Origin: Bacillota bacterium | Lineage (GTDB): Bacteria > Bacillota > Clostridia > Saccharofermentanales > DTU023 | Direction: 5' to 3' | Length of the DNA stretch: 64,000 nucleotides | Assembly: GCA_029570375.1 (NCBI GenBank) | Contig: JAKPXB010000049.1 | Span: 25,046-89,045 of the forward strand | Shown here: positions 1 to 64,000 of the stretch, in pieces | How positions within the stretch are numbered: position 1 is the first letter of the stretch | Layout: each line of letters opens with the position of its first letter | Position numbers and translations under genes: made by a program | Notes under the pieces: generated by a model | Databases searched by the model: none | What the model was told of the DNA's origin: nothing | What the model saw: the letters and a program-made list of their open reading frames with translations, nothing else

Positions 1-423
1 ATTGATCTTGGGAACCAGCTCCCAGGCGTCTTCAACTGCCATGTCGACGTATCGGAACAGAACGGTGAGGTCGTGTTTCTGCACCGCGTCCTGCCGGGAG
101 GGGCAGACGACAGCTACGGGATCGATGTGGCCAAGCTCGCCGGTGTGCCTGACGCCGTCGTGACACGCGCCAGGGAGATCATGCTCCAGATTGAGAAGAG
201 TAAAGGGGAGAGGCGCGCGCTCGTAAGGCGCGGCGCCCGCTCCATGGACGGGCAGCAGGATCTGTTCAGCCAGGCGCAGTCCATGCGGCTTGCCGATGAC
301 ATGATTGAACGCCTGGATCAGGCGGACATCGATCACATGCGACCGGTTGACGCCTACAGTCTGCTCGTCGATCTGAAAGAACTGGCAGCCAGAAAAAAAC
401 GTCAGAACCATAACGGCGCATAG
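1..423 (+). CDS. mutS: DNA mismatch repair protein MutS, C-terminal fragment (5' end outside window)
   Basis: Frame 1 is open from the window edge. The MutS C-terminal sequence reads ...EVVFLHRVLPGGADDSYGIDVAKLAGVPDAVVTRAREIM. mutL follows directly. Confidence 0.9.
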   Translation: MDLGNQLPGVFNCHVDVSEQNGEVVFLHRVLPGGADDSYGIDVAKLAGVPDAVVTRAREIMLQIEKSKGERRALVRRGARSMDGQQDLFSQAQSMRLADDMIERLDQADIDHMRPVDAYSLLVDLKELAARKKRQNHNGA

Positions 424-447
424 GCGAAGGGGAGAGGAGGAGGAGGT

Positions 448-2412
448 ATGACCGCGACCATTCACCGGCTGGACCGCCGGACAATCGACAGTATCGCCGC
501 CGGAGAAGTCATCGAACGCCCTGCGTCAGTCGTCAAAGAACTGATTGACAACGCGCTCGACGCCGGTGCCGGGGTGATCCGCCTCGCGATTGAAAACGGC
601 GGCATCCGGCTGATTTCATGTGAAGATGACGGACAGGGGATGAGTCCTGAGGACGCACTGCTGGCGCTTGAGAGCCACGCGACGAGCAAATTGTCGAGCA
701 CCGATGATCTCTTCCAGCTGAAAACACTTGGATTCAGAGGGGAAGCCCTCCCTTCGATCGCCGCTGTCTCCAGGTTTGAGCTCCGCACGCGGACACACGA
801 AGATGCTTCGGAAGGTTACCGCGTCGCGGCTGAAGGCGGGAAGATTGTATTCTCAGGTCCCTGCGGCATCGCGCCCGGAACGATGGTGACCTGCCGCGAT
901 CTGTTCTTCAATACACCCGCCCGCTATAAATTTCTGAAAAGCGACGCCGCGGAAGGCAGCGCTGTCGCCGACATAACCGGCAAAGCAGCCTTAGCGCGCC
1001 CCGATGTCTCCTTCCGGCTCGACCGTGACAGCGAGAGGCGGGAGGTACTCTATACACCGGGCAATAACGATCTTCTGAGCGCGATCTACGCCGTTTTCGG
1101 CGCGGATACCGCGGGGGCGATGATCCCTGTGGAAAGCGAGACGCCGCCTGTCCGCGTCTCCGGATATGTTTCATCGCCGGAGGCTGCGCGCCATAACCGC
1201 TCACGCCAGATATTCATCGTCAACGGACGCGTTATCTATTCAGCCACGCTGCGCGCCGCCGTTGAAGAAGCTTCGAAGACCTGGTTTATGCGCGGGAATT
1301 TCCCGCAGCTTGTTCTGAACGTGGCCATCCCGTTCAACCTCGTCGATGTCAACGTCCATCCCCAGAAACTGGAAGTCCGTTTCTGGGACGAGCGCGCCGT
1401 ATTCAGAGCCGTCTACCGCGCGCTGCGCGCGGCCTTTGAACAAGGCGCCCGCCTTGTTGAAGCCGCATGGCCGGGTGCTTCATCCGCAGAGGTTTCAGAT
1501 GGCAGGAAGGCGGGAACAATCGAATCCCGCGACAAGAATGAACCGGTGTCCAAACCTGTGGAACCGCGGGTGGTATTGCCGCCCAACTCTTCCGCCGGTC
1601 TCTTCGCTTATAACGGCGCCGATTCACGGAAGACGGATAAAACGATCCCTTCCCGGGTGAGGCTCCCGATGGTCGGCGAAGAGAGTGAAAAATGCAGCGC
1701 TGACGATCATGCCGCCCGGCCCGCACGCCCGTCGGAAGACGCCGCTCCCATGGCGGATGAGCAAAACCGGATCGCGGCTATGATGGGTACGTTCGGTACA
1801 ATCGATACGCTCGGGAGATCCCGGCTGATCGGCACACTTTTCGACACGTACATTCTGCTTGACAGCGGCGATGCGATGATTCTTGTCGATCAGCACGCCG
1901 CCCACGAGCGGATCCTATACGAAGAAATGCTGCTCAGGCGAAAAGAAAACCCCTCAGGCAATGCGCCGGGTCAGGTTCTGCTCATCCCTGTTCACGTCAC
2001 GCTCGATGAAGCGGAGAAGGCTGTACTGGAGGATGAAGGGGATTACCTGCGGACACTTGGATTTGAGTACGAACCTTTCGGCGGCCAGTCGGTTGTGATC
2101 CGCGCCGTCCCCTCCGGTGGAAAGGGTCAGCCGCCTGCGGATATGGATCCCGCGAAGGCATTCCGCGCGGCGCTCGATCAACTGGAAATCTGCCGGTCTG
2201 ACGGCAGGACCGTTGACTATACGGAGATACTCCACGAAATCGCCTGCAAAGCGGCTGTCAAAGCGCACGACCGGTTGAGTGAAAGCGAAATCCGCCAGCT
2301 GCTGTCCCGACTGGCTGATTTGACGAATCCTTATCATTGTCCGCACGGCCGTCCGGTGGCCATAAAAATGACGAAACCGGAGATCGAAAAACTTTTCGGA
2401 AGAATCGTGTAG
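448..2412 (+). CDS. mutL: DNA mismatch repair endonuclease MutL
   Basis: GHKL ATPase motifs are present (IAAGEVIERPASVVKELIDNALDAGA, CEDDGQGM). The C-terminal endonuclease motif is DQHAAHERILYEE. A GAGGAGGAGGAGG RBS sits just upstream of the ATG. Confidence 0.95.
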   Translation: MTATIHRLDRRTIDSIAAGEVIERPASVVKELIDNALDAGAGVIRLAIENGGIRLISCEDDGQGMSPEDALLALESHATSKLSSTDDLFQLKTLGFRGEALPSIAAVSRFELRTRTHEDASEGYRVAAEGGKIVFSGPCGIAPGTMVTCRDLFFNTPARYKFLKSDAAEGSAVADITGKAALARPDVSFRLDRDSERREVLYTPGNNDLLSAIYAVFGADTAGAMIPVESETPPVRVSGYVSSPEAARHNRSRQIFIVNGRVIYSATLRAAVEEASKTWFMRGNFPQLVLNVAIPFNLVDVNVHPQKLEVRFWDERAVFRAVYRALRAAFEQGARLVEAAWPGASSAEVSDGRKAGTIESRDKNEPVSKPVEPRVVLPPNSSAGLFAYNGADSRKTDKTIPSRVRLPMVGEESEKCSADDHAARPARPSEDAAPMADEQNRIAAMMGTFGTIDTLGRSRLIGTLFDTYILLDSGDAMILVDQHAAHERILYEEMLLRRKENPSGNAPGQVLLIPVHVTLDEAEKAVLEDEGDYLRTLGFEYEPFGGQSVVIRAVPSGGKGQPPADMDPAKAFRAALDQLEICRSDGRTVDYTEILHEIACKAAVKAHDRLSESEIRQLLSRLADLTNPYHCPHGRPVAIKMTKPEIEKLFGRIV

Positions 2413-2423
2413 GGGGAGATCAA

Positions 2424-3401
2424 ATGCCGGACGCCGATCGCGCGCCAGAAACGTACAGGACCTCGTCTCTTGACGATCTCTTCTGCCGGACAAAAGAGAT
2501 CGTGAGATCGCGCCCCGACGCTGTACCCGTGATCACCGGTCCGACAGCGGCCGGAAAATCGTCGCTCGCCATGCGCCTCGCTCTCGAGACAGGCGGCGAA
2601 ATCGTAAACTGCGACGCGATGCAGATTTACCGCGGATTCGATATCGGGTCCGCCAAGCCGGACCTGGAAGAGCGCAGGCAGGTCGTCCACCATATGCTCG
2701 ATATCAGGGATGCCTGCGACAGTTACAGCGTCGCGAAATACGTGGAGGAGGTCACTCCCGTTCTTCAATTACTCCTCAGGGAGAAGCGCCGGCCAATCCT
2801 ATGCGGCGGCAGCGTCCAATACATCTCCGCTCTTCTGGACGGACTCCTTTTCCCCGATCTGGCTGTCGACAGCGATCTGCGGGCATCGGTTACACTCGAA
2901 GTCGAGACTCGCGGGCTCCCTGCCTCCTGGGAACTGATCGCCGCCATCGATCCTGAAGCAGCGTCTGCTATAGCTCCTGCGGACAAACGGAGAATCATCC
3001 GTTTTTTCGAACTCTACCGACAGACAGGCATGACAAAAACAGCGCTCAACGAGCTCTCCCGATCTCAGGGAGCAAAGTTTCGTTTCATCAGTTTCTGGCT
3101 TGACTGGCATCCGAGAAAAGCGCTCTACCAGAAGATCAATCAACGCGTCCGGACAATGTACGATCAGGGCCTGCTAGAGGAAACAAGGGCGTTGATGCGC
3201 CAATACCCCTCGTACAAGGACTGCCCCGCTTTTCGCGGCATCGGTTACCGGGAAGCCGTTCAGCATATTGAAGGAAGAATAACAGAAAGCGAAGCAAGGG
3301 AACAGACAGCTCAATCGACGAGACGGTACGCCAAGCGACAGCAGACATGGCTTCGGAAACGCGACGATCTCATTCTTCTCCTGTACGACACGCTTTTTTG
3401 A
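2424..3401 (+). CDS. miaA: tRNA dimethylallyltransferase MiaA
   Basis: P-loop ITGPTAAGKS and IPP-transferase family sequence. I moved the start to ATG 2424, which has an AGGGGGAG RBS. The longer ORF from 2337 overlaps the mutL 3' end. Confidence 0.9.
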   Translation: MPDADRAPETYRTSSLDDLFCRTKEIVRSRPDAVPVITGPTAAGKSSLAMRLALETGGEIVNCDAMQIYRGFDIGSAKPDLEERRQVVHHMLDIRDACDSYSVAKYVEEVTPVLQLLLREKRRPILCGGSVQYISALLDGLLFPDLAVDSDLRASVTLEVETRGLPASWELIAAIDPEAASAIAPADKRRIIRFFELYRQTGMTKTALNELSRSQGAKFRFISFWLDWHPRKALYQKINQRVRTMYDQGLLEETRALMRQYPSYKDCPAFRGIGYREAVQHIEGRITESEAREQTAQSTRRYAKRQQTWLRKRDDLILLLYDTLF

Positions 3402-3495
3402 TATAAGCGAAGTTTCAACGTCTTGGTTTCTATAAGATAAAAGAGCTCTCCCTTTCAACAGGTCATGATGAGAGTGGTGCCTGCACGGCCGACAG

Positions 3496-3524
3496 TTGAC
3501 AAGAGCGTGCCGGAGAGAAATGCT
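3496..3524 (+). promoter_or_regulatory. Candidate hfq promoter: TTGACA-17 nt-AATGCT
   Basis: A perfect -35 (3496-3501) is followed by a 17-nt spacer and a weak -10 (3519-3524). The element lies 67 nt upstream of the hfq ATG. Confidence 0.3.
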
Positions 3525-3532
3525 GCCGGCGC

Positions 3533-3544
3533 GAACCTGTGTTC
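3533..3544. promoter_or_regulatory. Cheo-type LexA box GAACCTGTGTTC (GAAC-N4-GTTC)
   Basis: This is a perfect palindromic core, flanked as CGAAC....GTTCC. It lies 47 nt upstream of the hfq start and just downstream of the candidate -10. Confidence 0.4.
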
Positions 3545-3590
3545 CGGACGTGCCTCAGAGAGAGGACACGTTTTAGAAAGGAATCCTTTT

Positions 3591-3938
3591 ATGTCTTACC
3601 AGTATTCAGAAGAAACACCCATCCAGAAAAACAGCGTACCGAATCAACCGCTTCGCATCCAGGAGACTTTCCTTAATCACTGCCGCCGTGAAAAGATCAA
3701 TGTCGTTATTCAGTTGTTTGATCAGACGATCATCGAGGGACTTATTATCGGTTTTGACCAGGAATCCATTGTCGTGTCGTCGCGCGGCACCCAACAGCTG
3801 CTGTATAAGTCGTCCGTCGTCTGTGTCAGACCCTTCGAGGAACTGCACCTCATCTTCAATGACGGCTTGAGAAACAAAAGGAGAGGTATCGCGTATCCGC
3901 GCGTAACAGCCGTCCCGCCCGTGAATCACCGCCACTGA
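3591..3938 (+). CDS. hfq: RNA chaperone Hfq (atypical, 115 aa)
   Basis: The Sm core QETFLNHCRREKINVVIQLFDQTIIEGLIIGFDQESIVVSSRGTQQLLYKSSVVCVRP aligns to Hfq. The miaA-hfq synteny is conserved. I chose the start at ATG 3591, which has a GAAAGGAA RBS. The 157-aa ORF from 3465 has no support. Confidence 0.8.
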   Translation: MSYQYSEETPIQKNSVPNQPLRIQETFLNHCRREKINVVIQLFDQTIIEGLIIGFDQESIVVSSRGTQQLLYKSSVVCVRPFEELHLIFNDGLRNKRRGIAYPRVTAVPPVNHRH

Positions 3939-3998
3939 AGAGATCGTCCGCCATTTTGCAAAAGCCTGAAGTCAGATAAGACCTGAAACGCGCCAATT

Positions 3999-4634
3999 TC
4001 AGATTTCCATGCGCAGCAGCCCGCGCACGACGCCCAGGATCCTCGTACGATCTTCAACCAGCGGAATATCCTCATAACGAGCATTCTCGGGATGCAGAAC
4101 AAACACGCCCTGTGAGCTGCGTTTCAGTGTTTTGACCGTCGCCTCGTCATCGATCAACGCGACGACTATATCGCCGTGCTCTGCCGTGGAGCGTCTCTCG
4201 ACAACCACGATGTCACCATCCAGTATGGCCGCCTCGAGCATGCTGTCGCCTCTCACGCGAAGGGCGAACAGGTCTTCCGTCGCCGGACCGAAACTGAAGG
4301 GGAGAGTGAGCAGGCGTTCAATGTTCTGTGTCGCGAGAATTGGCTTGCCGGCTGTTACTGTACCGATCAGGGGAACCTCGCACATATCGGACGATTCCAG
4401 AGCCGGCACGCGTATGGTACGGCGTTTGCCCTCCTGGAGCTCAATCAGTCCCTCATCAGAAAGCCGTTTAAGGTGGCTGTGAACCGTAGAAGTCGATTTC
4501 AGGCCGACACCTTCACAAATATCCCGAATAGAAGGGGAATAAGCATTCTCTATAATATAGTCCCTGATATAATTATATACCATATCATGTGTTTCGTTAA
4601 CGTTTGCCTTGGTAAAGGGATACTTATCAGCCAT
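3999..4634 (-). CDS. lexA: SOS repressor LexA
   Basis: N-terminal wHTH (SIRDICEGVGLKSTSTVHSHLKRLSDEGLI). S24 peptidase Ser/Lys dyad context (VRGDSMLEAAILDGD ... VKTLKR). A GGGAGA RBS is present. Confidence 0.95.
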   Translation of the reverse strand: MADKYPFTKANVNETHDMVYNYIRDYIIENAYSPSIRDICEGVGLKSTSTVHSHLKRLSDEGLIELQEGKRRTIRVPALESSDMCEVPLIGTVTAGKPILATQNIERLLTLPFSFGPATEDLFALRVRGDSMLEAAILDGDIVVVERRSTAEHGDIVVALIDDEATVKTLKRSSQGVFVLHPENARYEDIPLVEDRTRILGVVRGLLRMEI

Positions 4635-4678
4635 ATAATTCTCCCATTCTGAAGCGTTTTTTAATTCTCATCAGGGAA

Positions 4679-4707
4679 ATTATAACAAAACAATTGTTCA
4701 TTATCAA
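4679..4707 (-). promoter_or_regulatory. lexA promoter TTGATA-17 nt-TATAAT
   Basis: The minus strand reads cTTGATAatgaacaattgttttgtTATAATttcc. The SOS box lies inside the spacer. Confidence 0.6.
4688..4699. promoter_or_regulatory. LexA box GAACAATTGTTT (one mismatch to GAAC-N4-GTTC)
   Basis: The box is inside the lexA promoter spacer, 54 nt upstream of the lexA ATG. This is the classic autoregulatory position. Confidence 0.6.
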
Positions 4708-4772
4708 GCAAAACTCACGTGCGCGGAGGGAAGCATATGGTAAAATAGTGATCATTAAGGAGAGTAGTAATT

Positions 4773-5315
4773 ATGACAGATCAGCCGCCTGACAATAGCG
4801 ATTCGATCCGGAAGCATCCGAAAACACTGATTCCTTTGCGGAAGACAGCCGTGGAAACCGAAGAAGTTGCGGTACCCGCCGGCGAGGAACCTGGCGGTGT
4901 CCGCGGACTCTCAGGCGGTATTCATGAGCCCGGAACGCCTCCTGACGGCTATCGTGGGCCACGCGGAACGACCGCCTGGATTACCGATATATACCGCGAT
5001 GACAAAATAAGTGTTGATACTCAGAAGAAAGCAGGCCGCCGCGTATTTCGGCTAAAAGGTTACACAACCGTCGGCAAGATTAACCGCAAGTTCAAACATG
5101 AGCGCCAGCAGCGTCTTTTGAGGAATGTGCTGACAACACTGATGATTATTATTCTGCTGATCATCCTGTTCGCCATTTATAATCCGTTCAAGGATATGAA
5201 AGAGTTTCGGAAAATAAGCGGAGAAGACAGTCTGTACAAGAACCGCACCATCCCAACATCAATTGATACAACCGCCAACGCGCATCCGGCTGAAAGTGCT
5301 GCAACCGGACAGTAA
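4773..5315 (+). CDS. Hypothetical single-pass membrane protein, divergent from lexA
   Basis: AAGGAG RBS 8 nt upstream. An extended -10 TGGTAAAAT lies at 4738-4746. There is one hydrophobic helix (VLTTLMIIILLIILFAIY). The N-terminal ~120 aa are Pro/Gly/charged-rich. I recognise no family. Confidence 0.6.
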   Translation: MTDQPPDNSDSIRKHPKTLIPLRKTAVETEEVAVPAGEEPGGVRGLSGGIHEPGTPPDGYRGPRGTTAWITDIYRDDKISVDTQKKAGRRVFRLKGYTTVGKINRKFKHERQQRLLRNVLTTLMIIILLIILFAIYNPFKDMKEFRKISGEDSLYKNRTIPTSIDTTANAHPAESAATGQ

Positions 5316-5555
5316 TCCATGGATCGGCAGATCAACCGCCGGCGCGTTTCAGGATGGATCTTTTGCGATCAGGCGCATCTTCAGAATCATTTTAAATGAG
5401 TTAAAAGGTACAACTACCTGATTGACAGACGCTCGATTCATCCTGGAGCCATCGTTTAAGTACAAAAGCTCCGGTCATTTCGCTGAAAAGAGGCGCCGGC
5501 TTTCGATAAACATCAAAAACACCGGAAGCGCGCGAAAACCTTTTGGGGGCCTCCC

Positions 5556-5587
5556 GTACTTCGTAAAATTTATATTTTACGAAGTAC
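5556..5587. repeat. Perfect inverted repeat GTACTTCGTAAAAT-TTAT-ATTTTACGAAGTAC (14-nt arms); candidate dif-like recombination site
   Basis: Read directly from the sequence. It sits in the 405-nt non-coding gap 5316-5720. The inner 28 nt have an 11-6-11 layout. No U-tract follows on either strand. Confidence 0.9.
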
Positions 5588-5720
5588 CATTGCGTGGGTC
5601 GGCTTGCCCCGCGTGCGCTCATCAGGCTCCCATCCTGCCCCTTCTGCTATTCGCGCACGTTGTAAGGTGATTATGACCACTTCTCCCGATCGCATAAAAG
5701 GAGCACAGTCCGCGCCGCCA

Positions 5721-7262
5721 TCAACCCATTAATCTGTTTTCAAGCGGTCTCAGCAGGGATTCCCGGTCGAGATCCGGACGCAGCCCGGCAAGGTCATTCA
5801 GCGCGATGCGGGCTCCCTTGTCCATATTGTGTGATCCGGCGAGCACATAGAACTCTCCCGGTCTGACCATAGGAAGCGTCGCCCGGATCGCCTCATGAAG
5901 TGACGGCTCATAGATGAAGTCGTACCCCGCCGCCGTTAAATCAGACAGCACCGCTTCGCGCTCATCGTCATGGACAATATCGCGCGCCCGCGCCGTATCG
6001 GTGCTTGACGTGACATAGAACGTCTTCCAGTTGATTCTGTCCCGGAATAGCGCGAATTGCGCGATCACCTCTCTGTTCACTAGAACACCTCGGTTGCCGC
6101 GTATCGCGACGACTATGTGAACGGGTTTCCCCTCCGTCATCACCACGAGCGCTTCCAGCATTTTCCGGGTATTATCTTCGTCGCTGATGTGATCATCGAT
6201 CATCATAAAATCGCCGTCGTAGATCACCTGCAGACGCCTCTCAACACCGGGAAAACTCTCGATCGCACTGATCGCGTCCCGCACATCGACACCGTAGTAC
6301 AACGAGATCGTGATCGCGGCCATAGCGTTGTATACAGAATGGCGACCCGCCACTTTCAATCGGACCGGCCATCTCCCCGTCCCGATCTCCCCTTCACATG
6401 TATAAAACGGTTGATTCACTGTATAGTCAAAGCGGGCAAACCCGCCTGTCATATCCAGATGATCCGCAAAGATCGTGACATCACGATGATCAATGCTGAT
6501 TGTTATGACATCACCTTTAGTCCGATTCCTCGCCTCAAAGACGCGCGGATCGTCGCGATTCAGGATCACAGGGACCCCCTGCGAGACATTTTCGACGAGT
6601 TTCAGCTTCTCCCTGTAGTATTGCTCGAACGATCCATGATCCGGCATATGATCTGGTGTTATATTTAGAAAACATACAACATTATAATCGATCCCGTAAA
6701 CTCTGTACTGCGCTTCAGCGCTTGAGGATACTTCCATCGCGACAACTTCAACGCCGGCGTCCCGCTGTTCGGCAAACATCGCGTGCAGATCGGAGCTCTC
6801 TGGTGTCGTCAGGTTTGATTTCTCCCGGACATCGCCGTAACTGTATGCGACGGAGCCGATCACAGCTGTTTTAACGTGGGATTCCTGCAGAATATGCTGT
6901 ACCATCGTGGTGGTCGTCGTCTTCCCGTTCGTCGCCGTCACACCGACCATAAAGAGGTCGAGATCGGCGTAATCAAAAAAGGCACGGGAGAGTTCAGCCA
7001 GAGCGCGCCTCGCGTTCGGCACCCTGATCTCCGCAATTTTTTCCATAGACTGCGGTTCCTCAACGACGACGGCGACAGCCCCTTTCTTCGCCGCTTCGCC
7101 GATATAGAGATGTCCATCCGTCAGAGAACCGCGAATCGCGACAAACAGGCTCCCGGGCATCACTTTTCTCGAATCGCAGGTCACACCCGTAATCTCCGGA
7201 TCGAAAGGGAGATTGATAATATCAGCGTCGGTAAGCGCCGGCAGTAAGTGAGATAGTTGCAT
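5721..7262 (-). CDS. Mur ligase family protein, MurE-like N-terminal and central domains with a divergent C-terminal domain
   Basis: Matches to MurE include ITGVTCDSRKVMPGSLFVAIRGSLTDGH, the P-loop GVTATNGKTTTT, LTTPES..., MEVSS and NITPDHMPDHGS. The C-terminal region (AIRGNRGVLVNRE, TSSTDTARARD) does not show the usual GxGGxRDxxKR / DNPR motifs. Confidence 0.75.
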   Translation of the reverse strand: MQLSHLLPALTDADIINLPFDPEITGVTCDSRKVMPGSLFVAIRGSLTDGHLYIGEAAKKGAVAVVVEEPQSMEKIAEIRVPNARRALAELSRAFFDYADLDLFMVGVTATNGKTTTTTMVQHILQESHVKTAVIGSVAYSYGDVREKSNLTTPESSDLHAMFAEQRDAGVEVVAMEVSSSAEAQYRVYGIDYNVVCFLNITPDHMPDHGSFEQYYREKLKLVENVSQGVPVILNRDDPRVFEARNRTKGDVITISIDHRDVTIFADHLDMTGGFARFDYTVNQPFYTCEGEIGTGRWPVRLKVAGRHSVYNAMAAITISLYYGVDVRDAISAIESFPGVERRLQVIYDGDFMMIDDHISDEDNTRKMLEALVVMTEGKPVHIVVAIRGNRGVLVNREVIAQFALFRDRINWKTFYVTSSTDTARARDIVHDDEREAVLSDLTAAGYDFIYEPSLHEAIRATLPMVRPGEFYVLAGSHNMDKGARIALNDLAGLRPDLDRESLLRPLENRLMG

Positions 7263-7319
7263 ATGCAGTCACCTTTCGAGTGGAATCACTCGGTTCTTTC
7301 CGTTTCTTTCCGGGTGAGA

Positions 7320-8402
7320 TCAGGAATGACTGATCCAGCCCTGATGAATGAGAAGCTCTGCCGTCAGAACAGCGCCGCCGGCGGCTCCCCGGACGAGATT
7401 GTGAGACAGACAGACGAATTTATAGTCGAAGATCGGATCCTCGCGCAGCCGGCCGATCGAGATACCCATCCCGCGTCTCGACGACACATCATACTTCGGC
7501 TGCGGGCGGTCCGTCTCCTCGAAGTAGCGGATAAACGGACGCGGCGCCGACGGCAGATTCGCTTCCCCCACAATACTCGAGAAATCTCGCCAGCGCATCA
7601 GAATATCCGTCGCCTCGATCGGACGGCGGAACCGCACAAAGACAGCCGCCATGTGTCCGAATTCGACGGGTACACGGAAGCACTGTGAGGAAATGAGAGG
7701 TTTTCTCGCCAGCTCAATGCGGTCTTCCCTGAGCTTCCCCCAGACTTTCAGCGGTTCCCATTCGCTCTTCTCTTCTTCCCCGCTGATAAACGGGATGACA
7801 TTGCTCTGCATCTCCGGCCAGTCGGCCAGACGGCGGCCTGCACCGGACACCGCCTGATACGTCGTCACAAATACTTCCTCGATGCCAAAATCCATCAGGG
7901 GAGTCAATGACGGAACGTAACTCTGAATCGAACAGTTGGGTTTGACGACGATAAAACCGCGCTTCGTTCCGAGCCGCTTTTTCTGCGCTTCGATAAGCTG
8001 CGTGTGGTCCGGGTTGATCTCCGGTATGATCAGGGGCACATCCGGCGTCCAGCGCATCGCCGCGTTATTTGATATGACCGGAATCTCCGATCTGGCAATC
8101 GCTTCTTCTAACTGGATCAGGGCGTCCTTCTCCATATCTACCGCGCTGAAGACGAAATCGACCGATTCGCTGAGAGAGTCCACCTCCTGGGTGCCATGTA
8201 CGATCATATCCTTGACGATATCAGGCATCGGCTCTTCCTGCCGCCACGACTCCCCTGCCGCTTCCAGATACGTCTTTCCCCGTGATCGCGGAGACGCGAT
8301 CAGCGAAGTGATTTCAAACCACGGATGATCATGCAGGAGCAGGATGAAGCGCTGGCCGACATGGCCCGTCGCACCGAGGATGCCGACACGAAATTTTTTC
8401 AT
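7320..8402 (-). CDS. asd: Aspartate-semialdehyde dehydrogenase
   Basis: N-terminal Rossmann motif VGILGATGHVGQR and active-site Cys context KPNCSIQSY. The length is 360 aa. Confidence 0.9.
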   Translation of the reverse strand: MKKFRVGILGATGHVGQRFILLLHDHPWFEITSLIASPRSRGKTYLEAAGESWRQEEPMPDIVKDMIVHGTQEVDSLSESVDFVFSAVDMEKDALIQLEEAIARSEIPVISNNAAMRWTPDVPLIIPEINPDHTQLIEAQKKRLGTKRGFIVVKPNCSIQSYVPSLTPLMDFGIEEVFVTTYQAVSGAGRRLADWPEMQSNVIPFISGEEEKSEWEPLKVWGKLREDRIELARKPLISSQCFRVPVEFGHMAAVFVRFRRPIEATDILMRWRDFSSIVGEANLPSAPRPFIRYFEETDRPQPKYDVSSRRGMGISIGRLREDPIFDYKFVCLSHNLVRGAAGGAVLTAELLIHQGWISHS

Positions 8403-8621
8403 ATTCCGAACACCAAACCCTTTCAGTTAAAGATTAACTATTGCAGATTATAGCCATTCTAGCACGGTACAGTACAATCTACACGCAGCGAATTTGATGT
8501 TTTGTTAGAATAGAATCGGTCATGAAGCGGCCGCGATTGGACGGATATAGTTCAGGCCGCGGTTCCGCCCCGGCGCGGAGGTAGTGGCGGAATCTTTGCC
8601 GCAAGAAGGCATATTGGACAG

Positions 8622-9629
8622 GTGGGCGATAAGATGAACGAAAACCGTAAACTCCCGATCGATACTTTTCAACGGCTCGAAGAGTTCCTTGGCTACATTC
8701 AGGCGATTCTCGAGCGTTCTGCAGGCACGGTGCGGCAATACCGCTATGATCTCGTGCTGTTCTTTCGTTTTCTGATCGCGGACAACCGGAAACTCCAGCC
8801 TGAAGACGAGGCATGGACGAGCATTGACATCTCCGTCGTCAATGATTCTTTTCTCCGGTCCCTTCAGCTCTCCGACCTATACTCCTATATCACATGGCTC
8901 GCGGCGGTCCGACGGACATCGCCGGCGACGAGGGCGCGGCGCTCCTCATCCCTGCGGTCATTTTTTGATTACCTGACAACAAAAGCGCATGTGCTGGATG
9001 AGAACATCGCCGCCAACCTCGAGCTGCCGAAACAGACCCGGCGTTTACCGCGATACCTGACACTGGATGAAAGCCGCGAACTCCTGCATGTCGCTTCCGG
9101 AGACGAATCACGCCTCTCCTCCCGGGACTACTGCATCCTGACACTGTTTCTCAACTGCGGTATGCGGCTGTCAGAACTGTGCGGCATCGATCTCCCGGAC
9201 TGGCGGGAGAATACGCTCGTTGTCCTTGGAAAAGGCGGAAAAGAACGGACCATCTACCTCAACAGCGCCTGCATCGCCGCGCTCCGGGACTATCTCCCCG
9301 ACCGTGTAAAGCCTGTCCCTCAGGAACGCGACGCGCTGTTTATCTCCCGTCTGGGAAAGCGCGTGACGCCGCGCGCTGTGCAGAATATCATCAAGAAATA
9401 CATCCGGCAGGCAGGACTCGACCCTGAGCGCTATTCCACGCACAAGCTCCGCCATACGGCCGCGACACTGATGTACCAGTACGGCGAAGTCGATATCAGG
9501 AGCCTGCAGGCCATACTCGGGCACTCTTCCGTCGCGACAACCGAAATCTACACGCATATCGACGAGCGCTCTCTCCACGATGCCGTCGAGCTGAATCCGC
9601 TCAGCCACGAGCGGAACAAATCAAGCTAA
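8622..9629 (+). CDS. Tyrosine recombinase, XerC/XerD-like
   Basis: Catalytic signature present: GMRLSEL (Arg), GKGGKER (Lys), HKLRHTAAT (His-x-x-Arg), LGHSSVATTEIYTH (His, Tyr). An N-terminal SAM-like domain is present. The start is GTG 8622 or ATG 8634. Confidence 0.85.
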   Translation: MGDKMNENRKLPIDTFQRLEEFLGYIQAILERSAGTVRQYRYDLVLFFRFLIADNRKLQPEDEAWTSIDISVVNDSFLRSLQLSDLYSYITWLAAVRRTSPATRARRSSSLRSFFDYLTTKAHVLDENIAANLELPKQTRRLPRYLTLDESRELLHVASGDESRLSSRDYCILTLFLNCGMRLSELCGIDLPDWRENTLVVLGKGGKERTIYLNSACIAALRDYLPDRVKPVPQERDALFISRLGKRVTPRAVQNIIKKYIRQAGLDPERYSTHKLRHTAATLMYQYGEVDIRSLQAILGHSSVATTEIYTHIDERSLHDAVELNPLSHERNKSS

Positions 9630-9659
9630 AACCGTCGTCTCCCCTTCTTCGTTTGCCTG

Positions 9660-11051
9660 TTAAAGACATTTCCCAAGCACATAATCGAGGTAATGAAAAC
9701 AGCTCGCCATCTGAACGCGTACAAGTTTCTCAATCGGTATTGAATGGTAGTTTAAGTTCTCCTCCAGGAACCGGTTGTTTTTCTCCATGATCTCCTTCGC
9801 CCTGTCTCTTGTTTCGGCCAGAACCGCGCGCTTTGTTACCTCAAACCCCTCTCCGCTTTCGAGGAAATGCGTCAACCCCTGCGCGAGAAGCGTGAAATTC
9901 AGATTATTGTAGAAACGGCTGATGTATAAATTGTCAAACGCCTGACAGATTTTTGCCGGTTTTAAGAACGCCTCGTTGCCTTCTATCCAGCGCCGTTTGG
10001 CCGGCGTTCCGCTTAAGAGTCTGAGGCGGTCTTCGACTGCCAGAATATAAGGATTCTTCCGGTCGATGAAGGCCCTCACGCGATGATACAGATCCATTAG
10101 GAGCTGCTGCGTCTGATCAGCGAGCGCGCATGCCTTCAGAAGCACCTCTTTTCGGGAATACTCGCTCAGGCTCTGATCTTCGACCCGCGGATCATAGAAA
10201 TAAGGAAGCTCGTTGACAAGGGAGTAGACGAGATCGGAAGAGTGATTATTGATGTATTCCACACAGCTGGCGCCGGCGCTGAGGTGTTTTGATGGATCGA
10301 AATCCTCCATATGTTTTTCGAGATAATCGTATTGCGCGCGGAGGCCGAAATCTTTGTATACCGCGGGATATAACTCCTTACAATAGGGGGTTTCCGGTTC
10401 GCCGAGATGCAGTGGAATCTCCTCACGTTCAGGCTGGAGGTAGAGTTTCTTAAAGAGAATCTCCTCGCCGCCTGTCACATACCAGTAACACCCGCCGAAG
10501 CCCGCATTGTGGAGTGAATAGATAAAGCGGAAAGGAACCTTGTCCATGAGCCGCATGATCGCCTGTGTCTCGGGAATCGGGGAATGAAAAGAATAATCCT
10601 TGTACATCACGGGGAAACTCCACTCCACCTGTTGGTGGAAGGCTGGGCGAAAGAAATTCTCCATATAGTGTGTAATCGTAAAGGGTCCCTTGAACCATCC
10701 TTCATTCATCACCGTCGCGTCGATATCGCTTGATTTAATCATGTACCAGGTACAATCGAACGCGCCGGCAAGATCACCATGCGTCAGAAGCTCAGAGATA
10801 AGCGCATCCAGCGTCATCGCGCCGATCGGTTCGTTCGGGTGGGGACATCCGATCAAAAGAACAGGGACGCGGCCATGTCCTATTTTCAAGCAATTGATAT
10901 CCCTTCCTTCGCGTGAAACGCCGATGTTGAACAAATCTACTTCCGCCGGGAATTGCTTTTTTACTTTACAGCTCCTCTCCTCCATTTCCGCGACAGTAAA
11001 AAAACAATCGTAAGATGGAACCCGATCCAGTATTGCTTGAAGATTCTTCAT
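9660..11051 (-). CDS. M14-family zinc carboxypeptidase-like protein
   Basis: HxxE zinc motif in LLIGCPHPNEPIG and a later His in IYSLHNAG. It lies 6 nt downstream of the Opp-type ATPase gene. I took the start at ATG 11051. Confidence 0.55.
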   Translation of the reverse strand: MKNLQAILDRVPSYDCFFTVAEMEERSCKVKKQFPAEVDLFNIGVSREGRDINCLKIGHGRVPVLLIGCPHPNEPIGAMTLDALISELLTHGDLAGAFDCTWYMIKSSDIDATVMNEGWFKGPFTITHYMENFFRPAFHQQVEWSFPVMYKDYSFHSPIPETQAIMRLMDKVPFRFIYSLHNAGFGGCYWYVTGGEEILFKKLYLQPEREEIPLHLGEPETPYCKELYPAVYKDFGLRAQYDYLEKHMEDFDPSKHLSAGASCVEYINNHSSDLVYSLVNELPYFYDPRVEDQSLSEYSRKEVLLKACALADQTQQLLMDLYHRVRAFIDRKNPYILAVEDRLRLLSGTPAKRRWIEGNEAFLKPAKICQAFDNLYISRFYNNLNFTLLAQGLTHFLESGEGFEVTKRAVLAETRDRAKEIMEKNNRFLEENLNYHSIPIEKLVRVQMASCFHYLDYVLGKCL

Positions 11052-11056
11052 AACCA

Positions 11057-12058
11057 CTACCTCTGCTCTCTTTGATAGATAAAACAGGAAACCTCATGAG
11101 ATTCGCCTGCTTTCGTAACTGAAGGATAAGCGCGCCAGCAGTGCGCCGACGCTTTGGGACACCGTTCAGCAAAAAAGCAACCCGGCCCCGTGCCGACCGG
11201 CGAAGGAGGCTCGCCTTCGATCCGTATAACCTCCGTCTGGTCATCTGGGTCAATTGTCGAACAGTTCGATAACAGCGCTTCTGTGTAGGGATGTCTGGGG
11301 TGCAGAATAATGTCATCCGTGCGGCCTGTTTCCACAATGCGGCCGAGATACATCACCGCCACCCTATCTGAGACATACCGGATCACGGATATATCATGGC
11401 TGATAAACATGATCCCGGTCCCTTTCTGCCGGCAGAGTACCAAAAGCATCGCCAAAATATCGGCGCGGACCGATACATCGAGCATCGAAATCGGTTCGTC
11501 AACCACCATAAAGGCCGGATTGAGAAGCAGACTGCGGAGGATGGAAATGCGCTGCAGCTGGCCGCCGGACAGTTCGTGGGGATAACGGTTCAGAAAATCC
11601 GCCGCCGGTATCAAACCGCCTTCCTCCAGCGCAGACAGGCAGAGTTCCCTGCGCTCTGCGCTATCCGACCCTATATTGTGCATTTTTAACGGACGCATCA
11701 GTAAGCTGCCAATCCTGTCATTTGGCGTAAACGTATCAAAAGGATTCTGGAATACCGTTTGAGCAATCCGATGAAAACCCTTCTTGTCATCTCGTATCAA
11801 ATCTGTGCTCAGGCGCCCGTTGTAGCGTATCTCCCCTGTTGTCGGCTGTTCCAGACCGATCAGCATTCTCGCCAGCGTGGACTTACCGCAGCCGCTTTCG
11901 CCGATGATACCGACAACTTCTCCGGAGTTAACCGTGAGGTCGATGCCGTCAACGGCTTTCACCCATTCTTTGCCTGGAGAAAACAGCCTATTCTTTCGGC
12001 GGCAAGGGTACCATTTCTTCAGATTCTTCACTTCCAGCAACGTTGTTAGTTCCGTCAT
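11057..12058 (-). CDS. Opp/Dpp-type peptide ABC transporter ATP-binding protein (OppF-like)
   Basis: Walker A GESGCGKST, signature LSGGQLQR, Walker B MVVDEP, and the C-terminal oligopeptide-ABC extension. Confidence 0.85.
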   Translation of the reverse strand: MTELTTLLEVKNLKKWYPCRRKNRLFSPGKEWVKAVDGIDLTVNSGEVVGIIGESGCGKSTLARMLIGLEQPTTGEIRYNGRLSTDLIRDDKKGFHRIAQTVFQNPFDTFTPNDRIGSLLMRPLKMHNIGSDSAERRELCLSALEEGGLIPAADFLNRYPHELSGGQLQRISILRSLLLNPAFMVVDEPISMLDVSVRADILAMLLVLCRQKGTGIMFISHDISVIRYVSDRVAVMYLGRIVETGRTDDIILHPRHPYTEALLSNCSTIDPDDQTEVIRIEGEPPSPVGTGPGCFFAERCPKASAHCWRAYPSVTKAGESHEVSCFIYQREQR

Positions 12059-13047
12059 CTGTTCACCCCTTCTTTCACATCAGTCTCGCGGATTTTCCCG
12101 TAGAGGTGGCAGCACACCGTGTGCAGACCACCTGTCTGGCAGACGACGGGCTTTTCCTGGCGGCAGATTTCCCGGTGCGCGCGACAGCGATCGTAAAATG
12201 CGCATCCCCGTGTCTTCACGGATAAATCAGGCAGAGTTCCCGGGATGGAATGCACTTCTCTCTTTTCACCGCGAAGCGACGGAAAGGATGCAATCAATGC
12301 TTTTGTATACGGATGCATCGGATGATTCAACACGTCGCGCACGTCTCCATATTCCATCATGTCTCCCGCGTATAGAACTAATATCTGCTGACAGGCTGTC
12401 GCCACGACAAATAAATCGTGAGTAATCATGATGCGCGTGACATCGACAACTTTTTCCAGCTCCTTTATTTCCTCAAGAATCTGGCCTTGTGTAATCACAT
12501 CCAACGCAGTCGTCGATTCATCCATAATCAGCAGCGTCGGATGAAAAATTAAACTCAGCGCGATACTGACGCGCTGGAGCATGCCACCGGACAGCTCGTG
12601 TGGATAACAGGTGTAGACGCGCGGAGAGAGATTCACCATGTGAAATAGCGCGTAGACCCTCTCCCTTATCTCCGATGAAGAGATGTCCGGCTCATGTACA
12701 CGGTAGATATCTTCAAAATGCGTTCCGATCTTATGGACAGGGCTGAGATTATTCATGGATTTCTGAAATACGGCGGCAATCCGCGTCCAGCGGTACTCTT
12801 TGAACTGCTTTTCGTCCAGTGCAAGCAGGTCCCGTCCTTCAAAGATGATCTGTCCCGTCACCTCTGTATTCTTTAAATTGTGCATCTTCAATATCGCCAT
12901 CGCCAGCGTTGATTTCCCTGAACCGCTCTCACCGATAATGCCAAGCGATTTTCCTTTCTCAAGTGAAAAATTCACATTGTTTACGGCGTAAATCGCCTTA
13001 TTCCTCATTCTGTATACAATGTTTAGATCTCTGATATCCAGCAGCAT
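12055..13047 (-). CDS. Opp/Dpp-type peptide ABC transporter ATP-binding protein (OppD-like)
   Basis: Walker A GESGSGKST, signature LSGGMLQR and Walker B LIMDEST. It has a 4-nt ATGA overlap with the downstream ATPase gene. Confidence 0.85.
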   Translation of the reverse strand: MLLDIRDLNIVYRMRNKAIYAVNNVNFSLEKGKSLGIIGESGSGKSTLAMAILKMHNLKNTEVTGQIIFEGRDLLALDEKQFKEYRWTRIAAVFQKSMNNLSPVHKIGTHFEDIYRVHEPDISSSEIRERVYALFHMVNLSPRVYTCYPHELSGGMLQRVSIALSLIFHPTLLIMDESTTALDVITQGQILEEIKELEKVVDVTRIMITHDLFVVATACQQILVLYAGDMMEYGDVRDVLNHPMHPYTKALIASFPSLRGEKREVHSIPGTLPDLSVKTRGCAFYDRCRAHREICRQEKPVVCQTGGLHTVCCHLYGKIRETDVKEGVNR

Positions 13048-13893
13048 TTACCTGATCCTCCTCAGCTTGGGATTCAAGGCTTCGTTCAGGCCGTCACCGA
13101 TCATATAAAAGATAATCACAATGAACATGATCGCGAGTCCCGCGAACGTAGATATCCACCAGGCGGAGGTAATGTATTGTTTTCCGTCGAAGATCATCTG
13201 CCCCCAGCTCACAACATTCGGATCACCCAAGCCGAGGAAACTCAGGCTTGCCTCTGTCAGAATGGCTGACGCGACGCCCATCGTCGTATTGGCGACCACT
13301 GGAAATATCCCATTCGGAATAATGTATTTGAAGAGAATGCGCCATCCGGATTCTCCCATGGCGACGGCACTCTTGACGAAAGTCCTTTCCTTGATCGAAA
13401 GCGCCTGAACACGCATCATACGTGCGTTACTAGGCCACGACGTGAGGCCGATGACCAGCATGACATTCAGCATGCTGCTTCCGAATAGCGCCACAATAAT
13501 CAGAATCAGAAAAAACGTGGGGATCATAAGAAAAATATTGATGATCTCCGAAATAACGATATCGAATTTGCCCCTGAAATAGCCTGCAGCCGCTCCGATG
13601 AGCGTCCCGATCACCCCGGAAATCAGCGCGGATACGATCCCAATACTCAGCGAAGTACGCGAACCATAGATGATCATGCTGAAAACATCCTGTCCCATCG
13701 CTGTTGTTCCCAGAAAGTGATTTCCCACTCCGGGGCGGACCATCAAATCATCACCCAATTTATATGGATCATAGGGCGCGATCGCTCCCGCGAAAATGAC
13801 CACAAGAACGACACATAAAAGTAGGATACAACCAGACCTCAGCCTTCTATTGATGGATAAAGCGCTGATCAATCTTGAAAAAATACTTGACAT
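13048..13893 (-). CDS. Opp/Dpp-type peptide ABC transporter permease (OppC-like)
   Basis: Polytopic membrane protein with a BPD-transport EAA-like loop (SIKERTFVKSAVAMGESGWRILFKYIIPN). Confidence 0.85.
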   Translation of the reverse strand: MSSIFSRLISALSINRRLRSGCILLLCVVLVVIFAGAIAPYDPYKLGDDLMVRPGVGNHFLGTTAMGQDVFSMIIYGSRTSLSIGIVSALISGVIGTLIGAAAGYFRGKFDIVISEIINIFLMIPTFFLILIIVALFGSSMLNVMLVIGLTSWPSNARMMRVQALSIKERTFVKSAVAMGESGWRILFKYIIPNGIFPVVANTTMGVASAILTEASLSFLGLGDPNVVSWGQMIFDGKQYITSAWWISTFAGLAIMFIVIIFYMIGDGLNEALNPKLRRIR

Positions 13894-13909
13894 CGATCAT
13901 TTCCTCCGG

Positions 13910-14875
13910 TCACTCATAGCGAATTCTTGGGTCAAGCGCGGCGTTAACCAGATCCATTAATATCGTCACAATAACGACTGAAACGGAGATTAAAAGATAC
14001 ACGCCCATCAATACGTTGTAATCTCTCATCATGATCGACCGGTACATCAAAACGCCGATCCCCGGCCAGGAGAAAACGATTTCAACAAGCATCGAACCGG
14101 CGACCACGTACGCCAGATTGATACTGAATACATTGATAATAGGCAGTACGGCATTTTTGAAGACGTATTTTCTGAAAATTGCCCCCTCTTTCATGCCGGC
14201 GACACGCAGCGTGGTGATGAAGTCCTCCGCCATAACCTGCATTACAGCTGATTTTGTGATGCGGAAGTAAGTCGGGATCTGAACCGAGACTAGTGTGATC
14301 ACCGGTAAAATCATGTGCGTGGCTATATCGAGAACGCGGCGGAAACCGGTATAGTTCGCACGAACGTTAACCATCCCTTGCGTCGGGAGCCATTTAAAAT
14401 GGCTCGCCAAAAGCAAAATCAACATAATTCCAATCCAGAAGGAAGGCATCGAATTAAGGAAATAGGAAATTGTTGAAAAAATCTTGTCAATCAGCTTCCC
14501 CTCGTTTTTCCCGGCATAAAGCCCGAGTAAAGAGCCGATTATCAGCGCGAGGATAATACTCACGCCGGAAAGAAGCAATGAAGGGCCGATTCGGTCGGCA
14601 ATAAGTCGCGCGACAGGCTGATTGTAGAGATATGAATCCCCTAAATCGCCTCTGATAACTGACTTGAAATACCGTCCGATCTGAATATAAAACGGCTGGT
14701 CAAAACCATATTTCTCCGTTATGGACTGAATTAGTTCCTCTGATGGGTTATCAAATCCAGCCATCAATCTTGCCGGATCTCCCGGAGCAGTCTTGATGAT
14801 TGTAAAATTAAGAATAACGACAATCAGGATAATAAAAACAGCTGTCAATAATCGCCGAAAAATATACCGTCTCAT
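13910..14875 (-). CDS. Opp/Dpp-type peptide ABC transporter permease (OppB-like)
   Basis: Typical N-terminus MRRYIFRRLL...ILNFTIIKTAPGDP and a loop EDFITTLRVAGMKEGAIFRKYVFKNA. Confidence 0.85.
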   Translation of the reverse strand: MRRYIFRRLLTAVFIILIVVILNFTIIKTAPGDPARLMAGFDNPSEELIQSITEKYGFDQPFYIQIGRYFKSVIRGDLGDSYLYNQPVARLIADRIGPSLLLSGVSIILALIIGSLLGLYAGKNEGKLIDKIFSTISYFLNSMPSFWIGIMLILLLASHFKWLPTQGMVNVRANYTGFRRVLDIATHMILPVITLVSVQIPTYFRITKSAVMQVMAEDFITTLRVAGMKEGAIFRKYVFKNAVLPIINVFSINLAYVVAGSMLVEIVFSWPGIGVLMYRSIMMRDYNVLMGVYLLISVSVVIVTILMDLVNAALDPRIRYE

Positions 14876-14932
14876 AATACTCTGCTACCATTTAAGACAT
14901 GGCCGGGCGGGCACGCCCGGCCACCGTTCACT

Positions 14933-16537
14933 TTAACCGATATTTACTTTCGCGTAACTGTTGTCGTGAACATCCGCCACCTGATCAATATACGGGACAC
15001 CAGAAACGTCTCTGCGCGCGGCATAGAAATTGGCGAATTCGACAATCGGGATGATGGGCAGCTCTTTTCCAAGAATTTCCTGAACTTTTTTGTATAGGGC
15101 TCCGCGCTCATCATGACCGACGAGTTTTTTAGCCTCCGCAAGCAGGTTGTCCACTTCTTTATTGGAGTATTTCGCCCAGTTCATAACTTGCCCGGTTCCT
15201 ATACGTTTGGTGATAGCATCCGGATCAGGACCCTGATATCCGGCGAGCATGGCGACTTCAAAGTTGCCGCTGTCAATTTTCTCTGCCCAGGCTGCCATCT
15301 CCATGACGTTGATCTTCAGATCAATCCCTACATCCTTGAGATTGGCCTGGATCACTTTCGCACAATCCGCATATGTGCCGCCGGAAAAGACATCCAGTTC
15401 CAGCGAAAGGTAGTTCCCGTTGGCGTCTTCTGTAAAACCCGCGTCCTCCAGAAACTTTCTGGCTCCGGAGACATCACGCGCTCCGATGTCAGCTTCCTTG
15501 TTGTACGCCCACTCCAAAAAAGGAGGGTAGAAACCATAGGCTGGCTTCTGCAAACCATGTGTACCCTTTACGGAGATCTCATCACGGTCGATGCCCAGAG
15601 CGACCGCTTTCCGAATGGCGAATTCCTTTACTTTCTCGTTCTCCATGTTAAAAATCAGCTGATATCGGCGCGCGGCACTCATAACGCCAATCTTGATATC
15701 CGGATCGCTCTGCATGGACGGAACTTCTGCCGTTGGAACACCGCACAAAAGATCGATCTCACCGTTTCTGAATGCCATGGTGGCGGTGTTGGCATCGGGA
15801 ATGATGGTATACACGAGGCGGTCGATGAGCGGTCTCCCCTTGAAGTATTCATCATTCGCCTCAAGCGTAATGCTCTCCCCTTTCTTATGGCTTACAAACT
15901 TGAAGGGTCCTGTGCCAATCGGTTTTACCGTAGCCGCTTCAGCTGTCGCCCAGTCGGCCTCTTTCTCGTAAATGTGTTTGGGGATGATGAAATGTTCATA
16001 CCACGCGAGCGTTCCGAGGAGCGTGGCATCAGGTTCTTTCAGTTTTAATACAACCGTATCGGGGTCAGGACATTCAATGGATTCAAGTGCATGGCTCAAC
16101 GTCTCGCCGATAAACCCGTGATCAGTCATAATCCTCTCATATGTATATTTGACATCATCCGATGAAAACGCGACGCCGTCATGCCATTTAATTCCCTTCG
16201 CGAGATGAAAGGTGTACGTTTTTCCGTCTTCGCTCGCCTCCCATGTTTCAGCGAGACCTGGAATGACTTCACTGTTGAAATTGAGTTCCAGCAAGCCGTC
16301 AAAAACATTCTGATAGATAAGGTGGCCGTCATCATCCGCTTTAAAAACAGGGTTAAATGTTGTCGGATCAGCTGAAAGATTGGTCACAAATGTTTTTAGT
16401 GAGTCCGGCGCCTGCGCGTCCGAGCCGGAAGCATTGGTGTCATTTGTTTTCTTCGTGTCTCCACCCTTCGGCGCACATGCCGCTGTCGACAGTACGACGA
16501 TCAGGATCAGCCATAAACAAAGAGCTTTCTTAAACAT
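14933..16537 (-). CDS. Peptide ABC transporter substrate-binding lipoprotein (family 5, OppA-like)
   Basis: Lipobox LSTAAC follows MFKKALCLWLILIVV. SBP_bac_5-type sequence. I took the start at ATG 16537 with a GAGGAGGAAAG RBS. The ORF-track start at 16600 lacks an RBS. Confidence 0.85.
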   Translation of the reverse strand: MFKKALCLWLILIVVLSTAACAPKGGDTKKTNDTNASGSDAQAPDSLKTFVTNLSADPTTFNPVFKADDDGHLIYQNVFDGLLELNFNSEVIPGLAETWEASEDGKTYTFHLAKGIKWHDGVAFSSDDVKYTYERIMTDHGFIGETLSHALESIECPDPDTVVLKLKEPDATLLGTLAWYEHFIIPKHIYEKEADWATAEAATVKPIGTGPFKFVSHKKGESITLEANDEYFKGRPLIDRLVYTIIPDANTATMAFRNGEIDLLCGVPTAEVPSMQSDPDIKIGVMSAARRYQLIFNMENEKVKEFAIRKAVALGIDRDEISVKGTHGLQKPAYGFYPPFLEWAYNKEADIGARDVSGARKFLEDAGFTEDANGNYLSLELDVFSGGTYADCAKVIQANLKDVGIDLKINVMEMAAWAEKIDSGNFEVAMLAGYQGPDPDAITKRIGTGQVMNWAKYSNKEVDNLLAEAKKLVGHDERGALYKKVQEILGKELPIIPIVEFANFYAARRDVSGVPYIDQVADVHDNSYAKVNIG

Positions 16538-16568
16538 AACTTTCCTCCTCTTTATTCTGCCGTATGGA

Positions 16569-16586
16569 TTTTTATCATGATAAAAA
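16569..16586. repeat. 18-nt perfect palindrome TTTTTATCATGATAAAAA in the oppA-like 5' UTR
   Basis: Read directly. It lies 32 nt upstream of the oppA-like ATG. Confidence 0.9.
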
Positions 16587-16600
16587 CCATGCGGCGTCAC

Positions 16601-16618
16601 AAGTGAACGTGTTCACTT
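16601..16618. promoter_or_regulatory. Palindrome AAGTGAAC-GT-GTTCACTT, candidate operator (TetR-type?)
   Basis: Perfect 8-nt arms. It is located between the divergent TetR gene and the Opp-type operon. Confidence 0.35.
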
Positions 16619-16669
16619 TGAGGAATTATACACTCATATGATAATTCAGTCAATTCGCCGATCGATTGA

Positions 16670-16691
16670 TATTTGAATCACTATTTGAATC
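16670..16691 (+). repeat. Tandem direct repeat TATTTGAATC (x2, 12-nt period)
   Basis: Read directly at 16670-16679 and 16682-16691, in the TetR/Opp divergent intergenic region. Confidence 0.9.
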
Positions 16692-16827
16692 GCCTTTTTG
16701 GATTTCCAACCTATGCTATTCAGCGATAAAATGAGAAGAAGCGGCGGTTACCTGATGCAAAAACCCGCGAGGATCCGCTTTGAACATTTATTAGACTGAC
16801 TCCATATGGAACAGAACGGAGAAAAAA

Positions 16828-17448
16828 ATGCCTAAACAGACATATTTCAATTTGTCAAAGCGAAGACAGGACGAAATAAGGCACACCGCCATGAATCTCT
16901 TTATCGAGCGGGAATATGAATCCATCGGTGTGCGCGAAATAGCCGCCGCGATCGGCGTTTCCGTCGGCTGCTTCTATAAATATTTCGAAGACAAGGATGA
17001 GATGTATCTTTATTTACTGTCAGATACAGAAAAGAAAATCAGCCTCGCTGCCGCTTCGGAAGGGTTGTCCTTTTTCCAGGGGAATACGACGCTTGAGTTT
17101 GAACGGTATCTCGACAGGACCGAATATTTTTTCAATTTGACATGGTATCGAATTCCTGTCTCGGTTTATTACAAATTCTATTTCAACGGGTACGCGGAAT
17201 ACGTCAATCCGTCGCTGATCAACGAACTGAAATATCTGGAATCAGAGCGGAAACTCAAACAGCATATCACAGTCGAGACAGCTCTTTACTGCATCACATC
17301 GTCGATGTTCAACTTCCTCATCTATATGAGAAAGCGAAAGCTGACCGACAATAAAGAAGAAATCGCGAAACATCGCAAATTTCTCTTCGAGAAACTCATA
17401 TTCCCCGCGATTCTCAACGAAGATTACTACCGAGCGCATTACCTCTGA
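16828..17448 (+). CDS. TetR/AcrR family transcriptional regulator
   Basis: N-terminal HTH: AMNLFIEREYESIGVREIAAAIGVSVGCFYKYFEDKDEMYLYL. A GGAG RBS is present. Confidence 0.85.
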   Translation: MPKQTYFNLSKRRQDEIRHTAMNLFIEREYESIGVREIAAAIGVSVGCFYKYFEDKDEMYLYLLSDTEKKISLAAASEGLSFFQGNTTLEFERYLDRTEYFFNLTWYRIPVSVYYKFYFNGYAEYVNPSLINELKYLESERKLKQHITVETALYCITSSMFNFLIYMRKRKLTDNKEEIAKHRKFLFEKLIFPAILNEDYYRAHYL

Positions 17449-17540
17449 AAAACATCTGTCTTTTTCGTTATCTGCTTGCCCTGCGACAGAGGATGCACCC
17501 GGAGAGAGGTATTTCTTCCACCGGTTAAATCTATACTGGG

Positions 17541-18302
17541 TCAGAAGCGATCGGCGAAACAGAGCCTTTTGAGGCCGAGAAGCGGGGCTGCTCCCGCGAT
17601 CGTCATGCCATAGAAATATGTCGGTTTTTCCAGATCGAGAAAATGAATCAGGGTCCCGTTGCATAGCGTACTGCCCGTGACGAGGAGAATATCCGGCCAG
17701 TCGTTCAGCCAGTCCCGGCTCATGGACGCGTTTCCATCCTCAATTTCAACACCGTGGTGAACCGTTCCGATATTCATCTCGTTTAAATCGAACACGCGGA
17801 GCTCGAACTTTTCGCTCAATCGCTGCAGCATCGCCGGCTGATAACCGATGAGCAGAACACGCCGTGGCCTGTGATCCTTTTCGATTCTGTCCGCCAGTGC
17901 GGCGGCACAGAGTTCGGGACCTTCGTCCCTGCAGTGAATCGCCGATCCGGCGAGTCCGAGTGAAGACATCACGGCGTTAAGCGTCGCGACGAAGAGCCCG
18001 GGCGCATGCAGATCATGCCGGAAATCGAGTTCGGTTATTTCGCGGAGCGTACCTCGAAAGTCAGAAGGGGCGTCGGTGAAAGCCTGTCCTTTTGTCCCGC
18101 GGTAATCTGCTTCGATGACCACTTCCTTCCCCGTTATGATGGGGAAATCACGGCGTTTGGTGTCCCCGATCGCTTCGCGCACGGTGAGTGTTTTTGCGCA
18201 TATGTCCACAGCGTCCGAATCAATTCCCTCTCGTTCGGTGATCGCACGAAAACGGCTCGTCAGGAATTGAAAAAGGTCGTCGCGGCCTTCAAATCTGTTC
18301 AC
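17541..18302 (-). CDS. DUF364/DUF4213-like Rossmann-domain protein (putative metal-chelation family)
   Basis: The C-terminal region ILLVTGSTLCNGTLIHFL resembles the DUF364 TGSTLVNGT motif. GTG start with an AAGGAG RBS. It overlaps the upstream ABC ATPase gene by 14 nt. Confidence 0.55.
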   Translation of the reverse strand: MNRFEGRDDLFQFLTSRFRAITEREGIDSDAVDICAKTLTVREAIGDTKRRDFPIITGKEVVIEADYRGTKGQAFTDAPSDFRGTLREITELDFRHDLHAPGLFVATLNAVMSSLGLAGSAIHCRDEGPELCAAALADRIEKDHRPRRVLLIGYQPAMLQRLSEKFELRVFDLNEMNIGTVHHGVEIEDGNASMSRDWLNDWPDILLVTGSTLCNGTLIHFLDLEKPTYFYGMTIAGAAPLLGLKRLCFADRF

Positions 18303-19098
18303 TGTTTATTTCTCCTTTGTCGCAAATATCACAAAAACGATCAGCCACCTTGAGTCCGAGAAATGAGGAGACATCGTCTTCATACTGCCCCTGTAATAAA
18401 GTCGAGGCCGATGCGACGAGTCTCAGCTTCCCGTCGAGGAGAACAGCGACGCGATCGGCGAACCGAATCGCCTCATGAAAATCGTGTGTGACAAAAAGTA
18501 TCGTACAGCCGATCGTGCGCCAGATCCGGTCGAAATGGCGGTACATATCCTCACGCGTCGCGCGGTCAAGAGCCGAAAACGGCTCGTCAAGCAGGAGCAG
18601 CCGCGGCTTCTGAATGATCGCGCGGGCAAGCGCCGTTCGCTGCGCCTCTCCCCCGCTAATCTGATGCGGGTACTGATCCTGAATCCTTCCGATATTGAAA
18701 ATATCCAACATATGGCGGACATCGCGCTCTATCTCATCCGGCGGTCTTTTTAGGCTGACCGGCCCAAAAGCGATATTTTCCTTAACTGTCAGGTTCGGAA
18801 ACAGCGCGTAATCCTGATAGACAAACCCTATCCCCCTTTCCTGCGGCTTGATCGACCGGACATGATGCCCGAACAGAAGAACCTCCCCTGTCTCCTCCCG
18901 CAATCGGCCGGCGATCGTCTCCAGAAGCACTGTTTTGCCGGCACCCGTCTTCCCGAGCACGCAGAAGCGCTCTCCGTCCATTATATTAAGACTGATATGG
19001 TCGAGAATAAACTGGCCGCGCTTGACGCACACATCGCAGAGCGAAACGGCGCTTTCTCTGGTTTCCAACGTGCTGGCGGTGCGCCCTTCCTGGTTCAT
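18289..19098 (-). CDS. ABC transporter ATP-binding protein (molybdate/tungstate/sulfate type)
   Basis: Walker A GKTGAGKT, signature ISGGEAQR and Walker B LLLDEP. Strong AAAGGAGGGAGA RBS. It has a 4-nt overlap with the permease gene. Confidence 0.8.
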   Translation of the reverse strand: MNQEGRTASTLETRESAVSLCDVCVKRGQFILDHISLNIMDGERFCVLGKTGAGKTVLLETIAGRLREETGEVLLFGHHVRSIKPQERGIGFVYQDYALFPNLTVKENIAFGPVSLKRPPDEIERDVRHMLDIFNIGRIQDQYPHQISGGEAQRTALARAIIQKPRLLLLDEPFSALDRATREDMYRHFDRIWRTIGCTILFVTHDFHEAIRFADRVAVLLDGKLRLVASASTLLQGQYEDDVSSFLGLKVADRFCDICDKGEINSEQI

Positions 19099-19907
19099 TC
19101 TCCCTCCTTTTTCTCTTTACCGATCAGATTGGATATGAACAACGACAGAGCGGAAACGAGCAGCATGATGATCGCAATGGACATCGCCATATTCGTATTG
19201 CCCGTGGAGACAGCGAGATAGATCGCTCCCGGAAGCGTCTCCGTCTTCAACCGCGTAATCCCAACTAGCATCAGTGTCGCGCCGAACTCGCCCATCGCGC
19301 GCGAAAAAACTGTGATAAACGCCGTTGTCAGGGATCGACGCGCGTTCGGGAGAACGATCCTGAAAAAATAGCGCATTTCAGACGCCCCCAGCGCGTACGC
19401 AATGAACTGCCACCGCTGGTCAAGACTCGCGAAACCGGTCCGGGCGAGGCGGATGGCAAAGGGGAGATTGACTGTCAGCTGCGCGAAGACAATACCGACA
19501 GATGTAAACACAACCTTCACGCCCATGCTTTCGAGCAGACGCCCCACCGGTGAAGAGAACAGGATGAGCAGTGCGATCCCGATCAGAATATACGGAAGCG
19601 AAAGCGTAAGTTCGAGCATTATTTCGATGAATTTTTTGCCGCGAAAATCGACGTAGGTGAGCGCATAGGCCACCGGGACCGCGAGAAAAAGGCAGAGTGA
19701 TGTCGAAATGAAAGCGGTTGTCGAGGAGAGGCGTAACGCAAACAAAACCTCTTTATCCGCGATCGCATCGCCGAAGTGTACGGCTCCTCCGTAGACAATG
19801 GCGCCGATCGCGGACACAATATAGATCAGAACGAAAATCGTGACAGCACAGGAGAAGCGGGAAAAATGCCCCTTTCTCAAACGTTTTTCCGGTCGTTCCC
19901 GATGCAT
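19095..19907 (-). CDS. ABC transporter permease (ModB/CysTW-type)
   Basis: Six-helix BPD-type permease with the loop ALGASEMRYFFRIVLPNARRSL. Confidence 0.8.
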   Translation of the reverse strand: MHRERPEKRLRKGHFSRFSCAVTIFVLIYIVSAIGAIVYGGAVHFGDAIADKEVLFALRLSSTTAFISTSLCLFLAVPVAYALTYVDFRGKKFIEIMLELTLSLPYILIGIALLILFSSPVGRLLESMGVKVVFTSVGIVFAQLTVNLPFAIRLARTGFASLDQRWQFIAYALGASEMRYFFRIVLPNARRSLTTAFITVFSRAMGEFGATLMLVGITRLKTETLPGAIYLAVSTGNTNMAMSIAIIMLLVSALSLFISNLIGKEKKEGE

Positions 19908-19936
19908 TGGCCGATCGTCAGGCTTGTCTTCCGACG

Positions 19937-20689
19937 CTAATCGACGCCCTCTGCGAGCTCATAGCCGAACTTCATCCAGATCTCTTTCGCCTCCTGTGAA
20001 CGCAGGAATTCGTCCAGTTCTTTCACTGCGGGGCCGTCGCCCGCGGATGTCAGCTTCGCCAGAGGAACGACCTTGATGTATTTATCCATTCCCGCGATGT
20101 CGGCTATTGACATTTTTTCCGGATCGATGTTTTCTTTCCAGACGATGACAGCATCCGCCTGTTTATTCTCGAGAATAATCGCCATCTGCGGAGCCGTTGT
20201 TGTCTTGGAAAGAATGTTGACTTTATCGTCAATGCCGTTCTCCTTAAAGATCGCCATCGCAATTTTTCCGATCGGAGTCGCTTCGGGATCGCCGATCACA
20301 AGGCCCACACCTTCCTTCTCCAGATCGGCGAATTCCCTGATATCCTTCGGGTTTCCCTTCTGAACCCCGACAACGGGAATATGCTTCACGAGATCACGGG
20401 ATTCCGCGACTTTGTCTTTGATCGGCTCGAGCTCATTCTTCGCTCCCGCGACGAAATAATCGCCCTTACCCGTTGTATTGATCTGTGTCTGCGCCTGCAC
20501 CGCGTTGACATACACAACCTCAATCGGATGGCCCGTCTTCTCTTTAAATGCTTCCTCAATTTCCTTGAACGGCTTAGCCATACCGGCGCCGCAGTAAACC
20601 ATGACGGCGTCGTGAGCGCCATTTTGACCGCATGCCGCGAGCACGGTGATGGAAAAAACAAACAGCAGTACCAGGCATATTTTTTTCAT
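19937..20689 (-). CDS. Oxyanion (molybdate/tungstate-type) ABC substrate-binding lipoprotein
   Basis: Lipobox VLAACG. The ModA-like N-terminus reads VMVYCGAGMAKPFKEIEEAFKEKTG. An AGAGGTG RBS is present. Confidence 0.7.
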   Translation of the reverse strand: MKKICLVLLFVFSITVLAACGQNGAHDAVMVYCGAGMAKPFKEIEEAFKEKTGHPIEVVYVNAVQAQTQINTTGKGDYFVAGAKNELEPIKDKVAESRDLVKHIPVVGVQKGNPKDIREFADLEKEGVGLVIGDPEATPIGKIAMAIFKENGIDDKVNILSKTTTAPQMAIILENKQADAVIVWKENIDPEKMSIADIAGMDKYIKVVPLAKLTSAGDGPAVKELDEFLRSQEAKEIWMKFGYELAEGVD

Positions 20690-20895
20690 ATGATCTGCAC
20701 CTCTTTTCTCTTATGGCCTGAAACGATTAAGCAGGAGCACAATGTCTACCGCGTGGGAATCCGGGCGACGCGTAAATATCCGATTACACGCCTCATTCAA
20801 TGCGAGAGCATTGCGCCGTGTTGCGAATATTATAATAATAACATTCGCCGGATTTTCCCGCAACTTACAGTCAGACCGGTAAGCCGGCAAGGAAT

Positions 20896-20942
20896 AAAAA
20901 AAAGAACGGTCCTCTCGTTTGCTCTGCCGAAAGAACCGTTTC
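20896..20942 (-). terminator. Rho-independent terminator after the M18 aminopeptidase gene
   Basis: On the minus strand, AACGGTTCTTTCG / CGAGAGGACCGTT forms a stem of about 13-14 bp (including G-U pairs) with loop GCAGAGCAAA, followed by T8. Confidence 0.8.
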
Positions 20943-20966
20943 TGTAGTGAAAATTTACGCCTGAAC

Positions 20967-22439
20967 CTATTCCCGCATTTTCTCGAAGAATACCTTGTAG
21001 GCGATGTACGTCTTGTAGACGTCGATCTTGCTCGTCAATTCAAAGCAGGAGTGCATGGAGAGGACAGGTACACCGCAGTCGATGACAGACATGCCGAGAT
21101 CAGCCTGGTAAATCGCGACGGTACCGCCGCCTCCCTGATCGACCTTGCCGAGTTCGCCGCACTGCCAGGGTATGCCGCTGTCATCGAGCAGCCTTGTGAC
21201 TTCATTGAAGAACTCGGCGTTTGCGTCCGATGTACCGCCTTTTCCGCGCGCGCCGGTATATTTGTAGAAAGCAATCCCGCGCCCGGCGTAGCTGTGGTTC
21301 AGAGGATCGGATACCGATGAAAAAGTCGGATCAAATGCCGCGGCGACATCGGATGAGAGCATCGCTGATTTTTCAATCTGGTCCTGCAGTTCGATGGCCG
21401 AAGGCTCCCGACCGAGGATAGAGCGCACCATACGCTTCTGCACTGAGGGGAACAACTGCGAGCGCGCTCCTGTGACACCGCCTGAGCCGGTCTCCTCTTT
21501 GTCGTACAGCACGACCATCGCTGTGCGTTTCGGTGTTGTCCGAAGATCGATAAGCGCTTTCAGCGCCGTATAAGCGCAGACGCGGTCATCCTGACCGTAT
21601 CCGCCGACAAATGAGCGGTCAAGCCCTACACAGCGCGCTTTCGCCGCAGGGACAATCTCAATTTCCGCTGTCACCAGATCGCGCTCAGCAACGCCGTATT
21701 TTTCGAAAAGCAGTTGAAGGACGCCGAGCTTGAAGCGCTCTTTTATTTCGTCCCCGCCGGGGAAAGGAATACTCCCGATCAGGACATTGAGTTCCTCGCC
21801 CGTCACGACCTCAGACGCTTTCTTCTGCATCTGATCCGCGCCGAGATGCGGAAGCAGATCGGTAATCGTCAAGACCGGGTCTTCAGGGTCTTCACCGACA
21901 CGGAGTTTAACTGTCGTGCCGTCTTTCAGGATCACCACGCCGTGCAGTGCAAGTGGGAGCGCTACCCATTGGTATTTTTTAATGCCGCCGTAATAATGCG
22001 TTTTCAGAAGCGTTAAATCACTGGCTTCGTACATCGGATTTGTCTTGAGATCGATCCGAGGCGAATCGATATGGGCTCCTACAAGATTAAAGCCTTCGAG
22101 CGGATCGCCCGATCCGATGACTGCCGCGATGAGCGCCTTCCCGTGGAGGATCTCATACACGCGGTCACCCGGTTTAAGCGGTTCGCCTGCAATGAAACGC
22201 TTAAAGCCGTGCTTATCCAGAAGTCTCTCCGTATAGTCCGTAAACTCGCGTTCCGTCTTTCCTTCATTCAACGCCTCTTTATAGGCTTCACTGAAATCCA
22301 TGATGGATTTCATTTCATCCTCATCCTCAGGGTTCCAGAGGTTCTTGAAAGAAAAAGTCAGCTCTTTACGAATTTTGTCCGCTCTGTCTTTCGCTTCATC
22401 CACCACATCGTTTACATTCAACTCTCGTTCGCCGCTCAT
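20967..22439 (-). CDS. M18-family aminopeptidase
   Basis: FNLVGAHIDSPRIDLK and overall M18 (aminopeptidase I-like) organisation. The length is 490 aa. Confidence 0.8.
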   Translation of the reverse strand: MSGERELNVNDVVDEAKDRADKIRKELTFSFKNLWNPEDEDEMKSIMDFSEAYKEALNEGKTEREFTDYTERLLDKHGFKRFIAGEPLKPGDRVYEILHGKALIAAVIGSGDPLEGFNLVGAHIDSPRIDLKTNPMYEASDLTLLKTHYYGGIKKYQWVALPLALHGVVILKDGTTVKLRVGEDPEDPVLTITDLLPHLGADQMQKKASEVVTGEELNVLIGSIPFPGGDEIKERFKLGVLQLLFEKYGVAERDLVTAEIEIVPAAKARCVGLDRSFVGGYGQDDRVCAYTALKALIDLRTTPKRTAMVVLYDKEETGSGGVTGARSQLFPSVQKRMVRSILGREPSAIELQDQIEKSAMLSSDVAAAFDPTFSSVSDPLNHSYAGRGIAFYKYTGARGKGGTSDANAEFFNEVTRLLDDSGIPWQCGELGKVDQGGGGTVAIYQADLGMSVIDCGVPVLSMHSCFELTSKIDVYKTYIAYKVFFEKMRE

Positions 22440-22503
22440 TGGGGTGATCCTTTCTCATCGCCGGAACCGGCCGCTGCGCTTCCGGTTCTCAGGCTTTTAT
22501 GCA

Positions 22504-22962
22504 TTACTGTTCAGCGCATGTACAGTTCTCATGGTCCTCGTGTTCACACACTTCCAGAAACGCGAGTTTCGCTTTTCTCTCAGGCGTCATGAGCCCCTGG
22601 CGCGTATAATAGTCATTCAGCGCCTTCTTGATCGACTGCTCGGCGAGAACGGAACAGTGCATCTTGACCGCGGGCAGTCCGTCGAGCGCTTCCGCTACCG
22701 CCTTATTCGTAATGTCAAGCGCTTCATCTGTCGTCTTGCCGATAATCATTTCCGTCGCCATGCTTGAGGAAGCGATGGCGGACCCGCAGCCAAATGTCTT
22801 AAATTTCGCGTCAACGATGACATTGTCCTCTATTTTTAGATCCATTTTCATGATATCGCCGCAGACAGGATTCCCGACAGTTCCTGAAGCCGTCGCGTTT
22901 TCGATTTCGCCCATGTTCCGGGGGTGCATAAAATGGTCTAAAACTTTTTCACTGTATTGCAT
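22504..22962 (-). CDS. nifU: Fe-S cluster scaffold protein NifU/IscU
   Basis: Motifs GNPVCGDIMK, FKTFGCGSAIASSS and HCSVLAEQ supply the three cluster-ligand Cys. I took the start at ATG 22962 with an AGGAGG RBS. Confidence 0.9.
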   Translation of the reverse strand: MQYSEKVLDHFMHPRNMGEIENATASGTVGNPVCGDIMKMDLKIEDNVIVDAKFKTFGCGSAIASSSMATEMIIGKTTDEALDITNKAVAEALDGLPAVKMHCSVLAEQSIKKALNDYYTRQGLMTPERKAKLAFLEVCEHEDHENCTCAEQ

Positions 22963-23067
22963 GTTAGTCCTCCTGTTCGGATAACGGTCAGCCCTGATCA
23001 GATCCTGCACTATTATACAGAATATTCATTGACGCGGGAATCCCGTTTATTGCGCTGGTCCCGCCAG

Positions 23068-24351
23068 CTAATCAAGGTTGTATTGCCCCTCGATCCTGAT
23101 ATCCGTGCCGCCTTTTTCGGGGATCAGCGGGTGCAGTTTTCCGCGCTTGAAATCGGAGTAAAGAGGAGACATGTCGCGCAGCCGCTCAACGATCAGGGGC
23201 AGATCGAGAAGGAACCGGTCCACCTGCTCTTCCGTTGAGTCGATGCCGAGCGTGACGCGGAGAGACCCGTGGGCGATCTCCGCAGGCATCCCGATCCCCA
23301 ACAGCACATGGGACGGATCAAGAGACGCGGATGTGCAGGCAGACCCACTGGAACAGGCATACCCGAGAGAATCGAGCAGAAGCAGAATTGATTCCCCTTC
23401 AATGAATTCGAATGAGAAATTCGCGTTGTTCGGCAGCCGCCTGGTCGGATGCCCGTTCAGTTTCGCGTGCGGGATACGCTCAATGACACCGCGGATCAGC
23501 CGGTCGCGCAGCGCCGCCTGCCTTACTGATTCGTGTTCCATGTCGGCCACCGACATCTGAAGCGCTTTCGCGAATCCCGCGGCAAAGGCCGCATTCTCCG
23601 TCCCCCCGCGCTGCCGGCGCTCCTGCGCTCCTCCGTCGATCAGGCGGTCGATCCGGAGACCTTTCCGCTTGTACATCAAGCCGATCCCTTTGGGAGCGTA
23701 CAATTTATGCCCGGAAAACGACATCATATCGCAGTTGAGATCGCGCGGATGAACGGGAATCGCCCCCAGCGCCTGGACGGCATCAGAATGAAAAAGAACA
23801 CCTTTTTCGCGGCAGATCGCGCCGATCTCGCGGATGGGAAGGATCGTTCCGATTTCGTTATTCGCCATCATGACCGAGACGAGAATCGTATCCGGCCTGA
23901 TAGCCGCCCGGACTTTTTCCGGATCGAGAAGGCCTGTGTAATCGACATCGAGGTAGGTCACTTCAAAGCCCTGTTTTTCCAGCGCTTCCATCGAATGAAG
24001 AACAGCGTGGTGTTCGATCGTCGTTGTGATCAGGTGGCGCCCTTTCCCCTGGCGCGCGTACGCTGTCCCCTTGATCGCCCAGTTGTCAGATTCCGTACCG
24101 CACGAGGTGAAAAACACCTCTTCCGGCAGAACTTTCAGCCCGGCGGCAATTTCCGCCCTCGACTCTTCGAGCAGTCTGACCGCCCTGTGCCCTTCCTCGT
24201 AAAAGGAAGAGGGATTGCCATATGTGTCCTGAAGCGCTTTTGCCACGATTTCGATGACTTCCGGCCGTGGCTGTGTCGTGGCGGCGTGATCAAAATAAAC
24301 GCGAGGCAGACTCATTGACTCGCGCAGACGTTCTTCAAAAGTTATACTCAT
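23068..24351 (-). CDS. nifS: Cysteine desulfurase NifS
   Basis: VYFDHAATT, PLP-Lys context FSGHKLYAPKGIG and active-site loop SSGSACTS. An alternative start exists at 24315. Confidence 0.9.
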   Translation of the reverse strand: MSITFEERLRESMSLPRVYFDHAATTQPRPEVIEIVAKALQDTYGNPSSFYEEGHRAVRLLEESRAEIAAGLKVLPEEVFFTSCGTESDNWAIKGTAYARQGKGRHLITTTIEHHAVLHSMEALEKQGFEVTYLDVDYTGLLDPEKVRAAIRPDTILVSVMMANNEIGTILPIREIGAICREKGVLFHSDAVQALGAIPVHPRDLNCDMMSFSGHKLYAPKGIGLMYKRKGLRIDRLIDGGAQERRQRGGTENAAFAAGFAKALQMSVADMEHESVRQAALRDRLIRGVIERIPHAKLNGHPTRRLPNNANFSFEFIEGESILLLLDSLGYACSSGSACTSASLDPSHVLLGIGMPAEIAHGSLRVTLGIDSTEEQVDRFLLDLPLIVERLRDMSPLYSDFKRGKLHPLIPEKGGTDIRIEGQYNLD

Positions 24352-24532
24352 GTCTCGTGTAGACCTCGCTCTGTCTCATAGGGGTTGCCCTATTCGCCAT
24401 TCCTGTATACATACAAGGTTATTGTCGAATAAAAACGGCCGTTTAACAGTCTCGAATGTTACCGCGTGCACAATCCCAGAGTCCGTTCCTCTGAGACGAA
24501 TCTCAGGCGCATTGTTCAATGACCGCGATCTG

Positions 24533-25876
24533 TTATTTTTCCGCCCGGGAGCGCAGTTCCCCGCGCAGATGATTCACGTAGTTCATCCATTCGGCGATTT
24601 TCTTCTCGTAGCCGATTTCTTTTGCCTCATAATAGACGGATCCGAGAATCTCGTCGGGCAGAAATGTCTGGGCGGAAACACCGGACGGGAAATCGTGGCT
24701 GTACTCATACCCTTCACCGTAGCCGAGGTCTTTCATCCCTGCGGCCGGCGCGTTCCGGAGGTGGAACGGAACCTCCCCCGTGTCACGGTTCGCGATATCC
24801 GCCATCGCTTTTTCGACCGCGAGATAGGCGCTGTTTGATTTCGGACTCGTCGCCACCGCGATAACCGCCTCAGACAGGATGATGCGCGCCTCCGGCATGC
24901 CGACCATGACCGCAGCCTGCCATGCATTCAACGCGATCGACAGCATTTGAGGATTGGCGAGCCCCACATCCTCCGCCGCCGCGATGACAATACGCCGCCC
25001 GAGGAAATTCAGATCTTCTCCCCCCTGCAGCGCGCGCGCCAGATAAAAAACGGCGGCGTCTGGATCGCTGCCGCGCATCGACTTTATCATCGCGGAAATG
25101 TTGTCGTAATGCTGCTCGCCGTCACGGTCATAGCGCGCTATTTTTTTCTGCATCGAGTCGACGACTGTTTCTCTCCTGATCGCAATCACGCCACTCCCGT
25201 CGGGAGGAGTCGTCATAGCGGCCAGTTCAAGTCCATTGAGGGCGATACGGGCATCGCCGCTCGCCAGATCCGCGATCATACCGAGCGTATCGTCGTCGAT
25301 GTCAATGGAAAGCGACCCAAGGCCGCGCTGTTCATCGCCAATCGCGCGTTTCATGATCTCTATTATGTCTTCCCGCGTGAGCGGATACATCTGAAAAACG
25401 GTGGAGCGCGAAACAAGCGCCTTATTCACCTGAAAAAAGGGATTCTCCGTCGTCGCGCCGATCAGAATCAGACGTCCGCTTTCTACGGAAGGGAGCAGCG
25501 CGTCCTGCTGCGCTTTATTGAAACGATGAATTTCGTCGATAAACAGAACTGTGCGGCCGCTCGGTGTCAGGAGAGGGTTCTCCGTGTCGGCGATGACCGC
25601 TTTGATATCGGCGACACCGGATGTCACCGCGTTGAGTTTTCTGAACTGCGAACTCGTCGATTCGGCGATGACGCGCGCGAGAGACGTCTTTCCCACGCCG
25701 GGCGGTCCGAAGAAAATGATAGAGGACAGGCGGTCCGCCGTGATCATGCGCCACAGCATTTTCCCTTCCTCAAGGATATGGCGCTGGCCGACAAAATCGG
25801 CCAGCGTCGACGGCATCATGCGAAAGGCGAGCGGCTGCTGCCACTTACCGCTGATTGTGTCACTAACCGAGGTCAT
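24533..25876 (-). CDS. rarA: Replication-associated recombination protein A (RarA/MgsA AAA+ ATPase)
   Basis: Walker [14 protein letters not shown] and Walker [13 protein letters not shown], plus the C-terminal MgsA domain. I chose the start at ATG 25876, which overlaps the glyA end by 14 nt. Confidence 0.85.
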
Positions 25877-27107
25877 CGTAGAGCGGATATCGGCCGCACA
25901 GGGCGGCAACGCGCGCACGGATCTCATCCTGCTTCTCTTCAAAGTCCGTTATCGCGAGCGCAATCAGCGCGGCAATTTCACGCATATCATCGCCATCCAT
26001 GCCGCGCGTTGTGACAGCCGGCGTCCCGAGGCGGAGCCCCGATGTCACCATGGGAGACTCCGTCTCAAACGGCACCGTATTCTTGTTTGCCGTAATATTG
26101 ACTTCATCAAGTCTCTCCTGCAGCTCCGCGCCTGTCACACCCGTCCCCTTCAGATTGACGAGCAAAAGGTGTGTATCGGTGCCGCCGGCGACGAGCCTGA
26201 CCCCGTTGTCGATAAGCGCCTCACCGAGTATGCGCGCGTTGTCGACAACGCGCTTCTGGTACTCCTTGAAAGAAGGCTGGAGAGCCTCATGGAAGGCAAC
26301 CGCCTTCGAAGCGATAACATGCATCAGCGGGCCGCCCTGAATGCCTGGGAATACAGCCGAATCAATTTTTTTTCTGTATTTTTCTTTACAGAGGATAATA
26401 CCGCCTCGCGGGCCGCGAAGCGTCTTGTGCGTCGTCGATGTCACAAAATCAGCGTACGGGACCGGATTCATATGGAGTCCCGCCGCGATAATACCGGCTA
26501 TATGGGCCATATCGACGAGGAGCAGCGCGCCGGCTTCATCCGCGATTTCACGGAACTTTGAAAAATCAATTTTGCGAGGATAAGCGCTGGCGCCGGTCAC
26601 GATCATCCTGGGCCTGACTTCGAGAGCACGGCGGCGGAGAACATCGTAATCGATCTGTTCTGTTTCTGCGGATACCTGATAAGACTCCGCGTGGAAATAC
26701 TTGCCGGAGATATTGATTCTCATCCCGTGCGTCAGGTGGCCGCCGTGAGAAAGATCAAGGCCGAGAATCGTATCGCCCGGATTGAGCATCGCGAAGTAAA
26801 CAGCGAGGTTCGCCGAAGCGCCAGAGTGCGGCTGAACATTGGCGTGCTCCGCTCCGAACAGCTCTTTAACGCGATCGATCGCGAGCTGCTCCACCACATC
26901 GACGTATTCACACCCGCCGTAATAGCGCTTGTTCGGGTAACCTTCCGCGTATTTATTGGTGAGAACAGACCCCATCGCCTCCAGGACAGCCAGGCTGACA
27001 AAGTTTTCTGACGCGATCAGTTCAAGCTTCGTTTTCTGACGATTCAATTCATCAAAGATCGTGTGATAGATCTCCGAATCTACTTTTTTCAAATGACTGT
27101 ACGGCAT
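25863..27107 (-). CDS. glyA: Serine hydroxymethyltransferase
   Basis: [12 protein letters not shown] site [13 protein letters not shown] took the start at ATG 27107 with a GAGGAGGAA RBS. Confidence 0.95.
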
Positions 27108-27215
27108 AGATTCCTCCTCATTTTTTATGAATCGCACCACCGCTTATCCTAACATAACGGAGAGAGCATCACGAGGGTGAAATGCCCAAACAAGTAACAC
27201 TTAACACGTTCCGCG

Positions 27216-28439
27216 CTAGGATAAATCGCTCTCATCGAAAACGGGATCGATGATGGCCGTAGAGATCCTGCCGAGCACGCGTTCAACAATCGACGGGATG
27301 TCCAGGCGGGCTTCCGCCCGCTCCGCGTCTTCGAGCGAAGGATGCGTCTTCGGATGCTTCGAGACAAAGACCGTGCAGCAGTCATCGTAAGGAAGAATAG
27401 ACGTTTCAAAAGTGCCAATGCTCCGGGCGATCGAGATCGTATCGTTTTTGTCAAGACCGATCAACGGCCGGAAAACGGGAAGTTCCGCGACGGAATCTGT
27501 CGCCATGAGCGCTTCCATCGTCTGGCTCGCGACCTGGCCGAGGCTTTCGCCAGTGATGAGCGCTTTCGCATTCCTGCGGCGCGCGAGGCTCTCCGCTACG
27601 CGCATCATCACACGGCGCATGACCACTGTCAGCATGTCCTCGGGTACTTTCTCGTTGAGCTCCAGCTGTGCTTCGGTGAAGTCAACGACATGAAACGCAA
27701 GGCGCCCGGCGTACTGCGCGAGAAGCAAAGCGAGTCCCCTGACTTTGTCAAGGGCCTGCTGGCTCGTATAGGGAAACGTATGGAAATAGACTGTTTCGAG
27801 CATCATCCCGCGCGAAGCCATCATATAACCGGCGACAGGGCTGTCAATGCCGCCGGATAACAACAGCATGCCCCTCCCGCTCATGCCGACGGGAAGCCCC
27901 GCCCGGCCGGGGATCCTGTCGTGATAGAGGTAAATCTTCTCTCTGATCTCCACGTTGAAAACAATATCGGGGTTTTCCATCTTCACCGCCAACCGGTCAG
28001 GAAACAGATCGAGAAGGAGCGCCCCGAGCTCACAGCTCACTTCGTAGGAAGAAAGCGGGAAAAGCTTGTTCACACGCTTCGTTTCAAATTTGAATGTCTT
28101 CTCCCCTTTTCCCCTGAGAACCGCCGATGCGTAATCTTTTACAACGCTCGTAAGACAGGCCCACTCCGGTTCAAATTCCAGCGCGCGGCTGATTGACACG
28201 ACCCCAAACACAAACGAAAGGCGCCGGGCGGCTTCATCCATCGGCGGGTTCCCGGAAAGCGCGCGGATCCAGATACGCGACTGACTCTGCTCAACCGAGA
28301 ACTCCCCGAGGTCTTTGATACGTCTCTTCATATTGACGATAAGCCGGGCGATAAATTTTCCTCTGTTAAGACCTTTCAGCGTGATCTCGCCGAGTCTCAC
28401 CAGAAGCACTTCGCTTACTGTGACAGTGCCGTTGATCAT
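27216..28439 (-). CDS. thiI: tRNA 4-thiouridine synthase ThiI
   Basis: THUMP-type N-terminus (LVRLGEITLKGLNR) and PP-loop LLLSGGIDSPVAGY. Confidence 0.9.
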   Translation of the reverse strand: MINGTVTVSEVLLVRLGEITLKGLNRGKFIARLIVNMKRRIKDLGEFSVEQSQSRIWIRALSGNPPMDEAARRLSFVFGVVSISRALEFEPEWACLTSVVKDYASAVLRGKGEKTFKFETKRVNKLFPLSSYEVSCELGALLLDLFPDRLAVKMENPDIVFNVEIREKIYLYHDRIPGRAGLPVGMSGRGMLLLSGGIDSPVAGYMMASRGMMLETVYFHTFPYTSQQALDKVRGLALLLAQYAGRLAFHVVDFTEAQLELNEKVPEDMLTVVMRRVMMRVAESLARRRNAKALITGESLGQVASQTMEALMATDSVAELPVFRPLIGLDKNDTISIARSIGTFETSILPYDDCCTVFVSKHPKTHPSLEDAERAEARLDIPSIVERVLGRISTAIIDPVFDESDLS

Positions 28440-28457
28440 GCAAACTCCATTTCAGAT

Positions 28458-29627
28458 TCAAATGGACGCGTAGCGCCCGTAGTTATCAGCTAAGCGCGAC
28501 GCCAGATGCCTGACGTCGCTGTCTGTATGGTGTGGCGCGAAACTGATGCGGACGGCTGATAGGATCGCCTGTTTATCAAGTCCCATCGCCGCAAGCACAT
28601 GGTTCTCTCCCGCGCGTTTCGAACCGCACGCCGACCCGGTCGACAGGTAGACGCCCTCGGCGGATAAGGCGTTCAGCATCGTCTCGCCGCGTATTCCGGG
28701 GAACGCGATAGACAGTACATAGGGTGATCCACCATCCGGCGAAATCACACGGTGCGGGACGCCGCGCGCGGCTATCTCGCGCAGGAACAGGTGATGCATC
28801 GCCAGGACGTGCTCCCTCTCCGCCTCGAGTCGTTCGCTGTGGAACCGGAGCGCAAGGGCGAGAGCCATAGCTCCCGGCGCGTTTACCGTTCCCGATCGGA
28901 AATTATGCTGCTGCCCGCCGCCGTGGATAATCGGGGACAAAGCGGCCCCTTTGCGTTTGAGGAGAACACCGGTGCCTTTGGGCGCGCCGAATTTGTGACC
29001 GGAAAGCGACGCGAAATCGAATCCGGAGCGCCTGAAAGAGAACGGCATTTTCCCGCACACCTGGACAATATCCCCGTGCGTGACAGCCTGGGGGGCGCGT
29101 TCGCGTACAAGCGGCAATAAGAGGCCGCAGTCGTTGACCGCCCCGGTCTCGTTGCTGGCGACGATGAGGCTGATAAGCCCGCAGGGAGCCTTCTCAAGCG
29201 CTTGAATGAACGCGTCGGTGTCGGCTGTTCCTTCCGGTGTCAGCGGTACGAAATCGATCTCGTATCCTTCGTCATCCCGGAGGACTTTAAACGTCTCGAT
29301 GACCGCGTCGTGTTCACCGGCTGTCGTAACCGCGCGCCTGGGACGGCGGTTATTTCTCCGGCTGGCGCCGAGAAGCGCCAGATTGATCGACTCCGTCCCG
29401 CCTGATGTAAAGATGATCTCCTCCGCGGAACAGTCAAGGCAGCGGGCGATGATTCTTTTTGCCTCATCGACCTGGTGGAGCGCGCGCAAACCGCCCGCGT
29501 GTGTCGACGACGGGTTATTGCCTTGTTCTCCGAGCATGCGGACATATTCAGTCAGCACTTCGGGGAGTACCGGCGAAGTGGCGGTCGTGTCAAAATCGTA
29601 AATCAAAACAGAATCAGTTGATCTCAA
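28458..29627 (-). CDS. Cysteine desulfurase (class V aminotransferase, ThiI partner)
   Basis: PLP-Lys context LSGHKFGAPKGTG and active-site loop STGSACGS. TTG start that overlaps the GntR gene by 14 nt. Confidence 0.85.
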   Translation of the reverse strand: MRSTDSVLIYDFDTTATSPVLPEVLTEYVRMLGEQGNNPSSTHAGGLRALHQVDEAKRIIARCLDCSAEEIIFTSGGTESINLALLGASRRNNRRPRRAVTTAGEHDAVIETFKVLRDDEGYEIDFVPLTPEGTADTDAFIQALEKAPCGLISLIVASNETGAVNDCGLLLPLVRERAPQAVTHGDIVQVCGKMPFSFRRSGFDFASLSGHKFGAPKGTGVLLKRKGAALSPIIHGGGQQHNFRSGTVNAPGAMALALALRFHSERLEAEREHVLAMHHLFLREIAARGVPHRVISPDGGSPYVLSIAFPGIRGETMLNALSAEGVYLSTGSACGSKRAGENHVLAAMGLDKQAILSAVRISFAPHHTDSDVRHLASRLADNYGRYASI

Positions 29628-30339
29628 GCTTCAAAAGATCAGAGCGAAGCGCGGTGCGGATATACTCGCAGACACTCCCGCTGCGACCGTAGAGCTGCCC
29701 CGCCGCGGCGAGCACAATTGTTCTTTTCGGTATCTCAAGGAGCGACGCTTCTCTGTTCCTCGCCGGTCTGGCAAAAAGCTGAACACTCCCCTTGACAGGC
29801 AGAAACGCGTATTTATTGCTCTTAATGTCAATCATGCGCTTCCCCGAAGCGATGTTTTGTCCAAGATCGGGAAAAACCTGGGCAGAGACATACGACGTGC
29901 AGAAGCCAAACGTGCGGCCATTAAACATGACCGGCCATTGCAGCATCCAGTAGCCCGGGTGTTTGCTGTCGGGAATCTTGAACGCCGCGTCCAATTCGGG
30001 ATCAGGTTCGACATGCTGAACAGGCTGAAGACCGATATCCTCATAGGAGGTCAGATTGAGAAAGCTGAACGTCAGCGCGTTGAAATGAGGAATCATCAGC
30101 CTTTCCGGTTCAACAGAGACAAAGGTGCCTCTTCCCTTCTGAATCTCAAGGATGCCGTCCGAAACGAGTTCCGAAATCGCCTGCCTGACAGTGGGGCGTG
30201 ACAGATCGAGTTCTTCGCAGAGCGTCATCTCAGAAGGAATACGCTCTCCCTGTTTGTAAATGTCATCCTGAATACGCTCAACAATCAGTTCGCGAAGCTG
30301 TGCGTACAGCGGAACACTGCTATGGCGGTCTAATTTCAT
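29614..30339 (-). CDS. GntR/HutC-family transcriptional regulator (wHTH + UTRA)
   Basis: PLYAQLRELIVERIQDDIYKQGERIPSEMTLCEELDLSRPTVRQAISELVSDGILEIQKGRGTFV. A GGAGGAGG RBS is present. Confidence 0.85.
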   Translation of the reverse strand: MKLDRHSSVPLYAQLRELIVERIQDDIYKQGERIPSEMTLCEELDLSRPTVRQAISELVSDGILEIQKGRGTFVSVEPERLMIPHFNALTFSFLNLTSYEDIGLQPVQHVEPDPELDAAFKIPDSKHPGYWMLQWPVMFNGRTFGFCTSYVSAQVFPDLGQNIASGKRMIDIKSNKYAFLPVKGSVQLFARPARNREASLLEIPKRTIVLAAAGQLYGRSGSVCEYIRTALRSDLLKLEIN

Positions 30340-30472
30340 CCTCGTTGCCTCCTCCTAACTGATGCTAACATCATATCATAGAGACCATTGAAAACAAACA
30401 GAAACAGGCTGATTATTCAAGATGTCATGACGAGCGACGCGTTTCCTGCGGCGATACCCTAAGAAGTCATGT

Positions 30473-31510
30473 TCACTCAATCGGAGTATAGTGAATACAG
30501 GCTGTCCTGCCGGACTCGTCCATATCCACGGCGGCGAACCAGAACTCCACGGGAGTTTCGGTGAGACTGTTCGCCTGCAGCCAAGCTTCGGCGACACGCC
30601 GGATGCGCCCTGCCTGATCAGACCGCAGCGAACCATCCGCTCCGCCGAAAACGCTCGTGGAAGGCCCCCGCCCTTTACATTCGACGATAGAAATAACACC
30701 CCGGTGGCTCGTGATAAAATCGACTTCTCCGATCCGGTGAATCGCATAGCGGTGTTCGAGAATCGTGTGTCCTTTCGCGATTAGATCCTCCGCCACTCTA
30801 CACTCAATGTATTTTCCGCGGTCAAAAGAAGTCATCTTCTCCTTCCGGTCTTCGAGGATACTTCCGATAAAACTCGCGCGATGGATCGGACACGGTCCAT
30901 ATCGGCGGAGCGCCTCCATGTGTTCTTTCGTCCCGTAACCCTTGTGAGACGAAAAACCGTAGACAGGATAGACAGTATCCCAGCTTTTCATCATCGCGTC
31001 ACGCGTGACCTTCGCGAGGACAGATGCCGCCGCGATCGCGTTGCAGCGCGCGTCGCCGTGAATCTCAGCGATAACGGGATAATCGAATCCTTCCAGCGCG
31101 ACGGCGTCGATCAGGGCGGCGTCCGGTTTTTCCCGGAGGCCCCGCAGTGCCTGTCTCATCGCCTCCTTAGTCGCCTCAAGGATATTGAAACGGTCAATAT
31201 CCAGGTTCGTCACCATCGCGACCGACCACGCCCGCGCGCGGTCCCGTATCTCATGGAAGAGCGCTTCTCTGCGCTTTTCAGTCATTTTCTTTGAATCGTT
31301 CAGTCCGTAGAACGCCTCGCCTTCGGGGAGTATGCAGGCAGCGGCGACGACAGGTCCGGCCAGAGGGCCGCGGCCGGCTTCATCGACGCCGGCGATCAGA
31401 TGAAAGCCGTCGTCGCGGAGCGCCGCCTCCATCTGAGACATCTCGGCGAAACGATCGATATCGCGCTGCGTGATTCGTATTGGTGGTCTGGGAATCGCGT
31501 CACTCAGCAT
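30473..31510 (-). CDS. rnhB: RNase HII fused in frame to a YraN (UPF0102) endonuclease-like domain
   Basis: RNase HII motifs AGVDEAGRGPLAGPVV, LNDSKK and SSHKGYGT are followed, with no stop codon, by the YraN-like sequence GKYIECRVAEDLIAKGHTILEHRY...GEVDFI...IVECKGR. The ATG at 31510 overlaps the rbgA stop (ATGCTGA). Confidence 0.85.
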   Translation of the reverse strand: MLSDAIPRPPIRITQRDIDRFAEMSQMEAALRDDGFHLIAGVDEAGRGPLAGPVVAAACILPEGEAFYGLNDSKKMTEKRREALFHEIRDRARAWSVAMVTNLDIDRFNILEATKEAMRQALRGLREKPDAALIDAVALEGFDYPVIAEIHGDARCNAIAAASVLAKVTRDAMMKSWDTVYPVYGFSSHKGYGTKEHMEALRRYGPCPIHRASFIGSILEDRKEKMTSFDRGKYIECRVAEDLIAKGHTILEHRYAIHRIGEVDFITSHRGVISIVECKGRGPSTSVFGGADGSLRSDQAGRIRRVAEAWLQANSLTETPVEFWFAAVDMDESGRTACIHYTPIE

Positions 31511-32463
31511 GGCCGGTTCTCGCCTTCCGCGGATCGGGGAGGCGCCGCGTCCCCTTCTGTTTTCAGGCCGGGACTTTCCGCTTCTTCGTCCGCGGGACAC
31601 GGAGGCCACTCGAGCGTGATACGCCCGATTTTTCCGGTCCGGAAGTCGTCGAGCAGCATGGACGCGAACCGCACCCGGTCAGGCCGTCCTTCCCCGCTGA
31701 TGCAGCCCATGCGCACCGCCATCCCGTCGTATACAGCGGACGCGTTTCCCGATGCCGTTTCCGGCGTTCCGTACCGGGCGGCCATCTTATCATAGTAATC
31801 TGCCCAGAGGCGCCGGGAAAGCCTCCCGGCGACTTCTTCGAGCGGCAGAATCGAGTCGCGGATCGCCCCTGTCGCCGCAAGCCCCAGCGCCTCGTCAGGA
31901 TTTGCCATCTTATGCGGAAGAATGCCGGGTGTATCCAGCAGGTGAAGGGCGGTACCCGACCGGAGCCAGTTGAGCTGCCGCGTCACACCTGGCCTTGATT
32001 CGACGGCGGCTGACTTGCGGCCAACCAGCTGATTGATGACTGTGGACTTGCCGGTATTGGGGATACCGACCACGAGAAGGCGCAGCGGGCGCGCGATTCT
32101 TCCCTGGCGCCTGGCTTTGTCCAGGAGCGGCCGGTGATAATGGATCAGCCGCCTGCGGATGAGCCGGATATCCGCATCCTCGCGCAGATCGCAGACCACG
32201 GCCGGTATTTTCTTTTCCAGATAGTATTCGAGCCACCGGCGGCTCGCCTCCGGATCCGCGAGATCGGCGTGCGACAGGAGGAGCAGATAAGGTTTCTCCG
32301 GTTCAAACGCCAGGTAGAGGGGGTTGCGGCTCGCGACCGGAATGCGCGCGTCAGCGACCTCAAGGACGGCGTCGATATGCCGCCACACTTTTTCGATTTC
32401 GCGTGCGGCGCCGGCCATATGTCCCGGATACCAGTGGATCTGTTTGCGCTCTCCGGATGCCAT
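31504..32463 (-). CDS. rbgA: Ribosome biogenesis GTPase A (RbgA/YlqF)
   Basis: IHWYPGHMAGAAREI and circularly permuted GTPase motifs (VVGIPNTGKSTVIN, LLDTPG). An AGGAGG RBS is present. Confidence 0.9.
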   Translation of the reverse strand: MASGERKQIHWYPGHMAGAAREIEKVWRHIDAVLEVADARIPVASRNPLYLAFEPEKPYLLLLSHADLADPEASRRWLEYYLEKKIPAVVCDLREDADIRLIRRRLIHYHRPLLDKARRQGRIARPLRLLVVGIPNTGKSTVINQLVGRKSAAVESRPGVTRQLNWLRSGTALHLLDTPGILPHKMANPDEALGLAATGAIRDSILPLEEVAGRLSRRLWADYYDKMAARYGTPETASGNASAVYDGMAVRMGCISGEGRPDRVRFASMLLDDFRTGKIGRITLEWPPCPADEEAESPGLKTEGDAAPPRSAEGENRPC

Positions 32464-32590
32464 CAGAATGCCTCCTTCTGTTGTTTTGAGACAGCGCTGC
32501 CAATCACCAGTATACGACAGTTGGGCAGCCGTGTCGCCGCTGAGACGGCCATCCTGTCCGGAAGCCGAGGGAACCGCCCTGAAATCCCGG

Positions 32591-32618
32591 GAAAAGAAAG
32601 AACGGCCACCGGCCGTCC
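32591..32618 (-). terminator. Terminator-like hairpin downstream of rplS
   Basis: On the minus strand, GGACGGCC-GGT-GGCCGTTC is followed by TTTCTTTTC. It lies 53 nt after the rplS stop. Confidence 0.55.
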
Positions 32619-32670
32619 ATTCTCTGCAGGCTGACCCTTAACGCCGCCTGTAAACTCCGCCAAGCACGCG

Positions 32671-33024
32671 CTACTTCTTGGCAGGAAGCTTCTCGCGCAC
32701 GCGGGCCGCTTTTCCGACGCGATCGCGAAGATAGAACAGCTTCGCTCTGCGGACACGGCCTTTGCGCAGGATCTCGATCTTCGCTACTTTGGGCGAGTGA
32801 ACCGGGATTACGCGCTCCACACCGACGCCATAGGCGACGCGGCGCAGCGTCACTGTCTCATTGAGTCCATGTCCCTTGCGTCCGATCACTGTTCCCTCAA
32901 AAACCTGAATTCTTTCACGGGAACCTTCGGTGATCCTGAGATGAACATTGACGCGGTCACCGATCTCGACATTTTTGTACTGATCGCGCAGGTGTGGCTG
33001 CTCAACCGCTTTAATGTAGTCCAT
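32671..33024 (-). CDS. rplS: 50S ribosomal protein L19
   Basis: [38 protein letters not shown] took the start at ATG 33024 with an AAAGGAGG RBS. Confidence 0.95.
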
Positions 33025-33102
33025 ATTGCGTACCTCCTTTAAATATTCACCGGATGTTCTTGCACGCAATTGCAGCGGACCACCCGTTCTAAAACCTTAT
33101 GC

Positions 33103-33131
33103 ATTGTAGCAGAAACGGGAAACGGCGACAA
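33103..33131 (-). promoter_or_regulatory. rplS promoter TTGTCG-17 nt-(TGc)TACAAT
   Basis: The minus strand reads cTTGTCGccgtttcccgtttcTGcTACAATgc, an extended -10. It gives a 5' UTR of about 70 nt. Confidence 0.6.
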
Positions 33132-33143
33132 GTGCCATTTCCG

Positions 33144-33184
33144 CGGCACAGAGGTAACTTTAATTGCAACCGGCACAGAGGTAA
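33144..33184. repeat. Two identical 14-mers CGGCACAGAGGTAA (27-nt period) upstream of the rplS promoter
   Basis: Read directly: 33144-33157 and 33171-33184. Confidence 0.9.
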
Positions 33185-33214
33185 TGGCTTTATTCGGTGT
33201 GGTTGCGACAAAAG

Positions 33215-34063
33215 TCACTCTTTGACAGATGAATGCTCTGTTTCGAGCCTCCTGGCCGCTGATTCCCAGAGGCCGCGGTCGATCGACAAACCTTCGAGAA
33301 GCCGCGGTTTTTTCCGCAGTGTTTCAATAAGACGCGAGATTTCGCGTTCCCGGTCGATCGCCGCCTGATCCCCCGACAGCAATACTTCCGGGACAGCGCG
33401 TCGTCGCCATTCACGCGGACGCGTGTACTGCGGCCATTCCAGAAGGCCGTTGGAGAACGATTCGATCTGCCAGGCTTCCTGATCCGGGAGAACGCCGGGG
33501 ATCATCCGCGCGACAGCGTCGATGATAACAGCGGCCGCGAGCTCTCCGCCTGTCAGAACAAAATCTCCCAGAGAGACTTCCTCCGCGCCGATCTCCTCGA
33601 TGACACGCGCGTCCACCCCCTCATAATGGCCGCAGATAAAGATCACATGCGTCTCTTTCGAAAGTTCCCGCGCCATCGTCTGGTCGAAAGTCTTCCCGGC
33701 GGGCGAAAGGAAAATGGTGCGGGGCGGACGATGCCGCTCCAGCGCGTCTTTGGCCTGTGCCGGCCTTCCCGCGGCGGAACTGCCGCGCTCCACCCCGGCA
33801 ATGGATGCCGCTTCCGCTCCCTCGTCCTCCGTTTGTCGTGCGACAGAGAGCCACGCGTCATAGACAGGATCGCACATCATCACCATGCCGCGGCCGCCCC
33901 CGAACGGGGCATCATCCACCTGACCGTACGCGTTGACAGCAAAATCGCGAATCTGGACGAGATCGAGCGCTATCAGCCGCTGCTGAATCGCACGGCCGGT
34001 AATGCTGTAGCTGAGCGCACCCAGTACCTGCTCCGGAAAAAGGGAAAGAATCGAAAACTTCAC
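33215..34063 (-). CDS. trmD: tRNA (guanine37-N1)-methyltransferase TrmD
   Basis: ILSLFPE, DDAPFGGGRGMVM, ICGHYEGVDARV, LGDFVLTGGE. GTG start with a GGAGG RBS. Confidence 0.9.
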   Translation of the reverse strand: MKFSILSLFPEQVLGALSYSITGRAIQQRLIALDLVQIRDFAVNAYGQVDDAPFGGGRGMVMMCDPVYDAWLSVARQTEDEGAEAASIAGVERGSSAAGRPAQAKDALERHRPPRTIFLSPAGKTFDQTMARELSKETHVIFICGHYEGVDARVIEEIGAEEVSLGDFVLTGGELAAAVIIDAVARMIPGVLPDQEAWQIESFSNGLLEWPQYTRPREWRRRAVPEVLLSGDQAAIDREREISRLIETLRKKPRLLEGLSIDRGLWESAARRLETEHSSVKE

Positions 34064-34097
34064 CGTGGCCTCCGTGCCTGAATAACCGCCGCTGCCC

Positions 34098-34643
34098 TCA
34101 ATCGGGCACCTTTCGGTACAGCTCGTAGAGTCCTTCAGGCAGTTCGACAGAAATGGTCCCGACGTCGAGATCGATATGGCGGATGACCGATTTCAGGAAA
34201 GGAATGAGCACATCGCGCTCACCCTGCCTGCGGACGACGAGGAGCTCCCCGCCTCCGGAACTGATCAGTCCGGTCAGTTCGCCAATATCGCCCCGCACGG
34301 CATCGGACACCCGCGCGCCGATCAGGTCTCCGGTGTAGTATTCATCCACACTCCGCAGCTGAAGGGCGTCCTCCCTGCTGACCGCGAGGTAAGACCCGCA
34401 GCAGCGCTTCGCCGCCTCGCGGTCCTCGCAGCCCTTAATACGGAGCAGAAGACCGGATGGCGTCACGCGGATCCCCGAGAGGATTACCTCTCCGTGCGGC
34501 ATGTGATCCCTGTCCCTGACAAGGAAACACTTCATCCCCTCCGCAAAGCGCGCGTCATCGTCCGTGAGGCTCTTGGCAAAGATTTCCCCGTGTACGCCGT
34601 GCGCGCGCTGCAGAAAAGCGATCAGCAGATAAGGCCGGATCAT
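34098..34643 (-). CDS. rimM: 16S rRNA processing protein RimM
   Basis: AHGVHGEIFAKSLTDD with a PRC-barrel C-terminus. Conserved rpsP-KH-rimM-trmD order. Confidence 0.9.
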   Translation of the reverse strand: MIRPYLLIAFLQRAHGVHGEIFAKSLTDDDARFAEGMKCFLVRDRDHMPHGEVILSGIRVTPSGLLLRIKGCEDREAAKRCCGSYLAVSREDALQLRSVDEYYTGDLIGARVSDAVRGDIGELTGLISSGGGELLVVRRQGERDVLIPFLKSVIRHIDLDVGTISVELPEGLYELYRKVPD

Positions 34644-34870
34644 GAGACGATATCGACGGAGACGCGTTTATTGTCCATCGCGCCTTTTGCCTTCAGGACG
34701 GTGCGGATGGCTTGCGCGCGGCGTCCGCCGCGGCCGATGACCCGTCCGATGTCCTCCGGGTGGGCGTGTACGCTCAGGAGAATATCCTTCCCTTTCACTT
34801 CTTCTTCGATCACGAGATCTTCAGGGTGCTGTACGAGCGGTTCGATCACTGATCTCAATAAGTCTTTCAT
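34640..34870 (-). CDS. KH-domain RNA-binding protein (YlqC-like)
   Basis: DIGRVIGRGGRRAQAIRTVL (GxxG KH motif). The length is 76 aa. It lies between rpsP and rimM. Confidence 0.85.
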   Translation of the reverse strand: MKDLLRSVIEPLVQHPEDLVIEEEVKGKDILLSVHAHPEDIGRVIGRGGRRAQAIRTVLKAKGAMDNKRVSVDIVS

Positions 34871-34874
34871 GGAA

Positions 34875-35120
34875 TTACTCCAGCACGCCGTTGTACTTCA
34901 ACAGCTTCTTAACCGTGTCAGTCGGCTGCGCACCTTTTGTAATCCACTCCTTCACCTTGTCCGCGTCGACCTTAAAAGTCGAGGGCTCCGTATGGGGGTC
35001 GTACGTACCGATCTCTTCAATAAAACGGCCATCACGCGGTGAGCGCGAATCGGCGACCACGACGCGGTAATAAGGCTGCTTTTTCTTTCCGACTCTCTTC
35101 AGTCGAATTTTGACTGCCAT
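34875..35120 (-). CDS. rpsP: 30S ribosomal protein S16
   Basis: [42 protein letters not shown]. Confidence 0.95.
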
Positions 35121-35199
35121 GTTTTTTCCTCCGATATTTTTGTATCTATCTCAACAGTGGTGATGTATCACTGCCGGCATCTTCTTTACGCTCATTATT

Positions 35200-36543
35200 C
35201 TAAAAACCAAAACCGCCAAACGGCGAGCGCCCGCGGCGCTTCTTCTTTCCGCCCAGCATGCCGAACTGCTTCATCATTTTCAGCATGTCGTCGTACTGGC
35301 GGACAACCCGGTTGACATCCTGAACAGTCAGCCCGCTCCCCGCGGCTATGCGGCGGCGGCGCGAGGCGTTCAGCAGCTTCGGATCTTCCCTCTCGCGCAC
35401 AGTCATCGACTGAATGATGGCGCGTGTGCGGATGAGGCCTTTCTCATCAAACTCCATGTCGCCCATTTTTCGGCCGACGCCCGGGATCATCGCGATCATC
35501 TCACGCATCGATCCCATATCCTTGATCTGTTCGAGCTGGTCAAGCATATCCTGCATGGTAAAACGGTTCGCCATGAGGCGGTCTACGGTCTTCCTGGCCT
35601 GCTTCTCATCGAAAGCCTGAGACGCTTTCTCAATCAGCGTCAGCACATCGCCCATCCCGAGGATACGCGAAGCGAGTCTGTCGGGGTGGAAGACTTCAAG
35701 GTCTTCGATCTTCTCGCCTGTCCCGATCATTTTGATCGGCTTCCCCGTCATGCGGCGGATCGACAGCGCCGCGCCGCCGCGCGCGTCGCCGTCAAGTTTT
35801 GTCATGATAAAGCCGTCAAGACCAACTTCACGGTCGAACGCTTCCGCGATGGCAACGGCTTCCTGGCCAATCATCGCGTCGACGATGAGCAGTCTCTCAT
35901 CCGGGCGGACCACCTCATCGATCTCCTTCAGTTCGCGCATCAGTTCGTCGTCGATCGTCATACGGCCGGCCGTATCGACAATCACCGTATCGCACATCAT
36001 GTATTCCGCTCGCGCGCGGCCCTGTTCAGCGATTCTGGCAGCGTTTTTCTCTCCAGGATTGATGAAATACGCCACCCCTGCCTGCTCCGCCAGAACACGC
36101 AGCTGTTCCTGCGCCGCCGGGCGGTGCACGTCGACAGAGACCAGCATCGGCTTCTTACCGCGCTCCTTCAGATACAGACCGAGTTTCGCCGCGGCTGTCG
36201 TTTTTCCCGTTCCCTGCAGCCCGTAGAGCATCATGACGGTAAAGCCGGACGGAGAGACGGTAAGTTTTTCTTCTTTGCCGAGAATATCGATCAGCGATTC
36301 GTGGACAATTTTGACGACCTGCTGTCCGGGCGTCAGGCTTTCCAGAACGTCAGCGCCTTTCGCCTTCTCTTTGATTTCGTCCGTTAAATCTTTGACAACC
36401 TGGTAATTGACATCCGCTTCCAGAAGCGCCAGACGGATCTCGCGCATCATGTCTTTGATGTCTTTCTCCGTCACCCGGCTCTTACCGCGCATCGCGTCCG
36501 CGATATGACTCAACTTCGAACTCAGACTCTCAAAAAGGGCCAT
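35200..36543 (-). CDS. ffh: Signal recognition particle protein Ffh
   Basis: SRP54 NG domain (GLQGTGKTTAAAKL, DTAGR, TKLDGDARGGAALS) and a Met-rich M domain. Confidence 0.95.
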   Translation of the reverse strand: MALFESLSSKLSHIADAMRGKSRVTEKDIKDMMREIRLALLEADVNYQVVKDLTDEIKEKAKGADVLESLTPGQQVVKIVHESLIDILGKEEKLTVSPSGFTVMMLYGLQGTGKTTAAAKLGLYLKERGKKPMLVSVDVHRPAAQEQLRVLAEQAGVAYFINPGEKNAARIAEQGRARAEYMMCDTVIVDTAGRMTIDDELMRELKEIDEVVRPDERLLIVDAMIGQEAVAIAEAFDREVGLDGFIMTKLDGDARGGAALSIRRMTGKPIKMIGTGEKIEDLEVFHPDRLASRILGMGDVLTLIEKASQAFDEKQARKTVDRLMANRFTMQDMLDQLEQIKDMGSMREMIAMIPGVGRKMGDMEFDEKGLIRTRAIIQSMTVREREDPKLLNASRRRRIAAGSGLTVQDVNRVVRQYDDMLKMMKQFGMLGGKKKRRGRSPFGGFGF

Positions 36544-36544
36544 G

Positions 36545-36919
36545 TCAATTCCTCTCGTCTCCCCTCAGCCCCAGCAGGCCTTCCAGCGCGTCAAGCGCGC
36601 GCATTGTCTTCTCACTCTCTCCGTGTTGAAGTGATTCGCGCGCGTCCTGCAGCCGCTTCGACATCTCCCTGTCGCGCTCGGCGAGACGTAGTCTGAGCTC
36701 AAAGGCTTCCAGCCTGGCGGCTCCGCGCCTTACCTGTTCGTGGACGCCCTGACGCGTGAGCCCCGTCAGATCGGCGATCTCCGCCAGGGACAGATCGTCG
36801 GCGAAAAAGTACGTCATAATCTGCAGCTGGCGTTCACTCAGGAAATCGCCGTAGTAATCGAGCCATAGACAGATATCTGTATGAGAAGATTTCAGTTGTC
36901 GCGCCTGCGGTTCTTTCAT
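36545..36919 (-). CDS. ylxM: YlxM/p13-like putative DNA-binding protein
   Basis: LDYYGDFLSERQLQIMTYFFADDLSLAEIADLTGLTRQGVHEQV (sigma-70 region 4-like HTH). It lies immediately upstream of ffh. The start is ATG 36919, because the 36955 start is a TTG inside the promoter -35. Confidence 0.8.
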   Translation of the reverse strand: MKEPQARQLKSSHTDICLWLDYYGDFLSERQLQIMTYFFADDLSLAEIADLTGLTRQGVHEQVRRGAARLEAFELRLRLAERDREMSKRLQDARESLQHGESEKTMRALDALEGLLGLRGDERN

Positions 36920-36926
36920 AAACGGG

Positions 36927-36955
36927 ATTATAACGGGCACCGCCCATGCTGTCAA
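36927..36955 (-). promoter_or_regulatory. Consensus sigma-A promoter TTGACA-17 nt-TATAAT for ylxM-ffh
   Basis: The minus strand reads cTTGACAgcatgggcggtgcccgtTATAATcccgtttATG. The -10 ends 7 nt before the ylxM ATG and no SD is visible. Confidence 0.65.
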
Positions 36956-37049
36956 GTATTATTGTTGACAGATAAGGCCGTGAGACGCACCGTGTTTCCA
37001 GGTGAAACCTCTGTGTTCACCGCAGGGCAGACAATCCTCAGAAGAACAT

Positions 37050-37961
37050 TCAGCTCTCGGGAAGAAGGGCTCTCAGGAACAGTTCGCGGTCAAAATCCTG
37101 CAGGTCGTCCGCGCCCTCGCCAAGGCCGGCGAGCGCGATCGGAAGTCCCGTCTCGCGCGCGACGGCGATCGCCACCCCGCCCTTGGCGTTCCCGTCGAGC
37201 TTGGTGATCACGAGCCCCGTGACGGAAGTGGCTTCGTGGAACGCGCGCGCCTGGATAATCGCGTTCTGCCCCGTCGTCGCGTCAATCACCAGAAGCGTTT
37301 CAACCCTGGCTTCGGGCGCTTCGCGTTGAATCACGCGCCTGATTTTCGCCAGTTCATCCATCAGATTCTTCTTCGTGTGAAGGCGTCCGGCCGTATCGAT
37401 CAGGAGCAGTTCCGTCCCTCGCGCCCTGGCCGCCCGGATCGCGTCAAAGACCACAGCCGCCGGATCGGCGCCCATATCGTGCGCGATCACGGTTGTCTCT
37501 GTCCTTGCTCCCCATACTTTCAGCTGATCGATGGCGGCCGCTCTGAATGTGTCGGCGGCGGCCATCATGACGCGGTAACTCTCGCGTTTTGCGCGCTGCG
37601 CGAGCTTGGCTGATGTGGTCGTCTTGCCTGTTCCGTTGACACCGACCATGAGATAAATCGTGAGCTGTCCGCGGTCGAGCGTCAGCTTCTTCTCGGTGAG
37701 CCGTTCCATCAGCGCATCGTAGAGAACTTTCATCACAGCTTCCCGCGACGCGTCGCCGGTGTCCCTTATGTGTTTACGGATCGACTCAATCGCTTCCGTC
37801 GAAGCCGTTACGCCGCAGTCAGCCTGGATGAGTGTCATCTCAAGCTCATCGAGCATATCGTCATCGAAATGGCCGAGTCCGGCAGCGACGCGATTGAGCT
37901 GCGATGTCACAAAGCCGCGCGTCTTCGCCAATCCTCTTTTAAATGTGTCGAAAAGACTCAC
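37050..37961 (-). CDS. ftsY: Signal recognition particle receptor FtsY
   Basis: NG domain GVNGTGKTTTSAKL, DTAGR, TKLDGNAKGG. GTG start with a GGGAGA RBS. Confidence 0.95.
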   Translation of the reverse strand: MSLFDTFKRGLAKTRGFVTSQLNRVAAGLGHFDDDMLDELEMTLIQADCGVTASTEAIESIRKHIRDTGDASREAVMKVLYDALMERLTEKKLTLDRGQLTIYLMVGVNGTGKTTTSAKLAQRAKRESYRVMMAAADTFRAAAIDQLKVWGARTETTVIAHDMGADPAAVVFDAIRAARARGTELLLIDTAGRLHTKKNLMDELAKIRRVIQREAPEARVETLLVIDATTGQNAIIQARAFHEATSVTGLVITKLDGNAKGGVAIAVARETGLPIALAGLGEGADDLQDFDRELFLRALLPES

Positions 37962-38041
37962 TGTATTCTCCCGTCTAACTTCTTTGATGCCGGCTTGCGA
38001 GCGCCGTCCGTTCCGGAATCCGCCATATGCCGGAAGTCCGG

Positions 38042-41000
38042 TCAGTCACCGAATGACAGCGCGGAGGAGAGCTTCATCGAAAGGACGCGCGAGATGCCTC
38101 TTTCCTGCATCGTGACGCCGTACAGCCGATCCGACGCCTCCATGGTCCCCTTACGGTGCGTGACGAGGATGAACTGCATCGACCACGCATAGCGGCGGAC
38201 ATAGTCGGTGAAGCGCTGCACATTCGCGTCATCAAGCGCCGATTCCACCTCGTCAAACACGCAAAACGGCGCCGGCTTGAGTTTTAGTATGGCAAACAGG
38301 AGCGCGATCGCCGTCAGGCTCCGCTCGCCGCCCGAAAGGAGCGACAGCTTCTGAAGCTTCTTGCCGGGGGGCTGCGCACGGATGGAAATATCCGCGAGCA
38401 GAACGTCATCATCTCCTTCGAGAACGATGTCGGCCTGTCCTCCGGAGAACAGCTCGGAGAAGACCTGGCCGAAATTCTGGTTGATCATGTGAAAAGTTTT
38501 ATTGAACTCTTCGCGCATCGACTGGTCGAGCTTCCGGATGACCGAGGCGAGTTCCCGTCCCGCCTTCTCGATATCGTCGCGCTGCGCCGTCATGTATTCA
38601 ATCCTGTCTTTCAGCGCCCCGTATTCTGCTATGGCGTTGTGGTTAATCGGACCGAGATTTTCAATCTTTCGTCTGAGTTCCGCGCGCTCAGATGTCGCTT
38701 TTGAAACGGAGACAATCTCACACGCCTCGTGCTCCGCTTCAAAACGCGTCATCCCGTGGTTCTCCCACAGCTTATTGAGCTGGTCGTCAATCTGCTCACC
38801 GCTCCGCGCGAGTTCAGACAGCTGGCGCTCATGAACCGCCGCGAGCGCAGACACGCGGTCGTTCGCGCCGGTCATCGCCGTCAGCAGCTGACGCTGGCGG
38901 ACGGACTCTTCTTCCCGCTTCTCCATCAGCGCCGCAACCGTCTCCTGACTCTCCCGGCGCTCTTTCGTCGCTCTTTCAAGGCTGAGGCGGTTCTCCTCGA
39001 TGTCGTGCCGGCACTTATCGATCAGCCGGTTTTGTTCAGTCAGTTCACGCCCGACTGATTTGAGTCTCGTTTCAGCCGCCTCTTTCTCGCCGCCCGTACG
39101 CGTCGTGAGCAAGTCGAAATCAGCAATCGACGCGTCAATGGAACTGATTGTCACTTTGAGGTGCGTGACGCGGTCGCGGCATTCGTCCCGCGCGGCTGTC
39201 TGTTTTGTATTCTCTGATTCGAACTGACCGACAAGTACAGCCGCCTCGTCCCGCGCGCGGATTGTTTCCAGGCGCTCGCTCTCCAGACGTTCCATCGCGA
39301 GAGCAATCTCTTCACGCCGTTTTTCGACCGACGACGCTTCCTTATCCAGTTCGAGATGCCTTTGGGCGAGGCGTGCGGCTGACTGCTCTCCGGCAGCGAG
39401 CTCCGCGGCGAGCTGCAGATGGCGGCGGCGCGTATCCGCGAGTTCCTGCAGCAGTGCTTCTTCTTTCGCGGCGGCGTTCTTAAGCGCTTCCGTCGCTCCC
39501 TCAAGGTCCGAACGCATCTCTTCCACTCTCTTTTCAAGCGACTGGACGCGTGCGCCGATCTCACGTATTCTGGCCGGTCTTCCGATCACCCCGGTTGTCT
39601 TAGGCGACATCCATCCGCCCGTCATCGAGCCGCCCCGGTGCACGATATCGCCGTCCTTCGAGACAACAGTGTATGCGCGGCCAGTCGCTTCGCTCAGCGC
39701 CATGGCGTCTTCCAGCGTCTCCACGATCAGCGTCCTTCCGAGCGAATACTGCAGCGCGGCATTCACACTCTCCGGACATGATACGAGGCTTCCCGCGACG
39801 CCGACCCACCCGTTTGAGCGCCGCGCCTTATCCAGTATCCTGCCGTCGATCGGACCGGAATGAATGGAACGGACAGGCAGAAATGTGACGCGGCCGGCGC
39901 GCGAATCGCGCAGCCATTTTATCCAGTCCCTCGCCGTCTCAGGCGTATCACATACCACATGATGTGTCGAAGCCCCCAGTGCGACCTCGATCGCGCGCGC
40001 CAGATCGTCAGGCACCTCGATCAGCGAGCCAAGCGGTCCGAAAACGCCGGTGTCACCAGCTCCGCCGGTCGTCCGCTTCACCTGCCGCATCAGCGTCTGC
40101 ACAGGGCGCTGATATCCCTCAAAGGAGGATTCCAGACGGTCGAGTGTCTCCGCTTCGTAGCGCAGCTTTTGAATTTCGGTATCAGCCTTCCCGAGCGACG
40201 CGTCGATCGAATCCGCTCCAAGATGGCATTTCTGCGTCTCCGCTTTCGCCTCCGAGGCGCCGCGTTCAAGCGAAGCGATCCTTTTTTCCTTCTCCGAGGC
40301 TTCTGATCGGAGCCGGCTTATCTCCGACTCCGCTTTCCCGAGATCGGACAGGAGCGATGCGAGATCACGCCCGATATGGTCCTGGCGGACTGAAAGCGCC
40401 TGATTCTCCCCCGTCCGCTCGCGGTAAGCCGCGAGAAGGGCAAACGCCTTCTCGGAGAGTGCGTCGCGTCTCTTGACTGCCTCCGTGGAACGAGACTGCA
40501 ATTGGAGCTGTTCCTGTTCAACCGCGCGAAGCGCCTCCTGCGCGCGTTCATATTCAACGTAAGCCAGCTTCTTTTTCTCAATCAGCTCATTGCGCCGCGA
40601 AACCCTCCCGGAGAGCTCGTGGTCGTAAGCCATGACCTGCATCGTTAGGCGGTTCTGCTCTTCAAACAGCGATTCGGCGTTTTTCTTTGAAGCGTTCAGT
40701 TTTTCCCGGTAGAGCGCGTCGAGCCCTGTCTTCTCTGTTTCAATGACAGACAGTTCATTAAACCGCGCCTGTTCCCTGTCGATCTCCGCTTCCATGCCGT
40801 CAACGAGCGCGACGGCAGCCGTGTAAGCTCCGCGCGCCTCGCCCTGCTCTTCCCTGGCTTTCTCAAGGTCAAGTCTGGTAAGGTCCGCGTCTTTCGCCCG
40901 CTTCGCCTGCTGACCTTCAAGGCCGGCGATATGCTTCAGTGTCAGCGCCGCGTCGAGGCGGCGGTATCTCGCGGCAAGCTCCAGGTGAGACCGGGCGTCG

Positions 41001-41626
41001 TCCGCCTGTTTTGCGAGCGGCACGGCGCGGTCGTTCAGTTCGGCGAGCAGGTCATCCGCGCGGACAAGATTCTGCTCGCTGCGTTCGAGTTTTCGAAGCG
41101 CTTCTTCTTTGCGCGTCCTGTACTGGACAATACCTGACGCCTCCTCAAAAATAGCCCGGCGGTCCCCGGAACGGCTGCTGAGTATTTCATCGACTCTCCC
41201 CTGGCCGATAATGGAATACCCTTCAAGGCCAATCCCCGTATCCATCAGAAGTTCCGTGATATCGCGGAGCCGGCACGGCGTTTTGTTGATAAGGTACTCG
41301 CTCTCACCCGAGCGGTAATATCTCCTCGTGATCGAAACGGTTTCAAAATCGATCGGCAGAATATGGTTGGAATTGTCGAGCGCCAGCGTAACTTCGGAGA
41401 AACTGACAGCGCGCCGCTGGGCCGTCCCGTTAAAGATCACATCCTCCATCCGGCTCCCGCGGAGTGTTTTCGCGCTCTGTTCGCCGAGCACCCAGCGGAT
41501 CGCGTCCGTGATATTCGATTTACCGGCCCCGTTCGGACCGACAATAGCCGTCACCCCTTCATGGAAAACGAGTTCCGTCCGTTCGGGAAAAGATTTAAAC
41601 CCCTGGATTTCAAGCGATTTTAACAT
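38042..41626 (-). CDS. smc: Chromosome condensation/segregation ATPase Smc
   Basis: 1194 aa. N-terminal Walker A GPNGAGKSN, long coiled coils, a hinge, and C-terminal LSGGERSLTAIALLFA / FCVFDEVESALD. Confidence 0.95.
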   Translation of the reverse strand: MLKSLEIQGFKSFPERTELVFHEGVTAIVGPNGAGKSNITDAIRWVLGEQSAKTLRGSRMEDVIFNGTAQRRAVSFSEVTLALDNSNHILPIDFETVSITRRYYRSGESEYLINKTPCRLRDITELLMDTGIGLEGYSIIGQGRVDEILSSRSGDRRAIFEEASGIVQYRTRKEEALRKLERSEQNLVRADDLLAELNDRAVPLAKQADDARSHLELAARYRRLDAALTLKHIAGLEGQQAKRAKDADLTRLDLEKAREEQGEARGAYTAAVALVDGMEAEIDREQARFNELSVIETEKTGLDALYREKLNASKKNAESLFEEQNRLTMQVMAYDHELSGRVSRRNELIEKKKLAYVEYERAQEALRAVEQEQLQLQSRSTEAVKRRDALSEKAFALLAAYRERTGENQALSVRQDHIGRDLASLLSDLGKAESEISRLRSEASEKEKRIASLERGASEAKAETQKCHLGADSIDASLGKADTEIQKLRYEAETLDRLESSFEGYQRPVQTLMRQVKRTTGGAGDTGVFGPLGSLIEVPDDLARAIEVALGASTHHVVCDTPETARDWIKWLRDSRAGRVTFLPVRSIHSGPIDGRILDKARRSNGWVGVAGSLVSCPESVNAALQYSLGRTLIVETLEDAMALSEATGRAYTVVSKDGDIVHRGGSMTGGWMSPKTTGVIGRPARIREIGARVQSLEKRVEEMRSDLEGATEALKNAAAKEEALLQELADTRRRHLQLAAELAAGEQSAARLAQRHLELDKEASSVEKRREEIALAMERLESERLETIRARDEAAVLVGQFESENTKQTAARDECRDRVTHLKVTISSIDASIADFDLLTTRTGGEKEAAETRLKSVGRELTEQNRLIDKCRHDIEENRLSLERATKERRESQETVAALMEKREEESVRQRQLLTAMTGANDRVSALAAVHERQLSELARSGEQIDDQLNKLWENHGMTRFEAEHEACEIVSVSKATSERAELRRKIENLGPINHNAIAEYGALKDRIEYMTAQRDDIEKAGRELASVIRKLDQSMREEFNKTFHMINQNFGQVFSELFSGGQADIVLEGDDDVLLADISIRAQPPGKKLQKLSLLSGGERSLTAIALLFAILKLKPAPFCVFDEVESALDDANVQRFTDYVRRYAWSMQFILVTHRKGTMEASDRLYGVTMQERGISRVLSMKLSSALSFGD

Positions 41627-41632
41627 GAGGGA

Positions 41633-42373
41633 TCAGTCTTCTTTCACGGCATGCCGGAAATAATAGTCGCGCGAAGCATCCTGTTCGGCCGCTTTCTTCG
41701 TCCGCCCTGATCCCTCCGCGGAGAGCTCGCCGTTGATAAACAGACCGACTTTAAACAGGCGGTCATGGACGGGACCGATCTCCTCGAGAACCTGGAAGGT
41801 GGGAACGATATCGCCGAGTGCCTGCGCCCATTCGTAGAGCTGACTCTTATAGTCATAGATCAGCTGACCCTTCAGCGCCAAAGAAAAATACGGAGCAAAA
41901 AGCCTGAGGATGACCTCGCGCGCCGCTTCATACCCACCTTCGGAAAAGACAGCGCCGAGTACCGCTTCAACAGAATCAGAAAGGTTAGAAGACTTCTCCG
42001 CCCCGCCCGCGAGCTCTTCCCCGCGCCCGAAGCGCATGAATGACCCCAGACTGAGAGCGCGCGCGACAAGGACCAGTGTCGGCTCGCACACGATGCCGGC
42101 GCGCAGTTTCGTCATGTCGCCCTCCGGCGTGTCGGGGAGAATCCGGAACAGGTGTTCCGTCACCACCAGCTGCAGAACTGCATCACCTAAGAACTCAAGT
42201 CTCTGATTGTCAGATGTCTGCGCTTCCTGCTCATAGGCAAACGACGGATGCGTCAACGCGTCGACAATCCGCTGCCTGTCCTTGAACGAGTAGCCGATAT
42301 AAGTCTCCAGTTTCGTCAGATCCGGATCCACAGATAATGAGCGTTGGTCAGCGTCGGACGCAGAAGCGCGCAT
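41633..42373 (-). CDS. rnc: Ribonuclease III
   Basis: RNase III signature NQRLEFLGDAVL plus a C-terminal dsRBD (GPVHDRLFKV...GSGRTKKAAEQDAS). Confidence 0.9.
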   Translation of the reverse strand: MRASASDADQRSLSVDPDLTKLETYIGYSFKDRQRIVDALTHPSFAYEQEAQTSDNQRLEFLGDAVLQLVVTEHLFRILPDTPEGDMTKLRAGIVCEPTLVLVARALSLGSFMRFGRGEELAGGAEKSSNLSDSVEAVLGAVFSEGGYEAAREVILRLFAPYFSLALKGQLIYDYKSQLYEWAQALGDIVPTFQVLEEIGPVHDRLFKVGLFINGELSAEGSGRTKKAAEQDASRDYYFRHAVKED

Positions 42374-42376
42374 AGA

Positions 42377-42616
42377 TTACAGGTTGGCCATAATGAAATC
42401 GACCGCGTCACCAACCGTACGAATACGCTCAGCTTCTTCATCGGGAATCGCAAGATCAAACTCGGCTTCCATGGACATCACCAATTCAACAATATCGAGT
42501 GAGTCGGCATTGAGATCCTCAATGAAATTGGAGGAAAGCGTAATGGTCTCTTCATCAATGCTCAGCTGTTCCGACAAAATCGTGCGAACTCTCTTTAGAA
42601 CTTCCTGTTGCGTCAT
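42377..42616 (-). CDS. acpP: Acyl carrier protein
   Basis: 79 aa with the phosphopantetheine site [13 protein letters not shown]. Confidence 0.95.
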
Positions 42617-42672
42617 TTCGTTTCTCCTTAAATGAATTATGAATGATCCTTGTGAAAGCCGTATCCGCCCGC

Positions 42673-43296
42673 TCAGGCTTCTTCCGAACCCCGGAGCAGA
42701 TTCTTGTTTTTCAGCCAGTAGTCCAGGCCGGAAAACACCGTCAACAGAACAGTCACGGCGACTAATATATCACATACGTAGGTCCAGGGCGTCCCGTAGC
42801 CGAAAAAAGGTTTTGCGGGGTCTATCCACTGAACAATAATCGGTTCAAACATCAGGGCAATCAGCGAGATGATCTGGAACAGCGTCTTGATTTTGCCGAA
42901 CCAGCTCGCAGCGATAACCACACCGCGGTCAACCGCAATCTGGCGGATTCCCGTGACGAGGAACTCGCGGGCGGCAATAACGACAATCACATAGGTGGAT
43001 ATTCTTCCAAGCGCAGTAAAAGCGACAAACACCGACAGAACGAGCAGCTTGTCCGCAATGGGATCGAAGAGTTTCCCGAAATTGGAGACAAGCCCCTGTT
43101 TTCTGGCGAACATACCGTCGAGCAGATCCGTCAATGCCGCTATGATGAAGAAGATCAGCGCGATGATACGGCCGGGCGCGGAGAGAATAAACCCCGAAAA
43201 CGCCGTGTCCTTCCCAAATGGAAGAGGCAGCATAAAAAACAATATGACCGGAATCATGATAATTCGTGATAGCGTCAGTTTATTCGCGATATTCAT
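42673..43296 (-). CDS. pgsA: CDP-diacylglycerol--glycerol-3-phosphate 3-phosphatidyltransferase
   Basis: CDP-alcohol phosphatidyltransferase motif [28 protein letters not shown]-terminus NKLTLSRI. Confidence 0.9.
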
Positions 43297-44656
43297 CGAC
43301 CGTTACTCCTGTCAGATCGTATACCCCGGCATCCACAATCCGCACCACTGGCCGGCTGCCGACGCAGAAGTCCGGAGAGGTGGACGCGACATAAAGAACA
43401 GGATCTATATCCGGCGCTTCTCCGTAACTTCTTCCTTGGAAAAGTATACCACGCTCATCGAAACCTTCAAGTAAAACAGGGATCTCCTGCCCGATACGCG
43501 CCCTGTTCCGCTCCAGCGATATCTGCTGCTGCAGCTTCATGACTGCCTCTCTTCGCGCGCGCGCAAGCTCAGCGGGAACCTGATCGGGAAGTTCAGCCGC
43601 CCGTGTCCCTTCCTCCGGATAGAACACGAAACATCCGAGCCGGTCAAACCGGATCTTCCCGATAAAATCCAGAAGCTCTTCGAAGTCTTCGTCCGTCTCG
43701 CCGGGAAAACCGACCATAACAGTCGTACGCAGGATGACATCGGGTATGCGCTCGCGCACCCTGGCGATGCGGCTTTCGATGACAGCCGCCGTCTCATGCC
43801 TCCGCATCCGCTTCAACACGCGGTCGGAAGCATGCTGAATTGGCAGGTCGAGGTAGTGGGCGGCTTTGGGATTGACCGCCAATTCCCCGATCAGCGCGTC
43901 GGTGAGCCTGTCAGCGTAAAAATAAAGACACCGTATCAGCTCAGCTCCCGGTACATGAACGGAAAGATCGCGAAGAAGCTCCGCGAGTGTCGGGCGGGAC
44001 GGCAGATCATTTCCGTATCGCGTCGTGTCCTGCGCGACGAGGATGAGCTCCTTGACGCCCTGTTCGACGAGCCGTCCGCATTCATCGATGATCGCCTGAG
44101 GTTCACGCGAGCGCTGGCGGCCACGGATAGAGGGAATCGCACAGTAACTGCAGGCGTTTGAACAGCCTTCCGCGATTTTGACATACGCGTAAGTGCCGCG
44201 GGCGGCTGACGGTGTCCTTTCGCAGCTGAGATGGCTCAGGTCACCAGGCGAGCCGGGCACATGCCTTGAGAGGTCGTCTCCCCGGCTGAGCCGGCGGAGC
44301 ACCCGCGCGATCTCCTTGTACTCGCCCGTACCGAGAACGGCGTCCACTTCCGGCAATTCCCTGCAGATATCCCCCCCGTACCGCTGCGCGAGACAGCCTG
44401 TCACCACAAGGTACTTTCTCCCTCCCCCGGCGCGCTTGTGCCGGGCGAGATCCAGAATGGCGTCAATCGCCTCTTCAGCGGCCGGTTGGATAAAAGCGCA
44501 GGTGTTGACGATCAGATAATCTGCGCGGGAAGGTTCGCGCTCGAAGACAAAGCCTTCCGCCTTTAACAGCGCGCTCATGCATTCCGCGTCCACTTCGTTC
44601 TTCGGACAGCCGAGCGAAAGCAGATAAAAGGACTTGGCTGGACCGAGATCAGGCAT
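43280..44656 (-). CDS. rimO: Ribosomal protein S12 methylthiotransferase RimO
   Basis: UPF0004 domain (LSLGCPKNEVDAE), radical-SAM CSNACSYC and a TRAM C-terminus. The ATG at 44656 overlaps the recX stop by 8 nt. Confidence 0.9.
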   Translation of the reverse strand: MPDLGPAKSFYLLSLGCPKNEVDAECMSALLKAEGFVFEREPSRADYLIVNTCAFIQPAAEEAIDAILDLARHKRAGGGRKYLVVTGCLAQRYGGDICRELPEVDAVLGTGEYKEIARVLRRLSRGDDLSRHVPGSPGDLSHLSCERTPSAARGTYAYVKIAEGCSNACSYCAIPSIRGRQRSREPQAIIDECGRLVEQGVKELILVAQDTTRYGNDLPSRPTLAELLRDLSVHVPGAELIRCLYFYADRLTDALIGELAVNPKAAHYLDLPIQHASDRVLKRMRRHETAAVIESRIARVRERIPDVILRTTVMVGFPGETDEDFEELLDFIGKIRFDRLGCFVFYPEEGTRAAELPDQVPAELARARREAVMKLQQQISLERNRARIGQEIPVLLEGFDERGILFQGRSYGEAPDIDPVLYVASTSPDFCVGSRPVVRIVDAGVYDLTGVTVDEYRE

Positions 44657-45128
44657 CTTCCGTATTCTCTTCGGCAGAAGCGACAAAACGCCGGACGATC
44701 GCGCGCGATATATCCGGGGCATAGCCCCTACGGGTGAGCAGTTTCATCATGAGCGGCTCCTGTTCGCGGTCGGGAACGGCGAATGACGCCCGGCAGAGCT
44801 GAAGGCCTGTGTCGCGGTCATCCACCAGCGCTTCCGCCTCATCCCGCGCGATGTCGGACGGAATCCCGTTGCGAAGGAAAACCTGGAACATCGCGCGCTT
44901 CGAACGCAGGCTCCTCCCTGTATAGCGGCGCGCCACACGTTGGGCCGCCCGCCTGTCATCGATATAGTCAATTGATCTGAGATATTCAATCACCTGATCC
45001 GCCGTCTTCCCGTCGACCCCTTTTTTTCTCAGATTATCGCGCACTTTGCCGGAAGACTTGAAGCGGTCAATCCCGATATAGGCGACAGCCGTCTCCCGCG
45101 CTTTGTCGAAAACCGGTGAGGATGTCAC
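44649..45128 (-). CDS. recX: Recombination regulator RecX
   Basis: 159 aa with helical repeats ([21 protein letters not shown]). GTGA overlap with the recA stop. Confidence 0.85.
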
Positions 45129-46255
45129 GAGTCAAGTCCCAGGATGGCGTCGACGTCTTCGTCAAGAAACCCATCATCGCTGACGCTGTGTTTCGCCTGT
45201 TCCTTACCGTCGCTTTCAGCGCGATCAAGGTAATGGGCTCTGACTTTCGCGCTTATCTCTTCAAACAGCTCCGCATTCGCCTCATCCTCAAAATAGGCGC
45301 GCACATTCTCACGACCCTGTCCCAGCCTCTTCTCCCCGTAGGAGAACCACGAACCGCTCTTGTTGATAATGCCCGCGTCCACTCCCATATCGAGGACACA
45401 CCCCGCCTGGGAAATGCCCTTGCCGTAGAGGATATCGAACTCAGCTTCGCGGAAAGGCGGCGCCACTTTGTTCTTCACCACTTTCACGCGTGTCCGCGAG
45501 CCGACCATTTCTTCGCCCATCTCAATCTTGCCGATCCGGCGCACATCGAGGCGGACACTGGCGTAAAATTTCAGGGCGCGGCCGCCTGTCGTCGTCTCGG
45601 GATTACCGAACATGACGCCGATTTTCTCACGCAGCTGATTGATAAAAATCACCAGCGTGCGGCTCTTGTTGATGACAGCGGCGAGCTTGCGGAGAGCCTG
45701 CGACATGAGGCGCGCCTGCAGACCGACGACAGAATCGCCCATCTCTCCGTCAATCTCCGCGCGCGGGACAAGCGCCGCGACGGAATCCACCACAATGATA
45801 TCGACGGCGCCGGAGCGGGCCAGCGCCTCAGCGATCTCCAGCGCCTGTTCACCGTAATCAGGCTGGGAGACAATCAGGTTGTCGATATCGACACCGAGGT
45901 TCTCCGCGTAGATCGGGTCGAGCGAATGTTCCGCGTCGATGAAAGCCGCCACACCTCCGAGTTTCTGAACTTCGGCGATGCTGTGAAGCGCCACGGTCGT
46001 CTTGCCCGAGGCTTCCGGTCCGTACACTTCGACGACGCGGCCGCGCGGAAGCCCGCCGATCCCGAGCGCGACATCGAGCGACAGCGCCCCCGTCGGAACG
46101 GCTTCAACTTCCATGGACGCCGTATCGCCCAGTGTCAGCACCGCCCCCTTGCCGAAGTCTTTCTCTATGCGGTCAAGCGCCGCTTTCAGCGCCGCCTGCC
46201 GATCTTTATCTTCAATCGGTTTGACATCTTGTTTAGATTTAGATCTCTTTGTCAT
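45125..46255 (-). CDS. recA: Recombinase RecA
   Basis: [72 protein letters not shown] is present. Confidence 0.97.
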
Positions 46256-46293
46256 CCATTTCCTCCTGTAGCCCGCCGGGGCGGAACATCATA

Positions 46294-46305
46294 GAACTTT
46301 TGTTC
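46294..46305. promoter_or_regulatory. LexA (Cheo) box GAACTTTTGTTC upstream of recA
   Basis: Perfect GAAC-N4-GTTC. It lies about 16 nt downstream of the recA -10 and 39 nt upstream of the ATG. Confidence 0.75.
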
Positions 46306-46320
46306 CTTCTTGTTGATTTA

Positions 46321-46349
46321 ATTCTATCGGACGCCGCCGTGAACGTCAA
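46321..46349 (-). promoter_or_regulatory. recA promoter TTGACG-17 nt-TAGAAT
   Basis: The minus strand reads gaTTGACGttcacggcggcgtccgaTAGAATtaaatc. Confidence 0.6.
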
Positions 46350-46402
46350 TCAATTACGCGCTATGAAGCGTCAATACAGGCCTTTGCCCGCATAGAACTG
46401 TG

Positions 46403-48028
46403 TCAGTCTTTTACCGGCGCCATCTTCAGGAACCTCCTGATCATTCCCTGCAGATGGAGCGCTTCCCGGAACCGGATCGCGATACCTGTCCAGTAATATG
46501 TCAGAAAGACGATCAGCGCTTTAACACTGTACAGTGCCAGCTGAAAAAGTTTATTCGTCGTGTTGAGCGGGATGGTGTTGATGGCGAGCGCGACAATCGC
46601 CGACGGTATGGCGCAGGCCAGCAGACGGCAGTAGAACGGAAACATTCTGAACGGGCGGGCATCCCGGAGATGTATCCGGTAGAGCACAGCGAGCATGACA
46701 ACTGTCAGAAGCGAATTCAGAACAAATGCGACCGGAAGCCCGTAAATGCCGAATCCGAAAACATTCGTGAAAAGATAGGACAGCAGCGGGTTGAGCGCCA
46801 GCGATACGACTGATGTCACGAGCGACAGGCGCGTGACATGGCGCGCGTAGAAAGCCAGATTGACAATCTCATAGTAGGTAATAATCAGGATTGCCGGCAC
46901 ATACAGCCTGAGAAGCATGGCCTCGATCAGGAGCTTCTCCGCGGGAATCGCGCCTCCCCACTGGAAGATGGCCTCTACCGTCTCTTCCGCCAGCACGCCG
47001 AATAAAATCACAAAAGGCGTCACATAATAGAGCGCCCGCCGGAGCGAGAAGGTGTACGTCTGCCGCATCTCCCTGTAGTCGCGCCTGGCGAATGCCGAGG
47101 TCAGGTTCGGTGACATGACACTCGCGACGGCGACGGCAAAGATTCCCTGCGGAAGCCGCCAGGTCGTCTGTGCGTGCCGGAGCGAAGTAACGGCGCCCGT
47201 GAACTGGTGGGCAAAACCGGTCTGAATGATCGCGTTCAGCTGCACAATCGACCCCGAAATCAGCGTGGGAACGGCGAGACGGATCAGCCGCTTGAATCCC
47301 CTGTCCCGCGTGTCGAGCAGCGGTTCATAGTGCATCACTTTCCTCGACATAATCAGGAGATAGACGAAATTCACGGCCGCGGCGATCACGACGCCGAACG
47401 CGACTCTCGCGGGCGCGTCCGCGGCTGTTCCCCCCCAGCGCATCATGAAGAAGATACAGATCAGGTTGTACAAAGAGGTTGTAAACGCCGTTCTCTGGTG
47501 CAGTTTGTGCCCCGTCAGAATGCCGATACACATACCGGCCAGAAAAAGAAAGACGGTCTGCGGGAAGAGAGCGCGCGCGACCATGACGGCGCGGCGGATC
47601 ACCTCGGGATCCTTATTCGGATTGTAGGCGCTGATGATCGAACCGGCGAAAATTTCACCAACCGCGATGGCGAACACGAAAGCGAGCAGGAATACGTTGA
47701 TAAATGTACTGAGGCTCCGCCAGAGTTTCCGCTCATGGCCGCGCGTGACCGCGGCGGACACGGCCGGTGTAACCGCCGCCGCGAATGTTCCGCCGACAAG
47801 CAGCTGGTAAAAGAGGTCGGGCAGCTGGAAGCCGATATAATACGCGTCCGTATTGATGCCGTACCCGAAAGTAGGCGCGATCATTACCTCGCGTATGAAA
47901 CCTGTCAACCGCGAAACGGCCAGAGAAAGGATCAGAAGCGCTGTCGCGCGGCTGGAGGAAAGAACGCGGACGCCGCTCTGTTTCGTATGGTTTAGCATCG
48001 GCGGATCACTTATTGAATTTTTACTCAT
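46403..48028 (-). CDS. murJ: Lipid II flippase MurJ (MviN family)
   Basis: Polytopic membrane protein, 541 aa. The N-terminus SRLTGFIREVMIAPTFGYGINTDAYYIGFQLPDLFYQLLVGGTF is typical of MurJ. Confidence 0.85.
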   Translation of the reverse strand: MSKNSISDPPMLNHTKQSGVRVLSSSRATALLILSLAVSRLTGFIREVMIAPTFGYGINTDAYYIGFQLPDLFYQLLVGGTFAAAVTPAVSAAVTRGHERKLWRSLSTFINVFLLAFVFAIAVGEIFAGSIISAYNPNKDPEVIRRAVMVARALFPQTVFLFLAGMCIGILTGHKLHQRTAFTTSLYNLICIFFMMRWGGTAADAPARVAFGVVIAAAVNFVYLLIMSRKVMHYEPLLDTRDRGFKRLIRLAVPTLISGSIVQLNAIIQTGFAHQFTGAVTSLRHAQTTWRLPQGIFAVAVASVMSPNLTSAFARRDYREMRQTYTFSLRRALYYVTPFVILFGVLAEETVEAIFQWGGAIPAEKLLIEAMLLRLYVPAILIITYYEIVNLAFYARHVTRLSLVTSVVSLALNPLLSYLFTNVFGFGIYGLPVAFVLNSLLTVVMLAVLYRIHLRDARPFRMFPFYCRLLACAIPSAIVALAINTIPLNTTNKLFQLALYSVKALIVFLTYYWTGIAIRFREALHLQGMIRRFLKMAPVKD

Positions 48029-49299
48029 CCGTCTATGATACCCTTTCGGAGAAGATTGAGCGCCGCCGCGGCGGATTGTTTTCTGATTCTTTCGCGGTCA
48101 CCGTAGAATTGGTACCGCCGGGCGGTTACGCCGGCCTCTGACGCGAGCGCGATAAAGACAGTGCCGACCGGTTTCTCGTCCGTGCCGCCCGAAGGCCCCG
48201 CGATCCCTGTGACAGACACTGCGTAAGTGGCTTTTGTGAGCGCCCGGCAGCGCTCTGCCATGGATTTCGCGCACGCTTCACTGACTGCCCCCTCTGAAAG
48301 GAGAACAGTCTCCGGCACACCGAGAAGCGCTTGTTTCATATCATCGTTATAGGTGATCATTCCGCCGAGAAGTGCCGCCGAAGCGCCGGGGATGGAACCG
48401 ATAGACGAGGCGAGCATGCCGGCCGTACAGGATTCGGCAAACGCGCATGTCTCCCCCCGCGCGATCAGAAGATCGAGGACCACTTCGGCGAGCGTCCGCG
48501 GCCCGATCTCGAACACATAACCGTTCAGTTTTTCACAGATCGCCGCGACGACGGAGTCCGTCCTGTCTTCATCTCCTTCTTCCAGGCGCTGTGAGACTCT
48601 GTATACCACTTCCCCCGGGCTGGCGTACGGGGCGATCGTAACGCGATCCTGCGCGTCGATCAAGTCGCGGATGACCCGTTCGCTCTTCGATTCCCCGATA
48701 CCGGTCAGCCGCACATAGCGGTGCACGAAACGCGCCTCACTGTATTTCTCGAGCGCCGGCCTGACATAATGGGCGAACATCGGTTCCATTTCGCGGGGCG
48801 GTCCCGGGAGCATCAGAATCGCTTTTGTTTTTCCTCTGTAAGAAAAAAAAGTAAGCGATCCGGGCGCGGTGCCGTTATCGTTATGGAAATATTCACTGCC
48901 CTCCGGGATCAAAGGATACGCCGGCGTCGCGTGTACGGCGTCCCGGTAACGGTCGTTTATCCTCGCGTTGATGTCCTGATTGGGAATGAGGGGAACGCCC
49001 GCGACGCGCGCCGTCACCGAACTTGTGATGTCATCCTCTGTCGGGCCGAGACCGCCCGTCGTGATAACCAGATCGTTTTCCTCGACGGCGCGAAGCAGTT
49101 CCTTCGCCAGCCGTCCGGCGTTGTCGCCGACCACGACATGCCGATAGGTGGAAAATCCGATTTCCGACAACTGACGCGACAGGAATCGCGCGTTCGTGTC
49201 AACGATCTGGCCGACCAGAAGTTCGGTCCCGACTGAAATGATTTCCGCAGAATGAAAGACCGCGCGAATCTCAGAATCCATTAAACCCACCGCCGACAC
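48025..49299 (-). CDS. cinA: Competence/damage-inducible protein CinA (MoCF-binding domain + PncC-like deamidase domain)
   Basis: AEIISVGTELLVGQIVDTNARFLS, and a C-terminal CinA domain (AESCTAGMLAS). ATGA overlap with murJ. An alternative start exists at 49281. Confidence 0.85.
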   Translation of the reverse strand: MSAVGLMDSEIRAVFHSAEIISVGTELLVGQIVDTNARFLSRQLSEIGFSTYRHVVVGDNAGRLAKELLRAVEENDLVITTGGLGPTEDDITSSVTARVAGVPLIPNQDINARINDRYRDAVHATPAYPLIPEGSEYFHNDNGTAPGSLTFFSYRGKTKAILMLPGPPREMEPMFAHYVRPALEKYSEARFVHRYVRLTGIGESKSERVIRDLIDAQDRVTIAPYASPGEVVYRVSQRLEEGDEDRTDSVVAAICEKLNGYVFEIGPRTLAEVVLDLLIARGETCAFAESCTAGMLASSIGSIPGASAALLGGMITYNDDMKQALLGVPETVLLSEGAVSEACAKSMAERCRALTKATYAVSVTGIAGPSGGTDEKPVGTVFIALASEAGVTARRYQFYGDRERIRKQSAAAALNLLRKGIIDG

Positions 49300-52021
49300 C
49301 GTCCATGCCGCGCATCAGCTGTTCGTACTGCTCTCTTGTGATCAGTATTTTGCGCGGCTTGCTCCCCTCGTGCGGGCCGACCCACCCCCGCTCGCTCAGC
49401 CGGTCGATCAGGCGCGCCGCGCGCGGGTATCCCACGGACAGCCGCCGCTGCAGCAGCGAGACGGCGGCGTAATCCGCCTCAATGACGGTCGCCAGAGCGT
49501 CCATCAGCAGCTCATCTTCTCCTCCCGGTTCCCCCCGATCATCCTCAGCGGAAGAGCCGGCCGGGTTCTCAAGAGCCGCCGCGACACTCTCGTCGTACTG
49601 CGGGTCGTGGTAATCCTTGATAAACGACAGGACGGCTTCGACTTCGCTGTTGGAGACGAAAGCCCCCTGCCCCCGGATCGCCTTGATCGCGCCGATCGGG
49701 AAGTAAAGCATGTCGCCCTTCCCGAGAAGTTTCTCCGCTCCGCTCGCGTCGATGATGGTCCGGGAATCGACCTGCGACGCCACGGCAAAAGCGATACGGG
49801 AAGGGATATTCGCTTTGATGACGCCTGTGATGACGTCGACAGACGGCCGCTGCGTCGCGATGATGACATGGATCCCGACGGCGCGTGCCTTAGCCATAAG
49901 GCGCGAAATCGCGTCCTCCACCTGATGCTGCGTGACAGCCATCAGATCCGCGAGCTCATCGATGACGATGACAATGCGGGGCAGCGGCATCTCGTCCTCC
50001 TCAGGATCTTCGATTGCGCGGACAGCCGCGTTATAAGAGTCGATATCGCGCACCCTCCGCCCGGCGAACATCTGGTAGCGCTTCTCCATCTCCCGGACGG
50101 CAAAATTGAGAACGCCGTAGGCTTTTTCCGGATCGGTGACAACAGGGTGCATGAGATGTGGAATCCCGTTATAGACATTCAGCTCGACGATTTTCGGATC
50201 AATCATCAGGAAACGCACATCTTCCGGAGACGAACGGTAAAGCAGGCTGATCAGAATCGAGTTAATGCAGACCGATTTTCCCGAACCGGTCGCGCCGGCA
50301 ATCAGGATATGCGGCATCTTCGCGAGATCGCAGAGAATCACATCGCCGCCGACGTCGCGGCCGAGCGCCGCGACGAGCGGCCCTTTCGCCTGCTTGAATT
50401 CGTCAGACTGGATGAGGCTGCGGAGGAGAACGGGCCGCGTGAGCCTGTTGGGGATCTCGATGCCGATGGCGGCTTTCCCCGGAATCGGCGCTTCGATGCG
50501 CACACCCATCGCCGCGAGGCTCAGCGCGATGTCATCGGACAGATTGACAATGCGGCTGACCTTGATCCCCGGACCGGGCGCGAGCTCAAACCGCGTAATC
50601 GTCGGCCCCGACGTGTAATTGACAATGCGCGCTTCCACGCCGAAGCTGTCCAGCGTCTCCTCGAGTTTCCGGCCGAGTTCGCGGATCTCCCGGACTTCCT
50701 GTGGCGTTTTTTTCATGCCGCGGTCTTCTTTGAGGAGTTTCAGGGGGGGCGCTTTATACCCATTCAACAGGCTCAGCTGCTGCCGCGCCTTTGCCGGTGT
50801 ACGCTTCGGAAGCACCTGCTCCTTGTCGTCACCGCGGTCTTTCCAGCGCGCGCGGTCGATCATCGACTCCTGCTGAATGGATTCCTCTTTGCGTTTGATA
50901 TCGAAATCCCGCATCGGCGGTCTGACCGCCTGGGGCGGCGGCTCACTGCCAAGGAAGACTGAAGGCTCCTGGAATGCCGGCAGCTGGACGGGAGCCGTCA
51001 TCCTGCCGGGCGGCGTGAAGAGGTACGGCTTCCCCTGAAGGGGTTCCCGCTCTCTCCGCGATACATCGCCTGCACGGTATCCGGGCGGCGGTTTCGGAAA
51101 GACGGGGCGGTCCTGCGGAAGCTCCGCGCCCTCAGCCGGCTTGTGAAAGAGCGTCTCCCATCCGGCAGGTCCGGCGGGAAGCTCGATAGGTCCCATCCGT
51201 TTGTCCGGCTCATCCGCCGCGCCGGCCGGTTCAGTTTTTTCGACAGATTCCCCTTCAGACTCGTGAGTGGCAGGCTCTCTGTGCTTTTTAAATAAATCCG
51301 TCCATCTCCCCTTAGAGCGCGACGCGGCGCGCGCGCCGCCCTCAGCCGTATCGTCGTCCGGTGGGATGTCCGCGAGGTCGCCGCCTCTGAAGGAAGCCGC
51401 TTTTTTCGCCAGCCTGGCGGGCGATAAACCGAACGCATAAACAAGGATGAACACAACACTCGCAAACAGAATAATAACCGCTCCGGTGGTCCCGGCAATA
51501 CGCTCGAGCGAATGCGCGATGAGCCCGCCGATCAATCCGCCGCTCATTTTATTGCCTTCGCGGATCAGCTCAGGGGAGAGACCGCATTCCCACAGCTTCG
51601 CGATCACATGGAATCCGGCAAACCCTTTCTCCGCGAGCGGTTCCAACAGAGGAAGGAGTGTCTTGTAGGGAACAGCGAAAAGCGAGATGAACGCTGTCAT
51701 GATGGTGTAAAGCAGCACCGATGCGCCGACTTGTTTCGCGGTAACGGAGAGTTCGCGCCCGCGGAAAAACATCAGTGAGAATAACAGAATACAGGCCGGC
51801 AGCAGGAGCGCAAGTGTCCCGAAAAAACCCCGGACGGCCGTCAGGAGGAAACGCCCGAGCCAGCCTGTCCAAGAGGCCGGGGCGAGAAGCGCGAACGCGA
51901 GCAGCAATCCGATAGCGAGAAAAATAACACCGAGCAAATCCCGCTGCTGGCGTTTCGTCAATTCAAAACCTGATTGATTCTCCCCTGTCGGCACGTTTCC
52001 CCGCGTCCTCTTTTCCTTCAC
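49271..52021 (-). CDS. ftsK: DNA translocase FtsK/SpoIIIE
   Basis: N-terminal TM helices and a Pro/charged linker. Motor domain with Walker A GATGSGKSVCIN and Walker B VIVIDELADLM. C-terminal gamma wHTH (LLQRRLSVGYPRAARLID). Confidence 0.95.
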   Translation of the reverse strand: MKEKRTRGNVPTGENQSGFELTKRQQRDLLGVIFLAIGLLLAFALLAPASWTGWLGRFLLTAVRGFFGTLALLLPACILLFSLMFFRGRELSVTAKQVGASVLLYTIMTAFISLFAVPYKTLLPLLEPLAEKGFAGFHVIAKLWECGLSPELIREGNKMSGGLIGGLIAHSLERIAGTTGAVIILFASVVFILVYAFGLSPARLAKKAASFRGGDLADIPPDDDTAEGGARAASRSKGRWTDLFKKHREPATHESEGESVEKTEPAGAADEPDKRMGPIELPAGPAGWETLFHKPAEGAELPQDRPVFPKPPPGYRAGDVSRREREPLQGKPYLFTPPGRMTAPVQLPAFQEPSVFLGSEPPPQAVRPPMRDFDIKRKEESIQQESMIDRARWKDRGDDKEQVLPKRTPAKARQQLSLLNGYKAPPLKLLKEDRGMKKTPQEVREIRELGRKLEETLDSFGVEARIVNYTSGPTITRFELAPGPGIKVSRIVNLSDDIALSLAAMGVRIEAPIPGKAAIGIEIPNRLTRPVLLRSLIQSDEFKQAKGPLVAALGRDVGGDVILCDLAKMPHILIAGATGSGKSVCINSILISLLYRSSPEDVRFLMIDPKIVELNVYNGIPHLMHPVVTDPEKAYGVLNFAVREMEKRYQMFAGRRVRDIDSYNAAVRAIEDPEEDEMPLPRIVIVIDELADLMAVTQHQVEDAISRLMAKARAVGIHVIIATQRPSVDVITGVIKANIPSRIAFAVASQVDSRTIIDASGAEKLLGKGDMLYFPIGAIKAIRGQGAFVSNSEVEAVLSFIKDYHDPQYDESVAAALENPAGSSAEDDRGEPGGEDELLMDALATVIEADYAAVSLLQRRLSVGYPRAARLIDRLSERGWVGPHEGSKPRKILITREQYEQLMRGMDGVGGGFNGF

Positions 52022-52030
52022 AATATTTTC

Positions 52031-52822
52031 TCACAGCAAACCGACGCGGTCGGCCGCCAAAAAGAGTCCGATGCATGTCTTTCCGTCCGTAAGCAGCCCC
52101 TCGCGAATCTGATCGAGGGCATCCGTCAGTCCGATCCGCTCCACTGTGAGGAACTCCCCTTCATCCGGCCTCGAAAAACCATTCGCCAGGCCGCGCGCGA
52201 GATAGATGCTGATCGCCTCATCAGTGTAGCCGGGCGAGGGATAAAAGCGCGTCAGGAGATCCCATCGCTCGGCGGAAAGACCCGTCTCCTCCATGAGTTC
52301 GCGCCGCGCGCATGCAAGCGCGTCCTCCGGGGGTTCCAGTTTCCCGGCGGGAATCTCACGCATCGGTCCGCCTGTTCCGACGCGGTGCTGGCGCACGAGG
52401 TAAATATGCTGTTCGCTGTCAAGCGCGACGACCGAAGCGCCGCCGGGGTGGTGTACAATTTCACGTTTCGAGAGGCGGCCGTCCGGCAGGCGGACATCCT
52501 GGACCTCGACCGAGAAGACGCGGCCGATAAACCGCGGATCCGATGAAAGGACTTCCTCCGTGAGAGTGGGCTCAACGCGGCGCGAAACAGCCCGGTCCAA
52601 AGCTGAAGCGCGGACGGCGGCGGGATCGGCCATGGGCTCGTCCCCTCCGGGCCGCGCGCCGGAAGGCGCGTCAGAAACCGGAGCGCTCTGCGCCGACGGC
52701 TCTTCATCCCTGATCGCTTCCGGAACCCGGATATGGGGCGCGCGGTGTTTCAATACCGGCTTATCCATCTCCCTTTTGTCTTCTTCTTTCCCGTTCATAC
52801 CGTATCCTCTTCGCATGATCAT
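52031..52822 (-). CDS. Nudix hydrolase (ADP-ribose pyrophosphatase-like) with an N-terminal extension
   Basis: Nudix box GKLEPPEDALACARRELMEETG. The start at 52822 is 3 nt after the rnhA stop. Internal starts are also possible. Confidence 0.8.
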   Translation of the reverse strand: MIMRRGYGMNGKEEDKREMDKPVLKHRAPHIRVPEAIRDEEPSAQSAPVSDAPSGARPGGDEPMADPAAVRASALDRAVSRRVEPTLTEEVLSSDPRFIGRVFSVEVQDVRLPDGRLSKREIVHHPGGASVVALDSEQHIYLVRQHRVGTGGPMREIPAGKLEPPEDALACARRELMEETGLSAERWDLLTRFYPSPGYTDEAISIYLARGLANGFSRPDEGEFLTVERIGLTDALDQIREGLLTDGKTCIGLFLAADRVGLL

Positions 52823-52825
52823 GCG

Positions 52826-53293
52826 CTAATGATGCTTCTCAATTTCCCTGACCGCCATTTTATCACAGCGGTTATTATATTCATTATCCGCGTGCCCTTT
52901 GACTTTCATCCACGTTATTTCATGGCGGAGGTGCTCATTCCAGAGGGCCTGCCAGAGATCCTTGTTCGCAACCTGTATCTTTGCCGCGTTTTTCCAGCCG
53001 TTACGCTGCCAGTTGACAATCCAGTTTTCATTGAACGCGGAGACGAGATAGGCGCTGTCACTGAATAGCTGCACACGGCACGGACGGTTCAGCGCACGCA
53101 GCGCCATGAGGGCGGCGGTAAGTTCCATCCTGTTATTCGTCGTGTCCGGATCGAAGCCGGACATCTCCTTCTCCGTGCCCCGGGCGATCATAATCGCCGC
53201 CCATCCGCCGGGACCGGGATTGCCTGAACATGCGCCGTCCGTATAGATCGTGACCTCCGTCAGTTTCTTCTCGTGTTTCATTGGGTGAATCAT
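52826..53293 (-). CDS. rnhA: Ribonuclease HI
   Basis: IYTDGACSGNPGPGGWAA, TNNRMELTA, DSAYL, KVKGHADNEYNNRCD. The start is ambiguous (53281, 53293 or 53308). The ORF-track start at 53371 is a TTG and runs into the divergent tRNA-Pro promoter region. Confidence 0.85.
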   Translation of the reverse strand: MIHPMKHEKKLTEVTIYTDGACSGNPGPGGWAAIMIARGTEKEMSGFDPDTTNNRMELTAALMALRALNRPCRVQLFSDSAYLVSAFNENWIVNWQRNGWKNAAKIQVANKDLWQALWNEHLRHEITWMKVKGHADNEYNNRCDKMAVREIEKHH

Positions 53294-53383
53294 AGAACCA
53301 TTATACATGAGCACTCTGTGCGGGGAACCTGTTTCCGCTCTCAGATCCGCTTTCCGCGTCACCGTTTTCAACCGCGTCTGTTC

Positions 53384-53412
53384 TTGACAGTTCCGGCGGT
53401 TGACGTTATGAT
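53384..53412 (+). promoter_or_regulatory. tRNA-Pro promoter TTGACA-17 nt-TATGAT
   Basis: Read directly. The -10 ends 12 nt before the tRNA 5' end. Confidence 0.6.
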
Positions 53413-53424
53413 CGATTAGGTAAT

Positions 53425-53501
53425 CGGGGTGTAGCTCAGGTGGCTAGAGTGCTTGCTTGGGGTGCAAGAGGTCGCAAGTTCAAGTCTTGTCACTCCGACC
53501 A
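53425..53501 (+). tRNA. tRNA-Pro (anticodon GGG), CCA encoded
   Basis: Manual cloverleaf: acceptor CGGGGTG/CACTCCG, anticodon stem CTTGC/GCAAG with loop TTGGGGT, T-loop TTCAAGT, 3' ACCA. The length is 77 nt. Confidence 0.9.
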
Positions 53502-53512
53502 ATATGTGAAAA

Positions 53513-53544
53513 CCCTGCGGATTTCGGATGCCGCGGGGTTTTTT
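53513..53544 (+). terminator. Rho-independent terminator after tRNA-Pro
   Basis: CCCTGCGG-atttcggatg-CCGCGGGG followed by TTTTTT. Confidence 0.8.
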
Positions 53545-53720
53545 GTTCTCAATATGACGGCCTCATCGAAAAGCATGTACTGCAATTATATGCATTTTTA
53601 TAGTTTATTTACTTGCTTTAACAAGAAATCAGTATTACAATAAACGGCATGTTTCAACGCTAATATGAAAGATATAATCGCTTTATCATCTTTCAGGCAC
53701 ACATCGGCAAGGAGGAAAAC

Positions 53721-54626
53721 ATGAAACGCATAATTATAATTATTTTAGCGGGACTGCTAGCGGTCAGCCTGCTGGCGGGCTGCCAGACGAAGACGGGCGG
53801 AAGCGCCACAGAGCCGGAAATGACATCCGGCACGCCGCCCGAAAGCCAGAGCGGAACCGAGCCGGGAGAACCTTCAGAAACTCCCGCGGAGAGCGCGCCG
53901 CCGAAATTCGCGAAGCCGGAAGACTTTCTCGCGCAGAAAGATATTCGGCTGGCAGTTCAGGCCGGGACCGTAGGCGACTGGATTGCTCAGGATTTCGTCG
54001 GAGCCGACCACGTCGACCAGTACGCACACTACGTAGACGCGATTACGGCGCTCATGCAGGATAAAGTACAGGGCGCGATCATGGATTACGGCCCCGCTCT
54101 AAAAATTGTGAAAGATAAACCGGAGCTCGTCATTATGGAAGACGCCCTTACGGAAGAGAACTACGCGTTCGGCATCAAGAAAGGCAACAGCGAACTCCTG
54201 GAAGCTGTCAACGCGTCGCTTAAAAAGCTTTCGAAAGAGGGAAAACTGCAGGCCATCTTCGACAAATACATCAATGAAGAAGAGGGCGCCGGCGACGATA
54301 TAGACTTCAATAAGGGCGCGGCCGGCGGGCAGCTCATCATGGGAACGGAGAGCGGCTTCGCCCCTTATGAGCTGAAAAAAGGCGACAAGATCATCGGCAT
54401 CGATGTCGAGATCATGGCAGAAGTCGCAAAATCACTCGACAAGGAACTGGTCATCGAAGACATGAATTTCGATTCTCTCATCGCGGCCGTCCAGTCCGGG
54501 AAAATTGATATCATCGCGGCAGGGCTGACGGTCACCGACGATCGAAAGAAAGAGATCGACTTCTCTGACGATTATGTTATCGGGGCGAAGCAGGTACTCG
54601 TGGTCAAAGCCGCCGACCTGAAGTGA
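53721..54626 (+). CDS. Amino-acid ABC transporter substrate-binding lipoprotein (family 3)
   Basis: Lipobox LLAGCQ, a Ser/Pro/Glu-rich linker, then an SBP_bac_3-type domain (DIIAAGLTVTDDRKKEIDFSDDY). An AAGGAGGAAAAC RBS is present. Confidence 0.85.
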   Translation: MKRIIIIILAGLLAVSLLAGCQTKTGGSATEPEMTSGTPPESQSGTEPGEPSETPAESAPPKFAKPEDFLAQKDIRLAVQAGTVGDWIAQDFVGADHVDQYAHYVDAITALMQDKVQGAIMDYGPALKIVKDKPELVIMEDALTEENYAFGIKKGNSELLEAVNASLKKLSKEGKLQAIFDKYINEEEGAGDDIDFNKGAAGGQLIMGTESGFAPYELKKGDKIIGIDVEIMAEVAKSLDKELVIEDMNFDSLIAAVQSGKIDIIAAGLTVTDDRKKEIDFSDDYVIGAKQVLVVKAADLK

Positions 54627-54633
54627 TAACGCT

Positions 54634-55368
54634 ATGGCTGCCCTATGGTCATCGGTCGTGGAGTGGTTTTCTGATTTCGGGAACGACTTCTACCGCAACT
54701 TTATCGTCGACGAACGGTATCTCTGGATCCTCAACGGATTGAAGAATACCTTGTTGATGACGATTTTCGCCAGCCTGATTGGGATAGCGATCGGCCTCTG
54801 CCTCAGCATTATCCGCGTGCTGAAGCGATCGGGGGCGAAAATCGGCTTCCTGAATAAACTGGCGGGCGCTTACATTACCGCTATCCGCGGTACGCCCGTC
54901 ATGATTCAGATCCTGATCATCAATTTTGTGATCTTTTCATCGGTCAGGGTAAGCAAACTTCTCGTGGCTTCGCTCGCTTTCGGCATCAACAGCGGCGCAT
55001 ACGTCGCCGAGATATTCCGGGCGGGCATCGAATCGGTCGACAGCGGACAGATGGAGGCCGCCCGTTCACTCGGTCTGTCCTACGGACGATCGATGCGGTT
55101 TGTGGTGCTCCCTCAGGCCGTCCGAAACGTGCTCCCGGCGTTGTTCAACGAATTCATTACACTGCTCAAGGAGACATCGATCTCCGGATATATCGCGTTC
55201 ACCGATCTGACGCGCTCCGGAGAAAACATCCGGTCCATCACATACTCGGCACAGCCGCTGATGATGGTCGCGCTGATTTATCTCATCGTCGTCATGCTCA
55301 TGACGCGCATTCTCAGGATGATGGAACGGAGGCTTCACCGAAGTGATCGAAATCAGACATCTCTGTAA
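54634..55368 (+). CDS. Amino-acid ABC transporter permease (His/Glu/Gln/Arg/opine family)
   Basis: [14 protein letters not shown]; EAA loop [33 protein letters not shown]. Confidence 0.85.
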
Positions 55369-56104
55369 GCAATACGGCGGGCAGGTCATCCTTCACGACC
55401 TCTCCGTCACCATCACCCGCGGCGAGAAAATATGTGTCATCGGGCCCTCGGGCTCCGGTAAGAGCACCTTCCTCCGCTGCCTGAACAGGCTCGAAACACC
55501 TGATTCCGGTCAGGTGCTGATTGACGGCGAGGAGATTACGGACAGCAATGTCAACCGCATCCGGAGCAGGATGGGAATGGTTTTCCAGCATTTCAACCTG
55601 TTCCCGCATCTCTCCGTCGCGGAGAATATCGCGCTCGCGCCCGTGAAGCTCGGATGGCTGACGAAAGATCAGGCCCGTGAGACGGCGCACAGCCTTCTCG
55701 CGAGCGTTGGCCTGGAAGACAAGATCGACGAATTCCCCTCGAGGCTCTCCGGCGGCCAGAAGCAGCGCGTCGCGATCGCCCGCGCGCTGGCCATGAAACC
55801 GGAGATTCTCCTCTTCGACGAGCCCACGAGCGCCCTCGATCCCGAGATGATCGGCGAGGTGCTGTCCGTCGTGGGAAAACTCGCCAGTGAAGGCATGACG
55901 ATGGTGATCGTGACGCACGAACTCGGCTTCGCGTATGAGATCGCGAACCGCGTGCTGTTCCTGGATGAGGGCGTCATCTATGAGCAGGGATCCCCCGAAG
56001 AGATCTTCAACCATCCGAAGCGCCCACGAACGGCGTCGTTCCTGTCAAAAGTTCTGGCCGGGCGCGGGCAGTATCCCACCGGCGCACAGCGAGGGAACCC
56101 ATAA
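55343..56104 (+). CDS. Amino-acid ABC transporter ATP-binding protein (GlnQ-like)
   Basis: [48 protein letters not shown] start with a GGAACGGAGG RBS. It overlaps the permease gene by 26 nt. Confidence 0.9.
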
Positions 56105-56113
56105 ACACCACCA

Positions 56114-56147
56114 CCGGCGAGGCGCGGGCGTTTCCGTACCTCGCCGG
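56114..56147. terminator. GC-rich hairpin between convergent genes (possible bidirectional terminator)
   Basis: CCGGCGAGG-16 nt-CCTCGCCGG forms a 9-bp stem. There is no clear U-tract on either side. Confidence 0.35.
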
Positions 56148-56172
56148 CGGTCAGCATACGAAGGGCCGAAGA

Positions 56173-57096
56173 TCACGCGAGAGGCTTGGAGCGCTTGTGT
56201 TTCGTCCGGTCAAATCCATTGCCGAACGCTTCTTTGTACTCCAGCGCGAACAGGAGCGCCTCCCCGTCGCATTCTTTGACAATCTGACGCACCGCCGGCA
56301 GCTCTTTGTTGCTGCAGGCGCACATGATGAATTCCTGATCCGTTTTGGTATACGCACCACGCGCTTTGACGAGCGTGGAACCGCGGTCGACGCGCGCGGC
56401 GATGACATCGCTGATCGCCTCGACCCGCGCGGAAATGATCATGACAATCTTGCCCGAGGCGAAACCGCTCATGATCCGGTCAATGACAGTGGTTGACACA
56501 ATGGTGAAGAGAATACCGTATAAGACGGCGTCGATGTTTTTGTAGACAAAAGCACCCGCGAGGATGAGCGCGCCGTCAGTGAGCATGGAGATCTGCCCGA
56601 TAGACAGGTGGGGCCGGCGCGTACGGAGCGACATGATCACCAGATCGCTGCCCCCGGTGCATGAGTTGTTGTTGTAGATGAGCGCCAGTCCCGCGCCGCA
56701 GAAAGCGCCGGCGAACAGGGCCGCCAGCAGCTGGCTCCCCTCGTACAGAGGGAGAAGCGGAATGATCACGTCGAGGAACAAGGCGTTGATGATCAGCGTG
56801 ACGAACGTGCGCAGGAGATACCGCCATCCTAAGAAGCGGAGTGATATCGCGATGATCGGCAGATTGATGACAATCTGCAGCAGCCCCATCGGGAGCTTAA
56901 ATAAATAATTGAGAATGACCGCGATACCGGCCACCCCTCCGGGCGCGAACCGCGCGGGAGCCGCGAAAATCACAATTCCGACGCCATAAAGCGCCGAACC
57001 GATGATATCGATCAGAAGAGCCCTAACCACAACTGCCGGATCGATCTCCCATTTCCATAACCTGACTGTCTTCATCCGATTCTCCTCTTCCGTCAA
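56173..57096 (-). CDS. YitT-family membrane protein (DUF2179 C-terminal domain)
   Basis: Five or six TM helices, then a soluble C-terminal domain (VMIISARVEAISDVIAARVDRGSTLVKARGAYT). An alternative start exists at 57075. Confidence 0.75.
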   Translation of the reverse strand: MTEEENRMKTVRLWKWEIDPAVVVRALLIDIIGSALYGVGIVIFAAPARFAPGGVAGIAVILNYLFKLPMGLLQIVINLPIIAISLRFLGWRYLLRTFVTLIINALFLDVIIPLLPLYEGSQLLAALFAGAFCGAGLALIYNNNSCTGGSDLVIMSLRTRRPHLSIGQISMLTDGALILAGAFVYKNIDAVLYGILFTIVSTTVIDRIMSGFASGKIVMIISARVEAISDVIAARVDRGSTLVKARGAYTKTDQEFIMCACSNKELPAVRQIVKECDGEALLFALEYKEAFGNGFDRTKHKRSKPLA

Positions 57097-57146
57097 TTCT
57101 ATAACCCAAACGGAAAGCTCAGGTGCTCCCGCTCATCGATGAATCG

Positions 57147-57180
57147 TAAAAGGCACCCCGGCCTTGTAAGCCGGGATGCC
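57147..57180 (-). terminator. Rho-independent terminator after tRNA-Trp
   Basis: On the minus strand, GGCATCCCGGC-ttacaag-GCCGGGGTGCC forms an 11-bp stem (one G-U pair), followed by TTTTAC. Confidence 0.7.
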
Positions 57181-57189
57181 TCATCTTCT

Positions 57190-57264
57190 GGCAGGGGAGA
57201 CAGGATTTGAACCCGCAACCGACGGTTTTGGAGACCGTTGCTCTACCGTTGAGCCACTCCCCTG
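57190..57264 (-). tRNA. tRNA-Trp (anticodon CCA), CCA encoded
   Basis: Manual cloverleaf on the minus strand: acceptor AGGGGAG/CTCCCCT, anticodon stem ACGGT/ACCGT with loop CTCCAAA, T-loop TTCAAAT, 3' GCCA. The length is 75 nt. Confidence 0.9.
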
Positions 57265-57305
57265 TTTCAGGTGGTTTCCGTTCAGGGAGCCACCTGACGG
57301 CGTTC

Positions 57306-57335
57306 ATCATAGCAAATGGTTGAAAGCCGTGTCAA
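57306..57335 (-). promoter_or_regulatory. tRNA-Trp promoter TTGACA-18 nt-(TGc)TATGAT
   Basis: The minus strand reads aTTGACAcggctttcaaccattTGcTATGATgaac. It begins 7 nt after the pnp stop. Confidence 0.55.
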
Positions 57336-57341
57336 TCGTTT

Positions 57342-59702
57342 TCAGAAGTGGCGTTCGCTCCTCGGCTCACCGCGCCGGCTGCCACGTTCGTGTTCGCTCT
57401 CGCTGCTGCGAAAACCGCCTGAACGCCTGCCTTCACGGCCGCCGCGTTCGCCGTCGTCGGTGTGGCGGTCTCTTCTCCTGTCACCGCGATCTCTGCCGTC
57501 GCCGCGCTCCCTGCTGCCTCGCAGGCCGCGTCCGCCGCGGACGGAGCGTCCGCCGCGTCCTCCCCGGCCTTCCTCGTCGCCCTGTTCCGCGTAACCTTCG
57601 GGTTTATCCATCAGGTCGCGCATGGAGAGATTCAGTCTTCCCTGGTCATCGATCTCGCTGACGACGACTTTGACCTCATCGCCGACCGCGAGCACGTCTT
57701 CGACCCGGTCGACGCGGTCCCAGGCCATCTTCGAAATATGGACAAGGCCTTCCTTTCCGGGGGCGATTTCGACGAAAGCGCCGAACGTCATTAGGCGCGT
57801 CACAACCCCGTCAAAGACGGTGCCCGGTTCGGGATCGAACACGATCGCGCGGACAATACTCATCGCTTTGCGGCCTGATTCCTGATCGGTGGACGCGATA
57901 TACACGTGCCCGACAGGGCCGTCTTCCTCGACATCGATCTCCGTGCCGGTAAGTTCTGTGATGCGGCGGATCACCTTCCCGCCTGAGCCGATCACGTCGC
58001 GGATCTTATCGGACGGGATGTCGACCTGATCGATCTTCGGCGCGTAGGGCGCGAGTTCCGCGCGCGGTTCCGCGATACAGGGATCCATCGTCCCGTCCAG
58101 AATGCGGAGCCTTCCTTCGCGCGTCAGGTTGAACGCGTCGCGGATAATATCGATCGTCAGGCCGTCAACCTTAATGTCCACCTGAATCGCCGTGATCCCG
58201 TCGCGCGTGCCGGCGACTTTGAAATCCATGTCGCCGAAGAAGTCTTCAATCCCCTGGATATCCATAAAAACGAGATAGTTATCTTCGTTTTCCGGATCGA
58301 TAATAAGACCGGAAGAGATACCCGCGACCGGTTTCCTGATCGGCACACCGGCGGCCATCAGCGCGAGCGAGCTTGCGCAGACAGACGCTTGCGATGTGGA
58401 GCCGTTCGACATAGTGACTTCCGAAACACAGCGAATCGCGTACGGGAACTCGTCCTCATTCGGGAGGACGGGAATGAGCGCGCGTTCCGCGAGCGCGCCG
58501 TGGCCGATCTCGCGCCTTCCGGGCGACCGGTTCGGGCGGGCTTCGCCGACACTGTAAGCCGGGAAATTGTACTGATGCATGTAGCGTTTGCTGTCGCGCG
58601 GGTCAACACCGTCGAGGCACTGCGCGTCGCTGACCGTGCCGAGCGTACAGATAGTCATCACCTGCGTCTGGCCGCGGGTGAAAAGCGCGGAACCGTGAAC
58701 GCGCGGGAACAGATCGATGGCGGCGGATAGCGGCCGGATCTCGTCGAGCTGCCGCCCGTCGACGCGGCGGTGTTCGTTCAGGAGATAATCGCGGACGACA
58801 TATTTTTCAAGACTGTCGACAATGCCCGCGGTGTGCCCAGCGTCTTCCGGCTGATTCGCTTCAATAAAAGCCCTGACTTCCTCTGTCAGTTCAGCGACCG
58901 CGTTGTCGCGGACCGTCTTGTCGGCCGTGAGAACCGCTTCCCGCATCTTACCGATGAACGCTTCTTTCACCTGTGCAAACAGGCCTTCGGGCGCACTCTG
59001 CGAAGCGTAAGCAAATTTTTCTTTTCCGATTTCCTCTCGCATTTTCTCGATCAGAAGGCACAGCTCTTTGATAACCTCATGTCCCTTTTCGATCGCTTCG
59101 AGCATCTTTGCCTCGGGAACTTCGTTCGCGCCCGCTTCGATCATATTGATCTTCTTCGCCGTCCCGGCGAGGAAGAGATCGAGATCAGACGCTTCAAACT
59201 GCTCAAGCGTGGGATTGATGATGACTTCATCATCGATCAGCGCGATCTGCACACCGACGACCGGCCCGTTCCAGGGGATGTCGGAGATGGCGATCGCGGC
59301 GGATGTGCCGATCAGAGCGGCGACCTGCGGCGAATGATCGTGATCAACCGAGAGAATCAGGTTATTCACAACCACATCATTCCGAAGATCACCGGGAAAG
59401 AGGGGCCTGATCGGACGGTCAATCGACCGGGATGTCAGTACAGCGTTCTCTGTCGGGCGCCCTTCCCGCTTCAGGAATCCTCCCGGAATCTTGCCGACGC
59501 TGTACATTTTTTCTTCGTAATCGACAGACAGAGGGAAGAAGTCGATTCCCTCGCGCGGCTCTGTCGAGGCCGTCACCGTTGTCAGGACTGTCGTCTCGCC
59601 GTATCGGACGAGGACGGCACCGTTCGCGAACTGAGCGAGTTCGCCGGTTTCGAGAATTAAGGGAGCGCCCGTTAATTCCATTTCAAATACTCTTTTTGCC
59701 AT
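57342..59702 (-). CDS. pnp: Polyribonucleotide nucleotidyltransferase (PNPase) with an Arg/Gly-rich C-terminal tail
   Basis: Two RNase PH domains, a KH domain (GGKVIRRITELTG), an S1 domain (GAFVEIAPGKEGLVHIS), then an 86-aa RGG/RD-rich tail. The start is ATG 59702 with a GGAGGAAAAA RBS. Confidence 0.95.
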   Translation of the reverse strand: MAKRVFEMELTGAPLILETGELAQFANGAVLVRYGETTVLTTVTASTEPREGIDFFPLSVDYEEKMYSVGKIPGGFLKREGRPTENAVLTSRSIDRPIRPLFPGDLRNDVVVNNLILSVDHDHSPQVAALIGTSAAIAISDIPWNGPVVGVQIALIDDEVIINPTLEQFEASDLDLFLAGTAKKINMIEAGANEVPEAKMLEAIEKGHEVIKELCLLIEKMREEIGKEKFAYASQSAPEGLFAQVKEAFIGKMREAVLTADKTVRDNAVAELTEEVRAFIEANQPEDAGHTAGIVDSLEKYVVRDYLLNEHRRVDGRQLDEIRPLSAAIDLFPRVHGSALFTRGQTQVMTICTLGTVSDAQCLDGVDPRDSKRYMHQYNFPAYSVGEARPNRSPGRREIGHGALAERALIPVLPNEDEFPYAIRCVSEVTMSNGSTSQASVCASSLALMAAGVPIRKPVAGISSGLIIDPENEDNYLVFMDIQGIEDFFGDMDFKVAGTRDGITAIQVDIKVDGLTIDIIRDAFNLTREGRLRILDGTMDPCIAEPRAELAPYAPKIDQVDIPSDKIRDVIGSGGKVIRRITELTGTEIDVEEDGPVGHVYIASTDQESGRKAMSIVRAIVFDPEPGTVFDGVVTRLMTFGAFVEIAPGKEGLVHISKMAWDRVDRVEDVLAVGDEVKVVVSEIDDQGRLNLSMRDLMDKPEGYAEQGDEEGRGGRGGRSVRGGRGLRGSRERGDGRDRGDRRRDRHTDDGERGGREGRRSGGFRSSESEHERGSRRGEPRSERHF

Positions 59703-59911
59703 TTTTTCCTCCACAATGGTTTTCACGTACACAGCGCGGACAGCCCGAATAAATGGCAGTCCGGCAGATGAACAGCGCGTTCATCTCTGTACGGCGATCA
59801 GTTGAATGTTCTTTTGGGATCGGAATGCAGGCAATAGAGTGTAGAGTCCGCATCTCTCTCATGCGTAGAGAGGCGCAATCTACGTCCCACTGCCCGATCC
59901 GATACCGATGA

Positions 59912-59947
59912 CCATAGAAAGCGGCGGTCATGTCAGGCCGCCGCTTC
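59912..59947 (-). terminator. Hairpin after rpsO (terminator/attenuator in the rpsO-pnp spacer)
   Basis: On the minus strand, AAGCGGCGG-cctgacatga-CCGCCGCTT forms a 9-bp stem, followed by TCTATGG (a weak U-tract). Confidence 0.5.
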
Positions 59948-59957
59948 GATGCTTACG

Positions 59958-60221
59958 TTAACGTCTCAAATTCAATCGGGCGATCAGCGCACGGTAACGC
60001 TCGATATCATCCTTCATCAGGTAATCGAGAAGCGCCCGGCGGCGGCCGACCAGCTTCAGAAGACCGCGGCGCGAGTGGAAGTCCTTCTCGTGCGTCTTCA
60101 GATGCTCCGTCAAATGATTGATTCTCCACGTCAATAGCGCGACCTGCACCTCCGGCGACCCTGTGTCTCCGGGGTGAACCGCATACGCTTCGATGATGGT
60201 CTGTTTTGTTTCCTGGTCCAT
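59958..60221 (-). CDS. rpsO: 30S ribosomal protein S15
   Basis: [57 protein letters not shown] is present. Confidence 0.95.
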
Positions 60222-60298
60222 AATATCCTCCTATACTCCCAGTGACAGCGTAGGGGTCGGACTGTCCGCGAACGATGTCAGGGAAATAACCGCCCGCT

Positions 60299-60328
60299 AT
60301 TGTAGCACACGTGTACGGCTTCTGTCAC
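60299..60328 (-). promoter_or_regulatory. rpsO promoter GTGACA-18 nt-(TGc)TACAAT
   Basis: The minus strand reads cGTGACAgaagccgtacacgtgTGcTACAATagc. It gives a 5' UTR of about 70 nt. Confidence 0.55.
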
Positions 60329-60423
60329 GATCATTCCCCAATCTCCGCGCTAATTGGCTATTTTCAGCTATTTTCAATGCTTCAGACAGTAGTCTTTCAG
60401 AGATAAGAAGCTCTCTCCTGTCT

Positions 60424-62061
60424 CTATTTTACCCGTTTTAAAAGGAATTTTGTCCTGCGACGAGGCGGGAATACGGCTTTTTTCGGGGATTCCCCGAGAT
60501 ATTTTCGCGCGTCTTTGATAAAACTGGCGATAATCATGATAATAACAATGGCAATCGGGAAGGCGGCGATAATGCTGACGGTCTGCAGATTGTTCATACT
60601 CCCCTCGCTGAAGATCAGCCCGATCGGGAGAAGGATCAGCAGGATCGCCCAGAACAGTTTCATCCGGTTTGACGCTTCTTCGTCCTCTTTGAATTCTCTG
60701 TAGCTGTACTGGGAAGCCACCAGCGTAATCCCGTCAAAGCTCGTCGCGTAGAAAGCGATCATGGAGGCGGCAAGGATAATCAGCACGAGCCAGCTCAGGG
60801 GAAGCGTGCCGATGATCGCGATGACCGTCTGATACAGATCGCCGCTTTTCTCGAAGAAAGACACGCTGTCAAATTTTCCCATCACCTGCAACCCGAGCCC
60901 GTAGTTGCCGAGGACAATAAAAGAGATCAGCGTGCTGCTGACGCCGAATACGTACGCGCCGAGGATAACCTGTTTCACCGTTCTCCCCCGGCTGATTTTC
61001 CCCATAAAGAAAGGACTCGCGACACACCAGACCATCCAGTACGCCCAGTAGAATATCGTCCAGTTCTGCGGGAAATTCGTCGTCCGGAGAGCGTCCGTCC
61101 ACGTGCTCAGTCCGATAAAATGCTGCACCATGTTGCCGAAACCGGTAAACCCCGTTTCGACAATATAGCGCGCCTCGCCCCCGAACACCAGGACATAGAT
61201 CAGCAGCGCGCCGAACAGGTACATACAGGCATTGGCCAGCCACGAGATGCCCCGAATCCCCTTCAGGACGGCGAACGTATAGATCAGGCAGATCGTGACG
61301 AGAATCGCGATGGTGACATACTTGGAGCCCGCGATGCCGAAAAGGCTTGTAAGAGCGGCGGACAGCAGGGGCGTCGCGATGGAGAAAGTCGTGGCCGTTC
61401 CGGCGATCAGCGCGATTACGGCGAGAACATCGATGATCTTCCCCGGCGCCTTATCCGTCCTGGCCCCCAGGAGCGGGCGGCATGCTTCCGAGTACTTCTG
61501 TTTTTTAACGCCGCGCACGTGGAGCATGAACCCGAAGCACGCCGCGAGCGTCGCGTAGAAGCTCCAGGGTATCGGCCCCCAGTGAAACTGCGTGTACGTG
61601 CTCGCCCAGTCCTGCATACTGCCCATCGCCGCGACATGGGGCTCCTGCGCGTAGTAAATCCATTCGCAGAGAGAGAAGAACAGGATATCCGCCGCGAGCC
61701 CGCAGGTGAAGACCATCGCCCCCCATGTCCAGAAACCGTACTGTGGCTTTTCACCGGGTTTTCCGAGAGTAATTCGTCCAATATCCGAAAACGCGATCCA
61801 CAAAGAGACAATAAGGACGCCGAGGCCGATGATCAGATAGTACGCGCCGAAGGAGTCGCCGAGGAAGTTCCTGATCGACGAGAGCGTGTACGTGGACCCC
61901 TCAGGGCGGAGAATAAAGACGACACACAGGATAAAAATAGCGATGAACGGGACGATCGTCGTCCACGGATCGATCCTTCTCAGCCCCAATGGCCGCTGAC
62001 GATTTTTTTGATGGTCCATAGTATTCTCTTTCTTTAAGTACGTTTTATTTATCCCGATCAT
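60424..62061 (-). CDS. BCCT-family (betaine/carnitine/choline) transporter
   Basis: 12-TM protein with BCCT-type Trp-rich segments (FHWGPIPWSFYA, NWTIFYWAYWMVWCVASPFFMGKISRGRT). An alternative start exists at 62019. Confidence 0.85.
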   Translation of the reverse strand: MIGINKTYLKKENTMDHQKNRQRPLGLRRIDPWTTIVPFIAIFILCVVFILRPEGSTYTLSSIRNFLGDSFGAYYLIIGLGVLIVSLWIAFSDIGRITLGKPGEKPQYGFWTWGAMVFTCGLAADILFFSLCEWIYYAQEPHVAAMGSMQDWASTYTQFHWGPIPWSFYATLAACFGFMLHVRGVKKQKYSEACRPLLGARTDKAPGKIIDVLAVIALIAGTATTFSIATPLLSAALTSLFGIAGSKYVTIAILVTICLIYTFAVLKGIRGISWLANACMYLFGALLIYVLVFGGEARYIVETGFTGFGNMVQHFIGLSTWTDALRTTNFPQNWTIFYWAYWMVWCVASPFFMGKISRGRTVKQVILGAYVFGVSSTLISFIVLGNYGLGLQVMGKFDSVSFFEKSGDLYQTVIAIIGTLPLSWLVLIILAASMIAFYATSFDGITLVASQYSYREFKEDEEASNRMKLFWAILLILLPIGLIFSEGSMNNLQTVSIIAAFPIAIVIIMIIASFIKDARKYLGESPKKAVFPPRRRTKFLLKRVK

Positions 62062-62087
62062 CGACCGGTATTTTTCAGAACTTTGTG

Positions 62088-63887
62088 CTAAACAAGCTGT
62101 AGTCTCTCTATTCCTTCCGACGCATACCTGAAATAATCCTTCGCGTAGCGGTATTGGCGGAGACTGTAATCACCGAATTCCACACCGAGCCTGCGTTTGT
62201 ATTCACACCAGTTAGACCAGAGAAGACCACACACAGCGATGTAACAATAGATCTTGATTCTCGTCGCGGCATCGCAGCGGCCGTCAAAATAGATATCGAT
62301 CAGCCGATCCACCGCATCTCTGTCATAGAGGCTGTAAATACAGAACATCGCGATGTCTACGTGCGGATCCTGCATACCCGCGTATTCCCAGTCGGTGAGC
62401 TGCAGCTCCTCCGCTCCGTCTTTCATATAAAAAAGGAAATTATCAGGGACAGCGTCGATGTGCGTGAGACACCAGTCTTTCGGCTGACCGTCAATAAATG
62501 TCTTCAGACTCACCGCGTTCTCTTTTGTTTTCCGGTAGTCACGGTAAATGGAAGGGTCGCCCTCCCACAGTGATTCGTAAAAATCAATTTGTCCGAAAAG
62601 GTCAAATGTGTGCGGGACGGTAAGCTTCATCTCATGGAAATGCCGCAGCTTTTTCATGCAGCGGCCGATATCATCCGCGCTCCCGGCGTCACACACGCGG
62701 ACAGAATCCAGAAACGATGTGATCTTGTACCCGTTCATCGGGTTGATGTACACGGGATCGTCGCAGAGCCCCGCACCGCGGATCGCCTGAAAGACCGCGG
62801 CTTCATTCCCTCTGTTGATCAGCTGCTCTGTCCCTTCACCCGGGATCCGCATGATATACTTCTTTCCTCCGACGCTGAAGAGAAAAGACCGGTTGGTCAT
62901 CCCTTTCTTCAGCACCGATATTTGCTCTATATCCTGGGGGGACACATCGAGTGTTTCCGCGATCGTTCTGATCGCGCTGTTTTCCAGCTGATTTGAATTC
63001 GAATCGAGATCCCGCAGCTGTTCATATGAATTTATCTCAACAATCTCTGTGTCGTCTACAGTTCTTGCCGCCACAAACATCCGGTCTTTTTCGTGTAATG
63101 CTTCTTCCCAGAACGAGTCGTCATGACCGCTGTCCGCGATCAATCTCCGCACGTTCATGACGACCTTTTCCGCTTCCGGCCAGAGCAGATAGCTGATGCC
63201 GATCATACGGCTGCCTCCGCCCGCTTTGCCGACATCTGTCAGTTCCCTACGGCGGTTCACCCGAACGGCGCTGTCGCGGTCGATCCGATCGGAAACCATA
63301 TACCACGAATAGAGTTCCCGGCGCCGGAACGGATTCCTCCGGCACCAGATATCGCATGGAATAACGTATGTGTTGCCCAGCCGATCCAGCACCCGCGCGA
63401 GCGAATATACATTGTTTTTTAATGCGTATTCTTCGTTCACGACAAGTTCGACACCGTACGCGTCCATCAGGTATTCAAACTGGTCTTTCATAAAACCGAC
63501 GACGATGGTGATATCCCTGATGTCCGCGTCATGGAGCTGGCGGATCAGGCGCTCGATCAGCGGTTCTCCTCTGACTTCCAGAAAAGCCTTCGGTGTCGTC
63601 TGATTGATGGGAATCATGCGCATGCCGGGGCCTGCGGCGAGAATCACCGCGTTCCGCGGCGCATGTGAAGCCAGTGCCGTCCGCGCTTTATCCGTCAGCT
63701 GAACAAATTTTGTCAGGTAGCCCGCGCGCACCAGCGCGTGGATTGATTGGTTCACAGCGCCAAGCGAATGCCCTGTCACATCAGACAGCCTCCGCTGGCT
63801 GACATACGGCTCCAGAGCCAGCGCGCACACGACATCGGCTTCCTGTAATGACAGACCGCGCTTCCGTTTATCCTGACAAGAGTTCAT
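62088..63887 (-). CDS. Three-domain protein: MarR-like wHTH + LicC-like cytidylyltransferase + LicA-like choline kinase
   Basis: wHTH: RRLSDVTGHSLGAVNQSIHALVRAGYL. Nucleotidyltransferase motif: AVILAAGPGMRMIPINQTTPKAFLEV. Kinase motifs: LTHIDAVPDNFLF and TDWEYAGMQDPHVDIAMF. I took the start at ATG 63887, 9 nt after AAGGAA. The ORF-track start at 63896 is a GTG abutting the SD. Confidence 0.75.
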   Translation of the reverse strand: MNSCQDKRKRGLSLQEADVVCALALEPYVSQRRLSDVTGHSLGAVNQSIHALVRAGYLTKFVQLTDKARTALASHAPRNAVILAAGPGMRMIPINQTTPKAFLEVRGEPLIERLIRQLHDADIRDITIVVGFMKDQFEYLMDAYGVELVVNEEYALKNNVYSLARVLDRLGNTYVIPCDIWCRRNPFRRRELYSWYMVSDRIDRDSAVRVNRRRELTDVGKAGGGSRMIGISYLLWPEAEKVVMNVRRLIADSGHDDSFWEEALHEKDRMFVAARTVDDTEIVEINSYEQLRDLDSNSNQLENSAIRTIAETLDVSPQDIEQISVLKKGMTNRSFLFSVGGKKYIMRIPGEGTEQLINRGNEAAVFQAIRGAGLCDDPVYINPMNGYKITSFLDSVRVCDAGSADDIGRCMKKLRHFHEMKLTVPHTFDLFGQIDFYESLWEGDPSIYRDYRKTKENAVSLKTFIDGQPKDWCLTHIDAVPDNFLFYMKDGAEELQLTDWEYAGMQDPHVDIAMFCIYSLYDRDAVDRLIDIYFDGRCDAATRIKIYCYIAVCGLLWSNWCEYKRRLGVEFGDYSLRQYRYAKDYFRYASEGIERLQLV

Positions 63888-64000
63888 GAACATCACTTCC
63901 TTGCAATATTGTGAACACTATAGCGCAAAACAAACGGCGCGCACAATGACCCTTCCGGTGAAGAAGCTCCAGTTGTTTGAAAGAGATTTTGCGCGGGCGC

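Follow-up and report, generated by a model that had tools for sequence, protein, structure and literature searches.

The AT-rich palindrome at positions 5556 to 5587 of the window, by which we mean the whole 64,000-nucleotide (64-kb) stretch of DNA that was analysed, is most probably the chromosome dimer-resolution (dif) site of a Saccharofermentanales-type Clostridia bacterium, and it is likely, though less so, that one Xer-family recombinase, whose gene lies at 8622-9629, serves both arms of the site. The dimer-resolution hypothesis had been put forward in the initial annotation of this DNA, and it is supported by the conservation of the palindrome among relatives, a local switch in GC skew, linkage to a xer gene, and the symmetry of the arms. 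Xer/dif chromosome dimer resolution is nearly universal, and to our knowledge the departures from the two-recombinase XerCD arrangement are few and each informative (XerS, XerH, XerA, and XerL). Judged from its arms and from the family scores of the recombinase, the site is best described as a putative new single-recombinase-type dif variant, as it lacks the XerD-side arm and the recombinase falls below the equivalog cut-offs for XerC, XerD, XerS, and XerA. The features on which the argument depends are as follows.

5556 to 5587, no strand assigned: complete palindrome, candidate dif site, read as 14-4-14; positions 5558-5587 (30 nt) are invariant in six species
5558 to 5568, no strand assigned: left arm, predicted to bind the recombinase, ACTTCGTAAAA; perfect inverted repeat of 5575-5585
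5569 to 5574, + strand: central region, predicted site of strand exchange, asymmetric 6 bp, TTTATA; orientation fixed relative to the flanking genes
5575 to 5585, no strand assigned: right arm, predicted to bind the recombinase, TTTTACGAAGT; mirrors the left arm
5316 to 5720, no strand assigned: convergent intergenic gap containing the site, between orf180 (+) and the Mur ligase gene (-)
8622 to 9629, + strand: Xer-family tyrosine recombinase, presumed cognate enzyme (Pfam Phage_integrase and Phage_int_SAM_1)
49271 to 52021, - strand: FtsK/SpoIIIE-family DNA translocase, presumed activator (Pfam FtsK_alpha, FtsK_SpoIIIE, and FtsK_gamma)

Sequence and setting of the palindrome

The element can be read as two perfect 14-nt arms, GTACTTCGTAAAAT (5556-5569) and ATTTTACGAAGTAC (5574-5587), separated by TTAT, or in an 11-6-11 arrangement as ACTTCGTAAAA (5558-5568), TTTATA (5569-5574), and TTTTACGAAGT (5575-5585). 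With 8 of its 32 nucleotides being G or C (25%) and a position in non-coding DNA, it has the architecture of a dif-type site. Both the perfect palindrome, present as a single copy in the window, and its base composition are as they were originally described; the genome GC content of about 60% that accompanied them was not reproduced, the window measuring about 47-62% with a mean of about 55%. No other inverted repeat with perfect arms of at least 14 nt was found in the 64-kb window. Two 11-6-11 palindromes with at least 10 of 11 matching positions occur in the 64 kb, the second being a GC-rich hairpin at 59919, and a half-site search of the window allowing up to two mismatches returned three matches where 3.9 were expected, two of them the palindrome itself and the third at chance level.

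The placement of the palindrome in the non-coding gap 5316-5720 was confirmed, and the gap is convergent. Its left neighbour is a 180-aa open reading frame without a family match (orf180; 4773-5315, + strand) and its right neighbour encodes a MurE-like Mur ligase (5721-7262, - strand). Leftward, in window orientation, mutL, miaA, and hfq lie on the + strand, followed by lexA on the - strand, and past the left edge of the window the contig continues with mutS, a MiaB-like gene, and a transglutaminase gene, all on the + strand. We take this neighbourhood of mutSL, miaA-hfq, and lexA to be terminus-proximal in Bacillus subtilis as well. An Rfam scan of the window at gathering thresholds returned two tRNAs only, both away from the palindrome, and a permissive search of the gap 5316-5720 (E ≤ 1) returned no family match; a known RNA element was ruled out by these scans.

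Conservation and classes of related sites

In aligned spacers between orf180 and the next gene, a block of 30 nt, ACTTCGTAAAATTnnTATTTTACGAAGTAC, does not vary among six Saccharofermentanales/Mageeibacillus species (class C, the type found in the window), while the rest of that intergenic spacer is unalignable between the six species and the proteins flanking the site are just 40-85% identical. The right-flank gene itself differs between loci (murE, asd, ThrE, or an acetyltransferase) and the site stays in place, such that the sequence is kept while its surroundings vary, as is expected of a dif-type site. The same 28-mer was recovered at a locus that had been picked through a 69%-identical Xer protein (L247). 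These alignments indicate that the site sequence is under purifying selection, and the conservation at syntenic loci that had been proposed as a check on the hypothesis was thereby found both at loci located by DNA and at loci located by protein.

One genome per species was scanned with the inner 9 + 9 nt of the palindrome and a free 6-nt centre, which produced at least 120 loci where about ten were expected by chance, and the same pattern produced 45 loci on viral contigs where about one was expected by chance. Class C, GTAC-TTCGTAAAA-TWTAWA-TTTTACGAA-GTAC, was found in Mageeibacillus and in Saccharofermentanales metagenome-assembled genomes (MAGs); class A, a large sister group of the form aACTA-TTCGTAAAA-GCTGYR-TTTTACGAA-TAGTt, in MAGs of Christensenellales-type and other Clostridia; and class B, a multi-copy look-alike of the form gcg-TTCGTAAAA-GTGTAC-TTTTACGAA-cgc, in Planococcaceae/Bacillaceae. 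Further matches came from several phage groups. A metagenome scan with the 11-nt arms of the window produced 66 loci, 26 of which share the synteny of the window (lexA, orf180, site, murE and/or asd, xer), their proteins being 50-100% identical to those of the window. The centre in these 26 loci, in window orientation, reads TTTATA (12 loci), TTTGTA (9), TTTCTA (3), or TTATTA (2).

The possibility of a REP-like multi-copy element, for which a count of copies had been suggested, is ruled out for the window lineage: the palindrome has one copy in the 64 kb, one per scanned contig among the matches listed, and one in each assembly that represents class C.

Mirror symmetry and co-variation of the arms

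Because the DNA-pattern scans pre-selected symmetric arms, loci were also fetched through Xer orthologues (57-69% identity). The equivalent convergent gap of these loci holds ACTTCGTAAAA-TTTATA-TTTTACGAAGT (L247), ACTTCACAAAA-CTTTTA-TTTTGCGAAGT (L248), ATTCGACAAAA-TAATAA-TTTTGTCGAAT (L243), ATTAGACAAAA-TATAAA/TAAAAA-TTTTGTCTAAT (L244/L245), ATTAGACAAAA-TAAAAA-TTTTGTCTAGT (L246), and ATTAGACAAAA-TTATTA-TTTTATATAAT (L249). The arms of these sites are self-complementary at 9-11 of 11 positions, against 6 of 11 in the dif site of B. subtilis, and substitutions are mirrored between both arms (ACTTCGTAAAA, ATTCGACAAAA, and ATTAGACAAAA). In class A, among the matches listed, complementarity continues for exactly five nucleotides further at the positions left free by the search pattern (71-86%, where chance would give 25%) and drops to the background level thereafter, and the outer 5-mers of these same listed matches take 18 different forms. 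The mirror symmetry of the arms thus ends sharply beyond 14 nt. The centre, in turn, is asymmetric and keeps one direction with respect to the genes on its flanks.

Since the arms stay mirror-symmetric while their sequence shifts between lineages, one protein appears to read both of them. An arm with a defined length of 14 nt, substitutions that are mirrored between the arms, and a centre with a direction are together predicted where two copies of the same recombinase bind, and neither a terminator nor a generic hairpin predicts them. The earlier suggestion of a symmetric, single-recombinase system fits this mirrored co-variation as well as the tight linkage between site and xer across Clostridia that is described below.

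Local GC skew and gene orientation

At a replication terminus the + strand is expected to have positive skew on the left and negative skew on the right, whatever the orientation of the locus. Fourteen syntenic loci of class C extend 1 kb or more to each side of the site, and in every one of them skew was higher to the left than to the right (means of +0.030 and -0.044; p = 1.2e-4), the loci being stored in both orientations. In class A, 34 of 37 loci among the matches listed show the switch, and when their skew was averaged in 500-nt bins, all left bins were positive (about +0.05) and all right bins were negative (about -0.04), with the sign changing exactly at the site. To control for the composition of the xer gene, 60 loci were oriented by their adjacent xer: the side without xer had positive skew in 36 of 41 loci (p = 8e-7) and the region beyond xer had negative skew in 35 of 45 (p = 2.5e-4), and the signal thus does not stem from the composition of xer itself. 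Two negative controls, the class B loci of Planococcaceae among the matches listed (11 of 18) and the viral matches (15 of 31), were without a switch.

The contig of the window was taken as JAPXUB010000006.1 of the MAG GCA_033812255.1, 145 kb in length. On it, the 9.8 kb left of the site have a skew of 0.000, the first 10 kb right of it a skew of -0.084, and the 58 kb right of it a skew of -0.059; the left value is near zero and not clearly positive, and the cumulative maximum falls on a plateau about 4.8 kb left of the site. Seven of the eight genes to the left on the contig are on the + strand. Within the window, the initial annotation had counted 5 of 6 genes on the + strand to the left, which holds, and 47 of 52 on the - strand to the right, which we correct to 41 of 49, the trend being the same. 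GC skew and gene orientation are not independent of each other. Four relatives lack the switch (L106, L243, L246, and L249). The site sits at a local switch of skew and gene orientation, and at this local scale the skew speaks in favour of the hypothesis.

Placement of the terminus was also attempted from Mb-scale record coordinates, which were uninformative because the records begin at arbitrary points and dnaA was not located. As to the polar motifs that had been anticipated around the site, KOPS (GGGNAGGG) and SRS (GAGAAGGG) are too few to judge; 7- and 8-mers identified de novo by their skew do point at the site from both sides (e.g., GAAGAAG, 7:0 on the left and 21:9 on the right), a pattern that is confounded by gene orientation.

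The recombinase gene and its linkage to the site

The Xer-like tyrosine recombinase gene that had been recognized 3 kb from the palindrome is confirmed by its Pfam domains, as is the presence of ftsK in the window at 49271-52021, the product of which has alpha, motor, and gamma domains. The bacterium thus encodes both a Xer-family recombinase and FtsK, as is expected of a dif-type system. The recombinase, which public annotation starts at 8634 and gives a length of 331 aa, is the one Xer-family recombinase within the 64-kb window and carries the catalytic motifs GMRLSEL, HKLRHT, and GH..EIYTH. Its best NCBIfam match is XerC, and its scores lie below the curated cut-offs of all four families considered (XerC, 225 bits against a cut-off of 335; XerD, 188 against 330; XerA, 179 against 220; XerS, 127 against 267). 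Its closest sequence matches in the PDB are XerA (5hxy and 4a8e; E = 1.6e-31), then XerD (E = 9e-29), with XerH (5jjv) at E = 8e-20. Public names for the protein disagree, being 'XerC' at NCBI and 'XerD' at JGI.

Among the matches listed, 60 genomic loci have a xer homologue no more than 1.5 kb from the site, and in 59 of them the gene is transcribed away from the site. When the window recombinase was used as a tblastn query, a homologue with 28-40% identity was found about 160-900 bp from almost every class A site, where the site is upstream of xer and between co-directional genes, and several other site variants have a xer homologue 35-110 bp away. Every class C locus has its xer orthologue (62-88% identity) at a distance of 2.4-2.9 kb, separated from the site by asd and in some cases also by murE, and in most loci lexA lies 0.6-3.4 kb from the site. 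The class of the site tracks the similarity of the recombinase. At one locus with a 60%-identical Xer (L250), the context is rearranged and the site is absent within 21 kb, and the linkage is therefore not universal.

Comparison with known Xer systems

The dif site of the B. subtilis XerCD system (CodV/RipX), ACTTCCTAGAA-TATATA-TTATGTAAACT, shares with the palindrome an 11-6-11 architecture, AT-richness, an intergenic position, and, as is probable for the palindrome, a terminus location. This string had been quoted correctly in the initial annotation and is present in PMC3025954; direct comparison gave the same agreement as reported there, with 9 of 11 positions of the left arm matching the XerC-side arm and 5 of 6 positions matching in the centre. 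The right arm, as had also been observed, mirrors the left instead of following the XerD arm TTATGTAAACT, which it matches at only 6 of 11 positions, such that the arms of the site are self-symmetric at 11 of 11 positions and those of B. subtilis dif at 6 of 11. Taken by sequence, both arms appear to resemble the XerC-side arm of Firmicute dif. A canonical Firmicute dif (TATATATTATGTAAACT-like, up to three mismatches), for which a search had been advised, was absent from the 64-kb window. Instead of two unlike arms, one of them the XerD-side arm, and two recombinases, the window thus has a site with like arms and one recombinase that scores below the XerC and XerD equivalogs, and its gene, unlike those of B. 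subtilis, is linked to the site. The motif is also absent from the supplementary tables of dif predictions in Kono et al. 2011, where the Clostridia entries are all of the canonical XerCD type.

In the literature searched, four single-recombinase Xer systems are described (XerS/difSL, XerH/difH, archaeal XerA, and XerL of Legionellales), and no report of such a system in Clostridia, or of this motif, was found. XerS/difSL of streptococci and lactococci is a system of Firmicutes with one recombinase, as is presumed here, and a gene linked to the site, and shares the inner arm motif type ...GAAAA / TTTTC.... It is FtsK-dependent, and the genome of the window also encodes FtsK. The protein of the window does not belong to the XerS family, to judge from its score, and XerS is about 356 aa in length and encoded adjacent to difSL, as opposed to 3 kb away. 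XerH/difH of Helicobacter and Campylobacter also comprises one recombinase whose gene is near the site. The class A centre GCTGCA is, we presume, reminiscent of the difH centre. XerH, at 354-362 aa, is more distant from the window protein and belongs to a different phylum. Archaeal XerA is a single Xer, as is presumed for the present system, with a 28-bp, 11-6-11 site like that of the window, and its structures are the top PDB matches, but the window protein falls short of the XerA cut-off. XerA acts independently of FtsK, whereas the bacterium of the window encodes an FtsK with a gamma domain.

The sites themselves can be set apart in a similar manner. difSL is 31 bp long, its arms are imperfect and differ in length, and its centre is larger (PMC5357621), whereas the palindrome has equal and perfect arms over 28-32 bp; the arms of difH are largely palindromic and end in GAAAA (AGTTATGAAAA; PMC5357621), but are imperfect. 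Linkage of gene and site is typical of xerS/difSL and xerH/difH (PMC5357621). The dif site of Legionellales has uninterrupted, perfect inverted-repeat arms of 10-12 bp, and XerL is the one recombinase necessary and sufficient there (PMC9765430). Long perfect arms and, presumably, a single recombinase are shared with XerL, which was found through comparative and mobile-element clues as well, yet XerL is proteobacterial and too divergent to be found by Xer homology searches, whereas the window protein is plainly of the Xer family, and Legionella xerL and dif lie more than 400 kb apart, unlike the linked gene here.

Alternative explanations

The core motif is not exclusive to dif. It may be asked whether the palindrome is the recombination or attachment site of a non-dif, Xer-like module, such as a domesticated or resident mobile-element integrase or a switch, with the true dif located elsewhere, an explanation that we consider improbable. 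Several observations are in keeping with it. Inovirus-like contigs that encode a rolling-circle Rep and a Zot/pI-like protein carry a 40%-identical Xer-like gene beside the same core, and on other viral contigs, too, the core is found beside Xer-like genes; in an Oscillospiraceae/Ruminococcus group, xer lies 51 bp from the site and there is no skew switch (L073, L089, and L100, and also the viral locus L129); and one MAG holds two sites, of which one is beside xer and without a switch (L068) and the other has a switch (L076). We take these phage and Oscillospiraceae members as evidence that the motif is a probable substrate for Xer-type recombination and that such modules are mobile, and they are at the same time a reason for caution. 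The neighbourhood in the window, on the other hand, consists entirely of housekeeping genes (mutSL, miaA, hfq, lexA, murE, asd, and opp) without phage or mobile genes, and within the 64 kb the site has one copy and a second half-site of the attL/attR kind is absent. An inversion switch would require two copies, and it would be unexpected for an integrated element that site, synteny, and skew switch are kept across many species.

That the hairpin is a bidirectional terminator, or an RNA-stability element, for the convergent orf180 and murE is very unlikely, even though the gap is convergent and the 14-bp stem forms on both strands (-27 and -24 kcal/mol in context, z of about -4.3). The stem is AT-rich and, in agreement with the first description, is followed by no U-tract on either strand; with no call made by the promoter/terminator scan, a canonical intrinsic terminator was ruled out. 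The absence of an Rfam family match also speaks against an RNA element. The sequence itself is invariant across species, beyond what keeping a structure would entail, the site of the sister class lies upstream of xer between co-directional genes, and the skew switch and the linkage to a recombinase would be left unexplained.

An operator for a dimeric transcription factor, tied for instance to the SOS genes nearby or to a xer gene that regulates itself, would account for a perfect, AT-rich, intergenic palindrome with lexA 0.6-3.4 kb away in most loci and, in class A, upstream of xer, but is highly improbable. The window site lies downstream of both flanking genes and outside any promoter region, and it is unlike the LexA box (GAAC-N4-GTTC), of which a look-alike, AAACAATTGTTC, is found apart from the palindrome in the lexA/orf180 promoter region. 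The conserved, orientation-fixed, asymmetric centre of the site is typical of recombination sites, and operators, which recur at more than one promoter in a genome, are no markers of a skew switch.

Proposed mechanism and significance

For the palindrome as a dif site, we infer by analogy with characterized systems that the recombinase binds and cleaves it, that FtsK is required, and that a second recombinase is absent. As in XerCD, XerS, XerH, and XerL, one recombinase monomer would occupy each 11-14 bp arm, and FtsK (49271-52021), translocating toward the site, would bring the two sister sites of a chromosome dimer together at the septum. The resulting tetramer would cleave at the borders of the 6-bp centre via the tyrosine of the EIYTH motif, and strand exchange through a Holliday junction would follow, the added crossover restoring monomers. 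With two identical arms, the site would owe its direction solely to the asymmetric centre TTTATA.

Taken jointly, the observations may extend to an undescribed and widespread single-recombinase dif/Xer system of several Clostridia orders and their relatives, with outliers, a wider reading on which, as a whole, we are evenly divided. It would take in Saccharofermentanales, Christensenellales-type gut lineages, and Halanaerobiales-like low-GC lineages; its sites would be perfect or near-perfect palindromes of two XerC-type arms, with the core TTCGTAAAA-N6-TTTTACGAA and derivatives thereof, in which direction comes from the 6-bp centre only; at the terminus, xer would be in genetic linkage with both lexA and the site; and the module would also circulate on phages of the inovirus-like kind, pointing to exchange between mobile elements and the dimer resolution of their hosts.

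A fully symmetric dif site served by one enzyme would raise the questions of how directionality and the order of strand exchange are set with identical arms, how FtsK activates a homotetramer, and whether XerD was lost or a mobile module of recombinase plus site was captured when such a system arose. In practical terms, the motif could provide a simple marker of the replication terminus in MAGs of Clostridia that come from the gut or from digesters and are poorly cultured, aiding the validation of assemblies and peak-to-trough estimates of replication rate, and the site is likely a hot-spot at which phages with dif mimics integrate.

Genes beside the candidate site

The left neighbour of the candidate palindromic dif site, a 180-aa ORF, matches neither a Pfam nor an NCBIfam family and contains one hydrophobic segment (LLRNVLTTLMIIILLIILFAIY). 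It is kept beside lexA at 39-75% identity in all class C relatives (the Saccharofermentanales/Mageeibacillus relatives with the window's type of site), and the promoter region common to the two genes (window 4635-4772) contains a LexA-box-like AAACAATTGTTC. Judged by position, the ORF could be a counterpart of B. subtilis YneA, an inhibitor of cell division induced in the SOS response. The start of the nearby hfq differs between gene callers, giving 115 aa in the NCBI record versus 157 aa in a Logan contig; the Hfq domain occupies residues 65-126 of the longer ORF.

Window genes near the candidate site
3465-3938, +, hfq, longest ORF (157 aa)
4773-5315, +, 180-aa ORF, divergent from lexA

Site variation within and between genomes

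Two circular contigs of 3.15 and 3.21 Mb (L244 and L245) encode an identical Xer protein, and their palindromes share the same arms and differ at one position, in the central region.

Palindromes of the two circular contigs
L244, 4723-4750, centre TATAAA
L245, 4721-4748, centre TAAAAA

One MAG (CAYWKM01) contained two sites of the motif family, the first of which (L068, 6766-6789) adjoins a xer homologue and is without a GC-skew switch, while the second (L076, 1848-1871) occupies a convergent gap, shows a skew switch and had no xer in the fetched stretch. The MAG could combine a chromosomal dif with a further module borne on an element, or the pairing could be an artefact of binning.

Core-bearing palindromes on repeats, modules and phages

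In Planococcaceae and Bacillaceae the palindrome is longer, (ttcaaa)gcg-TTCGTAAAA-GTGTAC-TTTTACGAA-cgc(tttgaa), and is present in several copies per genome, at times at contig ends. Neither a skew switch nor an adjoining recombinase was found at these palindromes, which look like a separate repeat element that shares the core by coincidence.

Loci with the GTGTAC-centre palindrome
Planococcus: L038, L040, L041, L050, L053, L062, L095, L102, L110, L115, L119
Peribacillus: L026, L058
Domibacillus: L065, L082

The variant ctat-TTCGTAAAA-TTTTTA-TTTTACGAA-atta occurs in Oscillospiraceae/Ruminococcus MAGs (L073, L087, L089, L100) and on a viral contig (L129), in each case 51-79 bp from the start of an Xer-like gene (38-40% identical) and with no GC-skew switch at the site. 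The contig of one copy also carries a phage replication-initiator gene, and the variant is probably a mobile recombinase-plus-site module, not a chromosomal dif.

Three inovirus-like viral contigs of 6.6-8.2 kb (L130, L131, L149) encode a rolling-circle Rep, a Zot/pI-like morphogenesis protein and an Xer-like protein 40% identical to the window's recombinase, with a TTCGTAAAA-N6-TTTTACGAA site 86-108 bp from the Xer-like gene. Filamentous phages usually hijack host XerCD; here, recombinase and dif-like site both appear to be phage-borne.

Features of L131
30-1103, -, Xer-like gene
1138-1161, TTCGTAAAA-N6-TTTTACGAA site
1579-2529, Rep-like gene
2623-3447, Zot/pI-like gene

Related tailed-phage contigs of 44-60 kb from IMG/VR sample 3300045988 (L136, L137, L141-L143, L145, L154, L157, L159, L163, L165, L168, L172) have in common aaag-TTCGTAAAA-TTGTAG-TTTTACGAA-ccga, placed between two small ORFs. 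No close Xer homologue was found near this site, possibly a mimic of dif (an IMEX-type attP) directed at hosts whose dif is of this kind.

Features of L136
1196-1219, TTCGTAAAA-TTGTAG-TTTTACGAA site
5121-6896, terminase

Sites in a low-GC, Halanaerobiales-like group

The form gtaaaa-ACTTCGTAAAA-TTATTA-TTTTACGAAGT-tttatt occurs in a Halanaerobiales-like group of low GC content.

Loci of the TTATTA-centre group
Metagenomes (28-34% GC): L198, L208, L212, L216, L239, L242
Halanaerobium saccharolyticum: L029

At these sites lexA lies ~2.7 kb away and no xer homologue was found within about 3 kb, so the linkage of gene and site is not universal. GC skew switches very strongly at them (about +0.2 / -0.2), and the site type therefore reaches beyond Clostridia.

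Follow-up and report, generated by a model that had tools for sequence, protein, structure and literature searches.

A winged-helix–LicC–LicA fusion protein encoded beside a BCCT transporter, with a conserved site pair at its gene start: a candidate self-repressing choline operon

Results

The window (the whole stretch of DNA analysed, 64,000 nucleotides from a Bacillota bacterium) carries two adjacent genes on its minus strand. The first, at 62088-63887 with the stop codon included, encodes a 599-amino-acid protein with winged helix-turn-helix (wHTH), LicC-like and LicA-like domains, as defined by ORF reading, Pfam and sequence matches to the PDB. Downstream, across a gap of 26 nucleotides, lies a BCCT-family transporter gene (60424-62061, minus strand) encoding a presumed choline importer of 545 amino acids that matches the Pfam BCCT model over its full length (416 bits). 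The first-pass annotation had described this pair, and the three-domain protein and its adjacent BCCT gene are real: the ORFs and the BCCT match bear out the neighbour and its distance, PDB sequence matches and the Pfam models MarR_2, HTH_24, NTP_transf_3 (56 bits) and Choline_kinase (52 bits) bear out the claimed chain of MarR-like wHTH, LicC and LicA, and reading of the protein confirmed the quoted motifs LAAGPGMRM...PKAFLEV, HIDAVPDNF and DWEYAGMQDP. The BCCT protein scores 404.2 bits against TIGR00842, just below the cut-off of 407.55, and none of the substrate-specific NCBIfam models searched passes. The three-domain gene had also been called somewhat lower in GC, which holds only marginally (0.538 for the module against 0.555 for the window, with one 500-nucleotide dip to 0.468); on these values we rejected low GC as evidence of horizontal transfer.

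The reading frame of the three-domain gene extends to a GTG at 63896 (62088-63896, minus strand; 602 amino acids). The ATG at 63887, which gives the 599-amino-acid form, is likely the true start. The shorter form is 100% identical to a database protein (P0001), and in relatives of the gene the start codon lies at the centre of a conserved site (site 2, below). In an exact look-up the 602-amino-acid form found no match; the 599-amino-acid form and the BCCT protein each matched contigs.

The MarR-type wHTH is encoded at 63666-63857 (minus strand; residues 11-74 of the 599-amino-acid form) and was assigned by Pfam, AF2 and Foldseek. The Pfam matches cover residues 14-63, with MarR_2 at 27.0 bits, exactly at its cut-off, and HTH_24 at 23.4 bits against a cut-off of 21.9. 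In the AF2 model (pLDDT ~90) helices at 14-25, 31-38 and 42-55 are followed by a wing and a helix at 66-74, which leads directly into the LicC-like domain. The best Foldseek matches are the wHTH domains of the MarR-family proteins HcaR, MarR, AdcR and MosR (TMq 0.75-0.79), and the fold fits DNA-binding MarR domains at 1.2-2 Å rmsd. According to AF2 and Foldseek the domain has only ~65 amino acids and is without the terminal helices (N and C) through which MarR proteins dimerise. Searched as a profile against PDB sequences, the wHTH gave MarR matches that were only weak (E ~0.02), plus spurious designed armadillo repeats, and an exhaustive HMMER search with the 77-amino-acid wHTH alone returned 137 weak matches, mostly short N-terminal fragments of the same family, linking it to no named regulator family. 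Mean column conservation is 0.645 in the wHTH, against 0.73-0.76 in the enzyme domains, and the recognition helix SLGxVNxS hardly varies from phylum to phylum, which together indicate that selection acts on the wHTH.

The LicC-like nucleotidyltransferase domain (63000-63653, minus strand) was assigned by sequence match, Foldseek and a residue check. Residues 82-299 match Streptococcus pneumoniae LicC (1JYK) with E 2.9e-32, and the fold can be aligned with LicC over its full length (TMt 0.85, rmsd 2.7 Å). The domain keeps the nucleotide signature GxGxR...K (G14, G16, R18, K28) and the metal ligands D107 and E216; in the 82 family members, the window's included, G14, R18, K28 and E216 are invariant, G16 is found in 81 and D107 in 80. 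Whereas these catalytic residues are intact, the canonical choline head-group pocket of LicC, formed by D105, W136, Y190/W191 and D192 (PMC6697681), is not reproduced. In the window D105 is replaced by P, W136 by V, Y190 by F and D192 by E, with W191 present, and P105, V136, F190, W191 and E192 recur in 77-82 of 82 relatives (D105 to P in 81/82, W136 to V in 77/82, D192 to E in 82/82).

The LicA-like choline kinase domain (62142-62939, minus strand) was assigned in the same manner, residues 320-585 matching LicA (4R77) with E 1.4e-28 and Foldseek giving TMt values of 0.81-0.84. It keeps T29, D176, N181, D194, E196, Y197, W251, W254 and Y268. The kinase residues D176, N181, D194 and E196 are invariant in the family, and T29 and the aromatic cage (Y197, W251, W254, Y268, V178) that holds the quaternary amine (residue roles in PMC4364537) are kept in the window and in 77-82 of 82 relatives. 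The choline-kinase motif is incomplete, with N201 to Q, W205 to V and E213 to Y fixed across the family. Since D105, W136 and D192 are absent from the LicC-like pocket and the kinase motif departs at three positions, the substrate could differ from choline or phosphocholine.

The wHTH-LicC-LicA architecture, which had been thought unusual, is common: at least 586 species genomes contain relatives, among them those of Faecalibacterium, Blautia, Lachnospira, Lactobacillus and Olsenella, and the three-domain protein is carried by hundreds of gut and rumen bacteria. Among the homologues listed, 120 of 120 have the same length. The hosts are gut and rumen Firmicutes, Coriobacteriia and some spirochaetes. 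Databases name the family only 'NTP transferase domain-containing protein', and a search of the open-access full-text literature, incomplete in coverage, found no description of the wHTH fusion or of the site motif. A separate LicC-LicA subfamily of ~530 amino acids without the wHTH is found inside polysaccharide operons.

A BCCT gene follows the three-domain gene in 64/80 relatives, a LicB-like permease takes its place in 7, and the two never occur together. A separate canonical LicC adjoins the three-domain gene in 62/80 loci; in proteins of ~830 amino acids a canonical LicC is fused to the C-terminus, and some loci hold a complete standalone set of LicC, LicA and LicB beside the three-domain gene. 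The window has no such LicC and in this resembles ~18 of the 80 loci. The adjoining standalone LicC copies keep W136 in 62/63 cases and D105, Y190 and D192 in 44-47 of 63. Family-specific changes in the pockets and the many loci in which a canonical LicC accompanies the protein or is fused to it together suggest chemistry that may go beyond plain duplication. LicD is nearby in 27/80 relatives (within 10 kb in 17 of the 49 fully covered), and in many relatives the three-domain gene adjoins LicD and polysaccharide or teichoic-acid genes.

In this organism no gene for an acceptor enzyme of activated choline, either a LicD-type transferase or a choline phosphotransferase, lies nearby. The first-pass annotation had seen neither in the window, which we could bear out, and had supposed that LicD may lie beyond position 64000, which fails over the ~11.7 kb that could be reached. 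JGI contig Ga0116248_10000158 includes the window sequence (100% identity across 13.6 kb); the 8 kb past 64000 encode a SpoU methylase, L20, L35, IF3, an amino-acid ABC transporter and a P-type ATPase, and a 99.4%-identical contig extends the sequence by 3.7 kb more, again with no LicD. The only CDP-alcohol transferase motif in the window and the next 8 kb, at 42673-43296 (minus strand), was rejected as a choline phosphotransferase: this gene adjoins rimO and encodes PgsA (TIGR00560, 155.6 bits against a cut-off of 109.1).

Two conserved 10-bp sites mark the start of the three-domain gene, both on the minus strand. Site 1, GTTCACAATA (63907-63916), matches the family consensus GTTCACGAAA at 8 of 10 positions and is located just before the ribosome-binding site, abutting a candidate -10 box. 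Site 2, GTTCATGAAC (63882-63891), starts 25 nucleotides downstream of site 1 and is a perfect 10-bp palindrome with the start codon, ATG (63885-63887), at its centre; it is the sole exact GTTCAYGAAM match in the window. Between them, by sequence reading, is the Shine-Dalgarno sequence AAGGAAG (63896-63902, minus strand), a layout that relatives share. The candidate sigma-70 promoter, also read from the sequence (63917-63946, minus strand), consists of TTGTGC (63941-63946), an 18-nucleotide spacer and TATAGT (63917-63922); its -35 box is weak, and the consensus promoter scanner made no call there. We rejected the two sites as the -35 and -10 boxes of an alternative promoter because site 2 contains the start codon.

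Both sites are present (at least 7/10 matching) in 73 of the 82 family members, with a spacing of 24 nucleotides in 40, 25 in 32 and 31 in one outlier; at 8/10 or better site 1 is found in 71/82 members, against 1.4% of random windows. In members with longer N-termini, the window's included, the pair shifts along with the start codon. Across 1.41 Mb of 80 related loci there are 97 near-perfect matches to TGTTCACGAAA (at least 10/11), 65 of them within -150 to +120 of the gene start, and 60 of these 65 have the orientation of the gene. Extra and inverted copies stand upstream of, or within, non-transcribed promoter spacers at three loci (L050, L035, L080). At 15 loci a strong promoter has a -10 box ending 1-15 nucleotides before site 1, and in ~24 relatives the best promoter is 39-88 nucleotides upstream, so that the sites fall within the transcribed leader. 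None of six LicC-LicA fusions without the wHTH carries the sites, a comparison confounded by the position of these controls inside operons. The candidate operator tracks the presence of the wHTH.

The first-pass annotation had proposed as operator an 8-bp palindrome placed at 63907-63914. This palindrome, CAATATTG, is in fact at 63904-63911, overlapping the 3' half of site 1; it was rejected as an operator because its single occurrence in the window is at chance level (0.72 expected) and it is not conserved in relatives, the conserved pair being GTTCACAATA and GTTCATGAAC. An Rfam search of 59500-64000 at permissive thresholds gave no match.

Discussion

Choline import and activation is the best reading of the gene pair, with choline as the presumed substrate of the BCCT protein. 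It is supported by the conserved LicA cage, by the mutual exclusion of BCCT and LicB-like permease, and by LicD near 27/80 relatives. The first-pass annotation had gone further, having the pair import choline and make CDP-choline. The import and activation role fits the kinase residues, the cage and the BCCT linkage; CDP-choline as the product appears less secure than was stated, since the head-group pocket of the LicC-like domain is remodelled and 62/80 relatives have a separate canonical LicC that the window lacks.

We think it probable, with appreciable doubt, that the two genes form an operon for uptake and activation of choline, or of a close quaternary-amine analogue, whose enzyme is its own repressor. 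Choline would be imported by the BCCT permease and phosphorylated by the C-terminal LicA-like domain, as its intact catalytic residues and aromatic cage suggest. Less certainly, the central LicC-like domain would use CTP to make CDP-choline or a related CDP-alcohol, its catalytic residues being intact and its head-group pocket changed. The N-terminal MarR-type wHTH would bind the two 10-bp sites and shut off transcription of the operon, one site abutting the -10 box and the other covering the start codon, so that the ribosome-binding site is bracketed. Speculatively, whether the wHTH binds is probably governed by a pathway metabolite bound in the enzyme domains, by analogy with NadR and BirA. 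That the wHTH binds the candidate site pair we infer from their co-occurrence. The conserved pair at the gene start (73/82), with its absence from six of six relatives without the wHTH, gives strong comparative support to the earlier idea of an autoregulator and supports self-repression of the NadR or BirA kind.

The sites keep a constant position with respect to the start codon and Shine-Dalgarno sequence, not to the promoter, and 60 of 65 lie on the coding strand, features that would also suit a mechanism at the mRNA level. Site 1 might pair with site 2 to hide the start codon, or the protein might bind its own messenger near the ribosome-binding site and block translation. In 64/73 loci the minimum-energy fold does have the 5' half of site 1 paired to the 3' half of site 2, and the window's own fold reaches -9.1 kcal/mol (z = -2.2). 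Yet reliable pairing is confined to 5-6 bp, mismatches without compensatory change are frequent at positions 6-10, fold energies have a median of only -4.1 kcal/mol (mean z -1.1), Rfam gives no match, and conservation of each site extends well past the paired bases. Site 2 has the dyad symmetry typical of double-stranded DNA recognition, some copies occupy non-transcribed promoter DNA, and the window transcript would lack part of site 1 because the -10 box abuts it. We consider action in the mRNA improbable. Even less probable, in our judgement, is that the protein is only an enzyme, its wHTH serving oligomerisation or partner binding and the sites being bound by another factor or acting as a promoter or translation signal of the gene cassette. 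The threshold-level Pfam scores, the missing MarR dimerisation helices and the plain database name would agree with this, but the recognition helix hardly changes between phyla, the fold fits DNA-binding MarR domains closely, and the sites occur almost solely at genes encoding this wHTH and are absent from 6/6 paralogues without it. Against the self-repressing operon itself stand the ~24 relatives whose sites fall within the transcribed leader, the changes in the LicC-like pocket and the kinase motif, and the lack of an acceptor enzyme in the window and ~11.7 kb beyond; a classical MarR dimer would also need more than a 10-bp palindrome, and this domain has no dimerisation helices.

A further alternative is about the chemistry and could hold alongside autoregulation. 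The LicC-like domain could be mainly a ligand sensor or use another phospho-alcohol, and not be the pathway's phosphocholine cytidylyltransferase; the window module, having no canonical LicC, would then only trap choline as phosphocholine or handle another quaternary amine. The family-wide replacements of D105, W136 and D192 beside a mostly canonical standalone neighbour, the canonical LicC adjoining in 62/80 loci or fused in the ~830-residue proteins, and the full LicC, LicA and LicB sets next to some three-domain genes all point this way. Against it, the nucleotide- and metal-binding residues G14, G16, R18, K28, D107 and E216 are kept in 80-82 of 82 members, and being invariant or nearly so they argue for catalysis; moreover, ~18/80 loci manage, like the window, with no second LicC nearby. 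We regard this alternative as unlikely, though a more serious contender than the two above.

Returning to the self-repressing enzyme, we see roughly even chances that wHTH-LicC-LicA proteins are a large, uncharacterised family of trifunctional enzyme-repressors that sense the flux of choline activation and stop their own synthesis and choline import through an operator of GTTCACGAAA and GTTCATGAAC, starting 24-25 nucleotides apart around the ribosome-binding site and start codon. A bolder variant, given the start-codon-centred geometry, would have the wHTH act on mRNA. Choline is a contested nutrient in the gut, and surface phosphocholine shapes host recognition, for example by C-reactive protein, natural antibodies and the PAF receptor. 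The phosphocholine pathway is well studied in respiratory pathogens, and its control is poorly known. The commonest form of these enzymes in gut commensals, including Faecalibacterium prausnitzii, Lachnospira eligens and Blautia, comes with a DNA-binding domain and with a candidate operator whose sequence is sharply conserved, and this offers a testable model for how such commensals set choline uptake and activation and a site motif with which the regulon can be sought in any genome. If true, it would be a further case of an enzyme doubling as its own repressor, and a choline counterpart of NadR.

Among known systems, BirA joins a wHTH to biotin ligase, and the enzyme's own adenylated product is the corepressor; the likeness lies in a winged helix attached to an enzyme, the chemistry being unrelated. 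GbsR and OpuAR-type MarR regulators of Bacillus control choline and betaine transport genes in response to choline, but they act as small dimers on their own and bind the ligand within the regulator itself, whereas here a bare wHTH of ~65 amino acids is attached to the enzymes. LicC and LicA of the S. pneumoniae and Haemophilus lic1 pathway share the enzyme folds (TM-scores 0.81-0.85) and catalytic residues, at ~33% and 29% identity, respectively, over the full domains. They differ in that here a winged helix precedes both enzymes in a single chain, a BCCT protein and not an EamA-type LicB serves as transporter, the LicC-like pocket and three choline-kinase motif positions carry family-specific changes, and no LicD is linked within the 64-kb window and ~11.7 kb beyond. 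The LicCA protein of Treponema denticola is a LicC-LicA fusion with the same domain order and makes CDP-choline from choline for phosphatidylcholine synthesis (Kent et al. 2004, as cited in PMC8590670); that route needs a choline phosphotransferase, whereas the window's only CDP-alcohol transferase is PgsA. Enterobacterial NadR, which combines an HTH, an NMN adenylyltransferase and a ribosylnicotinamide kinase and represses nadA-pnuC (PMC7221760), is not homologous to the protein described here; HTH type, kinase fold and transporter family differ, and the regulation proposed here is predicted from comparison. The two nevertheless share the order of DNA-binding domain, nucleotidyltransferase and kinase in one chain, and in NadR, as proposed here, the kinase traps an imported vitamin-like compound whose transporter is encoded within the regulated operon (PMC7221760).

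A winged-helix/LicC/LicA protein and a BCCT transporter encoded by adjacent genes

Two open reading frames separated by a gap of 26 nt are read on the minus strand of 60424-63896. The upstream frame encodes a three-domain protein of 602 amino acids when read from a GTG at 63896, or of 599 amino acids when read from an ATG at 63887 (gene 62088-63887). The 599-residue form matches database protein P0001 at 100% identity, and comparative data from related loci support the ATG as the likely start codon. The downstream frame (60424-62061, minus strand) encodes a BCCT transporter (Pfam, 416 bits), for which none of the substrate-specific NCBIfam models scored above its cut-off.

The three-domain protein begins with a winged helix at residues 14-63 (Pfam MarR_2, 27.0 bits, right on its cut-off; HTH_24, 23.4 bits, cut-off 21.9), followed by a nucleotidyltransferase part (NTP_transf_3, 56 bits) and a kinase part (Choline_kinase, 52 bits). 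Against PDB sequences, residues 82-299 align with full-length LicC of S. pneumoniae (1JYK, E 2.9e-32) and residues 320-585 with S. pneumoniae LicA (4R77, E 1.4e-28), and an AlphaFold model of the protein (mean pLDDT 84) gave TM-scores of 0.81-0.84 to LicA and 0.85 to LicC. When the first 78 residues were modelled separately (pLDDT 84), they folded as helix, helix, helix, wing, helix. The best structural matches were MarR-family DNA-binding domains (TMq 0.75-0.79), with HcaR (1.2 Å rmsd) ranked ahead of MarR, AdcR and MosR; the dimer-forming helices of MarR are absent from the modelled domain. The Pfam, PDB-sequence and structure matches thus confirm the three-domain protein and adjacent BCCT gene reported in the first-pass annotation, while the lower GC content ascribed to the gene proved a trivial difference (0.538 for the module, 0.555 for the window).

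The enzyme domains were compared with LicA and LicC, using the published residue roles (PMC4364537 and PMC6697681, respectively). The kinase domain keeps T29, D176, N181, D194 and E196, as well as the quaternary-amine aromatic cage Y197, W251, W254, Y268 and V178, and carries the family-wide changes N201 to Q, W205 to V and E213 to Y. The LicC-like domain keeps the nucleotide signature G14, G16, R18 and K28 and the metal ligands D107 and E216; here the family-wide changes are D105 to P, W136 to V, Y190 to F and D192 to E, positions at which the canonical residues are retained in the standalone LicC-like neighbour found in relatives. Since the catalytic residues are kept, both enzyme domains look catalytically competent. 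The central domain is nevertheless a separate subtype of uncertain head-group specificity, and for this reason we treat it as a putative, not a proven, phosphocholine cytidylyltransferase.

A common architecture in a very large family

Each of the 120 homologues listed is either ~585-610 or ~830 amino acids long, and nearly all have the same Pfam set, HTH included. A scan of species-representative genomes confirmed at least 586 relatives, so that the architecture, initially regarded as unusual, is in fact common. The 80 loci retained for comparison come from Lachnospiraceae, Oscillospiraceae, Faecalibacterium, Blautia, Butyrivibrio and Erysipelotrichales, and from Lactobacillus delbrueckii, Streptococcus porci, Trichococcus, Olsenella and other Coriobacteriales, and one spirochaete bin. 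Among the matches listed, the best from a GTDB representative is 68% identical; the three-domain protein has Aristaeella hokkaidonensis as its closest named relative (68% identity). Database names for the family are limited to 'NTP transferase domain-containing protein' and 'CTP:phosphocholine cytidylyltransferase', and no description of a DNA-binding domain fused to LicC-LicA was found in the open-access literature searched, the coverage of which is incomplete. The window pair is an ordinary member of this very large, uncharacterised family; the novelty would lie in the family-wide enzyme-repressor design and the proposed start-codon-centred operator, not in the window locus itself.

In relatives, the usual gene order is the three-domain gene, a standalone LicC-like gene (~240 amino acids; 62 of 80 loci) and BCCT (64 of 80). 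At 7 loci BCCT is replaced by an EamA/LicB-like permease, and the two never co-occur in the 80 loci; this mutual exclusivity supports a role of BCCT as choline importer. Six of the 80 loci carry an extra standalone LicA-like kinase. The ~830-residue homologues are three-domain proteins fused at the C-terminus to the standalone LicC-like protein (P0043, P0071, P0105, P0117, P0120). A second LicC nearby is missing in about 18 of the 80 loci, and the window is in that minority: a standalone gene of the kind seen at L010:11800-12520 and L029:11802-12536 is absent from the gap at 62062-62087.

The phosphocholine transferase LicD (PF04991, 136 bits) is encoded no more than 10 kb away at 17 of the 49 fully covered loci, often directly upstream, and 27 relatives among the 80 loci have a linked LicD; flippases, glycosyltransferases and TarI/TarJ-like genes are found around it. 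LicC-LicA fusions that lack the winged helix (~530 amino acids; L002:1574-3178 and L084-L088 at ~6001-7600) make up a subfamily of their own, encoded in polysaccharide operons between LicD, which directly precedes them, and an IspD-like cytidylyltransferase.

The window is included in a JGI metagenome contig, Ga0116248_10000158 (118,680 bp; 100% identity over 13,577 nt), of which it occupies approximately positions 25129-89128. The genes in the 8 kb past position 64000 are for a SpoU-type methylase, ribosomal proteins L20 and L35, IF3, an amino-acid ABC transporter and a P-type ATPase; the stop codon of the methylase falls 3 nt past the window edge. A contig of a 99.4%-identical strain (GenBank MTKY01051520.1) extends the sequence by a further 3.7 kb. 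No LicD homologue was detected in the 64-kb window, in these 8 kb or in the additional 3.7 kb, so the suggestion that LicD might lie beyond 64000 was not borne out over the sequence covered. The sole CDP-alcohol phosphatidyltransferase in the window and these 8 kb is PgsA (42673-43296; TIGR00560, 155.6 bits, cut-off 109.1). The pair is flanked by rplT and the SpoU gene on one side and by rpsO and pnp on the other; the gene neighbours being all housekeeping with no LicD nearby, the pair therefore stands alone. The product of pnp (57342-59732, minus strand) ends in a C-terminal tail of ~100 amino acids with an extremely high content of Arg, Gly, Asp and Glu (GRGGRGGRSVRGGRGLRGSRERGDGRDRGDRRRDRH...), a feature unusual in bacterial PNPase.

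A conserved pair of sites surrounds the ribosome-binding site

Alignment of the DNA upstream of the three-domain gene across all loci yielded a pair of 10-bp sites. Site 1 (consensus GTTCACGAAA) is located immediately 5' of the Shine-Dalgarno sequence, and site 2 (consensus GTTCATGAAC) is perfectly palindromic, with the start codon (ATG, GTG or TTG) at its centre. In 73 of 82 family members the two sites each match at 7/10 or more. Of these, 40 have a spacing of 24 nt, 32 a spacing of 25 nt and a single outlier one of 31 nt; site 1 reaches at least 8/10 in 71 of 82 members versus 1.4% of random windows. On both strands of 1.41 Mb of locus DNA there are 97 near-perfect 11-mer matches, 65 of them within -150 to +120 of the gene start. 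In some members, including that of the window, the N-terminus is 9-12 codons longer, and the site pair is shifted with the start codon. In the window, site 1 (GTTCACAATA, 63907-63916) comes right after a candidate -10 box, TATAGT (63917-63922); the Shine-Dalgarno sequence AAGGAAG is at 63896-63902, and site 2 (GTTCATGAAC, 63882-63891) is the sole exact GTTCAYGAAM match in 64 kb.

The 8-bp palindrome CAATATTG, previously suggested as a control element, lies at 63904-63911, not 63907-63914, and overlaps site 1 only at the 3' half, which departs from the consensus. As an operator it was rejected, occurring once in the window with 0.72 occurrences expected by chance.

Four loci (L060, L024, L016 and L063) have a third site ~55 nt upstream of the start codon, in the 24-nt register; at L060 and L024 the ATG of the middle site opens an upstream frame of five codons (M-K-E-R-K-stop), which may be left over from a switch between the long and short forms of the N-terminus. 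In many loci (for example L011, L013, L014, L023, L034, L038 and L066) site 1 is immediately preceded, at 10-25 nt, by a GC-rich, terminator-like hairpin followed by a T-run, and no promoter is obvious between them; the hairpin could terminate transcription of the upstream gene or belong to a regulated leader. Extra copies of the motif occur 56 nt upstream of BCCT or at its start (L052 ~12696, L061 ~5342, L027 ~12598), an arrangement suggesting that in some species the transporter is controlled separately.

The winged helix as the probable partner of the sites

We infer that the winged helix binds sites 1 and 2. Its recognition helix, SLGxVNxS, hardly varies between phyla, the site motif is almost confined to genes encoding the winged helix, and the sites are missing in 6/6 fusions without it, with the caveat that these control genes are operon-internal; together, these observations support the winged helix as the binder.

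On balance we lean towards a pair of DNA operators. Site 2 is dyad-symmetric, the conservation of each site reaches past the bases able to pair with the other, and extra or inverted copies are situated 5' of -35 boxes or within promoter spacers (L050, L035, L080); moreover, 15 loci have a strong promoter whose -10 box ends 1-15 nt before site 1, as in the window. Action at the mRNA level, which we consider improbable, would account for the fixed geometry relative to the start codon, the coding-strand location of 60 of 65 sites, the position of the best promoter 39-88 nt upstream in about 24 loci, and minimum-energy folds in which the two sites are paired in 64 of 73 loci. However, reliable pairing between the sites extends over only 5-6 bp with no compensatory change at mismatches, the median fold energy is -4.1 kcal/mol (mean z -1.1), and Rfam gave no match. 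Autoregulation, as first proposed, is thus probably right, with an operator other than the one put forward: the conserved site pair is much better supported.

Proposed mechanism and comparison with known systems

In the proposed mechanism, choline would be imported by BCCT and trapped as phosphocholine by the kinase domain, and the central domain would probably make the CDP-alcohol, a step in which the canonical LicC partner may help or replace it in most relatives. The winged helix, bound at two sites flanking the ribosome-binding site, would allow the protein to repress its own operon. The product could serve LicD-type decoration, by analogy with the 27 relatives with linked LicD, or alternatively lipid synthesis, as in T. 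denticola (PMC8590670).

By analogy with NadR and BirA, the protein would probably switch in a ligand-dependent way. In NadR, which represses nadA-pnuC, an HTH is joined to NMN adenylyltransferase and ribosylnicotinamide kinase (PMC7221760).
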